DNA of 64,000 nucleotides from a virus (lineage: Duplodnaviria; Caudoviricetes): IMG/VR virus record IMGVR_UViG_3300033562_000989, positions 1-64,000 of that record. The stretch is one strand, 5' to 3'. The stretch's first letter is position 1; every line of letters begins with the position of its first letter. The notes below the pieces were generated by a model. The model made no database searches and was not told the origin of the DNA. It was given only the letters and a program-made list of their open reading frames with translations. Below are positions 1 to 64,000 of this stretch, piece after piece. A program made the translations under genes and the position numbers.

Positions 1-140
1 CAAGTTCTGGATGCATTATTGTTGGGGAAAATAAAGAAAAGGGTAAAGTTTTAAATAGTAGATTTTGGATGAATAAATTAACAGATTATCTTTTAGAAAA
101 ACAACAAAAAAGTAATAAAATTTATATTACTATTAAATAA
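1..140 (+). CDS. 3' end of a DUF5675-like protein (partial)
   Basis: Frame from nt 3 reads SSGCIIVGENKEKGKVLNSRFWMNKL...IYITIK* (TAA 138-140). GCIxVG...G.V..SR resembles the C-terminus of DUF5675 proteins (recalled, not searched). Confidence 0.55.
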   Translation, partial: SSGCIIVGENKEKGKVLNSRFWMNKLTDYLLEKQQKSNKIYITIK

Positions 141-219
141 TATATTATATACTATAAATTTATATAAATTTTATACATTAAATAAAGAGTTAAAATAAAT
201 TTTAACAAAAAAGTTTTAG

Positions 220-254
220 TATACATTTTATATAAATTTATAGTAGTAATTTTG
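220..254 (+). promoter_or_regulatory. putative late promoter: 21-bp motif + 6 nt + TAnnTTTG (-7 box)
   Basis: TATACATTTTATATAAATTTA (220-240) then TAATTTTG (247-254). An identical 21-mer with identical spacing occurs on the - strand at 54840-54806. Confidence 0.6.
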
Positions 255-290
255 TAAAAATAAACAAAGTAAATAACAATTAAAAGGATA

Positions 291-1265
291 ATGATTATGA
301 CAGAATTAGATGATGTTTTCGAAGGAGAAGACTTAGGATTGGGTGACCCAGTAATAAATGATAGTATTATTGAAAATAATATAATTGAAAATGATAATAT
401 TTTTGATGAGCCAGAAGAAGGTATAAAAGATACGTCAATTTTAGATGATTTTTTAAAATTAAAAGGATTAGAAAACAATAAAATTACTATTAGAGAAGAA
501 GATAATACAGAAAAAGAGGTTGATTTTTATGAATTGACAAAAGAAGAGCAGCTTGATTTATTAGCAGTCCAAGAAGAGACGTCTGATTTAGATGATTCAG
601 AAATTGAATTTTTAAATAGCATTCGCTCAAATAATTTAACTGTAGATTCATTTTTAGAAGCGTATAAAGCGCAGATATTAGATGAAGCAAATGTAAATAA
701 TACACAAGTAGAATCTTATGAAATAGATTCTTACGACGATCAAGAGTTATATTTATTGGATTTAAAAAATAAATATGATCTAACAGATGAAGAACTCGTA
801 AAAGAGTTAGAAAAAGAATTACAAGATGAAGTTTTATTTAAGAAGAAGGCAGATAAATTAAGAAGTGAATATAAACTTTTAGAAGATAATTATAAAGAAA
901 CACAAATTCAAGAAGCAAATCAAGAAAAAGAAGCAAAACATAATCAATTTATTGATCAAATGGTAGATATTGCAATTAAAACTCCTGATTTTTATGGTAT
1001 TGATTTAGATAATGATGAGAAAAATACAGTTTTATCCTCTATTTTAGAATTAGATGATAATGGTATTTCAAATTTTCATAAAGCTATTACAGATCCAAAA
1101 GAACTATACAGAGTAGCTTGGTTTCAAAAATATGGAGAAGAAGCTTTCAACGTATTAAAAATAGCTTATGAAGAAGAGATAACAAGACTAAAAAAAGATA
1201 ATCGTGCTTCTGTCGTAGTGAAAAACGACAGAAAAATAAACAATATTCACGAATTAAATTATTAA
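291..1265 (+). CDS. acidic conserved crAss-like protein upstream of MCP (probable scaffold/capsid assembly protein)
   Basis: 324-aa highly acidic ORF with coiled-coil character, immediately upstream of MCP, the usual crAss capsid-module position. Confidence 0.65.
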   Translation: MIMTELDDVFEGEDLGLGDPVINDSIIENNIIENDNIFDEPEEGIKDTSILDDFLKLKGLENNKITIREEDNTEKEVDFYELTKEEQLDLLAVQEETSDLDDSEIEFLNSIRSNNLTVDSFLEAYKAQILDEANVNNTQVESYEIDSYDDQELYLLDLKNKYDLTDEELVKELEKELQDEVLFKKKADKLRSEYKLLEDNYKETQIQEANQEKEAKHNQFIDQMVDIAIKTPDFYGIDLDNDEKNTVLSSILELDDNGISNFHKAITDPKELYRVAWFQKYGEEAFNVLKIAYEEEITRLKKDNRASVVVKNDRKINNIHELNY

Positions 1266-1289
1266 ATAAAACAAATAAACAAATAAACA

Positions 1290-2720
1290 ATGGTTATTGC
1301 TAATTACGTAAACGTAAAGCCAGAAATGGCACACAGTCGTACCTACGAGGATTTTTATAAATTCTTAGGGGCGCGTCCAAAGATGATGGGAGTTATGGCT
1401 CGTATGTATACAAATAATACAGCGACTTTCTTAACAGAAGCCTTAATGAACATCTATTACAATAAGAAAAACGAAAGTAAATTCCAACCTATTAACTCAT
1501 TAATGATTGAGTGAAGTATTGATGTTGAATTTATTAAAAGAGTATTCTTTGCAGCTTCTCCAATTGGAAATGGTATAGGCGGTGCAGATATTACAATGTA
1601 TTTCACAGAACGTTATTATGAAAAATATGATACTTTCAAAATTGATGACAGTCGTCAACAATGTATTGTAAAAACAACTCCTCAACGTAGAGGAGATAAT
1701 TTCTATGAGTACACTGTACAATTAATTGATGCAGATTATTCATCTGAATTAGATGTAACAGCTTGTGCTGCTGGGCTAACAACTCGTTTTTTATCTAATA
1801 TTCAACCAGAATATTCAGAAGAAGGTTTCACTAAATATCAGAGTAATATAGAAAAACATCGTCAGTGGATTACAGAACATAGAAATGACATTTCATATTC
1901 TAGTCGTTATGCACAAAACGAAGCTCAATTTATTAAAATTGCTCAAGGTGAGGGAACTGGTGAGATGCAAGAAAAGATTTTCAAACTTAACAAAATGGAA
2001 AAAGATCTTATGGATAACTTTACCACTGGTAAGAACAATCACTTGTTATGGGGAAAAACAACTATGAATGTAGATGGTAAATCAACAGTTTTAACTGAAG
2101 ATGGACGTCCATTAATTGCAGGTGATGGTTTAATTCCACAAATTGAAAGATTTGCATCTAAATATAAATTTGCTAAATTAAATGTTAATGTAATTAACAC
2201 TGTAATGGAGCAAATGAACCAAAAAGCAGCTAATGCTACTGGTAATCAATATACATTCATTGTAAATGACCGTTTATGGAGTCAAGTTAACACTACTCTT
2301 GGTGATTGGTTGAAATTATGGGGTTCTACTCCAACAATGTTGTATTCTAAAGCAACTCAATCTAATGTTAAAATCGACAATCCTGTTAAAGTAGGTGCAA
2401 CATTTACTTCTTATGAAGTTTCTGGAAACACTGTAACTTTCATGGTGGATCGTGCTTTAACAAAAGAATATCCTACAAAAGCTTATGGTATCTGTTTAGA
2501 TATGTCTCCAGATATGTCTACGTCACAACCTGCTATTGCAGCATTTACTTTAGAAGGTGCAGAATTCATCACAAGTAAATATCCAGGAGTTGGTGGAGTC
2601 GATGGCATCACAAGTGGCATCGTATCAAGTCCAGTTGCTGGAACTAAATTAGTTGTTATGGGTTATAGTGGAATCGTTGCATTCGCTCCGTGAAGAAGTT
2701 TTATAATTGAAGAGGTATAA
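1290..2720 (+). CDS. major capsid protein (TGA=Trp at 1512-1514 and 2691-2693; unspliced form 476 aa ending PWRSFIIEEV)
   Basis: ORFs 1290..1514 and 1596..2693 are in one frame joined by TGA. RTYEDFYKFLG, TFLTEAL and VSSPVAG match crAss-like MCP as I recall it. TAA at 2718-2720. Confidence 0.9.
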
Positions 2721-3764
2721 TCTTTAATTATGTACTCAAATCGTTAATTAATACAATACATTAAATTTTATTCATAACATATATTTTAGAAGAAATAATA
2801 TTTGTAATTTTGTAATATGAAACACTATTTATATAAAATTATAAATATTGAAACTGGTCAATATTATGTTGGAGTTAGAAGTAACAAAAATCCAGAACTA
2901 GATAAATATATGGGTTCAAGTAGTATTTGGACACGAAAATGGATAAAAGATAATAAAGAAGTATTAACTAAAGAAATAATAAATGATTCTTTTTATAGTA
3001 GAGAAGAAGCTAATATAGCAGAAGTTAATTTACTAAAACAATGTGAATTTGATACATTATGTATTAATTGTTTATTTGAAAAAATACCAAGTCACTTAGG
3101 TGTGAAACAATCTAAAGAATGGATAAATAAAAGAAAATTATTCGGAGAGAAAAATGGTATGTATGGTAAACATCATACAGAAGAAGTAAAACAAAAAATA
3201 TCAGAAAGTTTAAAAGGTAGAATTGTTTCAGAAGAAACTAGAACTAAAATTGGTAATGGGCATCGTGGGAAAATTGTTTCAGAAGAAACAAAATTAAAAC
3301 AATCCATAACTAAAAAAGAAAAAATAGCCTCTGGAGAAATAAAAAAAACTTATAAACCAGTAATTGTAGAAGATTTACTATTAGGAATTACAGAATATTT
3401 TGATGGTTGTAAATTATTTGCTGAAAAGTATAATTTAAACTACGGCTCTGTAAAAGTAAGTGCTAGAAAAGAAATTATTTATTTAAAAAGGTACAAAATA
3501 AAATACGCGGCTTCTACAAGTGATTGTAGTCGCAAATTGGGTGAATTGCTGGAAACTCCGGAAGCGGACAATCAGCAGCCAATCATTAGCCTAAATGACT
3601 AATGCAGGTTCAACGACTAGGTATTGAAACTACACAGTAGAATATAATATACTCACGAGTGCCCGACACCTTAATAAACAAGGTGATGATATAGTCTGAG
3701 CTGCAAATATAACAAAATAAATTGCAGAAGTATAGGATAAAGAGCTTATACGATAACAACACTG
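2692..3764 (+). mobile_element. group I intron (or intron remnant) at the MCP 3' end, carrying a GIY-YIG endonuclease
   Basis: Core elements P (AATTGCTGGAAAC), Q (AATCAGCAGCC), R (GTTCAACGACTA), S (GATATAGTC). P3 TTGGGT/GCCCGA, P7 GACTA(3615-19)/TAGTC(3692-96), P8 CACCTT/AAGGTG, terminal G at 3764. The 5' boundary is inferred from reading-frame restoration and is less certain. Confidence 0.8.
2817..3602 (+). CDS. GIY-YIG homing endonuclease with NUMOD3-type repeats
   Basis: YLYKI...YYVGVR...YMGSS N-terminus, GEKNGMYGKHHTEEVKQKIS and SEETR/SEETK repeats. The ORF runs into the intron core. Confidence 0.9.
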   Translation: MKHYLYKIINIETGQYYVGVRSNKNPELDKYMGSSSIWTRKWIKDNKEVLTKEIINDSFYSREEANIAEVNLLKQCEFDTLCINCLFEKIPSHLGVKQSKEWINKRKLFGEKNGMYGKHHTEEVKQKISESLKGRIVSEETRTKIGNGHRGKIVSEETKLKQSITKKEKIASGEIKKTYKPVIVEDLLLGITEYFDGCKLFAEKYNLNYGSVKVSARKEIIYLKRYKIKYAASTSDCSRKLGELLETPEADNQQPIISLND

Positions 3765-3793
3765 ACAGATCAATGATAATTGAGGAGGTTTAG
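3765..3793 (+). CDS. MCP terminal exon (second copy of the C-terminus): (T|AC) Y-R-S-M-I-I-E-E-V-TAG
   Basis: Joining T2691 to A3765 restores the MCP frame and gives PYRSMIIEEV*, 8 of 10 residues identical to the unspliced ending PWRSFIIEEV*. Confidence 0.7.
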
Positions 3794-3806
3794 GCCTTAA
3801 AACATT

Positions 3807-3846
3807 AATTACAAGAGAGACTTAAAACTCTCTTGTAATTATTTTT
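3807..3846 (+). terminator. intrinsic terminator-like hairpin after MCP
   Basis: 13-bp perfect stem AATTACAAGAGAG/CTCTCTTGTAATT followed by ATTTTT. Confidence 0.7.
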
Positions 3847-3906
3847 AAAACAAGATATAAAACAACAAGATAACAATACAACAATATAATTTTTAATAAG
3901 TGTAAA

Positions 3907-4782
3907 ATGAGTAATGAAATAATTCTTAAAAGTGTTTATGGCAAAGTCCAAAAAACATATTTTATTCAACCATGTCCAAATCCTAAAACAGGTAAACTTC
4001 CTTCATGTGTAAAAACAGTAAATTCAAATGGAGATATGATTCTTTCAGAAGATGATATAGTACAAATGAATACAGGCAAAAAACATTTTGTTCCAGCCGA
4101 CTATGTATTTACAATTACAGATGGTTCATATTTTAATCTTGATGATGTAGTAGACGCTGCAAATTGGGAAGCAATACAATATTGCAATTGGATTGCAAAA
4201 GATAGACATGAAAGAGATCATAATGGTAATTTAATAATTGATGGTGACGCCAAAAAATATGGAGTTGCAGATTTATATATTGAAAGACCAGGACAAGCAA
4301 CTAAATATAAAGTCAGCAAAAAACAAGAGATTTTTGAAGCACAGAAATATATCTTTGGTGATAATGAAGGTGAAAGACTTAAAAAAGCTAAAGTTTTAGG
4401 ACGCAGCTTATCAAATGCGGTACCAGCAGATGTATTAGATTATTTAATAGAAATTTCTGAAAAAACTCCTAAGAAAATTAAAGATTTATACGAAGGTGAA
4501 GATTGGAAAATGCATTTATTTATTCTTGATGCTATAGACAGAGGAGTAATTAGAAAAGCTGATGGTATTTACAAATATGATGATAAAATTATTGGCGGAA
4601 CTATTGAAGCGTCAATTATCTTTTTAAGAGATATTCGTTACAAAAAAATATTAGACTCTATTAAAAGAGAAACATACCCTAATCTGTTAACTAAAAATGA
4701 AATTGATGAAATTCAAGAACAAATAACAGATGGTATACCACATTTTGAAGATTCAGCTGCTAAGAAAGCAGTAAAAAAATAA
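3907..4782 (+). CDS. conserved crAss-like structural protein (gene following MCP)
   Basis: 291-aa ORF. IILKSVYGKV...YFIQP...GKLPSCVKTVNSNGDMILS resembles the conserved post-MCP crAss gene. Confidence 0.75.
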   Translation: MSNEIILKSVYGKVQKTYFIQPCPNPKTGKLPSCVKTVNSNGDMILSEDDIVQMNTGKKHFVPADYVFTITDGSYFNLDDVVDAANWEAIQYCNWIAKDRHERDHNGNLIIDGDAKKYGVADLYIERPGQATKYKVSKKQEIFEAQKYIFGDNEGERLKKAKVLGRSLSNAVPADVLDYLIEISEKTPKKIKDLYEGEDWKMHLFILDAIDRGVIRKADGIYKYDDKIIGGTIEASIIFLRDIRYKKILDSIKRETYPNLLTKNEIDEIQEQITDGIPHFEDSAAKKAVKK

Positions 4783-4802
4783 CTAAAAAAATAAACTAAA
4801 CA

Positions 4803-6050
4803 ATGACTTCACGCCAAATATGGGAATATGCTTTAGTGGAATTAAATAAAGTTCAAGCTCCAAGTTTACTCTTAGAGGACTATAACTATTTCATAAATAA
4901 GGCAGTTAATCAATATATCAATAAGATTTACAATGCTTATGAGGTAAATCAACAAAAATCAGATGATTTAAGAGTTCTGAAAGGAACTACTATTTTACAA
5001 TGTCTTCCACAAGATGATTATAATGCTGCAGGATTAGGTAATGGTATTACTGGTACAAATTCTACTTCATCTGTATCATCTAGTCCTCTTTTTGGAGCTA
5101 CATATGAAACTTACCTCCCAGATGATTATTTACACGTATTAAATTGTATTGCTGAATTTAAAGTTAAAAAGAATTTTAAATGTTACAATACTAATGATAT
5201 AATGCATTTTGGGGTAAAGAAATTAACTTCAGATATGTTTTCACAAATTATTAATAACTACTATATGCGACCTTCTTATAAGTCTCCATATTTCTTTATT
5301 AATAATGTTAATACATCTAATACATTTCCAGTACAAAACCAAGTTCAATCAGTAAATATAAATATTTCTAATGTTGTATATACATTAAAAAATAAAGATG
5401 GTGCTACGGGTTTTACAGAAGGAACTACGGCTACAATAAATGGAGTAACATTTATATTTAAAAACAGCCCAAATGTAGATAATGAGCTAGAAGTGCAATT
5501 ATATTCAGGTTTTCCAGGAATTAATATATATAATTTATACCAAAAATTAGTAGATTGTTCAAATTCTAACATAACAAAGTTAGAAAAATCAATTAATAGT
5601 GTAGGAAGTGCTCCTACAGCTATTTATACTATATATTTATTTCCCCCAAATAATGAAGCAGTTAATTATACAGTAGGTTCTTTATTTGAAACTGGCATTA
5701 CAACTTATCTTTCTACAAATGCAGAAAAATTACAAAAAGTGCGTTATGGTAACAGATCTAAAGTAAGAATGGAAATTCGTTACGGTAAGGACAATACTTT
5801 ATTTGAATTACAAAGAGTATATGTAGATTATTTAAAAGCACCTCAATTTATAAGATTAACACAAACTCAAGTTGATGAAGTAGAAGATAACTCACAATTA
5901 ATAGAATTCCCAGATTATGTTTGTCAAGAGATTGTCAATGAATTAACTAAATTATTAATGGAAAATGGGAGTGATCCTAGATTACAAACAAACATCCCAA
6001 TTAATCAAAGTATTGCTCAACCTCAACAAGAACAACAACCCAAAAGATAA
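4803..6050 (+). CDS. crAss-like ring/tail tubular structural protein
   Basis: 415-aa ORF with MTSRQIWEYALVELNKVQAPSLLLEDYNYFINKA N-terminus and YLKAPQFIRLT...EFPDYVCQEI C-terminus, typical of the crAss family. Confidence 0.7.
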   Translation: MTSRQIWEYALVELNKVQAPSLLLEDYNYFINKAVNQYINKIYNAYEVNQQKSDDLRVLKGTTILQCLPQDDYNAAGLGNGITGTNSTSSVSSSPLFGATYETYLPDDYLHVLNCIAEFKVKKNFKCYNTNDIMHFGVKKLTSDMFSQIINNYYMRPSYKSPYFFINNVNTSNTFPVQNQVQSVNINISNVVYTLKNKDGATGFTEGTTATINGVTFIFKNSPNVDNELEVQLYSGFPGINIYNLYQKLVDCSNSNITKLEKSINSVGSAPTAIYTIYLFPPNNEAVNYTVGSLFETGITTYLSTNAEKLQKVRYGNRSKVRMEIRYGKDNTLFELQRVYVDYLKAPQFIRLTQTQVDEVEDNSQLIEFPDYVCQEIVNELTKLLMENGSDPRLQTNIPINQSIAQPQQEQQPKR

Positions 6051-6081
6051 AAGTTTTAAAATTTAAAAAATAAGAAGAACA

Positions 6082-7182
6082 ATGTATCAATTTACAACAA
6101 CAAATGTAATTAATTCAGCCAAAGATTCAAATACAGCTATTGATAAATATGCTGGAGCAAACGGAGTGTTTAATGTAGCTCGCGTAGGTTCATTTAAAAA
6201 AGATAATGTAGTAAGTGTTTATAAAACAGCTTATAATGCTTCAACTTTAGAAGTAGCAAAAGTAAAAATTCCTAGCGTAACTTCATTAGATAAAGTATAT
6301 AGATTAACAGTAGATGTTAGATTAATTAATTCTACAAATTCAGAGTACGCTAGTACATATATTTATTTCAAAAAACCAGTAGTAGTTGAAGTTTTAGGAA
6401 AATCAACTCCTGCCCTTACTGCTGCTGCTTTAGTAGATGAAATTAAAAAATTGAAAGATCGTTATGGTGTATCATATATTACTGCTGAAGTAATTAATAA
6501 TACAGACTATATACAAGTAACTTGTACTGAATCTCACCAACGTATTAAAAGTATGATTATAGAAGAAGAAACTGCTAGTACAAGTACTTTAATTTTACCA
6601 CAATATACAGATTTATCTGGAACAACATTCTCAGTTACAACTACAGGAGTTCAAGGTTTCGGAGATGATGAATGGATGGTTAGAAATATTGTATTGCCAA
6701 CTGCAGAAAATGTACGTTACTTTGGTATTAACAAAGATGGTCGTCCAATCATTGGAGGTAATTACTCTCAATACACTTTACGTTATTCAATTGAAAAAAC
6801 ATGGAATGACGGTATTGTTGCTGGAGGTACTTCAGTTACAACTCATGTATTCTATGTATTAGAGTCTTTAGTTCCAAGTTTTGAAACTGCTTTAGCTGCT
6901 GCTGGTATTATAAATATTATAACTATCGGCGGAGATGTAGACTTAATTATTATAGGAGATCAAACTATGGATCTTAGTGAGACTTCTGAAGCTACACAAA
7001 CTTTATTAGTTAAAAATGCCACTGGAGCAGTAACATGGTCATCTGGCACTACAGGAGTTGCTACAGTAGGAGCTAGTACAGGTGTTGTAACTAGAGTGGC
7101 TGCTGGTTCAACAGTAATTACAGCTACTGATAGTTCTAGTCCAGCTAAAACTGCTACATTTACTATTACAGTTATAGCATAG
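6082..7182 (+). CDS. capsid-associated structural protein with C-terminal Ig-like (Big_2) domain
   Basis: MYQFTTTNVINS start typical of crAss. C-terminal VTWSSGTTGVATVGASTGVVTRVAAGSTVITAT fits Big_2. Confidence 0.75.
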   Translation: MYQFTTTNVINSAKDSNTAIDKYAGANGVFNVARVGSFKKDNVVSVYKTAYNASTLEVAKVKIPSVTSLDKVYRLTVDVRLINSTNSEYASTYIYFKKPVVVEVLGKSTPALTAAALVDEIKKLKDRYGVSYITAEVINNTDYIQVTCTESHQRIKSMIIEEETASTSTLILPQYTDLSGTTFSVTTTGVQGFGDDEWMVRNIVLPTAENVRYFGINKDGRPIIGGNYSQYTLRYSIEKTWNDGIVAGGTSVTTHVFYVLESLVPSFETALAAAGIINIITIGGDVDLIIIGDQTMDLSETSEATQTLLVKNATGAVTWSSGTTGVATVGASTGVVTRVAAGSTVITATDSSSPAKTATFTITVIA

Positions 7183-7210
7183 TTAAATTAGAATTAATAA
7201 CTCAAAGATT

Positions 7211-7253
7211 AAAAGGAGGGAGGGGGAAAATACTCTTTCCTCCTTTTTCTTTT
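7211..7253 (+). terminator. intrinsic terminator
   Basis: AAAAGGAGGGAG/CTTTCCTCCTTTT stem followed by a T-rich tract. Confidence 0.65.
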
Positions 7254-7279
7254 AACTTCACAACAAAAAACAATATAAA

Positions 7280-7948
7280 ATGGTAGAAAAACTGGCTTCG
7301 GCTATATATAACAATATCGTAGGCGGATTAGGCGGATTTACTTCAACACCTAACCTTAGCCTGCTACAATTGCAAGACGAAATCATAGAAGAACGCTTAC
7401 AAGTGATTAAAGAATATTCTATGAAGAATATGGTTCCTAGAAATGATCTTCTAATGTCTATAAATTGTATAGAAATAGATTGTAAGAGTTTAGATAAATG
7501 TCCTTGTAATACACAAAACTATTCATTACCAATAGCTCATTTTGAATTGCCACAAATTGTAAATGATTTTGCTAATGAAGCAACTGAATTTGTAGGGAGT
7601 ATAGATAGAGGTATTCAATTTAAAGTTTATACAAATACTGCTTGACAATATCATAAATATTTACGAAGAGGGTCAGAGAAACCATTTGTATATATTGAGC
7701 CAACTCCAAATGATAATAATATGTATGATGCATGAATATTTAATGCACCATTACTTAAAAGAATTTCAGTAATTGCTATATTTAAAGATCCTAGACAGTT
7801 AGAACAATATGATTGTTGCAAAGGAGATGATATTGAAAATTATACATTTATTTCAACAGAAATTAAAAAACGCTTAACTGAGAAGTATATTAGATACTAC
7901 AGAAGTTTAGGTGCTCAACCAACTCCTAATAACCAAGTTCCAAAATAG
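7280..7948 (+). CDS. crAss-like ring/tail protein (222 aa, two TGA=Trp)
   Basis: Frame stays open through two TGA codons to TAG 7946-7948. C-terminal AIFKDPRQLEQY...IKKRLTEKYIRYYR. Confidence 0.7.
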
Positions 7949-7954
7949 TAATAC

Positions 7955-8659
7955 ATGAAAGAATACCCATTTAATACTGCGTACACGCAAGCAAGAGAAC
8001 TATACGGATTAGAACTTAATCCAGATGAATTTGAATCATTGGGTTTAATAGCTTGAGATAAAATTGGAAACAAACAATATAAGTTATATAAATATACTAC
8101 TGAACCTTGCCAAACAAGTACAGGAGAATATTATGTAGAACTACCATGTAATGTTGATATAATAGAAGCTATTACAACAAATTATGAAGATTATCAAAAA
8201 ACTACACCAACTACAATATCATCTAACAATCAAAGTGGATGAATTGAAGATTATGTAGAAAACAGAAAATATAATACCGGAGCATTATATATGCCAGGAA
8301 AATTTATTAAATATAGACAAGAAGGAAATAGAATTTATCTTGCAGATAAATTTAATCAAGTTAATATTTTATATAAAGGAGTTATTGTAGATGATGAGGG
8401 ATTACCTTTTTTAAACAATAAAGAATTAGATGCTATAGCTGGATTTTGTCAGTTTATAGATGTAAGAAAAAAAGCAACTGTTAATAGAGATGCGCAATTA
8501 TTTCAAATGATGCCATATTGAGAGAATAATTGAAAAGTACTTTGCACACAAGCTCGTGTTCCAGATTATATTAATCAAAATGAAATGGATGAAATTTTAA
8601 ATGTATCTGCTTCATGGAATAGAAAAAGATTTGGTAAATCATTTAAACCAACTGCTTAA
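7955..8659 (+). CDS. crAss-like ring/tail protein (234 aa, TGA=Trp)
   Basis: ATG 7955, in frame with ORF 8291. LGLIA(W)DKIGNK and ARVPDYINQNEMDEIL..SWNRKRFGKS. TAA 8657-8659. Confidence 0.7.
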
Positions 8660-8660
8660 T

Positions 8661-9704
8661 ATGAGGATGTTATTTAATCATGGTTTATCAGCAGATGAAA
8701 TATTTACTAATACTCCAGATAGAATAACTACTAAAACACGTCAGTGATTTAAGGATAATTATGGAGATAACTCAAGCAGAGAAGATGGAATTAGTACACC
8801 ATTTAGATACTGTATGGGAGTTATATTAAATAAAATTTTAGATGAAAAATTACGATTTAAAATACCAGTTTCTAATAAAGCTTATATAGATTTTGAAGTT
8901 ATACATGAGGATTTGTTTGAATTATATAAACAACGTGGTGCTTTTCCAGATATAGATTTTATAGAATCTGATTTTACTGGATATTATTTACGATACTATT
9001 ATCAAGCAAAACATTATCAAAAAAAAGTTACTGTGTATTTAGGAGGAGATTTAAAAAAGAAACTTATTAATAAAATTAATAGTGGAGAAAAACTATATAC
9101 TACTAAAGACTTTACATTAGATGATATTTTAAATGATGTACATCAACAATTTAAAGAGTTAGATAAAAGGGAATTAAAACAAATTTTATTACATGGTTTT
9201 AGAAGAATGCATTCTGCAATTATGTATGGTTGTTATGTATCAATAGCAACAACTAGATATATAAATTGTTATGCATTTTTTGGATTATTAAGTACAAATC
9301 CAATAGAACAAGCTAATATATATACTTTTCGTAAAGTAAAGAAATTACGAAAAATTGATATATGAAAAAGAACTTTATTTGATAATTATTACTACATTGG
9401 ACTTACCCCATCATTACTAGAAAAGTGAGTTGATGTAAATAAAGGTAACAGAGTGTTTACTACATTTGAAAAAATAACTCCTTTAAGATTATTAGAAGAA
9501 GTATGTATTAAGGCTCAAAAATTTTACATATTTAGATTTAAAGTTAAAAAATGAAGAGGTTATATGTTTTGAGAAGACAAAATAAAGATTAGAGATGTAG
9601 AATACATAGGTGAAAGTAATAAAGGTGTTTTCTCTAAAACAGATAAATCATGACAACAATTAATAAAGGATGAAATGAAAAATAAAAATATAAAAAATGA
9701 GTAG
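8661..9704 (+). CDS. crAss-like 'IHF/HU-like' conserved protein (347 aa, TGA=Trp)
   Basis: ATG 8661, in frame with ORF 8814, open through TGA codons to TAG 9702-9704. DIDFIESDFTGY motif as in the crAss IHF-like gene (recalled). Confidence 0.55.
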
Positions 9705-11736
9705 TAAAGGAGCAGCAATAAATACTTTTACAGATGGATTAGTTAGTGATTTGAATGCAATAACTACTCCAAATTCTGTACTAACAGATGTAAAAAATGG
9801 CACAATACTGACATTTAATGGTAATGAACTTGTATTACAAAATGATATGGGTAATACAGATTTAAATAACCCTATATTAAATCCTAATAATCTTATATAT
9901 GGAGATAAAGTACAATTAACAGAAGGATTTATACCTATAGGAGTTAAAGATCATGGTGGTATTATTTACATAGTTTCACATAATCCTAGTAGTAAAGAGA
10001 CAGAAATAGGAAGTTTTCCTTCTCCAGGATATGCAGAGTCAATTGAAAATAGTGAAACTACATATGATAATAAAATTATAGTAAGTGGAGGTTTAATTAC
10101 AAATATAAATAAAACTATCCCTATAACTAATAAAATATTATCTGTAGGAGAACCATTTTTAATAGAATTACAAATGAGTGATACTGAAAAAGGATATTTA
10201 ACAACTATAGATAAGTCTTTTAGAGGTTATTATATTCCTAAACTTATAAGCATAGATGAAACAGGAAATGAAATAGATATTTCAAATAAAGTTTCAAAAC
10301 AATATTATTATAATGGAGTAGATACAGATAACTTTTGATTCTTAACAAATCCCTCTCAGGATAATTATACATTTATACAATATGTAGAAAATAAAAAGGT
10401 ACAAAGATATAAAAATATTAGGAGTGGGAGATTAGCTGTAAAATTTATATTAGAAGATATAGATAGATTTAATATTTCTGCAGATACAAATGGAAACTTT
10501 TTCCCAGTTCTTGAATATATTCGTTCTACAGATAGTTATATTTTAAAATTTCCTAAATTTGATGTAATAGAACCTAGTTTATTTAAATGTAATTATATAA
10601 CACTTAATTATACTATTTATGATAATACTACTAATAGTATAATAGGAAATACAGCATCTCTTAATTATCCAACTACCCCAAATGTAAATGATAATAAAAT
10701 AGCTACTCCAGAACTACCTATAGGTGGGATAGGTACAATTACTACTAATAATTTTTCTATAGCCCTAGATACTAATAATGTAACTATAGTATATTCAATA
10801 ACACCATCTAATTCTTATTATTTGTATGATTTTGAAAAATATATTATAAAAGACAGAATAGATTTAAGTAAAGATGCTTTAAGTTGAAGTTTGAGGCCAT
10901 ATTGGGATATAGTAGATAGTATTAATTATTTAGAAAAAGTAGATATTACTAAACCTGATACAGATAATTTAATTAACAATTTAAGTAATCCTGCAATTTT
11001 AAGTGCTCAAGTTGTAAATAGCGCACTTTTAAATAACGCAATAGTAGAAAAGAATAGTACAACTATTTTAAATAGTACACAAATTGATTTTTATAGTATT
11101 TACTCTGGAAATCAAGTAACTATAAATATTCCAAGTATAACTTTGCATTCAGATGTTTTTATAGTTGCTGGTAGTGGTGCATCTTTAGACCCAATTACAG
11201 ACTTTACAATGAAAGTTATAAAAAGCTGCACTTTAGTAAAAGTGTTTAACGTAAACCATTCAAATATTCACTCTTTTTATAATACTACTGTACAAGAAAC
11301 AGTTAGTGTAGTTGATGATTATGATAGACAAGAAATTAAACCTAGTACTACTTACTCTTTTACTCCTGAAATAAATGCATCTTATTATATAAAAATTGTA
11401 TTAAATGGTGAAATTATAAGTACTGTTGGAACTTTAGCAACATTATATAGTAATGGACAAACTATAACCTTACCAGAAACTATCAAATATTCTGTTTTAA
11501 ATAGGACAGGATTTAAAATTTATCCAGTTGTAGGTTATTTTGGCATATTAAACGGTGTTAAAAAACCTTTAGATATTAATGATAATGTAGTTGTCAGTTC
11601 TTCGCAGAAAACTAAAAAATTAAATGGTTATACAGGAACAACTAGTGGAATATTAACTACTCCTGATTTTATATTAAATGGAAATACTACAACAGTTGAT
11701 TTAGATATAATAACAGTTAAAGAAAGAATAATATAA
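9697..11736 (+). CDS. tail structural protein (679 aa, TGA=Trp)
   Basis: ORFs 9697 and 10891 join in frame. Conserved crAss N-terminus AINTFTDG...TFNGNELVLQNDMGN. Confidence 0.7.
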
Positions 11737-14700
11737 TGGCTTTAAGAAATTTACTAAATTTTGACTTAGATAGTAAAATCTATTTATCTCAAATAAACAA
11801 TGTAGGAAATTTAAATAATGATTATGCTCCTTTTAAAAATTTAATAAAAGAAGATATTATAGATAATTTTAAAACTATTAATTTAAAAGTAGATTTAAAT
11901 ACTCCTATTAATATTGAAGTGCAAGACTCTTTTGATGGTAGTGTTAATTTAATTTTAAATAATGACAGAGAAAAACCTAAAATGATAAATTCTAGGTTTT
12001 CAGTACAAGAGAATAATACTTATCAAATAACTGACCATAAAGGAAATAAAGACACTAATTTATATGATGATTCACAATTAGATTTAGATACACGTCTTTA
12101 TAAAACAATTAATAAAATACCATCTCTTACATTTAATGGATTAACAGAAAATGGTAAGATGAAATGTGGTAGTTATCACTTTTATTTTAAGCTGTCAGAT
12201 AATGATGGAAATGAGACAGATTTTATATCAGAATCTGGATTAGTGGTATGTCATATTGGTAATTATAAAGATCCGGGTTCAGTAAGGATGGGAATGATTG
12301 ATGAAAATTCAGGAAAGTCTATTAGTTTTACATTATCTAACTTAGATAGTTCTTATGATTTTATTAAAGTATATTATACTAGAACTACTTCGGATAATTC
12401 ACAAGAAGATATAGTTACAGCTCATTATATTGATTCTAAATTTTCAATTGTTAATTCAACTTCAAATATTATTATATCAGGTTTTGAAGTAATATCAGAT
12501 ATAAGTTTATCAGAAATTAACCCAACTTATGAAATTGTAGATACAGTTAAAGCTCAAGCTCAATGTCAAAATATATTATTTTTTGGCAATGTTAATAAAG
12601 TTACTATACCATATAAAGAGTTAGAAGATTTATCTTTAAGATTTATACCATCATTAGAATCTACTACAGAAAATATAGGAAATTTAAATGGTTTATATGA
12701 AGATAAATCAGGAAAGAAACTTTTTGAATACTATAATCCATCCAATTTATACTATAATTTAGGATATTGACCAGAAGAATACTATAGATTTGGAATAGTT
12801 TATATTTTAAATGATTATACTTTATCACCTGTATTTAACACTAGGGGTTTAAATTTTGATATTAGTGAATCTTATAGTAATCATCCAGTATTTAGTAGTG
12901 GTACAATTAGGTCATATATAAAAACTACAGAAGATGGATTTATTAGTGGAGGAATTAATACTTTTGAAAATGCTAAAGGAGTTACTAAAATAAATAAAAA
13001 ACAAGTTATTTTCTCAGATGGAGTAAAACCAATAGGAATTAAATTCACAAATGAAAATATTGAAACTTTAACAGAGCTTAAAAAATATACTAAAGGATTT
13101 TTCATAGTTAGGCAAGAAAGAATTCCTACAATATATGCACAGGGATTATCTATCTATAAAACAAAAAATGATTATGGAAATATACCAGTTATTAAAAACT
13201 ATGGCTCAATTATAACTCAACATTTTTTAAATAATAATAGAAATTTAGAAGCTACAACTCTTTCAACAACACCATTAGAAAATGTTGAAGGTAAGGCAGC
13301 TATAATACCAGAAGCGTCTATTAAACCTCAACTATTTAATCAAATTTTTACTTCTTCCGAATTTAAATTAACTAAAGCATTAGAACAAACTTCTAGTTTT
13401 AATAAAATATCTTTTAAAGAAATATATATATTAGATAGATATACTAGTAATTCTGATAATAAAATAGAATCAAGTCTTTTAACTATGGTTAATGATGGAC
13501 TATCTTTAACTACTAATGGAAAAGACTATTTTTCATCTAAAGCAGGTCATGCAGAACAAGCTTGAAATACTATTGATGTTATTAATTCCTGAACTAATAA
13601 TAGTTATCCAGTGGCAGTTAATACAATTTTAAGTAATTCTTCAAGTTTAATTAGGGGAGAATTTGGAACATATGTTGGCTTAAGTATAGAACTTCCTAAT
13701 AATACTATTTTTAATGTTAGAAATGCAGATTTTTCAGATTCTGTAGAATATACTACTAATATGTTTAAAACTCGAATGGATTCTTCAGAACCATATACAG
13801 CAATTAGTGATAGAACAACTTGAGCTACTACTAACACACAATCAATTACAGTATTTAGAGGAGATTGTTTTGTTGGAAATTTTACACATAGAATGAATCG
13901 TAATTTTATTGATCCTGACTTTCCAACAAATCATAAAATAGTAGATAAAAATACTTGAAAAAAGAATTATGCTGTTTATAATGATGGAAATGTTAATAAT
14001 TTAGGTATAAATAGGCAATTAATAACATATAAAAGTAAAGATAATGGGGTTACGATTGTAGAACCATCTGATGCAAAATATACTAATGTTGGTACAGGGT
14101 TAGGAACTTTATTTGATTCATTTGAGTATAAAATATATGGTTGTGATAAAATAAACAGAGGTGATGTTAATGCAGTACCACTTGGACATTGAGTTACATT
14201 TAAAGTAATGTCTAATATAAATCTTTCTATGAGGGATATAGACTTTAGTAATCCTACAGAAGAAGCAATTCACGGAAAGAAAAGAGGATTTTATCCACTT
14301 AATGCTATGGATCCTAATGATAGTTTACCAGAATCTAATATAATTAATGGAGCTGCAAATGTTACATTATCTAAACGACCTAATTTTATTGTCCCAGATG
14401 TACCATTTATTAAAAACTATTTTGGTAATAGAATTCTTTATTCAGATATAGCTACAACAGATGCTTTTAAAAATGGATATAGGGTATTTAATGCTGGTCA
14501 TTATAGAGATTATACTAAAACTTATGGAAGTATAGTCGATATGAAAGAGTGGTATGGTAATTTATTTGTTACTATGGAGCATGGATGTTTACTTATTCCA
14601 GTAAATGAAAGAGCTATAGCAGGAGAAGGACAAGGTGGTAATGTTTACATTAATACTTCAAATGTCCTTCCAGAAAATCCTAAAGTTATTTCTGATTTAT

Positions 14701-16316
14701 TTGGTAGTACTTGACAAGAATCTGTAGTTAAAACTAAAAGTGGTGTATATGGGATAGATACAGTAGCTAAAAAGATTTGGAAAGCTGCCCCAAATGAAGG
14801 AGGAAGTATGTCTTTGGAATGTATATCTGATTTAAAAGTACAAAGATTCCTTAATGAGAATATAGACTTAAAAGAATCTGATAAACTTCCAACTATTGGA
14901 GTACGTAATGTAAAATCTCACTATAATAAAAATAAAGGAGATATTATGTTTACTTTTTATAGTGAAACAAAAGAATGGAATTTATGTTATAATGAAAACT
15001 TACAAAAGTTTATTACATATTATTCATGGACTCCTTCACATTCTGCTAATATAAATAATGTGTTCTTTTCATTTAATAAAGAAGTTAGTAAAAATATTTA
15101 TAATCATAGAAATTACTTTAATAAAACACATATATTAACTGCTTTAAATTCTGGAGGATCTTTAAGAGTAGATGATTATGAGTGAATTTTAACTGGTATT
15201 CAAACTGGAGAAGCAACAATTAGAATAAATAATGTAATTACTGAAAATGGATATTGAACAGTAAGCTTTGAATTAGCATCTTCTCAAAATGTAACTGGTA
15301 GTATTAATATAGACGTTTGTGATAATCCTGGTGGTAATGTTACTATGACATCAGATAATCAATGAACCAGAGTTTTTGCGACTGCGAATATATCTAATTA
15401 TAATTCAACTCATCATTTTGTAGATTTAAATCTTCAAGATTTTTTATACTATAAAATTAAAAATATAAAAGTTGAAAAAGGCAGTATAGCTACAAATTAT
15501 TTAGGTGGATATGCAGCAAAACTTTGAAAACATGGACAATCAGGAATATATAATAATCAAGGAAAAATCCTCCCAACTAATTGGTATGGGGAACAACATC
15601 CTTTTTCCTTTGAATTTGTAGTTACAGAGAATCCATCAGTACAGAAAATTTATAATAATTTAAAACTAATTTCTAATAAAGCTGAACCAAGTTCATTTGA
15701 ATTTGAGGTTGTTGGACAAGGATATGAGTGGTTTGATTATAAAGATATAATTGTTTGGATTAGTAATAGAGTTACTTCTTTACATACAGGAAATTTTGCT
15801 AATATAGATTCAGCTTATACTTATATGTTAAGTCATACTCAAGATGAAATTTTAGCATTAGACCCATTATTTCCAACTTTATTTAATAAGCCTGGGGATT
15901 ATATAATACCAAAACTTCCTTATATTCCTAGAACTAGGTATATAAATCCTGTAGATGTAACATATTCAATTGGAAAAGATAATTATGAATTAAATACTTC
16001 TAATACAAGTTTAGTAACAGATAATCTTTTAAGTGAAGATAAAGTACATACTGAACAATTAGGAAATGATTTAAGAAAGTATGGAAGGACTAGAGGTAAT
16101 ATGCAATATTTAGAAGATTGTTGAGATATAGAAATTAAACCTATTAATTTTAAATATGCTTACATTAGAAGTTCTGATAATTCATTGCAACTTACAGACA
16201 ATGGAAAAGAAGCAAGAATAAGAGATAAATATGTAAAAATAAAGGTTAAATATTCTGGAAAAGATTTAGCTATTATACAAGGAATAAAAACAACATTTAC
16301 ACAAAGTTATAGTTAA
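11736..16316 (+). CDS. tail stabilisation/muzzle-like protein (1526 aa, TGA=Trp)
   Basis: Fragments 11736, 13611, 14208, 14808 and 15825 share one frame separated by TGA. SFDGSVNLILN, YHFYFKLSDNDGNETDF, GEQHPFSFEFVV and RIRDKYVKIKVKYSG motifs. TAA 16314-16316. Confidence 0.75.
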
Positions 16317-16319
16317 TAT

Positions 16320-17639
16320 ATGGCAGTAAAATTAATAAAAAAACATCAAGATGGAACTAGTGGGATACGGCCACTAGTTTCATCTTGAGAACAGTCTTTA
16401 GAATGATTACAACAAACTAATAACCAATTAGGATCTAGTAATTCAGGTAAATATGATCCTAAAACATTTAATAATAATTTTTTAAAAGCTATAGCACAAC
16501 CATCCATCTCAATTAGCGCAGTTCCTGGACAACCAACTATATTAAAACAATCAACACCTAGTGGACAGATGTCAGGAATAAATATAAAGCCAATTGGACA
16601 AGCTTTAGCAGAAGATGCTGCAAGAATTAAGAAATTAAAAGATGCAACAGAAGCAGCAAATAAAGCTGCTAATGCTGCTAAATTTGCTAATGGAATAAAT
16701 ATAGCTAGCTCTTTAACAGATCCAGCATTAGCTCTTGGAGAAGGTATTGCTACAAGTATGGGGGCTAAATTTGCAGAAAAGGATGCAGTAAGTGGGGCAA
16801 TAGATGCAATAGACAGTGTTGGTAGTAGTATAGGTAGTATGTTTGGCCCTGCTGGAACAGCTATTGTTAAGGGAGTTGGTATGGGATTAAAAGTCTTAGA
16901 TTTTGCAGATAGAGCAGCAGGTAAAGAAGTTAAAAGTTTTTCAGGAAATACTGGTAGTTTAGCTTATACAGATTTTTCTACACAAGGAAAACAATATAGA
17001 TGAACACAAAGGAAGAAGGCTGGGAGAGCAGAAGCAGAGAAAAAAGTACAACAAGGTTTCTATGGAAATGCTATGCAAGTTAAAAAACAACAAGATCAAT
17101 TAAAAGCTGGAGCAGTTGATTTAGCTCAACAAAATCAAATTAGTAATATAAATACTTTGGGAGGAATAGATAATCATAAAAGCCTCCTTGCTAAAAAAGG
17201 AACTAAATTAACTTTAAAAAATATCAAAGCAAAAGCTAATTATAACCACAAAAGAAAACATGTTCCTTTAGATGGTAATACTGGAGAAATTATAAGTGGT
17301 GATGTTACATCTTTTGCTGATGGTGGTAAATTTAATTTAATACCAGAAGGTGAACTACACGCTAGGTTAAATCATTATGACAAATCAATAGCTAAATATG
17401 TTACAGGTAAAGGAATTGCTGTTGTTACAGAAGAAGCTGGAGGAACTCTAACTCAACATGCAGAAATTGAAAGGAATGAAATAACATTTCATTTAGAAGT
17501 TAGTAAAGAATTAGAAGCATTACATAAAAGATATAATGATGGAGATAAAGATGCAGCATTAGAAGCAGGTAAACTTTTAGTTTTTGAGATTTTAGAGAAT
17601 ACAGTTGATAATACAGGTTTAATAGAAACAGTAGCTTAA
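16320..17639 (+). CDS. virion cargo/structural protein (439 aa, TGA=Trp)
   Basis: ATG 16320, in frame with 16569 and 17073. NLIPEGELHARLN and QHAEIERNEI motifs conserved in crAss-like phages. Confidence 0.7.
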
Positions 17640-17730
17640 AACAATTTGTAAAATAAATCATTTAAATACATCATAGTAAAGTTATTTTAATTTTTTTCTA
17701 TTTCATAGTTATTAATTAAAATAATTTTAT

Positions 17731-17738
17731 TATCTTTG
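17731..17738 (+). promoter_or_regulatory. Bacteroidota-type -7 promoter box TATCTTTG
   Basis: Exact TAnnTTTG consensus in an AT-rich intergenic gap, 15 nt before the DUF192 ATG. Confidence 0.5.
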
Positions 17739-17753
17739 TACAAAATAAGTATA

Positions 17754-18329
17754 ATGAAAGAATTAAATATAAAGATTGCTGATAAAGAATATAAAGTCCA
17801 AGTAGCTGAAACAGACACAGAACATGAGAATGGGTTGATGAATACTGAATCACTTAAAGATGATGAAGGGATGTTATTTGTTTATAATGAAATACAATCT
17901 GAAATTTCATTTTGAATGAAAGATACCTTAATCCCATTAGACATCATTTTTATAAATGAAGATATGGAGGTTATATCAGTTAAACAAGGGCAACTACAGG
18001 ATGAAACACCAATTACAGAAATTGATGTTGCATTTGTTTTAGAAGTTAATATAAATTCTGGGATTAAACCTGGAGATGAATTAGAGTTCTCAACTAATCA
18101 TACAGTTAAGAATAAAATGAAGATATTAGGTAGTGATGGTGGGACACAAATGGAATTAGAAGGAGGAGAGAGAATTTTTTCAAGACCTAATAGTAAAATA
18201 CTAATTAAGTTTGCTAAAAAAGCAGCAGCTACAGATAAAGATAATGACTACGTTAATTTAGGAAAAAGAGTATTTAAATTTCTTGATATTCAAGAAAGTA
18301 ATGAGCCTGAGTACGTGACTAAGAAATAG
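17754..18329 (+). CDS. DUF192 family protein (191 aa, TGA=Trp)
   Basis: GLM...GMLFV...F(TGA)MKDTLIPLDIIFI. The family-conserved FWMK Trp is encoded by TGA. Confidence 0.85.
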
Positions 18330-18537
18330 AATTAAGTATTGGAGTAAAAGAAGTAATTAATCTTAATGGAATTATCGCTATTTCCCTCCAATATTTTTCA
18401 CAAATAGCGATATAAAAAATTAGCGAAAAAATGTATTCAAAATAATTGTAATTTATTTGAAATAAAATATGATTATAATGAAAATGATTATGAAGAATTA
18501 GTAAACAATATAAAATTAATAATTAAAAGTAAATCAA

Positions 18538-18789
18538 ATGAAATTCATTAAAAAATTCCAAGAAGGAGGCGCAATGCCTGTAGAAGCACCACAAGAAGGG
18601 CAACCATCACCAGAAGATCAAATCGTACAAGTAGCTCAACAATTACTTTCACAAATTGGCCCAGAAGGATGTATGATGCTAATTCAAATTCTTGGCCAAA
18701 TGTTGCAAGGCGCAGCACAACAAGAACAACCACAAGCTCCAGTAATGCAAAGAAAAGGTGGTAGATTAGTTTTAGTTGGTCGCAAATAA
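18538..18789 (+). CDS. small Gln/Pro-rich conserved crAss virion protein
   Basis: MKFIKKFQEGG...RKGGRLV pattern typical of crAss-like phages. Confidence 0.7.
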   Translation: MKFIKKFQEGGAMPVEAPQEGQPSPEDQIVQVAQQLLSQIGPEGCMMLIQILGQMLQGAAQQEQPQAPVMQRKGGRLVLVGRK

Positions 18790-18796
18790 AACAACC

Positions 18797-18840
18797 TTAA
18801 AGGGGAAGCGGAGGATTCTGTCTTCCCCTTTAATGTTTAT
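18797..18840 (+). terminator. hairpin, probable terminator or processing site
   Basis: 12-bp stem TTAAAGGGGAAG/CTTCCCCTTTAA with only a weak T tract. Confidence 0.5.
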
Positions 18841-18871
18841 ATTACTATATAAATTATAAAATAATAAAAAT

Positions 18872-21800
18872 ATGGCGCAAATAAAAAAATTGCAAAATGC
18901 AGGAACAATTCCCACTCCTAGTGCCCCTAAAGTAGATAGGAGTGAAATAAAAAAAGGAATGTGAGATAAGTTTTATAGTATGTCTGTTAAAGATCAAAAA
19001 AGAGCCTATGATGAATATAAACAAGTAGAAAGTCTTATAGATACAGATGCTTTTGGTTTTAAACCTAATAGGGAATTTTATGTAGATAAAACTAAACTAC
19101 CAGAAAATCTTAAAAATTTAGATTGAAGTGGTCATCAAGGACTTTCATTAGATAAAGGATTCTTAGGAGCACAAGGTTATGTACACGGTAAAATCTTTGA
19201 TAGTAAAGAGGATAGAAATGCAGAAAGAAGTAATCGTGGGTTATCTTCTGCTATGGCTGATGTACGAGACCTAATGGAAACTAAAAATGCTTCTTCACCT
19301 TTAACTTCAGAATCTATAGGATCTAAAAGAGTAATACCATCTCTATCATTCATAGTTGGACAAGATTATAGTGGAAATCTAGATTTAGCATCTAAAAAAA
19401 TCCTTGAAAAGACAGAAGAACAAAAAGGAATTTATTTAGCAGATAAATTAGGTAATTTATTAAATTACTATATAGATTCTTATAATAGTAATCAAGCTTC
19501 TGGTGGAAAAGATATTTATGATCCAGAAGATTTAAAAAAAATAAATGAATTAAAAACTATTTACACATCTTTAAAATCAGGTAATGTGACTGATTTTAAG
19601 CAATATAGTGCAATTTTTGATAAATTAGGAATAGATACTAGTGATTATTTTAAAACTCCGGAAACCTTAAAAGCTGCAGAAACTGCTAAAACTGCTGCAG
19701 AAGCATCTGACATTTTAGAGAATAATATTAAAAATTTAGCAAGCATATATGGAGAAGAAGCTGCTAGGAATTTAGCATCTAAAGGATATGAATATATGCC
19801 AGGACATAAATTTAATATTAAAGAAGCAGATGACTTAGTAAGTAAAAATAGAGGCATAGTATTAAAAAGAATTGACCCACTTACTAAAAATCCTATTTTT
19901 GAAGTTTATGATGAAAAACTAAACCCCATAAAAGGATTAAAAGTGGGAAATCAGTTTTCTGAAAATTATTTAACTTCTTGATTTAATGACCCTACAAAAG
20001 GATTCATTTATCAGCATGGAAATATGCCGGATAATGCTTCTTTTATGGAATTATTAAATGAATATAAAATTAAAAATCCAAATATTGAAAGTAATATAGG
20101 AAAACAATTAATTACTAACTTACAACCTGGACTTAAAGTACAAGGATGATCTAATGAAGAAAATGGTAAATATAGTGCAATAAATGACCCTATTTATGGT
20201 AAAAGACGTGATTACACAGCTCATATTGTAGTTACAAATGAAAAAGGGACTAAAAGAGAATATAAAAAAGATCCTAATAAACCTGGATATTACATAGACT
20301 CTATGGATCATTATTCTAAAAAATTACCTTTTATAATCACTGGGTTTGGAGATGATACAATAAATATACAATCTTTAAACATTCCAGAAAAATTTAAAAA
20401 TGTTAGAGAGAATGCTTTATTTGGAGATAATTATGATGACAAAATTCTATCTGGTGAGACTAAGAAAGAACTTGATAACTTAGAAGATTGAGTTGTAAAT
20501 AATCAAGGAGCTTATGCCACAGATATTACTAGTGATACTTATGATAATGTAAATAAAATCATAAGAAGCTGAGTAAATGTGTATAATAGATCTATTCAAG
20601 CAGGAAATCAAGAAAAAAAATTAGAAGCTTTACAAAGACTTAATGAATTAAGTGGGATTATAGATGCTTATAATTCAAAACAGGCTACTGCTAAAAAAAT
20701 TCTATTTAATAAATCAGGGGGAAGTTTAATTAAATTAGAAAATGGAGGGGATTTTTCAAAATTTGCAAAATATAGAAATAGAATAAGCAGCTCCTCACAA
20801 AGGGAATCCTCACAAACAGATATCTCTGGGTTATTAAGAGGCTCTAGCAATTTAGATAAAGTTATTTTAGGTGCTAATGCTACTTCCTTACTTCCTGGAA
20901 TTCCAGGTGTAATTGGAGGTACAATTGCTACAGGAGCAGAACTTATTAGAGATATGGAAGATCCTACTAAATCTGGATGAGAAGTTGGAGGAAATGCTCT
21001 TTTAAATATTGGATTTACAGCTGCTTCCGCTTTTGGTGGAGGATTCTTAAAAGGAGCCCTAAAAGGATTGCAAACTGGAGAAGCACTAGCAAAAACAACT
21101 TTAAAAGCAGAAAAAATAGCTGAAGCTGCTTTAAAAGCAGAAAAAGTTACTGAAGGAGCAGTAGATGCTAGTAAAGTAGCTAAAAATGTATTTAAAACTA
21201 CTTCTGCTGAGAAAGAAATGAAAGTATCTTTAGATGCTATTAATAAATTTGCTGCTGAAAAAGGATTAAATAATGCTTCTATAAAAGAAATAGCTAAAGC
21301 AGCTGAAAGTTTAGGAGAAGGTGGTAAAGATATAGCTAAACATCTTGCTACAGTTAAAAGTTTTTCTGAAACTTATGCTAAAAACTCATCTTTAATAAAT
21401 ATAGCAGTTCCAACCTGAAAAAAAGTTGGAGAAACTGTTGGAAATATAGGGCAATTAGCTGGGGTTGTTAGAGGAGTTATGGCAGTTCCTGGTGCTATAA
21501 ATGCAGGTAAAACTATTATGACAGATCCATCAGAGATGACTATTTCGGATATAAATGATGTTTTAAGTGTAGCATTTGCAGGTAAAATTGGGACTAGACA
21601 TGCAGGTAAATTTATAGGAAAGAAATATGGAACAGTAGTAGCAAGTGAAGAACCTGCTAAAATAACTGCTACAATTAAAGGTAAAGAGGTAGATATAGAG
21701 GATGCTGATATAATAGGTAAGATAGGAAAAGACCCTATAAAAGATAAGGTTAAATTTTGAAGTACCTCTAATAAACAAGCTAAAGAAGCTATTGTAGCTA

Positions 21801-23941
21801 AATTAAATGCAGGAAAGCCTACAACAGAGCATATAACTCTAAAGGATATTAGTAAAGTAGAAACTACAAAAGCTAAAGTGACAGGACTTAATGCTAGAGA
21901 GAAAATAGATATAGATAAAAACCATTTCTTACAAAAATTAGCTATAAATAAAAAATTGGCTACTAGATACGGATTAGTTTCTGCTCCTATGGAAAAATCC
22001 TCTAATCAAAACACATCTTCTATACCTTCTACAAAGACTGAAAATTCCAAAGAAGTAGTAAAAAGATTTCGTTCAAAAGAAGCATTAAGACAAAGAAAAA
22101 ATAGTATTGATTATAAGAATTTAGCTAAAGTTAATGTAAAAACTAAGCCTGTAAAGAAATTTACTGAAGAAAGACATCAAAAAGCACTACAAAAATTATC
22201 TCAACGACTAAGTAATAAATTAATAAGTCAAGGGGCTTTAGATCCTACTCAACAAAATAAAAATGAGCTGCCTAAATTAAATCCTCTAAAAAAATCTTCT
22301 AAACGAGAATTGTTAGCTTTAACTTGGAGGCCTATAGCTCCAAAAGGTGCTAAAAGTTCAATGACTAAACTTAAAAATTCATTAGATAAAATTACAGAAC
22401 AAGACAAAAGGAATATAATTTATAGTAAAATAGCTAAATTAGAGAATACATACCGATTTAAACAAGGAGGAATAGTTAAATATGAAAATCCAACTACCCC
22501 TCTTAACTATAAGAATGATTATTCTAATATTTTAGATGATAAAACAAATACTTATCAAAATATAATTAGTCATAAAAAAGCAAATACTTATTCAGTTCCA
22601 AAACAACATAGAACTAGTGCTAATTTTTATGGTGGAGTTACTCCAGAATTAATACAAAAAAATTGAGATCCTAATATTTTAAATAATGCTTTTAAAGGGA
22701 CTGCTGGATATAAACTTGAAGATACTAAAACTTGAGGTAATAACATTTCAGAAACATTACAAAAATATGTTCAAGGAAATCCAGAACTTTATAATCAAAT
22801 AAAAAATAAAAATAGTCTACAATTTGGACATGATTGGTACTCTGTAGGAATAAATCCGGTTGCTAAAACTAAAGTGGATACTCCTATAATTACACCTAAT
22901 ACTGTAGTAAAAGATCCAGAACCAAAACTAGAAACAGGTACAACTAATAGACCTCCTGCTAAAAAACCTTGAGATTGAGGTAAAATAGATGTAAATGATT
23001 TAGGGAATACTGCTATGTATTTAAACACTCGTATGACTAATAAGAATGTAGCACAAGCACAAATGACTACCCCTGCTTTAAGAAGTCTCCTTCCTAATCA
23101 AAATATCGTAAATTATAATCCTTATGATAGAAAGGAAACATCTGTAAAAGCAGAAGCTAATACTTTAGGGAATAGAACGGCTGGAAAGTTTTCAGATAGT
23201 AATAAGCAATTATTATTTAACTTAGCCCTTTTTGAAAAAGGAGAGGCTGCTGCAGCAGGTTATAGAGAGAAAGGTACAGAACTTTATAATAAAGGGATTC
23301 AAGCACAAAATACTTCTAATTATAATACACAAGTTAAAAACATTGGAATTGCTGATTATAACATTGCAGCAATAAAACAAACTAATGATGCAAATGGTAA
23401 AGTAACTGCCGCTATGTTAGCTGGGAATGGAAATGCTTTTAATAATCTTACTAAAGGATTCTTATTAAATAAACAAGTAAGAGATAACAAAAAAGATTAC
23501 ACAGCTTTATATGATTTACAAACTGGAGATGAGTACAAAGGATTAAAAACCGCAGCTTCTTTATGAGATCAAACAGCAGAAAATAAAATTCTAGAAGCTT
23601 ATAAAACAGAAAAAACTAATATTGGTACTACTCCAGAACTTGAAGATTGGGGAAAGTATAAAGTATTTAAAGCAGGAAAAGAATCTTATCAAAAAAGTTT
23701 AGAAGATTACTACGAAAAAATGAATAACTTAAAACTTAAATATCAATATGGTTTACAAAAGCCTGGGGGTATGTTCTCAGCTAAATCTGGAGGTAAATTA
23801 TCTAAACAAGATAAAATTGATATAGAAAATGTCAAAGCTAATCGTAAACAAGAGCAAGACAGTATTAAAGAATTTTATAAGGCTATTAGTGAAAATAATA
23901 AACTAGTACAAAAATCTATAAGTGAACTGTTTAAAAAATAA
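18872..23941 (+). CDS. large virion cargo/ejection protein (1689 aa, TGA=Trp)
   Basis: Seven + strand fragments share the frame of ATG 18872 and are separated by TGA. Gly/Ala-rich hydrophobic segments near 20860-21600. Confidence 0.7.
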
Positions 23942-23949
23942 AATTAATA

Positions 23950-25830
23950 ATGAAATATATAGGAAAATTTGGGGGTGGAGGATTTATTTCTTTCACTCCT
24001 TTTATAGGACAATCTCCACAACCAACAGAAACTTCTACAGAAAGCTCAAAAGAAAAACCTGATGAAGACTCTGGAGTAATGAATGAAAAAATATATAAAG
24101 AACTTATAGGTAAAGGCTTAGTAAGTGATGTGAATGATTTTGCAGCTAAAATGAATGCTTTACAGAATGATTACTTCGGAGCATCAAATTTATTTGGATC
24201 TAAACCAATGACTAATTATTTATCTCAAATAGCTAAAGTTAATGAACTATATCAAAACAAGCAAGCTTGAGATAATGCAGTCTCTACTTCTGAAAAAACA
24301 GGAGGTTATGGAGAAGTAGCTATAGGAACTTCTAATGAAGTGTATACTAGAGGAGGAGATGGAAGAATTAAAGCTATTAGCTTAGAAGAATTTAAAGAAA
24401 AGAGAGATAAAACTAAGCTTTTAACAGTATCGGAATTATTAAATGCTAGAAATTTTGAAGGTCAATTAGCTAATCAAAATGGAATATTTAATGTTGCTAA
24501 TAATTCTGTAGGTCTTTCTCAAATTAATAAAAAGATTTTAGACATAGTTAATGGGTTAGGTAAAGAATCTAATAATATAGAAAGACATTATGATAAAACA
24601 CAAGCTATGGGAGAAATGGCTAGGCTGATGGGTATTAAAAAACCTACAACAGAAGAAGCAACTGCTCTAAAAACTTTACAAGAAATAGTAAATACTCCCG
24701 GTGAATCTATACAAGTAGTAAATAAAAATACTACACAAAAAAGACATTTAGATACTGCTTTAAAATATATTTGAACTACTTTAGGAAAAAATGAGCAGCA
24801 AAAATTATTTGTATCAAGTGTAATGAACGGGAATGATAATCCACTTGAATTAATAAGTAAATTTTTAGATAGCCAGACTGATGCTGAAATGACTTCTGAA
24901 ATATCTGGGAAAGAATTAAAAAACCCCGATGGAAGTACTTCATCGACTTCTGATTCTAAAAATATGAAATCTTTAACTTCATTTCAAATGTTTCATAAAG
25001 ATAAATTAACTACATATACAAATGATTTTGCTTTAAATGATCCTAAAACTAATATGCTATTTAAAGGTGTAGTTGGTGGTATTTCTCCTATTTTAACTCC
25101 GGATGGTGAATCTGTAGGAATGACAACTGTTAAAAATATACTTGAAAAAGGGAATTATAATCAATTTTTAAAAAGTAATGCAGTTTATTTTGGAAATCAA
25201 AAAGTAGAACCTGGAAATATGAATAATTTAATTTATAATGGAGAAGATGCTGCTAAAGTTTATATGCCTGTTGGAATAGGAGGTAGTCCAGACTTTGAAG
25301 CTTTGCTAAAATTTAAAGACATTTATGCTGTATATGAAGCTAATAAAAATTCATGAACTACATCACAAGCTAAAGAACACTTTAAAAAATATAAATATAA
25401 TTTAGATTTTGATGAAAGATATGAAAATGGTAAAAAAATCAAAGTAATTAGAGATAATACTTACGTAAAACCATTTTTAGTAATGTATGGATATACAAAT
25501 GATGCTACAGGATTAACTAAAAATAATTCTTGAATTACAGAATTTAATAGTACAGATGAATCTTTAATACCTCAATTGGAAAGTGTATGAACAATAGGAG
25601 AAGGTAAAAAAGCAGTTAATTTAACTCCTAAAAACCGCATTTTTAGTGAAGATTACTATAAAGGTATAATTACAATACCATATAAAGAAAATGCTGCTGC
25701 TATTATAGATAGTATGGTTGGACAAGGTCCTAAAGATAGAGTATCAACTTTATTAGATGTTCAAAGAAATTTAAATTTTTCTTCAAATCAACCATTAAAC
25801 ACTAATAATGGTTCTTTATCATTAAAATAA
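23950..25830 (+). CDS. virion cargo protein (626 aa, TGA=Trp)
   Basis: Fragments 23950, 24340 and 24823 are in frame and open to TAA 25828-25830. Confidence 0.7.
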
Positions 25831-25839
25831 TAATAAAAC

Positions 25840-28800
25840 ATGGAAATAACTAAACCAAATGATATACTTATAGCTACTATAAATAATCCTCTGGCTACAA
25901 CATATGATTTAACTACTATAGATTTAAATCCTATTAACACAGGACTTTTAAGTAAAGACGCTTATAAAAGTACTAAATATATTCAAGATGCTTTTAAGAC
26001 TACAGATGGAAAATTTGATGAAATAGCTTTTAATGAAACATATAATAAGGCTGCAAATCATTACAGTGAAATGAGTAATGATGCCTATTTAAAAGGATTA
26101 GACGAAGTTACCTATAGCCCTTTTGACGTTACACGTCCAAAAGATGCTAAAACATTTAAAATTGATGTAGAATTTACTAAAGACTTTAATCCCTTTCAAC
26201 AGCTTTATAATAGAACAAGTGTAGGAAGCGTAGATAATAATCCGCTATCATTAAGAGAAATAGCTCAACAAGGTAAAATATTTGATACAAAAGAGAAAAA
26301 ATGAAGTGAAACTACAGTAAATGAATTAGGATTACTAGATAAAATATTTGGGGAAACTTTGGTTTATGCTCAATGAGATGATGAAGGTATACATAAAGAT
26401 GTAGAAACTGGATTAAATACTAAACATTCTAAAGGAGATTGAAAGATAAATGATAACGGTAATATATTTGTAGAAACTTTAGGAGATAGAGAGATGTATG
26501 GAAAGCAAATAGTAAATCCTAAAGATATATTAACTACAGATGGAAGTTTTGCTAATAATTTAGACCTTTTTGATAATGATAATATAGAGAGTAATGCTAT
26601 TAAAACTACTTTTAGATTAGCTGCAGAAATAGCCCCTTTAGTTATTCCTGGAGTTAATTTATATTATGGAGGTGTAAAAGCAGCTATCGGTTTAGCAGGC
26701 GTACTACCAACATTTTATAAATCTTTAGAAGGCATGTTTTTAGGAGATACTAAAACAGGGCTAACAGATTTAGCAACTAAAACAGAGGGATATTTAGCTA
26801 AGTTTAATCAGAAATCTAATTCTGACGAAGCTCAAGGTAGTTTCTTTAATTATGAACAATTAGGTGGTATGGTTGTAGATACTTTTGGACAATTATACGA
26901 ACAAAGGGCAGTTGCATCTTTATCAAAATATTTTGTTAAATCTAAATCCGCTGCTTTATTAGCTAAAGAAGCTGATTTAGAGTCGGAAATAGGGAAAAGT
27001 TTATTTGCAGCATCTAATTCAGGTAAAATAAATTTACTAAATAAAACTGGACAATTAAGTGACGAAGCGGCTAGTTTAGTCAAAGCAGCTAGAGAAAAAC
27101 TTCCAGAATTACAAAGTTTACAAAAATTACAGTCAGGTATAGCTAAATCATTATCGTTAGGATATATGGCTATGACTTCTACAGCTGATATATATGGACA
27201 TGCATTAGAAGTTGGTTATGATAGACGTACAGCAGGATTCTCTGCATTATTAGCAGCTTCTGGGCAATATGGAATCATGATTAATAATAGAATGGGAGAT
27301 TGGTTTTTAGAAGGAACAACTGGATATAGCTTACAAACTAATAAAACTCTTATGCGTAAAGCTGTTAAAGAGTATATGGGAGATATACAAGATGGTTTTA
27401 AAATATTTGGAAAAGATAAAATGGCTGGTAAATTAGCATTTTCTACTATAGCTAAAAATTTTAAAAATACTATTACCGATACATTTACTAATGGTTCTGT
27501 TGTAGGAGAAGCTATGTGAAAAAATGCTATGGTAGAAGGAGTAGAGGAAGTTACAGAACAAGCTGTTTTAGATTCTACTAAAGCTATAGTTGATGCTATG
27601 TCTTATTTAGGTCTAACAGAAAAGAAAGGTAATTTTAATGCAATTGAAAAAACTTTTAGTAAAGAAGGAGCACAAGAATACTTAGCTAACTTTATAGGAG
27701 GTATTCTAGGAGGAGCTATGTTTGAATTTAATACTTCAAAAATAGAACCTTTATTTAATAAAAATTTAGTAAATCCTATAACTCAAAAATCAGTTCAGCA
27801 ATATGTAGCTAATGGACATACCGACCTTTTAATTGATATGGTCAATAAACAAAGGAGCAGATTAGGTAATAACTATTTAAGTCCTGTTCAAGTTGATGGT
27901 ATGTATATAGCAGCTGAAAATAATAAATCCCAAGCTGACTTTATAGCAGATAGTACTATAAGTTTTATAAGAAATCAAGACGGTATAATAAATGGAAAAA
28001 ATTGAGGGAAATCTGATGCAGAAATTGTAGAAAAAACAATGATGGATCAAATTGCTATTAAAATGTTCCAAGACTCTAAAGGTGAAAATAAAGTTGGTAT
28101 AGAAGGTCTTTTGATAGATGATTTTAATAATAATAGAGAAGAATTTTTAAGAGTAAATGAGAAAATTAAAGATCTTTCTAAAGATACAGTATTAAATAAA
28201 GATGCAATAGCAGAATTAAAAGAAGAGGCTAAAATATATGAAAATAACATAAATGATATGTTAGCTGGTAAAAAAGCAGAGGAATATTTTAATGAAGCTA
28301 GTTTTTATTTTGAAAAAGAAATTAGTGATAATTTTTTAAATATTGATAGAGACAGTTTTTCTAGGGCTAAATATGGAAAAAGCTATAATAATATAAAAGA
28401 TTCTGGAGTAGGAGTTACAAAAGAAAGAGTTGATAAAGAATGAAAAGAAGTTTTGAATTCTACAGATGTTAGAAAAAATATTAAGACTGCTTTTAAGGTT
28501 TATTCTGAGATTGAGAAAATGATTAATCCTTCTATTGCTAAATATACAGAAAAAGGTTATTCAGAAGAACATAAAAAATCTTTACAAAATATATTTAAAA
28601 CAGTAGCTACTTTAAATTTATATGATGTCAGTAATCCAGAAACTAAAAAAGAAAATATAAGAACTACTTTAGATTCTGCTAAAAAAGTAGAACAGGCTAC
28701 AGGTAAAAGAATCATTCCTTATGATATTTTATCAACTGATTTTGTTGGCCAGTTTTTTAAAATGAACTTATTATCAGATTTAAAAGGTAATGTTTTAACA

Positions 28801-31800
28801 GAAGAAGAATTAAATAGACCTATTAAAGTAGAAGGACGAGAAGATACTACTATTAAACAAACTATTAGTAATCTTATAGAAAGTATTTTAGTAAAAAGCC
28901 CAAGTACTTCATTTGTATACGATTTAATAGAAAAAGATGCTAATAAAGAAATATTTGATTATAATAATAGTGTTTTATCAGAAATTGAGCATTTAAAAAC
29001 TACTAGAAACGAAGAAAATACAGAAGAAATTGATAAAGAAATAGCATTATTAGAAAATAGTCAAATGAACATTAAGCTATTAACTTATAATGATACTGAT
29101 ATTTATAAAGGACTTAAAAGTAGTTTAGATAAAACCTTAACTGATAAATTCGCGGAATTAAAATTAACTGATGAAGATTTAATAGCTCTAAACTCTGTTA
29201 CAAATTTAGAAGAAGTAGAGGCTATTAAATTAGAATCTGAAGATATATTAGATGAAAATACAGGAATTACTACAACAGAGTTAAATAAAGAGTCAGCAAC
29301 ATCCATGTTTAAATGGATAGAGTTAGATAAATTACGTGACAAAGATGGTAAATCAATATTGGAAGAAATTTACAATGTTTATTTATTAGATCCAACTAAA
29401 GAAAACTTATCAAAATTACAAAGTAATCTAGAAGATACAGTAAAAGAATTGCAAGGAAAAAATAAGATATATAAACAATTTAAAGAGTTTCAATTAAAAG
29501 AAGAGGATAACTTATCTAAAGAATTAGAAAAATCAATGCCTTCATATTTTAGTCCTAAAGGAAATAATTATGCTTTGCCGGCACTTCTAAAAGAAATAAA
29601 AACTAATGGAAACTTAGATAAAGAAGTTTTCAAACTATTAGAAAGTTCTATAGATGATTTACTTCAGCCTATTAAAAATATGTTCTCAGACAATAATTTT
29701 ACTAAATTAGAGTTATTAGATATTTTAGAAAATAGTGATGATTATTTTAATACTTTAAACGATGTATTGAATAGTGAGACTGTAGAAAATGATAGTAATG
29801 CTGCAGAATGAGAACTAACGGCTAGTAAACTACCTAAATATATAAAAGAATCTATTAAATCAAATATAGGAAGTAAAACTACATTTGAAAGTGCTATTGA
29901 TTTTCTTGAAAATATACAAACAATATCAGAATTTAAAAAAAATAATAAAGAAGATGTTAATAATATAAAAGAAGTATCTAAAGTATTAGAAGATGCAGAT
30001 AAATTTATTTCTAATAGTTTATACGATTTTATTGAAAATTTTGAAGTAATTTTGACAGGTCAAAAAGATAAATCAGACAGAAAAAGTAGTATAATGACAA
30101 TTCTTAAAAACGAAGAATTTTCTCTTTTTAAGGCTTCTGACATCACTAATTATTCTGCTCAGGGGATACGTTCAAAAGATATTGATCAGGTCTTAAATAC
30201 TCTTAATTTGATAAAATCAGTAGTTAAAAGTATGAGTACTACAGAAATTTCTATGGATAGTTCAACTAATGGTTTTTTAGCTATGCGTCAAAATTTTATT
30301 GAAAGGAATAAATTAAAATCTGATGTATCATCTTTAAAAACAATTACAAGCGATACTGCTAATATGATGTTATTGGATCTAGCTAGAATTGAAAGTAAAT
30401 TAAAATACTTACAAGAATTATCTAAATTTAATTCTGGCAAATTATTTAATGAGTCAGAAGAAATCAGAAATAGAGCTAGTCAACTTTTTCATAAAGGATG
30501 AGTTGAATTATCTAAGAAATCATTAATGTTTAAAGGAAAACCTGTTATACCAGATCTATCTAATATACTAAGTTCAAATGATTCTAAAGAAAAACAATTA
30601 TTAAATATTAAAGATGTGTTTTTTCATCATCATATAGGTTTAAATGATGATGAAAAAATAGAATTATTAAAAATTATTAAAGAAGGATACCCACATTATA
30701 ATATATATGATGGCTTATACGATAAGAATGGGGAAGATGAGTTCACTAAAGAAATGAAAGAGTTAAGTAATCATGACTTTTTCTGATCTCTAGCTTCGTC
30801 TTTAGTAGTAAATAGTAAAGATATTTACAGAAAAATTTTAAGTAATTTAAAAGGAGAATTTGATAAAGCTCCATTTTATACACAAGAATTAGCTGCAGAA
30901 ATGTTATATGCTTCTATTGTAGCTCCTAAAATATTTAGTGAGTTATTAAAAGATGATATTCATACTAGTACTCATTTAACTGATTTTATAACTTTTGTGC
31001 TTGGAAATGCAGGTACAGGAAAAACTACAGTAGAGTATAAATTACTTATGCTTATGTTAAAAGAAAATAATCCTAATTTATCTGTCTGATTTAATGCTCC
31101 TACAACTTCACAAGCTGAAAAGCTGATGAACGATGTTATTACTGGATTAGATATTGATAAATTTACTATAAATACTTTAGACAAATCTGCTTTATTTGAA
31201 AGGTTGGGTTTAACTGAATTATGAAATAAAATAAAAAGTTATAATAGAACTGACGAAGGATTTATTAAATATGACAAAAACATAGATAAATATGTTTTAT
31301 CTTCAATAGAAGATGATCTTAAAGCTATTAAATTAACAGATTTGCCTAATTTAATTTTAATAGATGAAACTACACATTATAATGCTTTAGAGTTAGAACT
31401 TTTAAATAGTTTATCTAAACATTTATATAATAATGGTAAATATATGAAAATAGTTTCAGCAGGAGATCCTACTCAAAGAGGGGCTAAATTTAATGATATA
31501 AGTTATAATGTAGATAGAGTTACCGCATTTTATACTCCTATTTTAAATTTAACTGTAAGAGCTTCTAATGACAAAAAAAGAGAAAATAATGATAGTTTAT
31601 CAGCAATAGTTAAAAAAGCAACTAGTATATTTGAAAATGTAAAAGATTCTCCAAAAATATTAAGTTTATTAGATAAAGGAGTGAATTTTAAGTATTATTT
31701 TGATGCCCAGACAATTAATGGGGATATGTTAACTAATACAGAAGAAATTCAAAGTAGTATTGTAACTACTTTAAAAAATATAATAATTAAAAAACCTACT

Positions 31801-34800
31801 ACTAAAATAGGAATACTTTCAAAAGATGGTAAATTGTCTGAAGATTTAACTAAAAAATTTGAAGTTGCTGGTATAACCTCTACTAATTATGTAGTTTATA
31901 CTCCAGAAAATGTACAAGGTTCAGAATCAGATTATTTTATTTTTAATATTAATGATACATCTGATACCCATGTTATGTCTGCATTAAGAAATTTATATAC
32001 TTATATGTCAAGAGCTAAACATGGTAGTATTATTTTAGGAAATTCTAAAACTGCTAAAAATAAGGCAGATGATACAGTAATTCCAATTATTAGTACAAAA
32101 GAAGATTATACTGAACCCTTCGAAGCAATGTCTCCAGATATTATTAAAGAAATAAAATTAAGTAAAATAACACAATTAGAAGAATTACTTGATGGAGAAT
32201 TTGATACAAAGTATGATAATTTCAAATTTGACAAGGATAAAGAAGCTAAAATTAGCATTATTGAAGGAGAATCTAGTATAGAAATAGAAGAAGAAGAGTT
32301 AGCAGAGGATGAACAATTTAAAGGGAAACAAAAACCTGAAAAAGGTAAATTTTTACCAGACGAATCTAAACTAATGCTTCATACTTTTTATAATGATTTA
32401 AATGTAAAAATTGAAGATTTAGGTAATGGTAATGTTAAGATTTTTAAAAATATAGACAATTCTTTAAATACAGGACTTGGATTTCTTTTTGAAGAAGGTG
32501 AAAATGAACTAACAATTACTAAAGAAGAATTTGATAAAATAGCTACTCAATTAATAACATTAAAATATAAAGTATTAGGAGATTTAAAAAATAAGAAATT
32601 AACATCTTCTATATTAATGACCCATGATAAACTTTTTAATGGAGCAAACAAAATTGAGAAAAACATTATCATAAGAAAAACTAAATTTAATGAAGTATAT
32701 AATAAGCCATATAAAAAAGAATTAGATGATGAGGATAAACATCTAAAATTTAATGATGCATATCCGAATTTATATTTAAAAGTTACAACTAAAAATAAAA
32801 CATATTATTTACATTTAGGAACGTTGCCGGCTTTAGAAACTGTTAAAAGTTCATTCGGACCATATAGTGAAACTAATAAATATTATGAAGAATATTTAAA
32901 AGATAGTATAGATGAAGATATAATTATTCCAGATGAAAAAGTAGGGTTCTTTACGAACACTAGACTTTTATATCATAAAGATGATAAAGGTAATAGAATT
33001 AAAATACAAAATATAAATTCTAAAGAATTAAAAGATTTAAGTAATAAAGGAACATCTTTAGAAAATCTTTTAGAAAAATTTCCAGGATTGACTTTTTTTG
33101 ATGGTAAAAATTTTTCAAGTGAACCTACTATTAAATTATATCCAAATACTTTAAAAGAATATATCCAGATTTTTAAAAATGTAGTATTTAATGGAGAAGT
33201 ACAAACAGATGAAGTTCTAGAAGCTAGATTTAGGTTGGATAGTGGTAAGCCTTATGTAAGTGTATCTTATGTTCAAAGTAAAAATCAAGTAAGACATATA
33301 AAATTAATATCTTCTAATAAAAAAATATCTCAATTAAAAGAATTATTTAGAAATCCATTTAATAGAGAAAATTCTGAAAACTTAAGTAAAATTATTAAAA
33401 GTTCTGCAGCAGAAAAACCAATTGCCCTAAAAATAGGAGAAAGTATGTTTAGTGGCTCTCAAGTATTAGATATGCTAATAAATTTAGCTGTTGATAAACC
33501 AGAATTATTTAAACAATTTTTTAATAAAGGAGAAGAATTTTTAAAAGTTATAAAAGAAACTTTAGAAAAAGATAAAAGTAATAAAACAGACAATGTAGGA
33601 AATTTATTTGAAACTTTATTTAATGAAGATGATTTTACTAAATATAAAAAAGATTTAATAGCAACTATTTTTTATGAGCCAGAAGATGGTAAATTAAGAG
33701 AAGTTTTATCTAATATACGAGAAGAATTAGATAAAAATGCAGATATAGATAAAGAAAAATTAAGAGCAAAGTTGCTACCTAAAGTATCAGGAGGATCTAA
33801 TAAATATTGATTTCACAAATTTTGAAATATTATAAGAGTTGCAGTAGAATCTGAAACTGTAATTCTAAAAGACACTCTTTTATTAGAAAAAACAAAATCT
33901 TTCTCTAAAATTGTTAATGATATGGTAAATTATTGAGGAGAAAATCCAGGAATTTTTTACTATAATTTACCTATAACTGTAGCTACAAAAGGAACTTCTA
34001 ATATAAAGCCTTTTGATTTATTTACCAATAAGGAAAACCTTTATACTACTTTAGTGCCAGAAGGTCCAAGAATGTTCTTAGATTTAAAAGAAATATTTAA
34101 AGCTGCAAAAAAGAAAAGTTTACCTCCAACACCTCCAGAAGAAACTGCAGAAGAAACCGCTTTAAGAGAAATGAATGAGAAAAAAGAAAATCTGTCTAAT
34201 GAAATTGTAAATAATGCTACTACTGATCAAGTATATGAATTAGGCTTTACAGGTGAAATTGGAGATAATAGAATTAATTTTAAAACTTGATTATTAGAGC
34301 AATCTGTAGAAACTTTAGAAAAATTCCTAGAAACATTAAATGAAGAAGGGGAAGAAGAAGTAGAAGAAATTGACTTAGAAAAAAATAAAAAAAGAGTTTC
34401 ATTTATTTTTAATAATTTCATATTAGAAGATGATGTTAATGGAGGAAAAGCACATCACTCCACTATGTCTAAATTATTTAAAGACAATTCTAGGTTAGCT
34501 TTAAAAATTTTAGAGAATTTAGACCAAGAATTTAAATTGCCTACTATATTATTACCTGGAATGAATGATACTTTAGATAAGCTTGTTGAAAATTTAGGCA
34601 CAGAAGAAATACCGATGTATGATATATTAGAACAACTAGGAGAATTATTTAGTAGCGAATATGATATTGAAATAGATAATGATGATTCTGCTGCTGAATT
34701 GACTTCAATATTTAAAGAATTATTTCCAGAAGAAGAAGTAACTAACTCTCATTTTACAGAATGTGCCGTAGTAAACAATGAGGTAATAGATAACAGCCCT

Positions 34801-34809
34801 CCATTTTAA
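25840..34809 (+). CDS. giant virion protein (~2989 aa, TGA=Trp) with SF1 helicase-like domain
   Basis: Eleven fragments in one frame. GNAGTGKTT (Walker A), APT, ILIDET (Walker B), GDPTQ, VQGSE and YTYMSRAK motifs. Confidence 0.75.
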
Positions 34810-34835
34810 TTATAAATAATAAAAAAACAACCAAT

Positions 34836-37800
34836 ATGAGTAATTGCGATATAAATAAGCAAAAACAAATAATAAATACACTGACTATAATGCTTCCTAA
34901 AAATGAATCGACTTTGCTAGAAATAGCAAAGTCGATTTATCCAGGAAAATATAGTTCATTAGAATTACTAAATGAATTTAAAGATAGTAAATATTTTACT
35001 AAATTAAATAGTTTTTACAATTTTGCTAATATTTCTACAACTTCTCCTAATATATTAATAATAGCTCCTAAAGCTAAAGATACTAAATTAGAAGAAAAAT
35101 ATATGACTAATATAGCTACTAATTTTACTTCTCCTACTTTAGGTGACTTATTTGATAGTATGCCATTAGCTGAAAAATATTTTGAACAAAGTATGAATGA
35201 AAAGCTTTTAAAAGCTGTATTAATAGGTAAACAATCAAGTGACGTGTATGTTACTTCAAAAGCTGATTTAAATAAAAATGTATTAATTTTAAAAAATGAG
35301 TTATTTAATAATATAGTAAAGTTTTTAAGAGTTAGAGGTATTTCTATTGAAGGTTCAACGGATTTATATAATATATCTTCTGGAAAATTTGTAAACTTTG
35401 AGAAATATTCGGAGGTATTAAAAAAATTAGAGACATGGTTTAAAGAAAATAGAACTATGATAGACACTGCTACACAAAGAGAGATACCTTCTTTAAGTGT
35501 TAATTTATCAAGTAATGCTGATAGGACAGTTTTAGATGCTTATAATGCTGCTATAATGCTTTCTAATTTTGACAATGTGATTTTTAAAAAATTTAAAAAT
35601 ATACTTAAGTTAGATTTTTCTACTTTTAATGAGTTTGATGGCCCTTTAAAAGGGAATAAATATGAATTTGGAACTAAGGGTTTAGAGACAACTTACTGGT
35701 TAGGAGATGACCAACAATCAGAATCTGCTGAAGTTTTTTTAGATGATTATTCAAAAAGTATTATAGGATTAGTAAGAGTAGTAGATAAAAATAATAATTT
35801 TACTGGTGAATATTTAGAAGCGAAAGATTTTTATAGTTTAGCTTCATTTATAAATACTTTTGAATTAGAAAATTTTACAGAATTAAATAAAGATGAAGAA
35901 TGGCTATCTTTAAATGAAGATCCTGTAGGAACTTTTAAAGTATATCTAAAAAGAATTCTTGAAAATTATGAAAATCACTTTAAAGAGGGAATTTTAGAAA
36001 ATAATACAGTAGAATCACAAAAATATGCAGTATTTAAATCTTCTATAAATAAAATTAAAAGTATAAGTGAATTTTTAGAAGAAATTAAAGTTAAAGAAGC
36101 TAATTCTAATGTGCAGCCAATTATTTCAGTATTTACTCAAGTATTAAATAACAGTTTTGGGGCTAATTATTTAGTAAATAATAGCAATACACAGGAAACA
36201 GAAATAAAAGAAATGCATTCACATAATGCTAATAGAGTTAAATTATTTAATGATTTATATGCATTTCTAAAAGCCAGAGTGAAAAATCCTAAAAACTTTT
36301 ATATTGGAGGTACTTCAGAAACAAAACCTAATTTAACTACAGAAAAAGACTTTTTAAATAAACTAGTAAATAATGATGATGTATCAGATTTAAGATTTTT
36401 TATTCATAAAATTACAGGTAAATTTTTAACAGAAGATGGAGTTGAAAGATTAAAAGCTATAAAAGGAAATAAACAAAATAATGGAGAAATGAATTATGGG
36501 TCTCTAGTAGATGATTTACATAGTTATTTAAAAGCTGTCAGATCTCCAATTGAAACAGGAGGTCAATCTGTTTTACAAAAAATTATAGCAAATGAAGATA
36601 GTGTTTTAAATAATGAGTATAGTGCAGTAGAAAGTAATGCTAACATTATTGAAAATGCTTCTAAAAGTTTACAAACTATTTTCGATATCTACTTAGAAGA
36701 TTTTGTTTTAAAACCAATAACAACTATTTCTACTTTATCTGGGGAAAAAATACCTGTATGAAAAACTCCTAATGTAATGTACAATGATGTAGAAAATTTA
36801 TTAACACGTAGTAGAGTAGAAAAATCAAAAGAACATGACGACAATGCTTATGAAAATTTATTTGTAAAATATGGTGGTTTAAAAGGGACTTCAACAAAAT
36901 TAGAAGTCATAAATAGAAGTAATAATAAAGCTTCTAGTGCATACAATGTTGCAGAACATTTTATAAGTAGTTTTCAATATGAATTTTTAAATAGTTTTGA
37001 TGCTAAAAAAAATATTGATATTGATGGTAGAATACATGTAATGATTGGTAATTATGCAGATAAATCTACTATTGTTGCTAAAATGATAGATAGGCATTTA
37101 AAAGTTAAAATAGACGAAAAAGATAAATTTATAATAGGGCATAACGAAGGAAAAAATGTAGCTACTCAAGCAGAGTTACAAGAATTAGTTAGAAGTCAAA
37201 GTGCTAAATATTATACAGGTTTAGTAAACACAATTTTTGATAAATATAAAGAAATTGGAGTTACAATAATAGATGGAGATATAATTGGCAATATTAATAA
37301 AATCAATGAATTTTTAGGAATTTTTCAAGATCAAGATGAATTTTTAGTTTTTTTACAAAAACATAATGTAGATATAGTTGAAGAATTAGACTATTCTACA
37401 TATTTAACTTTTAATAATAAAACTAATAAATATGATAAAAGATTAGCATTAAATCAAACAATCGTTGATTACAGTAAAATATACGGATCTAAAGAAGAAT
37501 TTAATAAGTTTGTAAACTTCCAAGAAGATAATTTTGCTGAAAAATTAGAACTATTAAAAGGAAAAAATATTCTAATTGGGTCTGATGGAACTAATGGAGG
37601 TAATTTTGAAAAAATTAGAAATAATTATGAAAATTATTTAAATTCTTTTGGAATTACTGCTAAAGAAATGAAAAATTTTGAACTTCATAATGAAGATAAA
37701 GAATTAGTAGGATTAAAAATTGTAAATGAAGAAGGTGAATTAAATCCATTAGCTAAAAGATGGATGTGGAGTAATGCTTTAATTAGAAATGAATATTTAT

Positions 37801-40800
37801 ATATTACAGTGAAACCTGAGTACATGCACCCTCATAAAATGAAACTTAATTTTAGAGGAGATAATGTAGCTGTAGATTATAATCAATTTGAATTAGAAAG
37901 TAGTGGTAGGCTTATCATGCAAGCTAAGCGTAATGTATCTTATACTGGTACAATAGAAAGGCCTAAAAGAAATGATAGGTTAGGAGTTACAGATAATGTA
38001 AATGTATCTATAATAAAAGATTTAAAAACTGATCTTTATAATTTATCAGGAGATACACATAATCAAGAAATTCATGATGGATCTAGCAAAATAAATTATT
38101 TATACAGTAAAATGGTTGATAATTCGTATCCTGGTAAGAATTATGAAGGCACTAAGAAACAATTAGGTACATTTTCTAATGAATACGGGAGTGCTTTGAA
38201 AAAAGATGCTGAAACAGTATTAGATAATAAAAGTATGCTTTCTAGTAATAAATCTTCTGTAAAATTAAAAAATTTACATAAAAAAATGTTATCTAGTAGT
38301 ACTATAAAATTTCCTACATTATCAACTAGTTTATCTTTAAACAATACATTTCTTAGAAATGGAGAGTACATTAGAATAAATAAAATAAGCATATCAGGAA
38401 CAAATGTTGCATTAGAAACTTCTACAGTAGATCCAATTACTAAAAAAACTATTAAAAATGTTGGGATTGAAAATTATGAAGGAATAGATAATTTATATAA
38501 ATTATGGGAATTATTAGGAGCAGAATATTCAGTTGATGAAAATTTGAACTTTTCTGAAGGATCAAATGACTTACTATTTAATTTAATAACTCATAAATCT
38601 TTAGATATAAATGATGTTAAAATGTTAAAATCTTCTATGATACATATAGCATCTAATGCATCTGCATTTAAATCTGGAGCTATAAATTTAAATCCTAGTA
38701 CAGTATATACTGACAATAATAAGTTAAAATATACAACATTTGAAAACAGGCACATGGGTCCTCAATTAGATGCTAAGCATCATGCAGATGCTTCAAAAGT
38801 TAAAGAAATTACACAGTTGATTTCAGCATTATCTCAAAATCCAACAACTGCTTATATTGCTGAAGAAATTTATAATGATTTAGCTAGAATAATTGAAGTA
38901 AGTTCATCAAAATATTTAGACAATATTAAAGACCTTACTCCAACAAAAAGACAAGCTTTTTATAAACAATTATCACAACAATTTTCTAAAGCACTAGCAA
39001 CTAGTAATGAAACAAATTTAGCTTCTATTATATCATCTACTTTTAAATTTGACGATGTTTTACCTATTAGTAATCAAAATTTCTTTAACCAATTTGTAAA
39101 GACAATGGTTACTAAAATGAATAACGAATTTATTACAAGATATTATACAGGATTAGGAGTTGTATTAAATCCATCACATGGTATAATACAAGTATATGAA
39201 GATGTTAATGGTAATATATATCAACAGGAAGATATTCTTAAAAAAGCCATAATTGATCATAGAAATAATCCAAATAAGCTAAATAAATCTAATGAGCAAA
39301 TATTAGAAGATTACATACAAGAAAATTTTAAATCACTCCCAACAACTTGAGATAAAATTAAACTTGGAGATACTGTTTTAGTATCAGAAGAAGTTGAAGA
39401 TTATGATCCATTAGACCATAGTTTAATTGCTGATGATATTAATATTAAAGAAAATACTAAAGCTTGAAGAGATGATTCTACAAAAATTAATAAAACTTAT
39501 GAATTTAGTTTTGTTGATAAACCAAAGGAAATATTTGAATTAGTTAAAGATTTAGAGGATGATTATTATTCTATTCATTTTAAAACATCTGGTAAAGATA
39601 GTTTAACAAATATAGAAAAGGAAAGATTAATTGGAAATATTTATTCATTCTTACCACCTAAAGCTAAAATATCTACTTGAGGTGATATAACAAAAGGTGG
39701 TATATCTGGTTTAAAAAGATTTTTAAATACAGGAATGATTGAATCTGGAGAAACTAGAACAGTTAAGTCTGAAGGAAAATCTATTGAATTACCTATTTAT
39801 AAATTTCCAACTAAAATAGTAGAAAAACCAATTACATTATCCACTCCAGAACTTTATTATAAATATAAAAATTCTACTGCAACTGTATCTAAAATTTATA
39901 GCAGTCCAAGAGATTTAAATCCTTCTGAAACTAGTTTTGATATTTTAGAAAACTATATTGATGAGAGTGGAGTTATAGTTCCTAAACAAATTACTAAAAA
40001 TATGTTTGACTTAGATTCCATAAGGTTACGTTATATGTTTGAAATGGCAGAAGATCAAATTAGTCAAAAAGATGCTATAATTTTAAATAACTTTAAAACA
40101 TATCTTCAAAATACTTTTAATGTAAATCTTAATAACAAAAAAGCTATTTCTAAGTATTTAACAGCTTGAACTAATAGAAACCTTCAATTAATGGATAATA
40201 ATTTTATATTACCAACTGTTAATGAAAATACTGTTTTTAATGATTACTTTGGAAATGATGATTTACTTAGAACTAACTTTAAAGATGTAAAAGCATTTTA
40301 TACACAAAAAGCTACTCCTATTTTAAATTATAGATTTAAACCAGCAGAAATAATAATGCCTAATATTCATAAAACAGCTTTTGATGTAGGAGATTCTACT
40401 ATAAGTGAAATAAAAGAATTAGGATCTAGTTATTTTAAAAATAAGCTAGAGAAAAATCTTTATTCACATAAGGATGATAGAGAAGTAGATTTTAAAATAA
40501 AAGTAGGAAAAAAAGATGTTTATATTAAATTTGTTAGTGAATTTCCTAGCAAAATAGAAAATAATAACATATTTGATAATGAATATAATGAAAAAACAGA
40601 TACTTTTATAAAGTATCGTTTAAGTGATACTGGTGAAAGACTGTATATAAAACCACCTAATTCAAAAATATTAGTAGATAGTTCAGGAAATGATACTATT
40701 TATATAAAAGTAGCTAAAGTAAGTCGTGGAATAGATAAAAATGGTGAAAATACTAATGAAAGAGTTAATTTATATGATCAATCTCTTTCAATTAATCTTA

Positions 40801-41222
40801 AAGATAATATAAAAGCATTAATTAAATCATTTAATGGTGAAATAGACGCGATAATACCTTTAATGAATAATCAAACTTTAAAATTAAAAAAATTAATTAT
40901 AAAAAATGGTATTAAAATGCAAGTTCCTAAAAATTTGGATTATATAGCTTATAATACTTTTGTAAACTTTACCTCTTATAAAGGAAAAGCAGCTTTTGAT
41001 GAAAAATTAGATAGTGATTGATTTGAAACTAATAAAGAACAGATTTTAAATCAATTAGCTAATAAAAAGTATTCTTCTTGGTTAAAACATCATCAAGTAG
41101 TAACTGCTCGTATACCTGCTCAATCTATGCAATCTTTTATGGAAATGTATAATATTGGATATCTTAAAACAAATAATAATGATGCTTATGTATCTATATG
41201 GCAAATATGGTTGCAAGGATCT
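34836..41222 (+). CDS. virion RNA polymerase, exon 1 (2129 codons, TGA=Trp)
   Basis: In-frame fragments ending ...RIPAQSMQSFM...WQIWLQGS at a T preceding the intron. Confidence 0.85.
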
Positions 41223-41331
41223 AAAACAAAAATTATTAAAATTTAAAATACAAAATTTCAACTTTAAATATATTTTTACCTTATAAACAAAAATATATTT
41301 AAAATCATATTTTTTATTACGACCAATTTAT

Positions 41332-41339
41332 TATCTTTG
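41332..41339 (+). promoter_or_regulatory. Bacteroidota-type -7 box TATCTTTG upstream of the intron endonuclease
   Basis: Exact consensus 23 nt before ATG 41363, inside the intron. Confidence 0.5.
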
Positions 41340-41362
41340 TATAATAATTAAAATAATAAAAA

Positions 41363-42154
41363 ATGGCAACAAAATTAGAAGAAAAATTACAAATTATTGA
41401 GTTGAATAAACAAGGTTTAACCAATAAGCAAATTAGTGTAGAAATGCACAAATCTCCAACAACAATTCGAAAAGTATTAAATGAGTATAACTTAGAATTT
41501 AATAGTGATAGAATTAAGATGATAAATAAAAAAGAAATAACTTATAATGCTGAACAAATAGAAGTATTATTGGGATCTTTATTAGGAGATATGTGCTTAA
41601 CAAAAGAAACGGTTAATGCAAGATGTGCAATATCACATGGAGGAAATCAAGAGTTATATTTTGATCATAAATGTTCATTATTTCCAAATTTATTAGGAAA
41701 AATATGTAAAACTCCACGATATGATAAACGGACTGAAAAATACTATAATAAGTATTCTGTAAGAATGTTAGCACATCCTAACTTAACTGCTTTATACAAC
41801 GAATTATATATAAACGGAGTTAAAACAATAACTGTAAATTATTTAAATAAATTAACAGAAAGAAGTTTAGCTTATTGGTTTATGGATGATGGTGCAAAAC
41901 ACGGAGTATTAGCTACAATGTGTTTTTCTGATTCAGAATTACAATTAATTCAAGAATTGTTTTTAAATAAATTCAATATAAGAACTAGAATTAATAACCA
42001 AAAATGTATATGTATTGTTGTAGATGATCTATTGCAATTTGAAAAACTAATTTTTCCTTATTTGATACCAGAAATGTATTATAAATTACATAAATTGGAT
42101 CCAAATTCCGTGAACTGCGGGAAACTCCTTAGAGATTCAAATACTAACTCATAA
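41363..42154 (+). CDS. LAGLIDADG_2-type homing endonuclease with N-terminal HTH
   Basis: EVLLGSLLGDMCL and LAYWFMDDG motifs. N-terminal QGLTNKQISVEMHKSPTTIRKVL is HTH-like. Confidence 0.88.
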   Translation: MATKLEEKLQIIELNKQGLTNKQISVEMHKSPTTIRKVLNEYNLEFNSDRIKMINKKEITYNAEQIEVLLGSLLGDMCLTKETVNARCAISHGGNQELYFDHKCSLFPNLLGKICKTPRYDKRTEKYYNKYSVRMLAHPNLTALYNELYINGVKTITVNYLNKLTERSLAYWFMDDGAKHGVLATMCFSDSELQLIQELFLNKFNIRTRINNQKCICIVVDDLLQFEKLIFPYLIPEMYYKLHKLDPNSVNCGKLLRDSNTNS

Positions 42155-42398
42155 TGGTAACATATATGAGGGCGTTGCTAACTACAACGATATAGTAAAA
42201 AGTTTGAATATTGGACAATCCGCAACCAAGCCACCTATATAGGTGGAAGGCTCAACGACTAGTAAGACCTACGAATGGTAGGCGTAGGACTCAAGCGAGT
42301 CCGAAGTGCGGAACATTGTAATTTTACAATGATGATATAGTCTCGACTTATGAGAAATCATAAGAGTTATAATAAAAGCGATTATAACGTAAGATACG

Positions 42399-45300
42399 GA
42401 TTTTGATATTGATAAAGCTTATGCAATGGCTTATGGGTTTAATAAAGATGGTCAATATGATATTTGAAGTCCTCTTTCTAATTACTCTAATGTAGAACAA
42501 TTAGAAGCTCTTGAAAATTTACCTGTTCCTAGTGGTAATATAGTAGAATTAAATGAAGGAGGTATTGGTACAGATCTTACAAACAATTTTATTAAATTTT
42601 TAGAATACGTTAAAACTAATAATATAATTAATATAGAAGATGCTACAAAAGATATGCCTCCAGATATATTAAATATGTTTGCTGACTCCTTAAGAAAAAT
42701 AAATAACTCTAATCAATTTGATAAAGTTTTTATAGGAATTACAGGAGAATCTGGTTTAGGTAATGAAGAAGAAATAATAGATACTAAAAATTTATTTATA
42801 TCTTTATTAAATTTACATAATGGAGATGAAAGTTATAAAAAGAAAGGTAATAGTATTAAAAATTCGGTAGTTTCTAAAATTAGAAAAATTATATCTTCTC
42901 CTAGTAATCAGATTTTAGCTAATACTCCTGTTAATATTAATCCTTTACATGATGGAGCTGCTAAAGCTCTTGAAATGAAATTAAAAAGAATAGAAGAAGG
43001 ATTTAATTTAACTGAATCAGAAGGAACAGGATTTAAGGATTTTAATCAAAAAAAGATTATAGAGTATTTAGAACATTTAACTAATGAAAAAATTATTGGT
43101 AAAGATTATAAAGAATTTAAAAATTTAAAAGGAAAAGATTTAGCTTTAAAAATAAAAGAAATATTATTAAATAGATCTCGAAGAAAAGTTTTAATTTCAA
43201 GTTTTGATATGCTCTCTATGTTTAAACAGCAAGAAGATGCTAGTATAGGTAAGGCTGATGTTGGTATTGGAGCTAATGGCTTAAAAGTATTTTTTGCATT
43301 AAGTAGTTATTATAATAATTGGTATGATTCAATAGATAGTGCAGAAGAATTAAATAAAACAGATTTCTTTACCAATAATAAAAGCTTTAGAAAAAAGTTT
43401 ACAGTTAATGGTGAAACTAGATTAATTCATACACTTGCTAATGTTGGAATAAATAATGAGCAGTTAACTAAAATTTTAAATACCTATGGTTACGATGAAT
43501 TAAGTAGGCAACAATCAGCTTTAAGTACAAATCAAGCTGCTATTTCAATGTCAGCATTTGTTTCAGGAGCAACTGATAACGCTAAAGAACTTGTAATGGC
43601 TAAAATTAATGCTGTAGTAGAACTTGCAGGGATGCATTTATATATGTTTTCTTTAGGGTATAATGAAGATGAAGTAGCAATTTTTATGAACTCAAAATTA
43701 GGATTATATATTAGTAAAAATCTTAAAACTAGTATGTATGATAATTTAGACAGAATTTATATATCTGATTTAATACAAAAGTATAAAGAAACAATCGTAG
43801 ATGAAGTTGAATTATTAGAAGCTGATACTTTCAAAGATATATATAATGGGGCTCAAGAGTTTAAAATACTAGCTTCTATATTAGGTGTAAATCAAAAAAC
43901 TTCTGCTAATACCATAGAATTAAATAAATTTTTAACTAAATTAGAGAATGCTATGTATATGCAAGAAGATAAAGTTTTAAAGTATGATTTAGGTAAATTA
44001 AAGTCTCCTGAAAAATGGGATGAAGTAATTAAAGGTTTACATGCCGGAAATAGTGATATAGATTTAAGTATTATTCAAAAAGTAATAGAAGAAAATTCAT
44101 TGTTAAAATTAAAATATGACAAAGGAGGAGAATATGCAACAGAAGTTATTAAGTATGTAAAAGATACTTTAGAAGCTGCTATGGATATTAAAATTAATTA
44201 CTTAGATGAAAATGGAGATATTAAAACTAAAACTGTAGATATAGTTGGAGGGGGATTTGATTTTAGATATTATATGTTTAGTAGCAATTATTCTTATAGA
44301 AAGGCCGCTGCAAACTACTATAATTTATTTAAAAACACAATAAATATCTTTGATTCCATAAATAATATGCCTCATTTTAAGGCTATGATTGATGGAGTAA
44401 ATATAATACATGAGACCCTTTCTGTTATAAGTAAAAAGTATAACTTTGCATTTAATTATTCCAGAGATATTATTAAAAAATATGAAGCTGAATTATTAAA
44501 ATCAAATAAAGATAATATTAAAAATAGATTTGGTAATAAAAATTTTGGAATAAAACAAGACGAAAAAGTTTTAGGAAGGCTATTTACATTTTATGATAAA
44601 TTGGTAGTATTTTCTTGGCTAACTAATTTAAAAACTCCAAAGAAAAATGATTTAACAGTTATTCCTAAAGATATCAGTTTAAATATAACAGAATTATTAA
44701 GACAACATAATAAAATAAATGGGATAACACCTATAAATACTATAACTTTAGACACAAGTAATAAAGCTAAGATTTATTCTCGCAATGATGCTAGTTTAAT
44801 ACGAAATTTATCTTTAAATAAAGACCAAAGAGAAATATCTGTTAATGATGATGAAGACTTTATTTTAGATATTAATTCTGATTATAATATAGCTAATTTT
44901 AAAATAGTTATGGAAGAATTGATTTATCCTATTTTATCAGCTTCAAAAAATTCTTCATTAGGGTCTAAATATCTTAATTTAGGGTCTGTTAGAAATTTAT
45001 ATGGAAATTTTACTACTCAAATACTATCAACTTATCAATTAAATAGTTTGAATACTCCAGAAAGCGTACAGAAATTTTCTGAATTAACTTCTAATTTTAA
45101 TGAAGTAGATCGTGTTATAGAGCCTGAATTAAAAATAAAGAATAATAAAGGCAAAGTTGTAGGTTATCAAGATTTACTTTATCTTTATAATTTAATAGTA
45201 AATAATGAATCTTATGGAGATAAAAGATTAACACCAATATTTGAAGATTATATTAAAAAACCAAATACTTTAGGGCAAGATTATTTAAATTATAGTACTT

Positions 45301-45635
45301 TAGTAGATACTAAACAAGTAAATGTACTAGCTCCATGAGAGGACGTAGATAATATGGAAGGATTAGATGAAGAACAATCTAAAAATTTAAAAAATAATTT
45401 AAAAATTGGATTAGAAGTAGCTATGTTACATAGTGCATTTCATGTACAAGGAGCTTTAGATATGGGTACTATTAATGATAAACTAATGAAAGTTGTATTA
45501 AAAAATAGCAACTATGTTATAAATACTGAAATGGATTTAAATGATAATACTTCTACAGTTAAGTTTAACTTATTTAAAGCTATCCTCTCTAATATTAATA
45601 ATAAAAATCTAATAATAAACTTTAGGTGTGATTAA
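42399..45635 (+). CDS. virion RNA polymerase, exon 2 (starts DFDIDK; spliced product ~3207 aa)
   Basis: GAT TTT GAT ATT GAT AAA gives the DxDxD metal-binding motif. In frame with ORFs 42654 and 45354 via TGA. Confidence 0.88.
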
Positions 45636-45670
45636 ATACTTAAATCATATAAAAAAACATAAATATAAAA

Positions 45671-48600
45671 ATGGCTTGTAATTACTTTATAAAATTACCA
45701 AATGGCGGAGAAATAAAACTCTCCGCCAATTTGGATATATTAACAGATAAAAAAGATAAAACTGCTATCAATTTAATACAGAAAGATATTAAAAGATACT
45801 TAGATTTTAAAAAAATATATACAGAAAGCTCTATTAATGATGAAAAATTAAATAATTTAGAAAATTTAATTATTACAGATATTAAAAAATCTTATGGATT
45901 TTTAAACAACGATGATATTAAGTCTATTATAAATAGAGATGATGTAAATGTTGGAAATATAATAGAAATTTTAAATAAATTAGTTAATGGAGATGAAGGA
46001 ATGAATAATATGAAAGATTTTACTTCAATATTAAAATCTACTATTTTTAAAGAAGGAGATGTTGAAGTATTTTATAAATCTAAGAAAAAAGATTCTTTAT
46101 TTGAAAAAATTAATTTAACAACTTTTTATGAAAAAATAAGTAAACCAATTCATACGGAATATTTTAATAATATAAAAGGAGATGGACTTTTAAAAATACA
46201 AACTCAAAATCAGGTTCATGCAGAACTTTTAAGAGAAATAAATTTTAATAAACATATGAATATAGAATATTCTGCAATAAACTCCTTAATAAACATTTTA
46301 AATAATCTCACAGATAAAAATACTAAGTTTTATAATATATACTTTAATGATCAAAAAGATGGGGAAGATGCAGTTGTTATAAAAGATGGTAATACGGATA
46401 TGATTTTTTATAATGGAGATAATGTTATTTCTTTATTAAATGGAGTTTTTAAATTAGGAGCTTCTAAGGTAAATATAGATCAATTAATTCCTATTTTAGT
46501 AGAATATAATAACAAACTTACTGAAGGAAGTAAAAATAAAATTAATTTAGAAGGCCTTACTTCTGAAAATTTCTTTAAAGGAGATTTTGAAGAAGATAAC
46601 TTTATAGAACCACAATTCAATAAAATATTTAAAACAAATGCATATAAAGAATTTTTACCTCGTATTATAGAATTAGTTTCAGTTTCTAATGATTTAGCAG
46701 AAGCTACTCAAGAAAAGCTCAAAAAATCATTAACTTCTTTATTTTCTTTTATAAATATTTCTAAAATGAATAATAAAGATTCTATCGAATTTAGAAAATA
46801 TAAAGAAGAAAATGAGAAGAATAATAAAATTTATACTGATCTTACAGGTAAAATTTATAAAAAAATCTTAGAAGCTAAAGATTTTTATTTTAATAGAAGA
46901 GAAGTTATAAATAAACCTAGTATAGCTGAAATATATGAGGAAATAAAAGCTAATATACTTTTAAATAGAGATATGATAAAAGTAGAAACAAAACTTCTTA
47001 AAGGAGAAAGAACCCAATATACGTCTTTTTATATAATACCTACTAAAATAGCCTATGGAGATAATACAGTGTTCGTAGAAGGTATTAAAATAGATAAAAA
47101 TGGAGATATAATTAAAGCAACTGGGTATATTGTAGATAATAACTTAACTTTTAGAAAATATCAGCCAACAAATGAAATTATTAATACAAAAGATGCTGAA
47201 ATGATTCCGGCTGAAGAATCTATAAACCTATTACCAAAAGAAAATGAACTTTATTTAAACAGATTAATTGTTACTAAAGCAGCTAAAAGAGGTAATTATG
47301 TAAAATATATAGATAATAAAGGAAAGGAAAGAAAGGGAATTATAGCTTTTATTACTCCTGGAAAAATAGTTCTTAATTTAACTGGAAAACCTGGTAGCCT
47401 ATTTAATCCGGAGTTACCAATAGATACGGTAACATCAATGACTATTGATAAAGCAACATTTGTAAATGAATTTTCAGAAGATTCTTTTACAGATGCAAAT
47501 TTAGAAGAGAAACAAGATATTTTAAAAAATGAGTTTGAAATTATTAATAACAAGGATAAAAAAACACCTTCTATTGTTGAGGGAGATATTATAATAGTCA
47601 AAGATAAAAAAGGAAGAAGTTTATATAATGAAGTAATAGATTCAACAATTAATAAAGTTTATATACTTATTAAAAATAATTCTGGTAAATATTGAATTGA
47701 AGAAAAAGATAAAAGTGATGCTATAACTGTATATAGAAAAAAGAATAGCTTTAATTATGAATATAATACTGCTGTTGATATAGCTAATTTTAAAAGAGAC
47801 TTTATTAAAAGCCCTAGTAATATATCTAAATATGAATATTCAATACTGGACAATTGATCTGAAATAGGAGATGGAGATTATTTAATCTCTAAAAAAAGTG
47901 GAGAAGATATAGTTTATAAAGTATTTAATAAAAAAAGTAATGAAGTAGTTAGATTAACTTTAAATGGTTCTAAAGGAATTTCTCATGAATACTCAAATTT
48001 AGGAGATTTTAATTCCTCTGATTATATTCTTGTAACTTCTAGAAATATTTCTACTGTGTCTTCGATAAATATAGCAGAAATTAATAATAAGAAAATTTTA
48101 ATAAACTCTACTGAAAATTTAGTAGGCAGAGATGATGTCTTAATTTTAACAGATTACACTGTTTATAATGATAATGAAAATGACAATGTTTTATTGCCAT
48201 CAGGTAATTACGTAGGAGGGCATACTAAATGAGGATCTCAACCATTAAATAGTAACGAAAAAAGTAAACTAAAAGAATTAAAAATAGCCTTAAAAGAATC
48301 TAATAAAAAACCAGAAAAAATAGATGATTTAAGTTTATATTTAGAAATAATTAAGGGAAAAGATGGTAATAAAGAGTATCATAGAAGATACAATGAATCT
48401 TTATATAAAGCTGATTTAGAAAAATTTCCTAATAATAGACAAGAAAAATTAAATTTATTAGGAAAGGAATCATTTGTAAGAGTTAAAACTTTAGAAAATC
48501 AACAAAATCCCACTACTTTTAAAGTTATAGAGAAAATGGGAGATATTTTAAAGTTAGAATATAGTACTTTTTCTAAAAGTGGTAAAATTGTTTCGGTATT

Positions 48601-49345
48601 TGCTACAATAGATTTGAGTAAAAATTCTGATGATATACTAGATTTTTGAGTAAGAAAAGGTACTGATAAACAAAAAAAATTAGAAAAACTTAATAAAACA
48701 GATATTACTACTGTAGAAGTTAAAAAAGAAAGGCAACTTGAAAGAATAGAATTGATTAATAATGTTAAAAAAGTATTTAATGAAAAGGTGTTTGGAATAA
48801 CAATAGAGGATAGAAATGATAAAGACAGAAAAGATAAAAAAGCTTGGATTGAAACAGATACAAAAACTAATGAAACTAAAATAATATTAAATACAGCTAC
48901 TACTAAAACTACAAGTACTGATGTTTTACATGAATATTTACATTTATTTTTGATTGCTTTAAAATATAATAGTCCATCTGATTATGAACAATTACTGACT
49001 AGTAAAATAACACAAACTAAGAATCAAACTATGCATAATATAGAAGAAATTTTTATAGACTTAGTGATAAATGCTTTAAAAGATGATAATTTAGAAAAAC
49101 TAGATAGTTTTGTAGATTTTTCTGATTTAATAAACAAAGCCTTAAAATCATTAGATATAAATACTAATTTTATAGACGGTTTGAGTAGTTTAGATATATT
49201 AAATAAAAAAATGTTAGAAGTATTTGAAAATCTTAGTGGAGAAGTTAGTAAAACAGATAAAGGTCTTATTATTTTTGAATCTAGTTTTAGAAATTGATTA
49301 GATGAACAGATAAAAGATAATAAACTAAAAATTATATGTAAATAA
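45671..49345 (+). CDS. giant RNAP-associated virion protein with C-terminal zincin (HExxH) domain (1224 aa, TGA=Trp)
   Basis: Frame open through TGA codons to TAA 49343-49345. DVLHEYLHL at 48929-48943. Confidence 0.72.
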
Positions 49346-49356
49346 TAAAATGATAA

Positions 49357-52300
49357 ATGGCAAATTGTAATTATAAAATAAAAACAGTACAAGGAGAAAA
49401 AAGTACTTTTAGTTTAGAAGAATTAACTCAATTTTACTACAAAAGTAATAACCAACTTACAAATGGCAGCATATTCAGTTCTGAAGAAATAATAGAAAGC
49501 ACTGAAAATATAATAAATAAATTACTGAATAATACAGATAACATTAGAAAAAATGATGATTTAAAATCTACTTATGAATTTAGTGGAGAAAAAAATGAAA
49601 AAATGTTTTCTAATTTAGGTATAAATAAGGAGAGATTAAATCCAGAATACGATAAAGAATCTAGAATTATAAATACTATTTTAAATAATTTAGTTGGTAA
49701 TGGTATAAGTATTACTGGAATAGAAAAAGCTTTATCTGTATCAGAAATAGTAAATTGGTCTAAATATAGTGAAGATGTTAATAATAAAGTTTTTAAATAC
49801 AAAAAAGATATAGAAGAAGTTATTTTATTAGAAGAAAAAACTAAAGAATTAGGAAATTCTATACATAGAATTTTAGCTAGATTAATAACTAATAAAGGGG
49901 AATTTTCTTCTTCTATAGAAAATGAATTATTAAAAGAATTAGAAAATAACAAAGATATTTTAGAAGGAGATTTAGATAACTGGGTTAAGCTTTTTGAAAA
50001 ACAACTTACAAGAATTTATGAAAATTTATCTAAACAAGGTAAAATACTTAGTGAAGTAGTAGTTGGATCTGAAAAAAATGCTCCTGCCCAAATTAAAGGA
50101 GCTTTAGATATAATAGTTATAAGTCCTGATGGTGCAATACATATCTATGATTTAAAATTATCTAAAAATAAATATGAAGATTGAGACTCTGCTAAAAAGT
50201 TAACTACAGATAATCAATTAGCTCTTTATAGAGCATTAATGGGTCAATATGTAAAAATTAATAATTCTACTATGAGTGTTATTCCTATTGAATTAGGAAC
50301 AATGTTAAATGGCAAATTAAATATAGATTCTGTAAAATTAGGTAATATTGAAATTAGAAGTGGTGAAAGTGCCCTTCAATATAAAAGTGGGTCTATATAT
50401 ACACTAGTTAAAAAACTTATTCCAGAAAAAGTACACATTAGCCATGATCCAGAAAGAAGAATTAAATTTGAAACACATTTAAAACACATTCTTCCTATAG
50501 ATTATGAAATAAGAACTTCAAATAAGAAAAATGATGTAGAAGCTATGGTAGATAAAGCTATGAGAACACAATCATATTCTATATCTAATGAATACGGTAA
50601 AGAATTTGAAGGAGAAACTAGAGTTAAGGATTATGATAAAAAATCAAAAGAAGAAATTAGAGCAGAATTAACTGTTATAATTCAAAAATATATTGAATTT
50701 GAAGAATCAATTAAAAATAGAAATTTAGTATCTCTTAAAAATCAAATAATAACTAGTATAACTGGAGGAAAACCTGTAGATGTTAAAGATCCTGATCAAA
50801 ATATATTATTAGCAAATACATTAAAAGATTATATAACAGGAGAGTATGAAGTTATTGATAACATAGAAGAATTAGATAGTTTTGGGTTTATTTTATTACA
50901 AAATAAAAGAACTTCTAAGTTTGTTCTTTTAAGTATTACATCTCATAATAAATATGCATCAATAGGAAAATCTAATATGTTATATGAAGAAGCTGAATAT
51001 TTAAAATCTTTATTATTATTTAATAATTTTAAAGAAGATTTAGATTTAAATAGTACTGGAATAGAAGATATAGTTATTTTAAATTTAGAAGGAAAACAAG
51101 TTGGTAGTAAAACAGTAGATTTTTATTGGGAAAGTTTTAGAAACTTATTAAATAATAAGTCTGTGCCTTATACTTTAGAAAGAAATAAACCTAAACTTAT
51201 ACAAACAGCTAGTAATATTTTAAGACAAAATTTAAGAGAAGCTCCAGAAAAAGAAAAAGAAGCCTTAATTAATATTATTGGTAATGAATATACTAGATTT
51301 GAAGATATAGAAATAGAGAAATTAAAAGAAATTTTAAAATCTATGGCTCAAACTTACCCAGAATTAGTTTCAAATTTATTTACTTCTCCTAAATTAAACT
51401 TTAAAAATAGAGAAGAGTATGTTTATGCTCTTTTAAATTGTCTTTTATTAAGAAAAACTAGGTTTAATATGTCTGGTGATTTTATGCACTTAAAAGACTT
51501 TAGTATAGGATTTTCTGATATTAAAAGTTTATTAGCTTCTTTATATTCTGATAAACAAGAAGAATATGATGCAACGGCTAAAAAAATTATGGGATTACCA
51601 GGAGGATTGAAAATGGTAACTCCGGATAGAGTAGGTTCTCAAGTATTACAAGATATTAATGGTATTATTACTTCAGGACACTCAAGTTATGCTCACACTT
51701 ATAATAAACAAGCAGTAATTTTTAATAGACTTACTACCAAGTTTGCTAAAGATATGAATTACTCTTCATTTGAACAGAATTTTGTTGGAGATCACCAAAA
51801 TTTATTTAGAAATATGTGATTTTCTGAAAAAACTGGAAAAATTTCTAATGAGTGAAGGGTAAAAAATCCTTATAAATCAGATGTAGATAATGCTATGAGT
51901 GATACTGAAAGAGAATATTTAAAAAATATATTATCTCAAATTCGTAGACATACAGAAAAAATTACTGATGTAGATTTTAATAAAATAGATTTTAGTACTT
52001 TAGAAACTATTAGAAATACGGATAAGACAGGTAAAATAATTAAATCTATAGAAGATGGAGATTATTTTTTAATGCCTTTAATTAGATCCCAACAAATAGA
52101 TCGAAATAAAGATAGTATTAAAAGTTTAACAATTAGTGGATTAAAAGATCAAATTGTAGATAATTTAAATAATTTAATTGATACTAGAGAATTATCTTCT
52201 GATGACTTAAGAAATATTAAAACTGTACATGAAGGATTAACTGAAATGTATGATGTCTATGATAGAAGGAATAGAAATGCAAAATTTATAGCTGATAGTG

Positions 52301-53964
52301 TAGATGAAAGTGAAAGTTATTGAGAATTAGATTTAGATAGAATTGCTAATAAAGTAGCTTTTAGTAGTATAAGAAAACAGACAATGGATCATATTCTTCC
52401 AATTATCACTTCTGCAATATGGTACATGAAATTACAAGCTGGAAAAGATAATACTGATATAAGAAAAGAATTAGATTACATAGAAAAAAGACTTTCATTA
52501 TCAGTTATGGATGCTCCAATTGTTGCAGACGAAGCTAAAGATATAATATTAACAACTTCTATGGTTAAAAGATTTACTACTGCATTTATGTTAGGTTTAA
52601 GACCAGTACTAACAGCAAAAGAATTTGCAATTGGTTTGTATAAAGGAATATCTCTAGCTGCTACTAAAATTTATGGAAAAAATCAATTTAGTTTAGCAGA
52701 TTATACCAAAGCAATGAAAGCATTAATGACTATAGATAATCAGTATACACAAGAATTTAATATGATTGATAAAATTAATCATCATTATAGATTTGCTAAT
52801 ATGGATGTTAATGCTATGCCTGAAAAACTTAAAACATTTAGAAGAGGTGCCATGTTAGGATTAGGTCCTTGAATGTATTCTACTAGTACATTTGCAGATT
52901 ACAGTAATAGGCTGTCTTTATTCATAGCTAAAATGTACAATGATGGATCTTATGATGCGCATATTTTAGTAAATGGAGAGCTTATATATGATCCTACAAA
53001 AGATAAAAGATTTGAGTACTATTTTCAAAATAGGGATAAGTATATAAATCAAAAAAATGGAGAATATATGGAAAGTAGTACTGATTTGAAATTTAATACT
53101 CAAAGAAATGTATATCTATTGACAATGAGACAAATAAATGATGAAAATATACTTTTAGGTAAACAGGAACTTGTAGAAAAAGACTTAATAGAATATGCTT
53201 ACTCTGAAAAAGAACGTCAAAGTTATAAATCATTTACTGATTCAGTGTATGGGTATTATGATAAAGATTCTCAGGCTGAATGGCATAGTACTTGGTATGG
53301 ATTAATATTTTTACAGTTTCTACAATTCTGACCTGGTAAAATGAATATGTGGTTTGGTAAACCAGATAGTAAACAAACTAACATAGGAGAAATGTTGCAT
53401 AAAACTATGATAAGCCCAACTACAGGAAAAAAAGTACCAGCTTTCATTGAGGTAGTTAGAGATCCAGAGACAGGAGAGGTAATTGATACTATAGATGTTG
53501 AAGAGGATAATAGCAATCCTGCTATGGTTTGAACAGGAACTCCACAGGAAGGTTTGATTTATGCTATAGGATATACTATACAAGATGTTTTAAGAGGAAA
53601 TTGAGATCATATAAAAGATATGGAACTTAGAAATAAACGTGTTATGTTTGCTATGTCTGATACTTTAATAATGATGTTAATTTTTGGAATGATAGGAGCT
53701 TTAATTGATGTTTTTGTAGATGAAAATGGGACAGAAGGGATAAATGGTAATACAGCTCAATTTATGCAAGAAGTTAATAAGAAAGTTCTTACTGAAACTA
53801 ATTTATGGAAAAATACACTAGGAGCTATTAAAACAGAGCCTGCCTTTTTCTCTTTTGGAACAAAAGTAGCTGGAGATATACAAGATGTCTTCACAGGAGA
53901 TAAATCTATAGAAAAATTAATTTCTAAAAATATTAAAGCATTTGAACTTTGAGATACATTATAA
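49357..53964 (+). CDS. giant virion protein with PD-(D/E)xK nuclease-like domain (1535 aa, TGA=Trp)
   Basis: Seven fragments in one frame. GNSIHRILA...ILSEVVV...IKGALDIIVISPDGAIHIYDLKLSK. TAA 53962-53964. Confidence 0.72.
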
Positions 53965-53969
53965 TAATC

Positions 53970-54015
53970 AAAAAAAAATCCCCATACACACAATTAAGTG
54001 AGTATGGGGATTTTT
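53970..54015. terminator. bidirectional intrinsic terminator between convergent blocks
   Basis: AAAAATCCCCATAC/GTATGGGGATTTTT stem flanked by A and T runs. Confidence 0.8.
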
Positions 54016-54028
54016 GTATTAAATTATA

Positions 54029-54772
54029 CTAAGTTAAAGTTTTTATAATTGATTGTAATTTTTGTTTATAATTTTTGTCAGTGGCATACCCAGTCTTAGC
54101 CATTATTTCAGCAGCTTTCATTGGATCATTTATACCTTTTACAGCATTATACCTTTTATTTTTTATTAAAAAATCAGCATAATCATTAAAACCTTCCATA
54201 GCAGTAGCATATTTCCTAAATTTTTGTTTGACGCTTACTAGCCCATTTGGACCTTGTTCTTTAGTTAATAACTCTTGTGTTGCTCCAGTTCAAGAGCTAT
54301 TTGCTTTTATACCTCCAATATTGTTTCCTGGAGTATGAGCTCCTCATCCAGTTTCTAAGCCTACTTGAGCTATTAAAAGCTTTTTATTTATACCTGTTTT
54401 TTTAGACAATTCTTCGAATTCATCATTATACCTACTTAAAAATTCCTTTTTAGATTTAGTAGCTGGTATATTAGAATATTGTACCTCACTGTTTTTAAAT
54501 GGATTATAAAGTAAAGGGTCATCTTTTTTTCTTTCTTTTAATCAATCAACCAAACTTTTAGATTCAATATTATTAGATTTTGATACTTTTGTTACATCTT
54601 CTATAGGAGTTTTAATTCCTAAATAACTATTAAAAAATGGATTATTATTATTTTCTTGTAAAAGATTAGAACCTTCTGGTAAATTATCAAAATAATTTAA
54701 TATATGTTCTGGAGAATTTTCTTTAGAAATAAAAGGTTTAAAATTTATAGGATTTATAGGATTTATAGGCAT
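54029..54772 (-). CDS. GH73 glucosaminidase / peptidoglycan hydrolase (247 aa, three TGA=Trp)
   Basis: Reading through TGA at 54544, 54346 and 54292 gives AQVGLETG(W)G..GNNIGGIKA..(W)TG..FRKY..GYATDKNY, the GH73 signature. TAG at 54031-54029. Confidence 0.85.
54743..54769 (-). repeat. 9-bp tandem repeat x3 encoding PIN-PIN-PIN
   Basis: ATTTATAGG three times on the + strand, at the hydrolase N-terminus. Confidence 0.8.
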
Positions 54773-54805
54773 ATTATTATACTTTTTTAAATTTATTATA
54801 TTTTG

Positions 54806-54840
54806 CAAATTTAATAAATTAAATTTATATAAAATGTATA
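54806..54840 (-). promoter_or_regulatory. putative late promoter (second copy of the 21-bp motif + TAAATTTG)
   Basis: Reverse complement of 54820-54840 is identical to 220-240, with the same 6-nt spacer to TAnnTTTG. Confidence 0.6.
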
Positions 54841-54843
54841 AAT

Positions 54844-54892
54844 AAAAAAAAAATAGGGGAAAGAAAGCAATTAAGCCCTCTTTCCCCTATTT
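54844..54892 (-). terminator. intrinsic terminator after ligase
   Basis: 14-bp stem AAATAGGGGAAAGA/TCTTTCCCCTATTT with a long T run on the - strand. Confidence 0.75.
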
Positions 54893-54898
54893 AAGTTT

Positions 54899-56062
54899 TT
54901 ACATATCATCACTATACCTTACTGATTTAAAGTGTGGCTGCATTGGTATTCCATCAGTAGAATAACCAAAAAATTTAACAGTTCCATAATTATCAATAAT
55001 GTCATCCATATCTAAAATATATTGAGCTTTTTGCTCTCTAGTCCCAACTGGACAAGCACTAAATACTTTTCCTTCTTTGGTTTCTAAAATAAATGCAAAG
55101 TCTTCTGGACGCAATCCATCTTTATAGTCAATAATTTTAAATTCTTCGTCCTGATACAACTTTACTTTGATCCAATCACTGTTCCGCTTTCCGAAACTGT
55201 AATTTTTATCTGGTTTTCTAGCTACTAATCCTTCAAAACCTTCTTCAACCCATTGATTATGTAATTTATCAATCTCCATCCAACTACTAGTAAAGACGTG
55301 ATCAATAATTTTAATTTTTGCATTACCTGAAAATTTTTCTTGTAATTCCATTAAGATTTTCAATCTATCTCTAAATTTCATATCTGGAATAGCTAAATCG
55401 TAAATCCAATATTCAAGTATTTCACAACGATCTTCCCAAGCAGTTAATCGTGCAATACCACTAATTTCTTGTAAAGGTTTACCATGAACATAAAGTTCAC
55501 CATCAAATCTCATAGTTGGATTAGCTTTTAAATAAGAGAATAATTCTTTTCTAATTAAAGCGGTAGAAGCATTATAGTCTTTGCCTCCACGAGATACACT
55601 ATCTACATCATCTTCATTCCACTCCATTGTGCAACGTACCCCATCAAGCTTTTTCGAGCAAGCCATTTCCTTTTCTAATACTGATATTTTACAATCATTA
55701 GAAGACTTAGCTAATTGAGGTTTTAATTTACCGTTACTATCTGTTTTTAAAACAGGCACAACTTCATCTAATTCAAGCGGCCCCATTAGTTCAAACTTCT
55801 TATTAGTTAAACTGTCTAGTCTTTTATATCCTTTATCAAGATATTTATTAACTATACTATTAAACTCTGATTCAGCTTGTTGTAATACTGTTCTTTTTGC
55901 TTTTCCTTTTTCAATACATAACCTAACTTGATTAGTCATTTTATTTCCGTATTGACCTGTAGTTCTATTAATGTAAAAAACATTTCCATCTTGCTCTAAA
56001 CTGGTTATTACAACTTGTACTTTATCTCTTGCATTTCTTGTTACTAATACTATTTCTGTCAT
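54899..56062 (-). CDS. ATP-dependent DNA ligase (N-terminal WGR-like domain)
   Basis: KLDGVRC (motif I), FDGELY, EGFEGLVAR, KRNSDWIKVK. Confidence 0.9.
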   Translation of the reverse strand: MTEIVLVTRNARDKVQVVITSLEQDGNVFYINRTTGQYGNKMTNQVRLCIEKGKAKRTVLQQAESEFNSIVNKYLDKGYKRLDSLTNKKFELMGPLELDEVVPVLKTDSNGKLKPQLAKSSNDCKISVLEKEMACSKKLDGVRCTMEWNEDDVDSVSRGGKDYNASTALIRKELFSYLKANPTMRFDGELYVHGKPLQEISGIARLTAWEDRCEILEYWIYDLAIPDMKFRDRLKILMELQEKFSGNAKIKIIDHVFTSSWMEIDKLHNQWVEEGFEGLVARKPDKNYSFGKRNSDWIKVKLYQDEEFKIIDYKDGLRPEDFAFILETKEGKVFSACPVGTREQKAQYILDMDDIIDNYGTVKFFGYSTDGIPMQPHFKSVRYSDDM

Positions 56063-56124
56063 TATTATTCTATTACTTCAAATTTAAAATCATCAACTAA
56101 ATAACGATCTTCATCAAGTTCATC

Positions 56125-56325
56125 TTATATATCATCTTTAAAATATTTACCGTTTATTTTCACAAACCTTGCATTTTCAAATTTACTATATGTGGGACAT
56201 GTTGGTATTTCATCATCTTCATCACAAACCCAAAGAGAAATTTCACCTTCATCAACTATATGATAACGATCTCCAATTGAAACTGGATATCCATCAGTTG
56301 TTGTAAAAACTATATTATTTTCCAT
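56125..56325 (-). CDS. small hypothetical protein
   Basis: 66-aa ORF in a tightly packed operon; see the finding on its in-frame TAA. Confidence 0.5.
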   Translation of the reverse strand: MENNIVFTTTDGYPVSIGDRYHIVDEGEISLWVCDEDDEIPTCPTYSKFENARFVKINGKYFKDDI

Positions 56326-56487
56326 TTATTCTATTATTTCTGTTGTCCATTCATCATCTGATAAATCTGAGTTTTCTTTAATATCTTCGAAAATTTCATT
56401 TTTTAATTCTCTTTCAGTACAATGAAACTCAGGATCAAAAAAATCTAATGAATCAAATACTTTTTCAAATGTTACTTTAATTTTCAT
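56326..56487 (-). CDS. small acidic hypothetical protein (53 aa, not in the ORF track)
   Basis: MKIKVTFEKVFDSLDFF...DDEWTTEIIE*. Its ATG overlaps the dUTPase TAA and it exactly fills the gap. Confidence 0.6.
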   Translation of the reverse strand: MKIKVTFEKVFDSLDFFDPEFHCTERELKNEIFEDIKENSDLSDDEWTTEIIE

Positions 56488-56972
56488 TATTTTACTCCAC
56501 TATCACCGTAACCTGTTTTTCCTCTATCTGATTCATCAAGTGAAGAAACTTCATCCCATTCAATTAATGATACTTTAGTTAAAACTGCTTGTGCAATTCT
56601 ATCACCATGTTGAATTTCAAATACATCATCACTTAAATTCATTAAAATAACTCCCCATTCATTTCTATATCCAGAATCAATAGTACCTGGAGTATTTAAA
56701 ACAGTTACTCCATTTTTCAAAGCTAATCCACTTCTTGGTCTAACTTGAATTTCATATCCTGGTGGGAAACTTGTATAAAGTCCTGTTGGAATTAATACTC
56801 TACCACCACTAAATACTAAAAGAGTTTCTCTTTCTTTATCAAATGCAGCTCCCCACATGAATTCTTCTTTTAATCCATTAGAAAAATTAGCACGAAGATC
56901 CATTCCTGAATCTCCTTGCTTTGCATATTCTGGAAGTTCATTTGAACTTTTATTTATTACTTTTATTATCAT
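56487..56972 (-). CDS. dut: trimeric dUTPase
   Basis: GDSGMDL, RPRSGLA, PGTIDSGYR, DRIAQ and RGKTGYGDSG motifs. Confidence 0.95.
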   Translation of the reverse strand: MIIKVINKSSNELPEYAKQGDSGMDLRANFSNGLKEEFMWGAAFDKERETLLVFSGGRVLIPTGLYTSFPPGYEIQVRPRSGLALKNGVTVLNTPGTIDSGYRNEWGVILMNLSDDVFEIQHGDRIAQAVLTKVSLIEWDEVSSLDESDRGKTGYGDSGVK

Positions 56973-57209
56973 TTATATTATTTTAAAATTTTCATTAAAT
57001 TCATCTTCTGAATATAAATCAATTAAGTTATTATTTCCTTTTAATACATAATCTCCTATGTATAAGTTTACCAATCCATCCCAACATTTTAGTATTGCTT
57101 GATGTTCATGAAAGATAATTAATGTTTTATCTTCTATAAATTTATATAATTCAGAGTAATCTCCATTAAATTGTATAAATTCATATTCTATTCTTGAAAT
57201 ACATTTCAT
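56973..57209 (-). CDS. hypothetical phage protein
   Basis: 78-aa ORF abutting its neighbours. IQFNG..IGDYVLK..YSEDEFNENF resembles common small phage proteins. Confidence 0.6.
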   Translation of the reverse strand: MKCISRIEYEFIQFNGDYSELYKFIEDKTLIIFHEHQAILKCWDGLVNLYIGDYVLKGNNNLIDLYSEDEFNENFKII

Positions 57210-57221
57210 TTTTTTATTTTT

Positions 57222-58583
57222 TTATTGTAATATATATACATTGTTTTTACTTCTAGACAAAGCAACATATTGCAACTGTCTTTTTTCTTGTTCATCTCTA
57301 CAAAAATCAATACTTTTCATATCAATAAATGTATTATTAATACTACTTCCTTGACTTCGATGTATTGTAGTAGCATATCCTCCATCAAATGATTTTTTTC
57401 TAATTAGCCTATTATCAAAATATAAATCAATGGGAGTTGTAAAACTATTCATAATGCTATAATATTCTTTCCATTTAAGGCCTGCTAATCTACTCTTTCG
57501 TTCTTTTAAATCTATAGCTTCTAATCTAGTATGTTCTATAGTATAAGTTAAAGTTCTGATTTTTTGTTCTGTAATATATTTACTTAGAATATTTACAGTT
57601 TGTTCACATTTATCAGAAGAATCCCATAAAACTAGTTTATATCCAGGATATAAACCAACATGAGGAATATTAATTAAAATACTTTCTGGCTCTTGCATTA
57701 TAATATAATCCATTGAATTCCAAAAAGAATAATCATCAAAAACTAAATTTTCATAACCAGTTATAAATTGAAATTTATTATATTCTTTTTCCAATCCAAA
57801 TAATGCTTCTACCATTTTAATATTAAAGTAAGCTACTCTATCATTAGTATATGATAAGATTTTACTTTCTAAAATATCTAAATTTTCAATAGCTTTATTA
57901 AAATATGGAATTGATTTCATAAAGAAATCTCTTGGTTGAGAAAAAGTATATATTGAACCTTTTTCACAAATATCTGTTTTAAATCGAGGTATAAACTGTT
58001 CTCTACTAATTGGTAATACTTCACTTAATGCACTTTCATGATTTTGACGAAATATTTGAGTTAAAAAATAATTATCTTCTAATTCAAATACTTTAGAAGT
58101 TTGTATTGAATTTACAGGCTTGATTTGCTTAATATCACCCACAAAAATAATTTTAGTGTTAGCAGATTTACATCTATCTATTAATAATCCAAATAAATAA
58201 TCATTAATCATAGAAGATTCATCACAAATAATGATAGAATCAAATGGAAAATAGTTAGACGCTAATTTAGATAAGAATTGTAAATTTCTGAAATCTAAAT
58301 CTATTATATTTATATTTGGTGATAAAGCTAATAATTTATGAACAGTTATACCCTCCTTACCTGTAAATCTTTCTAATACTGTTTTTGCTTTATGTGTAGG
58401 TGCACATAATGTATAATCTATTTTAAGCTTATCTAATTCATCTATTAAAGCTTTTATTAAGAAGCTTTTTCCTGTTCCAGCATAGCCAGATAAGGAAAAA
58501 GCTACTTTTTTAGTTTTTATAAATTTAAGAATTAAATTTAAAGCTTCTTCTTGTTCAATTCCTAATTTTATTATTTCATTCAT
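57222..58583 (-). CDS. Dda/RecD-like SF1B DNA helicase
   Basis: GYAGTGKS, APTHKA, DESSM, GDIKQ, TIHRSQGSS, QYVALSR. Confidence 0.9.
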   Translation of the reverse strand: MNEIIKLGIEQEEALNLILKFIKTKKVAFSLSGYAGTGKSFLIKALIDELDKLKIDYTLCAPTHKAKTVLERFTGKEGITVHKLLALSPNINIIDLDFRNLQFLSKLASNYFPFDSIIICDESSMINDYLFGLLIDRCKSANTKIIFVGDIKQIKPVNSIQTSKVFELEDNYFLTQIFRQNHESALSEVLPISREQFIPRFKTDICEKGSIYTFSQPRDFFMKSIPYFNKAIENLDILESKILSYTNDRVAYFNIKMVEALFGLEKEYNKFQFITGYENLVFDDYSFWNSMDYIIMQEPESILINIPHVGLYPGYKLVLWDSSDKCEQTVNILSKYITEQKIRTLTYTIEHTRLEAIDLKERKSRLAGLKWKEYYSIMNSFTTPIDLYFDNRLIRKKSFDGGYATTIHRSQGSSINNTFIDMKSIDFCRDEQEKRQLQYVALSRSKNNVYILQ

Positions 58584-58585
58584 TA

Positions 58586-60622
58586 TTAATTACATTTGCT
58601 ATTACCGCAACTCTTGCAAATTTTACATCCCGCTTCATAAACGATTGTTTCTTGTCCACAATCACTACACTTCTCCCCATGAGATTTAGTACCATCTTTA
58701 ATAAATGGTTTAAAAGAACGCATTACACCACTTTTCCAGTTTGTCATTGATTTATTAGAGAAGTTTAAACCATCAATAATAGTAATCATTTTTTCTGGAG
58801 ATACACTTTCACGAAGTAATGCAGACATTAATCTAGCATAATTCCAATATTCTTTATCAAAAATACGAGAAAGCCCACCTAAAGTGTTGGTATAACCATA
58901 ACTATCTACATATCTAAAGTCATATCTTGAAGGTTCATCACCATTTTTAACTTTAATAATTATACCTTCAGTTACTGAGGATGGAATTGGAAAAGTATCT
59001 AAATCTTTTGGTCCTGTAAAAATTTCATATGGTATATCATTCAATATTCCTACAAATGCAATCCAATCTTTTTTCTCATTTTTAAATTGAACTACTTTAC
59101 ATTCTAATTCTAATGGACGTTCTGTAACAACTGATTTTTGTTCTTCCTTATGATTAACTAAAATACCACTACGACTTCCTTCTCTATAAACTGTGACTCC
59201 TTTGAGATTGTGTTTCCAAGCTGATTTATATAGTAAATCAATAGTTTCTTTTGGAGTGTTTTCTGGTAAGTTTATAGTGCTAGATATACTATGTGTAGTA
59301 TATTTTTGTAATATAGCTTGAGTTCTAATTCTATCAAAGGGTATAATATAATTTGCTGTATTATTAAACCAAGGTGAATTTGCATACATTGCATCTAGCT
59401 CTTCCATAGTTAAAGTATCAATATGTTTATGATAACCTTGTGTGTAATACCAATCTTTAAAACTACCATGAATTACATTGTGATTTGTAAACCCAACTCC
59501 ATTTTGATCAACAAAGTCAGCAGTCTCACCTGGATTACATTTCTTTCTTCTTGTATAATAAAGAGAGAATGTCGGCTCACATCCTGAACTTGTTCCAGCT
59601 AACATACTTATGGTCCCAGTAGGAGCAATTGTAGAGAATGAAACGTTACGTCTACCATATTGTTGCATTTTCTTTATTTGAGATGGGAATTCTTGATTTA
59701 AAAATTTATAGAATTCATTTTTTCCAATATATTCATCCATACCTTTAGATTTAGGTGGATTTGGTATAAAAATATACTCTAAGTCTCTATTATAACTAGG
59801 AAAACTACCATTAATAATAGCTAAATCAATTGTTGCATCTAATTCAGCTTTCATTTTTAATTTCATGATGAAATCAGTAGTTTTTTCATCTCCGTAAGGT
59901 AATCCTAAAGCTGCAAACATATCTGCTAATCCAGTAATTCCAACACCAGTTCTTCTACCTTTTCTACCAATTTCTTGAATTTCCTTCCATAATTGTTGTT
60001 CATCTCCTGTAGTAATATCTATAATTCTTTGAACTGCTTCAATCTCTAAATCAACTAGAATATCTCCAATAATTTGTGCTTCATAGAATACTTTATATGC
60101 TAGATCTTCATCAATCTCAGCATCTTTAGTATATTTATCTTTTACTAGGTTATATAGATTAGAAGCTATTAATCTACATGAATCCTTTGAACTAAGTGGA
60201 ATCTCACCACAAGGATTTGTTGAAATTGCTTTAAATTCTGGATATACACTAGCAGGATCATTATCTAAAATATTATCCCAAAATAGTATTCCGGGTTCTG
60301 CGGTATTCCAAGCACATTGAATTATAGAATCCCAAAGTTCTTTTGCTTTGATTTTTTTAATGTATTGTCCATTATTTGATGGAATTAATTCATTATATGG
60401 TAAATTTTTTTGTTGGATTTTATTATCTAGTACCCAAACCTCTCCTTGTGTATTAATAGGCCATATAAGAATATAATCTTTATCATTCTCTACAGCTTGC
60501 ATAAATTCATCATTCAACTTAACAGATATATTAGCACCTGTAATCTTTGAGAGGTTCTGTTTACTTGTGATGAAATCAGGAGAATCAGGATGGCTTATAT
60601 CTATACTTATCATTAATGCCCC
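58586..60622 (-). CDS. nrdJ: class II (B12-dependent) ribonucleotide reductase, exon 2
   Basis: GALMIS, TNPCGEIPL, GRRTGVG, TIAPTGT, KGVTVYREGSR and a C-terminal Zn-ribbon cysteine cluster. Confidence 0.92.
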   Translation of the reverse strand, partial: GALMISIDISHPDSPDFITSKQNLSKITGANISVKLNDEFMQAVENDKDYILIWPINTQGEVWVLDNKIQQKNLPYNELIPSNNGQYIKKIKAKELWDSIIQCAWNTAEPGILFWDNILDNDPASVYPEFKAISTNPCGEIPLSSKDSCRLIASNLYNLVKDKYTKDAEIDEDLAYKVFYEAQIIGDILVDLEIEAVQRIIDITTGDEQQLWKEIQEIGRKGRRTGVGITGLADMFAALGLPYGDEKTTDFIMKLKMKAELDATIDLAIINGSFPSYNRDLEYIFIPNPPKSKGMDEYIGKNEFYKFLNQEFPSQIKKMQQYGRRNVSFSTIAPTGTISMLAGTSSGCEPTFSLYYTRRKKCNPGETADFVDQNGVGFTNHNVIHGSFKDWYYTQGYHKHIDTLTMEELDAMYANSPWFNNTANYIIPFDRIRTQAILQKYTTHSISSTINLPENTPKETIDLLYKSAWKHNLKGVTVYREGSRSGILVNHKEEQKSVVTERPLELECKVVQFKNEKKDWIAFVGILNDIPYEIFTGPKDLDTFPIPSSVTEGIIIKVKNGDEPSRYDFRYVDSYGYTNTLGGLSRIFDKEYWNYARLMSALLRESVSPEKMITIIDGLNFSNKSMTNWKSGVMRSFKPFIKDGTKSHGEKCSDCGQETIVYEAGCKICKSCGNSKCN

Positions 60623-61807
60623 CATTCGGACTATATCACACCTAAATCTCTAGTATTTAGGCTCGGACGCTCTAGCTGGTTATTAAGGGAATCCATTTTC
60701 CCTCCAGTAGTCTCTACACTTTCCTTGAAATGGTTCAAGGCTTAGCTCGGTATTATTCTCTTACGAGACCTTCACCGAATTCATCCAATTTAAGACGCAG
60801 GGCATAGTTTGAAATACCTTCTTTTGACAATAGATTGACATTTATTGTCATTCCATTATCTAACAAACATTCTTTATTATTTATTTTTAAAATTGTAAAA
60901 GATCCTTTTAAATTTATAGAAGATTTTATATTATATTTAGCAAGAGTTCTTTTATCTACAAATTTAACAATATCTCCTTCGTTAAAAGTATATTTTAAAA
61001 TTGTATCTCTTAACCAAATTAAATGATTATCACGCTTTCTTTTCAAAAAGTAATCTTCTGTCGGTAAAATTTGTAGGAAATTAAATACATCTAATTCATT
61101 TGAAAACTCCATTACATAACAATCTTCTCCTGATTTAGGTTTAATTGCTGTAGAAATATCAAAATTTATCAGTATTTTTTGCAGAGATAGTAATAATGAG
61201 TAAGAAGATGTAAATGATACTTTTTGCCAAAGTCTATCACGATCTTTTCTATATCCCCATGTTATGCATCCCTCAGCATCAAAAAACCCTTGTATTAAAT
61301 TTTTATAAAGAAATTGTTTAACTATTGGTAAACTACGTTCTTTTTTTAATCTTCCTCCAATAAAAGTTTGTACATCTTCTATTTTTAATCTAATTGTTGA
61401 GCTTGGAAATTTTTTCTGAGATTTATTATAAGATAAATCATCAACAATATCACAATCAGTAAAAGATTCGATATATTTTAAAATTTCCCTATCATCATGT
61501 TTTATACTAAGTTCTAATATATTATTCTTATCAAAATGCCCATCACCAGTAATAAATCCTATAAAATAGGCTTTTTCAGGAGAATCTATTTTTTCAAATA
61601 AAAATTTGCAAGGTTTTTGATTAATAACACTTTCTCTTAACTCATATTTTCCAACATAATAATCAACAGTAGATTTAGATACACCTATAATCTCTGCAAT
61701 TTTTTTAAAGGTTTTACCTTCTTCTAAATAATTTTTTAATTCTTGTTTGTTCATATTTTTACTCTTTTATTTTTAATAATTTTCAAAATTTTGTATTTCA
61801 TTTATTT
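60623..61807 (-). mobile_element. group I intron in nrdJ, endonuclease in L1
   Basis: IGS GCGTCT pairs exon end AGACGT (G-U at the site). GCCCT pairs 3' exon GGGGC (P10). P3 TTGGATG/CGTCCGA, P7 GACTA/TAGTC. Splicing restores GRR|GALM. Confidence 0.9.
60753..61754 (-). CDS. LAGLIDADG homing endonuclease with N-terminal HTH
   Basis: KAYFIGFITGDGHF and LIQGFFDAEGCI motifs. GKTFKKIAEIIGVSKSTVDYY is HTH-like. Confidence 0.88.
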   Translation of the reverse strand: MNKQELKNYLEEGKTFKKIAEIIGVSKSTVDYYVGKYELRESVINQKPCKFLFEKIDSPEKAYFIGFITGDGHFDKNNILELSIKHDDREILKYIESFTDCDIVDDLSYNKSQKKFPSSTIRLKIEDVQTFIGGRLKKERSLPIVKQFLYKNLIQGFFDAEGCITWGYRKDRDRLWQKVSFTSSYSLLLSLQKILINFDISTAIKPKSGEDCYVMEFSNELDVFNFLQILPTEDYFLKRKRDNHLIWLRDTILKYTFNEGDIVKFVDKRTLAKYNIKSSINLKGSFTILKINNKECLLDNGMTINVNLLSKEGISNYALRLKLDEFGEGLVRE

Positions 61808-63616
61808 ACGTCTACCTGCCTGACCGATTGTATTAGTTACTTGACTAAATAGCTCCATAAATGGAACAACTCCTCCAGTAGTTTTTGCTGCATTGTTTAC
61901 ATGAGCACTAGAAGGTCTTAAAACAGATACATCAACTCCGCAGTTATGAATATTTACAAATCCAAAATTTCCAGCATAGTAATTATTATTTCCTTCTACA
62001 GAAATATCAATATAATTAAATTTTTCTAAATTATCTTCTATTATATTACAAAGTTTAGTTCTGGATAGTATTTCAAAATATTTTTTTTCAGTTATTATTT
62101 CATAATCTCTTAAAAAAGCTAGATGAGCTTTACCACATTCCTTTAATTTTTGCAAATTATATGAATTAGTCTTTGCTAATCTGTATTCTTTACTAGTAGA
62201 TGAAAATATTGTTGAATATTTAAAATCTACAATATTTTTAATTTCTAAATCTGTTAATTTTATATTATTTGATTGATGAGATTTAGATTTTATCAACATT
62301 TTTTCTAATTTTAAATCATGCTTAATAAATTGCGTAATTTCTAGATAAATGTCAGAATCCTTATGAATATGTAAATTATAAATAGGTGATTCATTAGATC
62401 TTTTAGGAATTTTTACACTAGTTGTAAATGGTTGGCCTATTAAAGATAAATACTGTGCAATTTCATCAATGGCGTTTTTAGCACAAATAGAAATATCTAT
62501 TCTGCCTGAATCTGTAATATATCCATCAGAATCTATTAATCCAGCTATAAAAGGTACCCACAAGTTATAATTTTTTACAAAAGATGGTACTTCCCAAGTA
62601 TACGTTTTTTTATTTATTTGATTATCAAAATAAGTATCAAAAAGTAAATTATTGAAAGGATGTGTGCTGTAATATTCCCAGACTTCTGTTTTATAAGCAG
62701 GATTTCTTGATACATAAATAGAAGATTCTTTTATATTTAAAAGTTGTTCGTGTGCTAGTTTGTAGGCCTCAATTACATTTTTATTATCTCCATTTATTCT
62801 AATCCTAGGATCTTTTATTGAATCTGCATTACCATCCCCAAAATGACAACCTAAAAACCATCCAATATAATCTGAATCAGTTTTTTCATACTCAAAAGTT
62901 TTTAAATTAGGAGTCTTATTAGTACTATTTAATAATTTACCATCATTATAATTACTAAAAATGTAATTATCATTTTGTAAATTTAGGATAGGGTGTTTTT
63001 TAGATGTTTTTAATTTTACCCCATTCGAATAGTTCAACTCAATTTGGTCTTCTAAAGAAACATCCGTAAAATATTTATCGTCCACTAATTTCCATTCATC
63101 TTGTAAAGTTTCTAGGTTAAATGATAATATATAATCACCAACATTTACATCTTTAATTGGAATGTTTCCTTTATCTTTTATTATAACTGGTGTACTCTCT
63201 TCAATACAGCCTCCTCTACGTTTATAAATTTGAGACATATTCTTTGAAGAGTTAAAAATATCTTCAATAGAGTCTTTAGTATCAAGAACGAAACAATTAC
63301 TTAGACTTACTGGTTTTCCTGTTCCTATTCCTGCAAGTACTGAACCACCAGGAATTATATATTTAAAATCTTTAAATAATTTTAGAAACCACTCTTTTCT
63401 ATCAGAACAATCTAATCTTTCTTGTCCATAAACACTTAACTCATCATATTCTGTATCTGAGAGTGAACTAGCTTTTGGTGTATTATCTAATCTTGAAAAT
63501 TCAAATGCTACTCTTTCAAAAAACTCATCTAATGTCTCATCTCCTAATTGATACTTACTTTTCCATACTTGCTCTGCAAGTTCATCATTTTTAAAATAAT
63601 TGTTTTTTTCTTTCAT
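61808..63616 (-). CDS. nrdJ: class II ribonucleotide reductase, exon 1 (contains intein)
   Basis: IIPGGSVLAG, SLSNCFV, KRRGG[intein]CGVDVSVLRP, TIGQAGRR. Confidence 0.9.
61943..63208 (-). mobile_element. intein with LAGLIDADG (DOD) endonuclease, 422 aa
   Basis: Starts CIEESTPV, ends FVNIHN followed by Cys(+1). Contains FLGCHFGDG and FIAGLIDSDG motifs. Confidence 0.93.
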
Positions 63617-63690
63617 TTTTAATTTTTAGTAATTTTTATATTTTTTGCAAAAAATACAAAATTTTGATTTTTCATATTTTTATTATAATG

Positions 63691-63698
63691 CAAAGATA
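63691..63698 (-). promoter_or_regulatory. Bacteroidota-type -7 box (TATCTTTG-CA) upstream of nrdJ
   Basis: CAAAGATA on + is TATCTTTG on -, in the intergenic gap 75 nt upstream of the nrdJ ATG. Confidence 0.55.
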
Positions 63699-63738
63699 CA
63701 AAAAAATTCTGACATATCAAAATCCCTCAAATAATCAT

Positions 63739-64000
63739 TTAAGAGTTTATCAATTTAGATTGTAATTTAGTATTTAATAGTTCATTAATTAAATCTAAAG
63801 TTAATTCTTTTTTACTTTCAGACCAATATGCAGCATATTCTTCAAGATTTTCATCTTCAAAAACAAGAAATGGAAGTTTTTTAGCACCATGTCTTGTCAT
63901 TATTGGAATAGCGTTCTTTTTTTCTTTATAATGATCATAATTGTATTTTTCAATAAATACTCTGTCTAACTTACCTATTAATTTTAAACAGTTTTTTGTA
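63739..64000 (-). CDS. glutaredoxin/thioredoxin-like protein, 3' part (partial)
   Basis: ...YKEKKNAIPIMTRHGAKKLPFLVFED..AAYWSE...* (TAA 63741-63739). Lies next to RNR; fold assignment is tentative. Confidence 0.45.
   Translation of the reverse strand, partial: TKNCLKLIGKLDRVFIEKYNYDHYKEKKNAIPIMTRHGAKKLPFLVFEDENLEEYAAYWSESKKELTLDLINELLNTKLQSKLINS

Follow-up and report, generated by a model that had tools for sequence, protein, structure and literature searches.

Two endings of one capsid gene

The 64,000-nucleotide (nt) window, which is the whole stretch of DNA analysed here, comes from a crAss-like (gut-type) phage whose late genes decode TGA as tryptophan, as judged solely from the structure of their open reading frames (ORFs). 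Each late ORF contains 1–15 in-frame TGA codons under translation table 4, including W75 of the capsid gene, and a tRNA search over the 78-kb contig found none, hence no suppressor tRNA.

On the plus strand, the major capsid protein gene begins with an exon 1 (positions 1290–2691; Pfam Crass_capsid, E = 2.4 × 10−14) that covers codons 1–467 and the first base of codon 468, with W75 as its one internal TGA codon. Read without splicing, the capsid ORF continues to 2720 under translation table 4 and ends in ...FAP-W-RSFIIEEV, with TGA at 2691–2693 read as W and a TAA stop at 2718–2720. Residues 1–476 form one contiguous tblastn match to relatives. The last 29 nt of this frame (2692–2720, plus strand; hereafter copy 1) open a 1,073-nt intron, which is inserted after T2691, nine codons short of the capsid stop, and has G3764 as its last base. 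The true last exon (3765–3793, plus strand; hereafter copy 2) follows directly. Joined to T2691, it reads TAC AGA TCA ATG ATA ATT GAG GAG GTT TAG, encoding Y-RSMIIEEV and a stop at 3791–3793. The predicted junctions are GCUCCGU/ACAGAUCA in spliced RNA and GCUCCGU/GAAGAAGU in unspliced RNA, with the slash marking the splice site.

Copies 1 and 2 share 7 of 9 residues and the stop, and differ at 10 of 29 nt. Among the approximately 128,000 eight-residue frames of the window, copy 1 (7/8) is the sole match to RSMIIEEV at 7 or more residues besides copy 2. It lies in frame and precisely at the splice site, and its stop falls at the equivalent position. Chance similarity between the two endings is excluded. 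An earlier, sequence-only reading had placed both endings and the intron, and all of its coordinates were reproduced on the window sequence; a duplicated capsid C terminus flanking a group I intron is confirmed. As that reading proposed, the C terminus is doubly encoded and a 476-amino-acid (aa) capsid protein can be read from spliced or unspliced RNA alike. Its further suggestion that the unspliced product arises by Trp readthrough holds in that the unspliced RNA encodes all 476 aa, but the term does not apply: TGA is an ordinary sense codon in late genes of this TGA-recoded phage, so no special readthrough is required.

Copy 2 and its downstream flank are homologous to the capsid gene end of relatives without an intron here (L001, L003 and others), which removes the concern, raised in the same reading, that the 3′ copy might be unrelated to such ends. 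A terminator-like hairpin and T-run that would end the capsid transcription unit (3806–3848, plus strand) is conserved in L001 and L047, where it likewise lies 3′ of the capsid gene. It is the sole terminator-like site on the plus strand between 2500 and 4000, placed after copy 2, with none after copy 1. The spacer that separates copy 1 from the ORF downstream (2721–2816, plus strand) is indel-rich and lacks a terminator; across related introns its length ranges from 76 to 111 nt and its pairwise identity averages 0.58, whereas copy 1 is indel-free. An apparent second, longer duplication in the closest relative, L001 (tblastn segments 1–468 and 432–476), was rejected, as its DNA contains an ordinary intron at codon 433/434 and the alignment was over-extended. 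A phmmer search for a solved structure by which to judge the capsid tail gave no match, and a capsid profile search matched phiCrAss001 gp32 over residues 231–387 only, with the C terminus outside the match.

An intact ribozyme with a covarying splice site

The 3′ part of the intron is a group I ribozyme core that runs to the terminal G (omega-G, G3764) at positions 3470–3764 on the plus strand. In a short-range Rfam scan, RF00028 scores 71.3 bits at 3470–3706 (gathering score 50; E = 1.1 × 10−17). Rfam returned no match on the whole window or on multi-locus input, even for plainly present cores; its filters lose AT-rich introns in long inputs, so only short-range scans are informative. An alifold of 15 related introns gives compensatory changes in 34 of 58 pairs, and the P2 hairpin (CUACAA-GUGA-UUGUAG, 3514–3529, plus strand) has such changes in 4 of its 6 pairs across 15 introns. 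G3764 lies directly 5′ of copy 2, and a G occupies that place in all 15 tabulated introns. The cores of the window and L047 share 96% identity, and none of the differences is disruptive. Judged by these comparisons, the ribozyme of the window is intact and under structural selection, and its RNA is predicted to splice at U2691 and G3764. An IMG/VR pattern search with the P2–P3 region for ORF-less versions of the ribozyme found only known loci and chance matches in coding DNA.

The P1 helix is formed by CCGU/GA (2688–2693, plus strand), with the 5′ splice site between U2691 and G2692, and by the internal guide sequence ACGCGG (3505–3510, plus strand), which covaries with the 5′ splice-site region. 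All 17 introns have the U·G wobble at the splice site. Covariation with the guide was seen at exon position −2 and intron positions +1 and +2 in these 17 introns: position −2 is G–C in 10, A–U in 4 and U–A in 3, and position +1 is G–C in 6, A–U in 10 and G·U in 1. Overall, 95 of 102 P1 cells are paired, compared with 81.4 ± 2.0 in shuffles, none of which (0/5,000) reaches the observed value. L048 and L082 provide a close-range example, with intron bodies 94–95% identical, differences at exon −2 and at +1, and exactly the two corresponding changes in their guides. The 5′ splice site after T2691, which the sequence-only reading had regarded as weakly paired (CCGU with GCGG, 4 bp), is thus real by covariation in 17 introns. 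The alternative P1 that it offered, UGUACU at 2731–2736 (plus strand) with GGUACA at 3489–3494, occurs in the window/L047 lineage only and is absent at homologous positions elsewhere. We rejected it as a conserved P1; at most, it could be a cryptic pairing specific to that lineage.

A mobile intron found in many lineages

The P1 loop contains a 261-aa homing endonuclease ORF (2817–3602, plus strand) that matches PHROG 314 ‘homing endonuclease’ (E = 1.9 × 10−24) and Pfam NUMOD3 (33.3 bits; cut-off 20.4). Its final approximately 44 codons overlap the ribozyme, it contains no TGA codons, and it has 201 homologues at E ≤ 10−10. The N terminus, YLYKI...YYVGVRS, fits GIY-(10)-YIG by eye, with Y4, Y6, Y17, G19, R21, E69 and N84 invariant, and the Pfam GIY-YIG domain gave no match to the protein even at E ≤ 5; the enzyme is putatively of the GIY-YIG type.

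Presence and absence of the insert at one site indicate mobility. Comparison with relatives, as the sequence-only reading had suggested, found both allele types there: relatives with 72–93% capsid identity lack the insert and end in ...FAPY[KR]S.. followed by a terminator, and the window and L047 carry the same intron amid diverged flanks. An independent IMG/VR contig (L027/L047) has a layout identical to that of the window at 90% nt identity, and about 20 further lineages from other assemblies have an intron with the same dual-ending design, with endonuclease identity from 89% down to 45%. This recurrence rules out an assembly artefact as the source of the duplication. The design has exceptions. 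One intron at the same site (L101) lacks copy 1 and has an immediate stop (U/AA), copy 1 of L096 is two codons short, and copy 1 of L054 differs from its own exon at 5 of 8 residues; copy 1 is therefore not indispensable. L043, considered as a same-site intron without the copy, was set aside since its intron lies approximately 10 codons upstream, at a different site.

A further group of relatives (L102, L097–100 and L095) has no ribozyme, and a copy-1-type end is their only capsid C terminus; a remnant of copy 2 persists in L102. In the endonuclease tree, L102 and L097/100 are nested in the clade of introns with the dual design (97/99 support), a topology that points to an exit from the intron state through loss of the ribozyme. 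The proposal that splicing had become dispensable, leaving a free-standing endonuclease cassette, therefore describes L102 and L097–100 well. It does not describe the window itself: with a ribozyme that appears intact and structurally selected, the insert is not yet a free-standing cassette.

Conservation and exchange of copy 1

Copy 1 keeps its frame, stop position, lineage-specific residues and tail length in about 20 lineages, with no indels. Its pN/pS is 0.33, compared with 0.32 for copy 2, the real exon, although the copies are just 9 codons long and the lineages are not independent, so that these selection statistics are weak. Between the window and L085, copy 1 differs at 6 nt and 0 aa (neutral P of about 10−4). 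Both copies of L092 carry a four-codon extension (...STEK..) with differing synonymous sites, and L091 and L087 each have R/Q substitutions common to their two copies. P467, S470 and I472 of the capsid tail are invariant among capsid proteins that are 46–83% identical.

Sequence and comparison, on our reading, establish the layout, the covariation of P1 and core, the coding-type conservation of both copies and the existence of ribozyme-less relatives. The account that we favour, and consider probable, is that copy 1 is a fail-safe surrogate last exon of a mobile group I intron, selected at the protein level.

Foremost among the alternatives is that recombination produces copy 1 as a passive by-product. 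Exon 1 plus copy 1 forms contiguous homology to intron-less alleles, so that in co-infection and homing a real last exon, or copy 2, would repeatedly replace copy 1, which would look conserved without any need for translation. Recombination clearly acts on copy 1. The two copies of L174 differ at 1 of 27 nt, the copy 1 sequences of L048 and L082 are only 62% identical and tracked exon 1 upstream, not the 94–95% identical intron body, and exon 2 of L054 is identical to copy 1 of the window at 27 of 29 nt, showing exchange between the two locations. Given the exchange in L174 and in L048/L082, repeated refreshing from real exons could mimic purifying selection. In most genomes, however, the copies are diverged at synonymous sites (4–12 of 24 nt) with nearly identical protein, which argues against frequent conversion. 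Copy 1 of the window and L047 follows the intron (90% identity), not the flanks; the serine codon is almost always AGT in copy 1 but mostly TCN in intron-less alleles; and the ribozyme-less relatives depend on copy 1. We regard a purely passive origin as unlikely.

Still less probable is a role of copy 1 at the DNA level, as an endonuclease operator that mimics the homing site, as a longer left homology arm or as a recoded, cleavage-immune junction. Exon 1 plus copy 1 does recreate the intron-less junction approximately 125 nt 5′ of the endonuclease start codon, I-TevI is a precedent for an autorepressor that binds an operator in the td intron, and the serine codons contrast consistently between copy 1 (AGT) and typical target exons (TCN). 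Against such a role, the conservation is of the coding type, with third-position and conservative changes, a retained stop and a tail length that tracks the lineage, and in most lineages copy 1 and the real exon are only 50–83% identical at the DNA level.

That the window intron no longer splices, leaving a capsid gene followed by a free-standing endonuclease cassette with copy 2 as a dead pseudo-exon, draws on a P1 limited to 5 pairs, on the competing 6-bp pairing of 2731–2736 with 3489–3494 in the window lineage and on ribozyme-less relatives viable enough for repeated assembly, and is highly improbable in view of a 71-bit core that matches the L047 core at 96% identity and lacks disruptive changes, family-wide covariation of P1 and core, 8 nt differences in copy 2 between the window and L047 that are all synonymous, and a terminator after copy 2 rather than copy 1.

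How the two endings may be used

From these comparisons we infer that splicing occurs, that the unspliced RNA is translated and why selection would keep copy 1. As a surrogate last exon, copy 1 would act early. A ribosome trailing the RNA polymerase would meet the 5′ splice site well before the ribozyme, approximately 800 nt downstream, is transcribed. Because the ribozyme is made so late, the ribosome would still complete a 476-aa capsid protein ending in ...FAP-W-RSFIIEEV. Once the ribozyme folds, P1 (CCGU/GA with ACGCGG) would set U2691 and G3764 as the splice boundaries, and translation of the spliced RNA would yield ...FAP-Y-RSMIIEEV. Selection would retain the surrogate exon as a guard against capsid subunits that are cut short and may be poisonous. 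The ribozyme would incidentally become dispensable and could be lost, as in some relatives, so that the capsid gene is followed by a free-standing endonuclease gene. Two residues distinguish the spliced from the unspliced tail (W/Y468 and F/M471), so two capsid isoforms may occur in virions.

Comparison with known systems

The sequence-only reading knew of no description of such an arrangement, but one of the same kind has been published for fungal mitochondria (PMC3630166). There, mORFs with a duplicated gene C terminus, in atp6 of Allomyces macrogynus and in atp6, atp9, cox2 and nad3 of Glomus, are the closest published analogue. They share with the window the order of gene core, inserted in-frame C terminus, endonuclease ORF and displaced native C terminus, and their paired C termini are likewise alike in protein and diverged synonymously; the mORF endonuclease can be of the GIY-YIG type (PMC3630166), the putative type of the window enzyme. 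Unlike the window insert, the fungal mORF is not an intron, and its native C terminus is unused, being untranscribed in 2 of 4 genes (PMC3630166). The host gene in the window, in contrast, is a phage capsid gene, and an intact ribozyme would remove the insert and rejoin the native C terminus, so that both ends appear to be used. The mORF-like state without splicing has been reached by L102, L097–100 and L095 and not by the window, which retains an intact ribozyme and P1 that covary and so resembles an mORF in part of its workings without being one.

The T4 introns of the td, nrdB and sunY type resemble the window intron: they are group I introns of phage protein genes, a loop contains a homing endonuclease ORF, and the reading frame soon meets a stop. 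That stop, close behind the 5′ splice site, is proposed to hold ribosomes back and so allow ribozyme folding, and the codons before it have not been reported to mimic the downstream exon (PMC3984707). In the window, unlike in T4, the pre-stop codons rebuild the whole missing tail at its exact native length.

The phage group and the TGA = Trp late genes match the Zeta- and Delta-group crAss-like phages with TGA or TAG recoding (Yutin et al. 2021, PMC7886860), as do a capsid gene with multiple group I introns and an RNA polymerase gene with a LAGLIDADG intron. The passages of that paper on introns, TGA and homing treat intron density only and mention neither a duplicated C terminus nor a surrogate exon. 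The endonuclease-invasion models of 1994, in the summary given in PMC3984707, also have a free-standing endonuclease gene and an intron converge on one site, with exon-like sequence inside the intron next to the endonuclease ORF. In those models the endonuclease gene enters an intron, as summarised there, whereas the tree here suggests that it leaves the intron state.

Implications for mobile introns in phage structural genes

The intron in the window appears to protect its host gene when splicing fails or comes late, since it supplies the lost protein end from its own sequence, and the comparative data indicate that this design persists across deep divergence. Group I introns in protein genes are usually presumed to be harmless only when spliced. 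More broadly, and with confidence somewhat short of even, we suggest that mobile introns in viral structural genes with very high expression could have evolved surrogate last exons as a strategy, uncoupling gene function from splicing and providing a stepping stone for the interconversion of intron-borne and free-standing endonucleases; virions may then hold two capsid isoforms, whose ratio would depend on splicing kinetics. The finding bears on the survival of mobile introns in genes that are essential and massively expressed under coupled transcription and translation, and on how introns are converted into free-standing endonuclease genes. It also bears on the annotation of capsid genes in recoded, intron-rich crAss-like phages, for which gene callers currently give the unspliced 476-aa form as the capsid protein.

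The capsid C-terminus is encoded at the start of a group I intron and again after it

The window derives from a crAss-like phage, and its ORF at 1290-2720 matches the Pfam family Crass_capsid. Read with genetic code table 4, this capsid ORF ends ...FAP-W-RSFIIEEV-TAA, with TGA (2691-2693) as the tryptophan codon; its last part, hereafter copy 1, spans 2692-2720. A 96-nt spacer separates copy 1 from a homing endonuclease ORF (2817-3602, 261 amino acids, with a NUMOD3 motif and a match to PHROG 314, 'homing endonuclease'), and a group I core (3470-3706; RF00028, 71.3 bits) extends on to G3764. Directly 3′ of G3764 lies copy 2 (3765-3793; AC AGA TCA ATG ATA ATT GAG GAG GTT TAG), which together with T2691 reads Y-RSMIIEEV-stop and is followed by the sole terminator-like hairpin here (3806-3841). 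The parts lie exactly where an earlier sequence-only reading, which proposed that the capsid C-terminus is encoded twice, had placed them. Copy 1 is the only other near match to the RSMIIEEV peptide in the roughly 128,000 frames that the window contains. Two capsid-tail-like peptides elsewhere, FNSFIIEQV-stop (26198-26227, out of frame within a 2989-aa ORF) and IKSMIIEEET (6547-6576, in frame within ORF 6082-7182), may be chance occurrences in an AT-rich genome. Public gene calls for relatives L082-L085 give the capsid protein as the unspliced 476-aa form with the copy 1 end and leave the spliced form unannotated.

Only with TGA as tryptophan do the late genes stay open: their large ORFs each contain 1-15 in-frame TGAs. 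In-frame TGA is absent from the leftward early genes. ARAGORN found no tRNA genes in the window (1-64000) or in the whole 78,398-nt contig, although the late genes need this reading; the suppressor tRNA must be encoded in genome sequence outside the assembly or have another source. The endonuclease ORF of the capsid-gene intron has zero TGA codons in the window and can thus be read with the standard code; the homologues from L049, L051, L052 and L085 contain in-frame TGA and require the recoded reading.

Copy 2 is the resident last exon

In relatives that are uninterrupted at this position, the capsid sequence ends ...FAPY[KR]SFI.EEV-stop and continues straight into the same hairpin, and homology between them and the window picks up again at copy 2. 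Copy 2 is therefore the resident last exon, homologous to the capsid ends of relatives, and 2692-3764 is the insert. The concern that the duplication is an assembly artefact is ruled out by an independent IMG/VR contig (L027/L047), where the same insert, about 90-96% identical to that of the window, sits inside a diverged capsid allele. Between the window and this contig, identity is 90% in copy 1 but falls to 72% in copy 2, where all eight differences are synonymous. The comparison also shows that transfer of the intron can bring copy 1 along.

Covariation supports the splice site

We compared the same intron from 17 lineages, found in IMG/VR, in a metagenome scan and on contigs that encode homologues of the endonuclease. 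In P1, CCGUGA (2688-2693) pairs with the guide ACGCGG (3505-3510), a helix that had been called weak on its CCGU/GCGG portion, and here the guide covaries with the sequence around the splice site. Ten introns have G-C at exon position -2, four A-U and three U-A; at position +1 of the intron, six have G-C, ten A-U and one G.U; and position +2 covaries with the guide where a lineage's intron begins with A. In total, 95/102 P1 cells are paired, as against 81.4 ± 2.0 after shuffling (0/5000 shuffles reach 95). Introns L048 and L082 share 94-95% identity over their bodies; they differ at -2 and +1, and their guides carry exactly the two matching changes. An alternative P1 proposed earlier (2731-2736 with 3489-3494) is confined to the window/L047 lineage. 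Compensatory changes also affect 34/58 pairs of the ribozyme core. Because both P1 and the core covary, the predicted 5′ splice site falls between U2691 and G2692, and the endonuclease ORF lies inside the P1 loop; the P1 covariation also accounts for the alternation of copy 1 codon 468 between TGA and TAT/TAC. At locus L173 (1440-1500 plus the guide), an intron whose 3′ end lies beyond the contig edge, the splice-site U is C and the pairing guide G is A, so that both sides of the otherwise universal U.G wobble have changed together to C.A.

A second group I intron (41211-42416) interrupts a large RNA-polymerase-like gene, with its core at 42049-42364 (RF00028, 74.7 bits) and a LAGLIDADG_2 plus HTH endonuclease ORF (41363-42154, Pfam E 5.5e-33) likewise upstream of its own ribozyme. 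Capsid genes of relatives (L019, L027, L029-L031, L034-L046) are split at many different places, near codons 75, 138, 175-190, 260-278, 394, 416/417, 433/434, about 458 and 468, with up to four or five inserts per gene, several having Rfam group I cores. Near the intron region of one relative (L019:4606-4675), Rfam gives a weak match to Termite-leu RNA that, at 34 bits, falls short of the gathering score of 51.

Copy 1 is conserved as coding sequence

An in-frame copy 1 with its stop occurs in all of about 20 lineages that carry this endonuclease and ribozyme, with one exception, across endonuclease identities down to 45% and capsid identities down to about 50%. Copy 1 has zero indels, and the spacer 3′ of it ranges from 76 to 111 nt. 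Its pN/pS is 0.33, that of the real exon 0.32, and between the window and relative L085 it has 6 nucleotide differences and no amino acid difference. Copy 1 also tracks tail features that are specific to a lineage: in L092 both copies are extended by four codons (YKSYILFSTEKSI and YKSYLLYSTEKTV) and differ from each other at many synonymous sites, and R/Q substitutions are common to both copies in L091 and L087. Tail residues P467, S470 and I472 are invariant among diverged capsid proteins.

Several relatives depart from this design. In L096, copy 1 is shorter by two codons. The L101 intron occupies the same site but lacks copy 1, so that the frame stops at once (U followed by AA), and its endonuclease ORF starts 25 nt on. 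L102 keeps copy 1, spacer, endonuclease ORF and copy 2, but its ribozyme, from guide sequence through terminal G, is gone. An abundant cluster (L097-100; contigs of 190-280 kb, of which at least some carry the label human gut) and a separate lineage (L095) have only a capsid gene with a copy-1-type end and a free-standing endonuclease gene. L101, L102 and L097/100 look derived, because the endonuclease tree nests them in a clade of dual-design introns with support 97/99, resolution being only moderate outside that clade.

The closest published parallel is the mobile endonuclease ORF of fungal mitochondria (PMC3630166), in which a C-terminus has likewise been inserted together with an endonuclease ORF and the native C-terminus displaced; unlike the capsid-gene intron, it has no ribozyme. 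Early in-frame stops are known in phage introns (PMC3984707), although these are not known to mimic the exon that is missing. Yutin et al. 2021 (PMC7886860) describe this group of phages, with recoded TGA and many introns in the capsid genes; their passages on 'intron', 'TGA' and 'homing' make no mention of a duplicated C-terminus. Literature searches yielded no account of this design in phages.

A probable fail-safe for capsid translation

As the best-supported reading, we infer that copy 1 serves as a fail-safe surrogate exon. The chief alternative is that recombination with real exons simply refreshes copy 1. Exchange clearly occurs, as seen in the L048/L082 pair, in L054 and in L174 (1365-1400 and about 2420-2450), where the two copies differ at 1/27 nt, a near-identity suggesting that one tail was recently converted to the other or newly duplicated from it; yet the copies are strongly diverged at synonymous sites within most genomes, and the ribozyme-less relatives rely on copy 1. 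A DNA-level role, with copy 1 as an endonuclease operator or immunity site, is a less likely reading; it fits poorly with the coding-type conservation.

In bacteria, translation is coupled to transcription. With some 800 nt between the 5′ splice site and the ribozyme downstream, ribosomes would therefore often enter the intron before it can splice. With the surrogate exon in place, such ribosomes would complete a full-length capsid protein and not a truncated one, and later splicing would supply the native tail.
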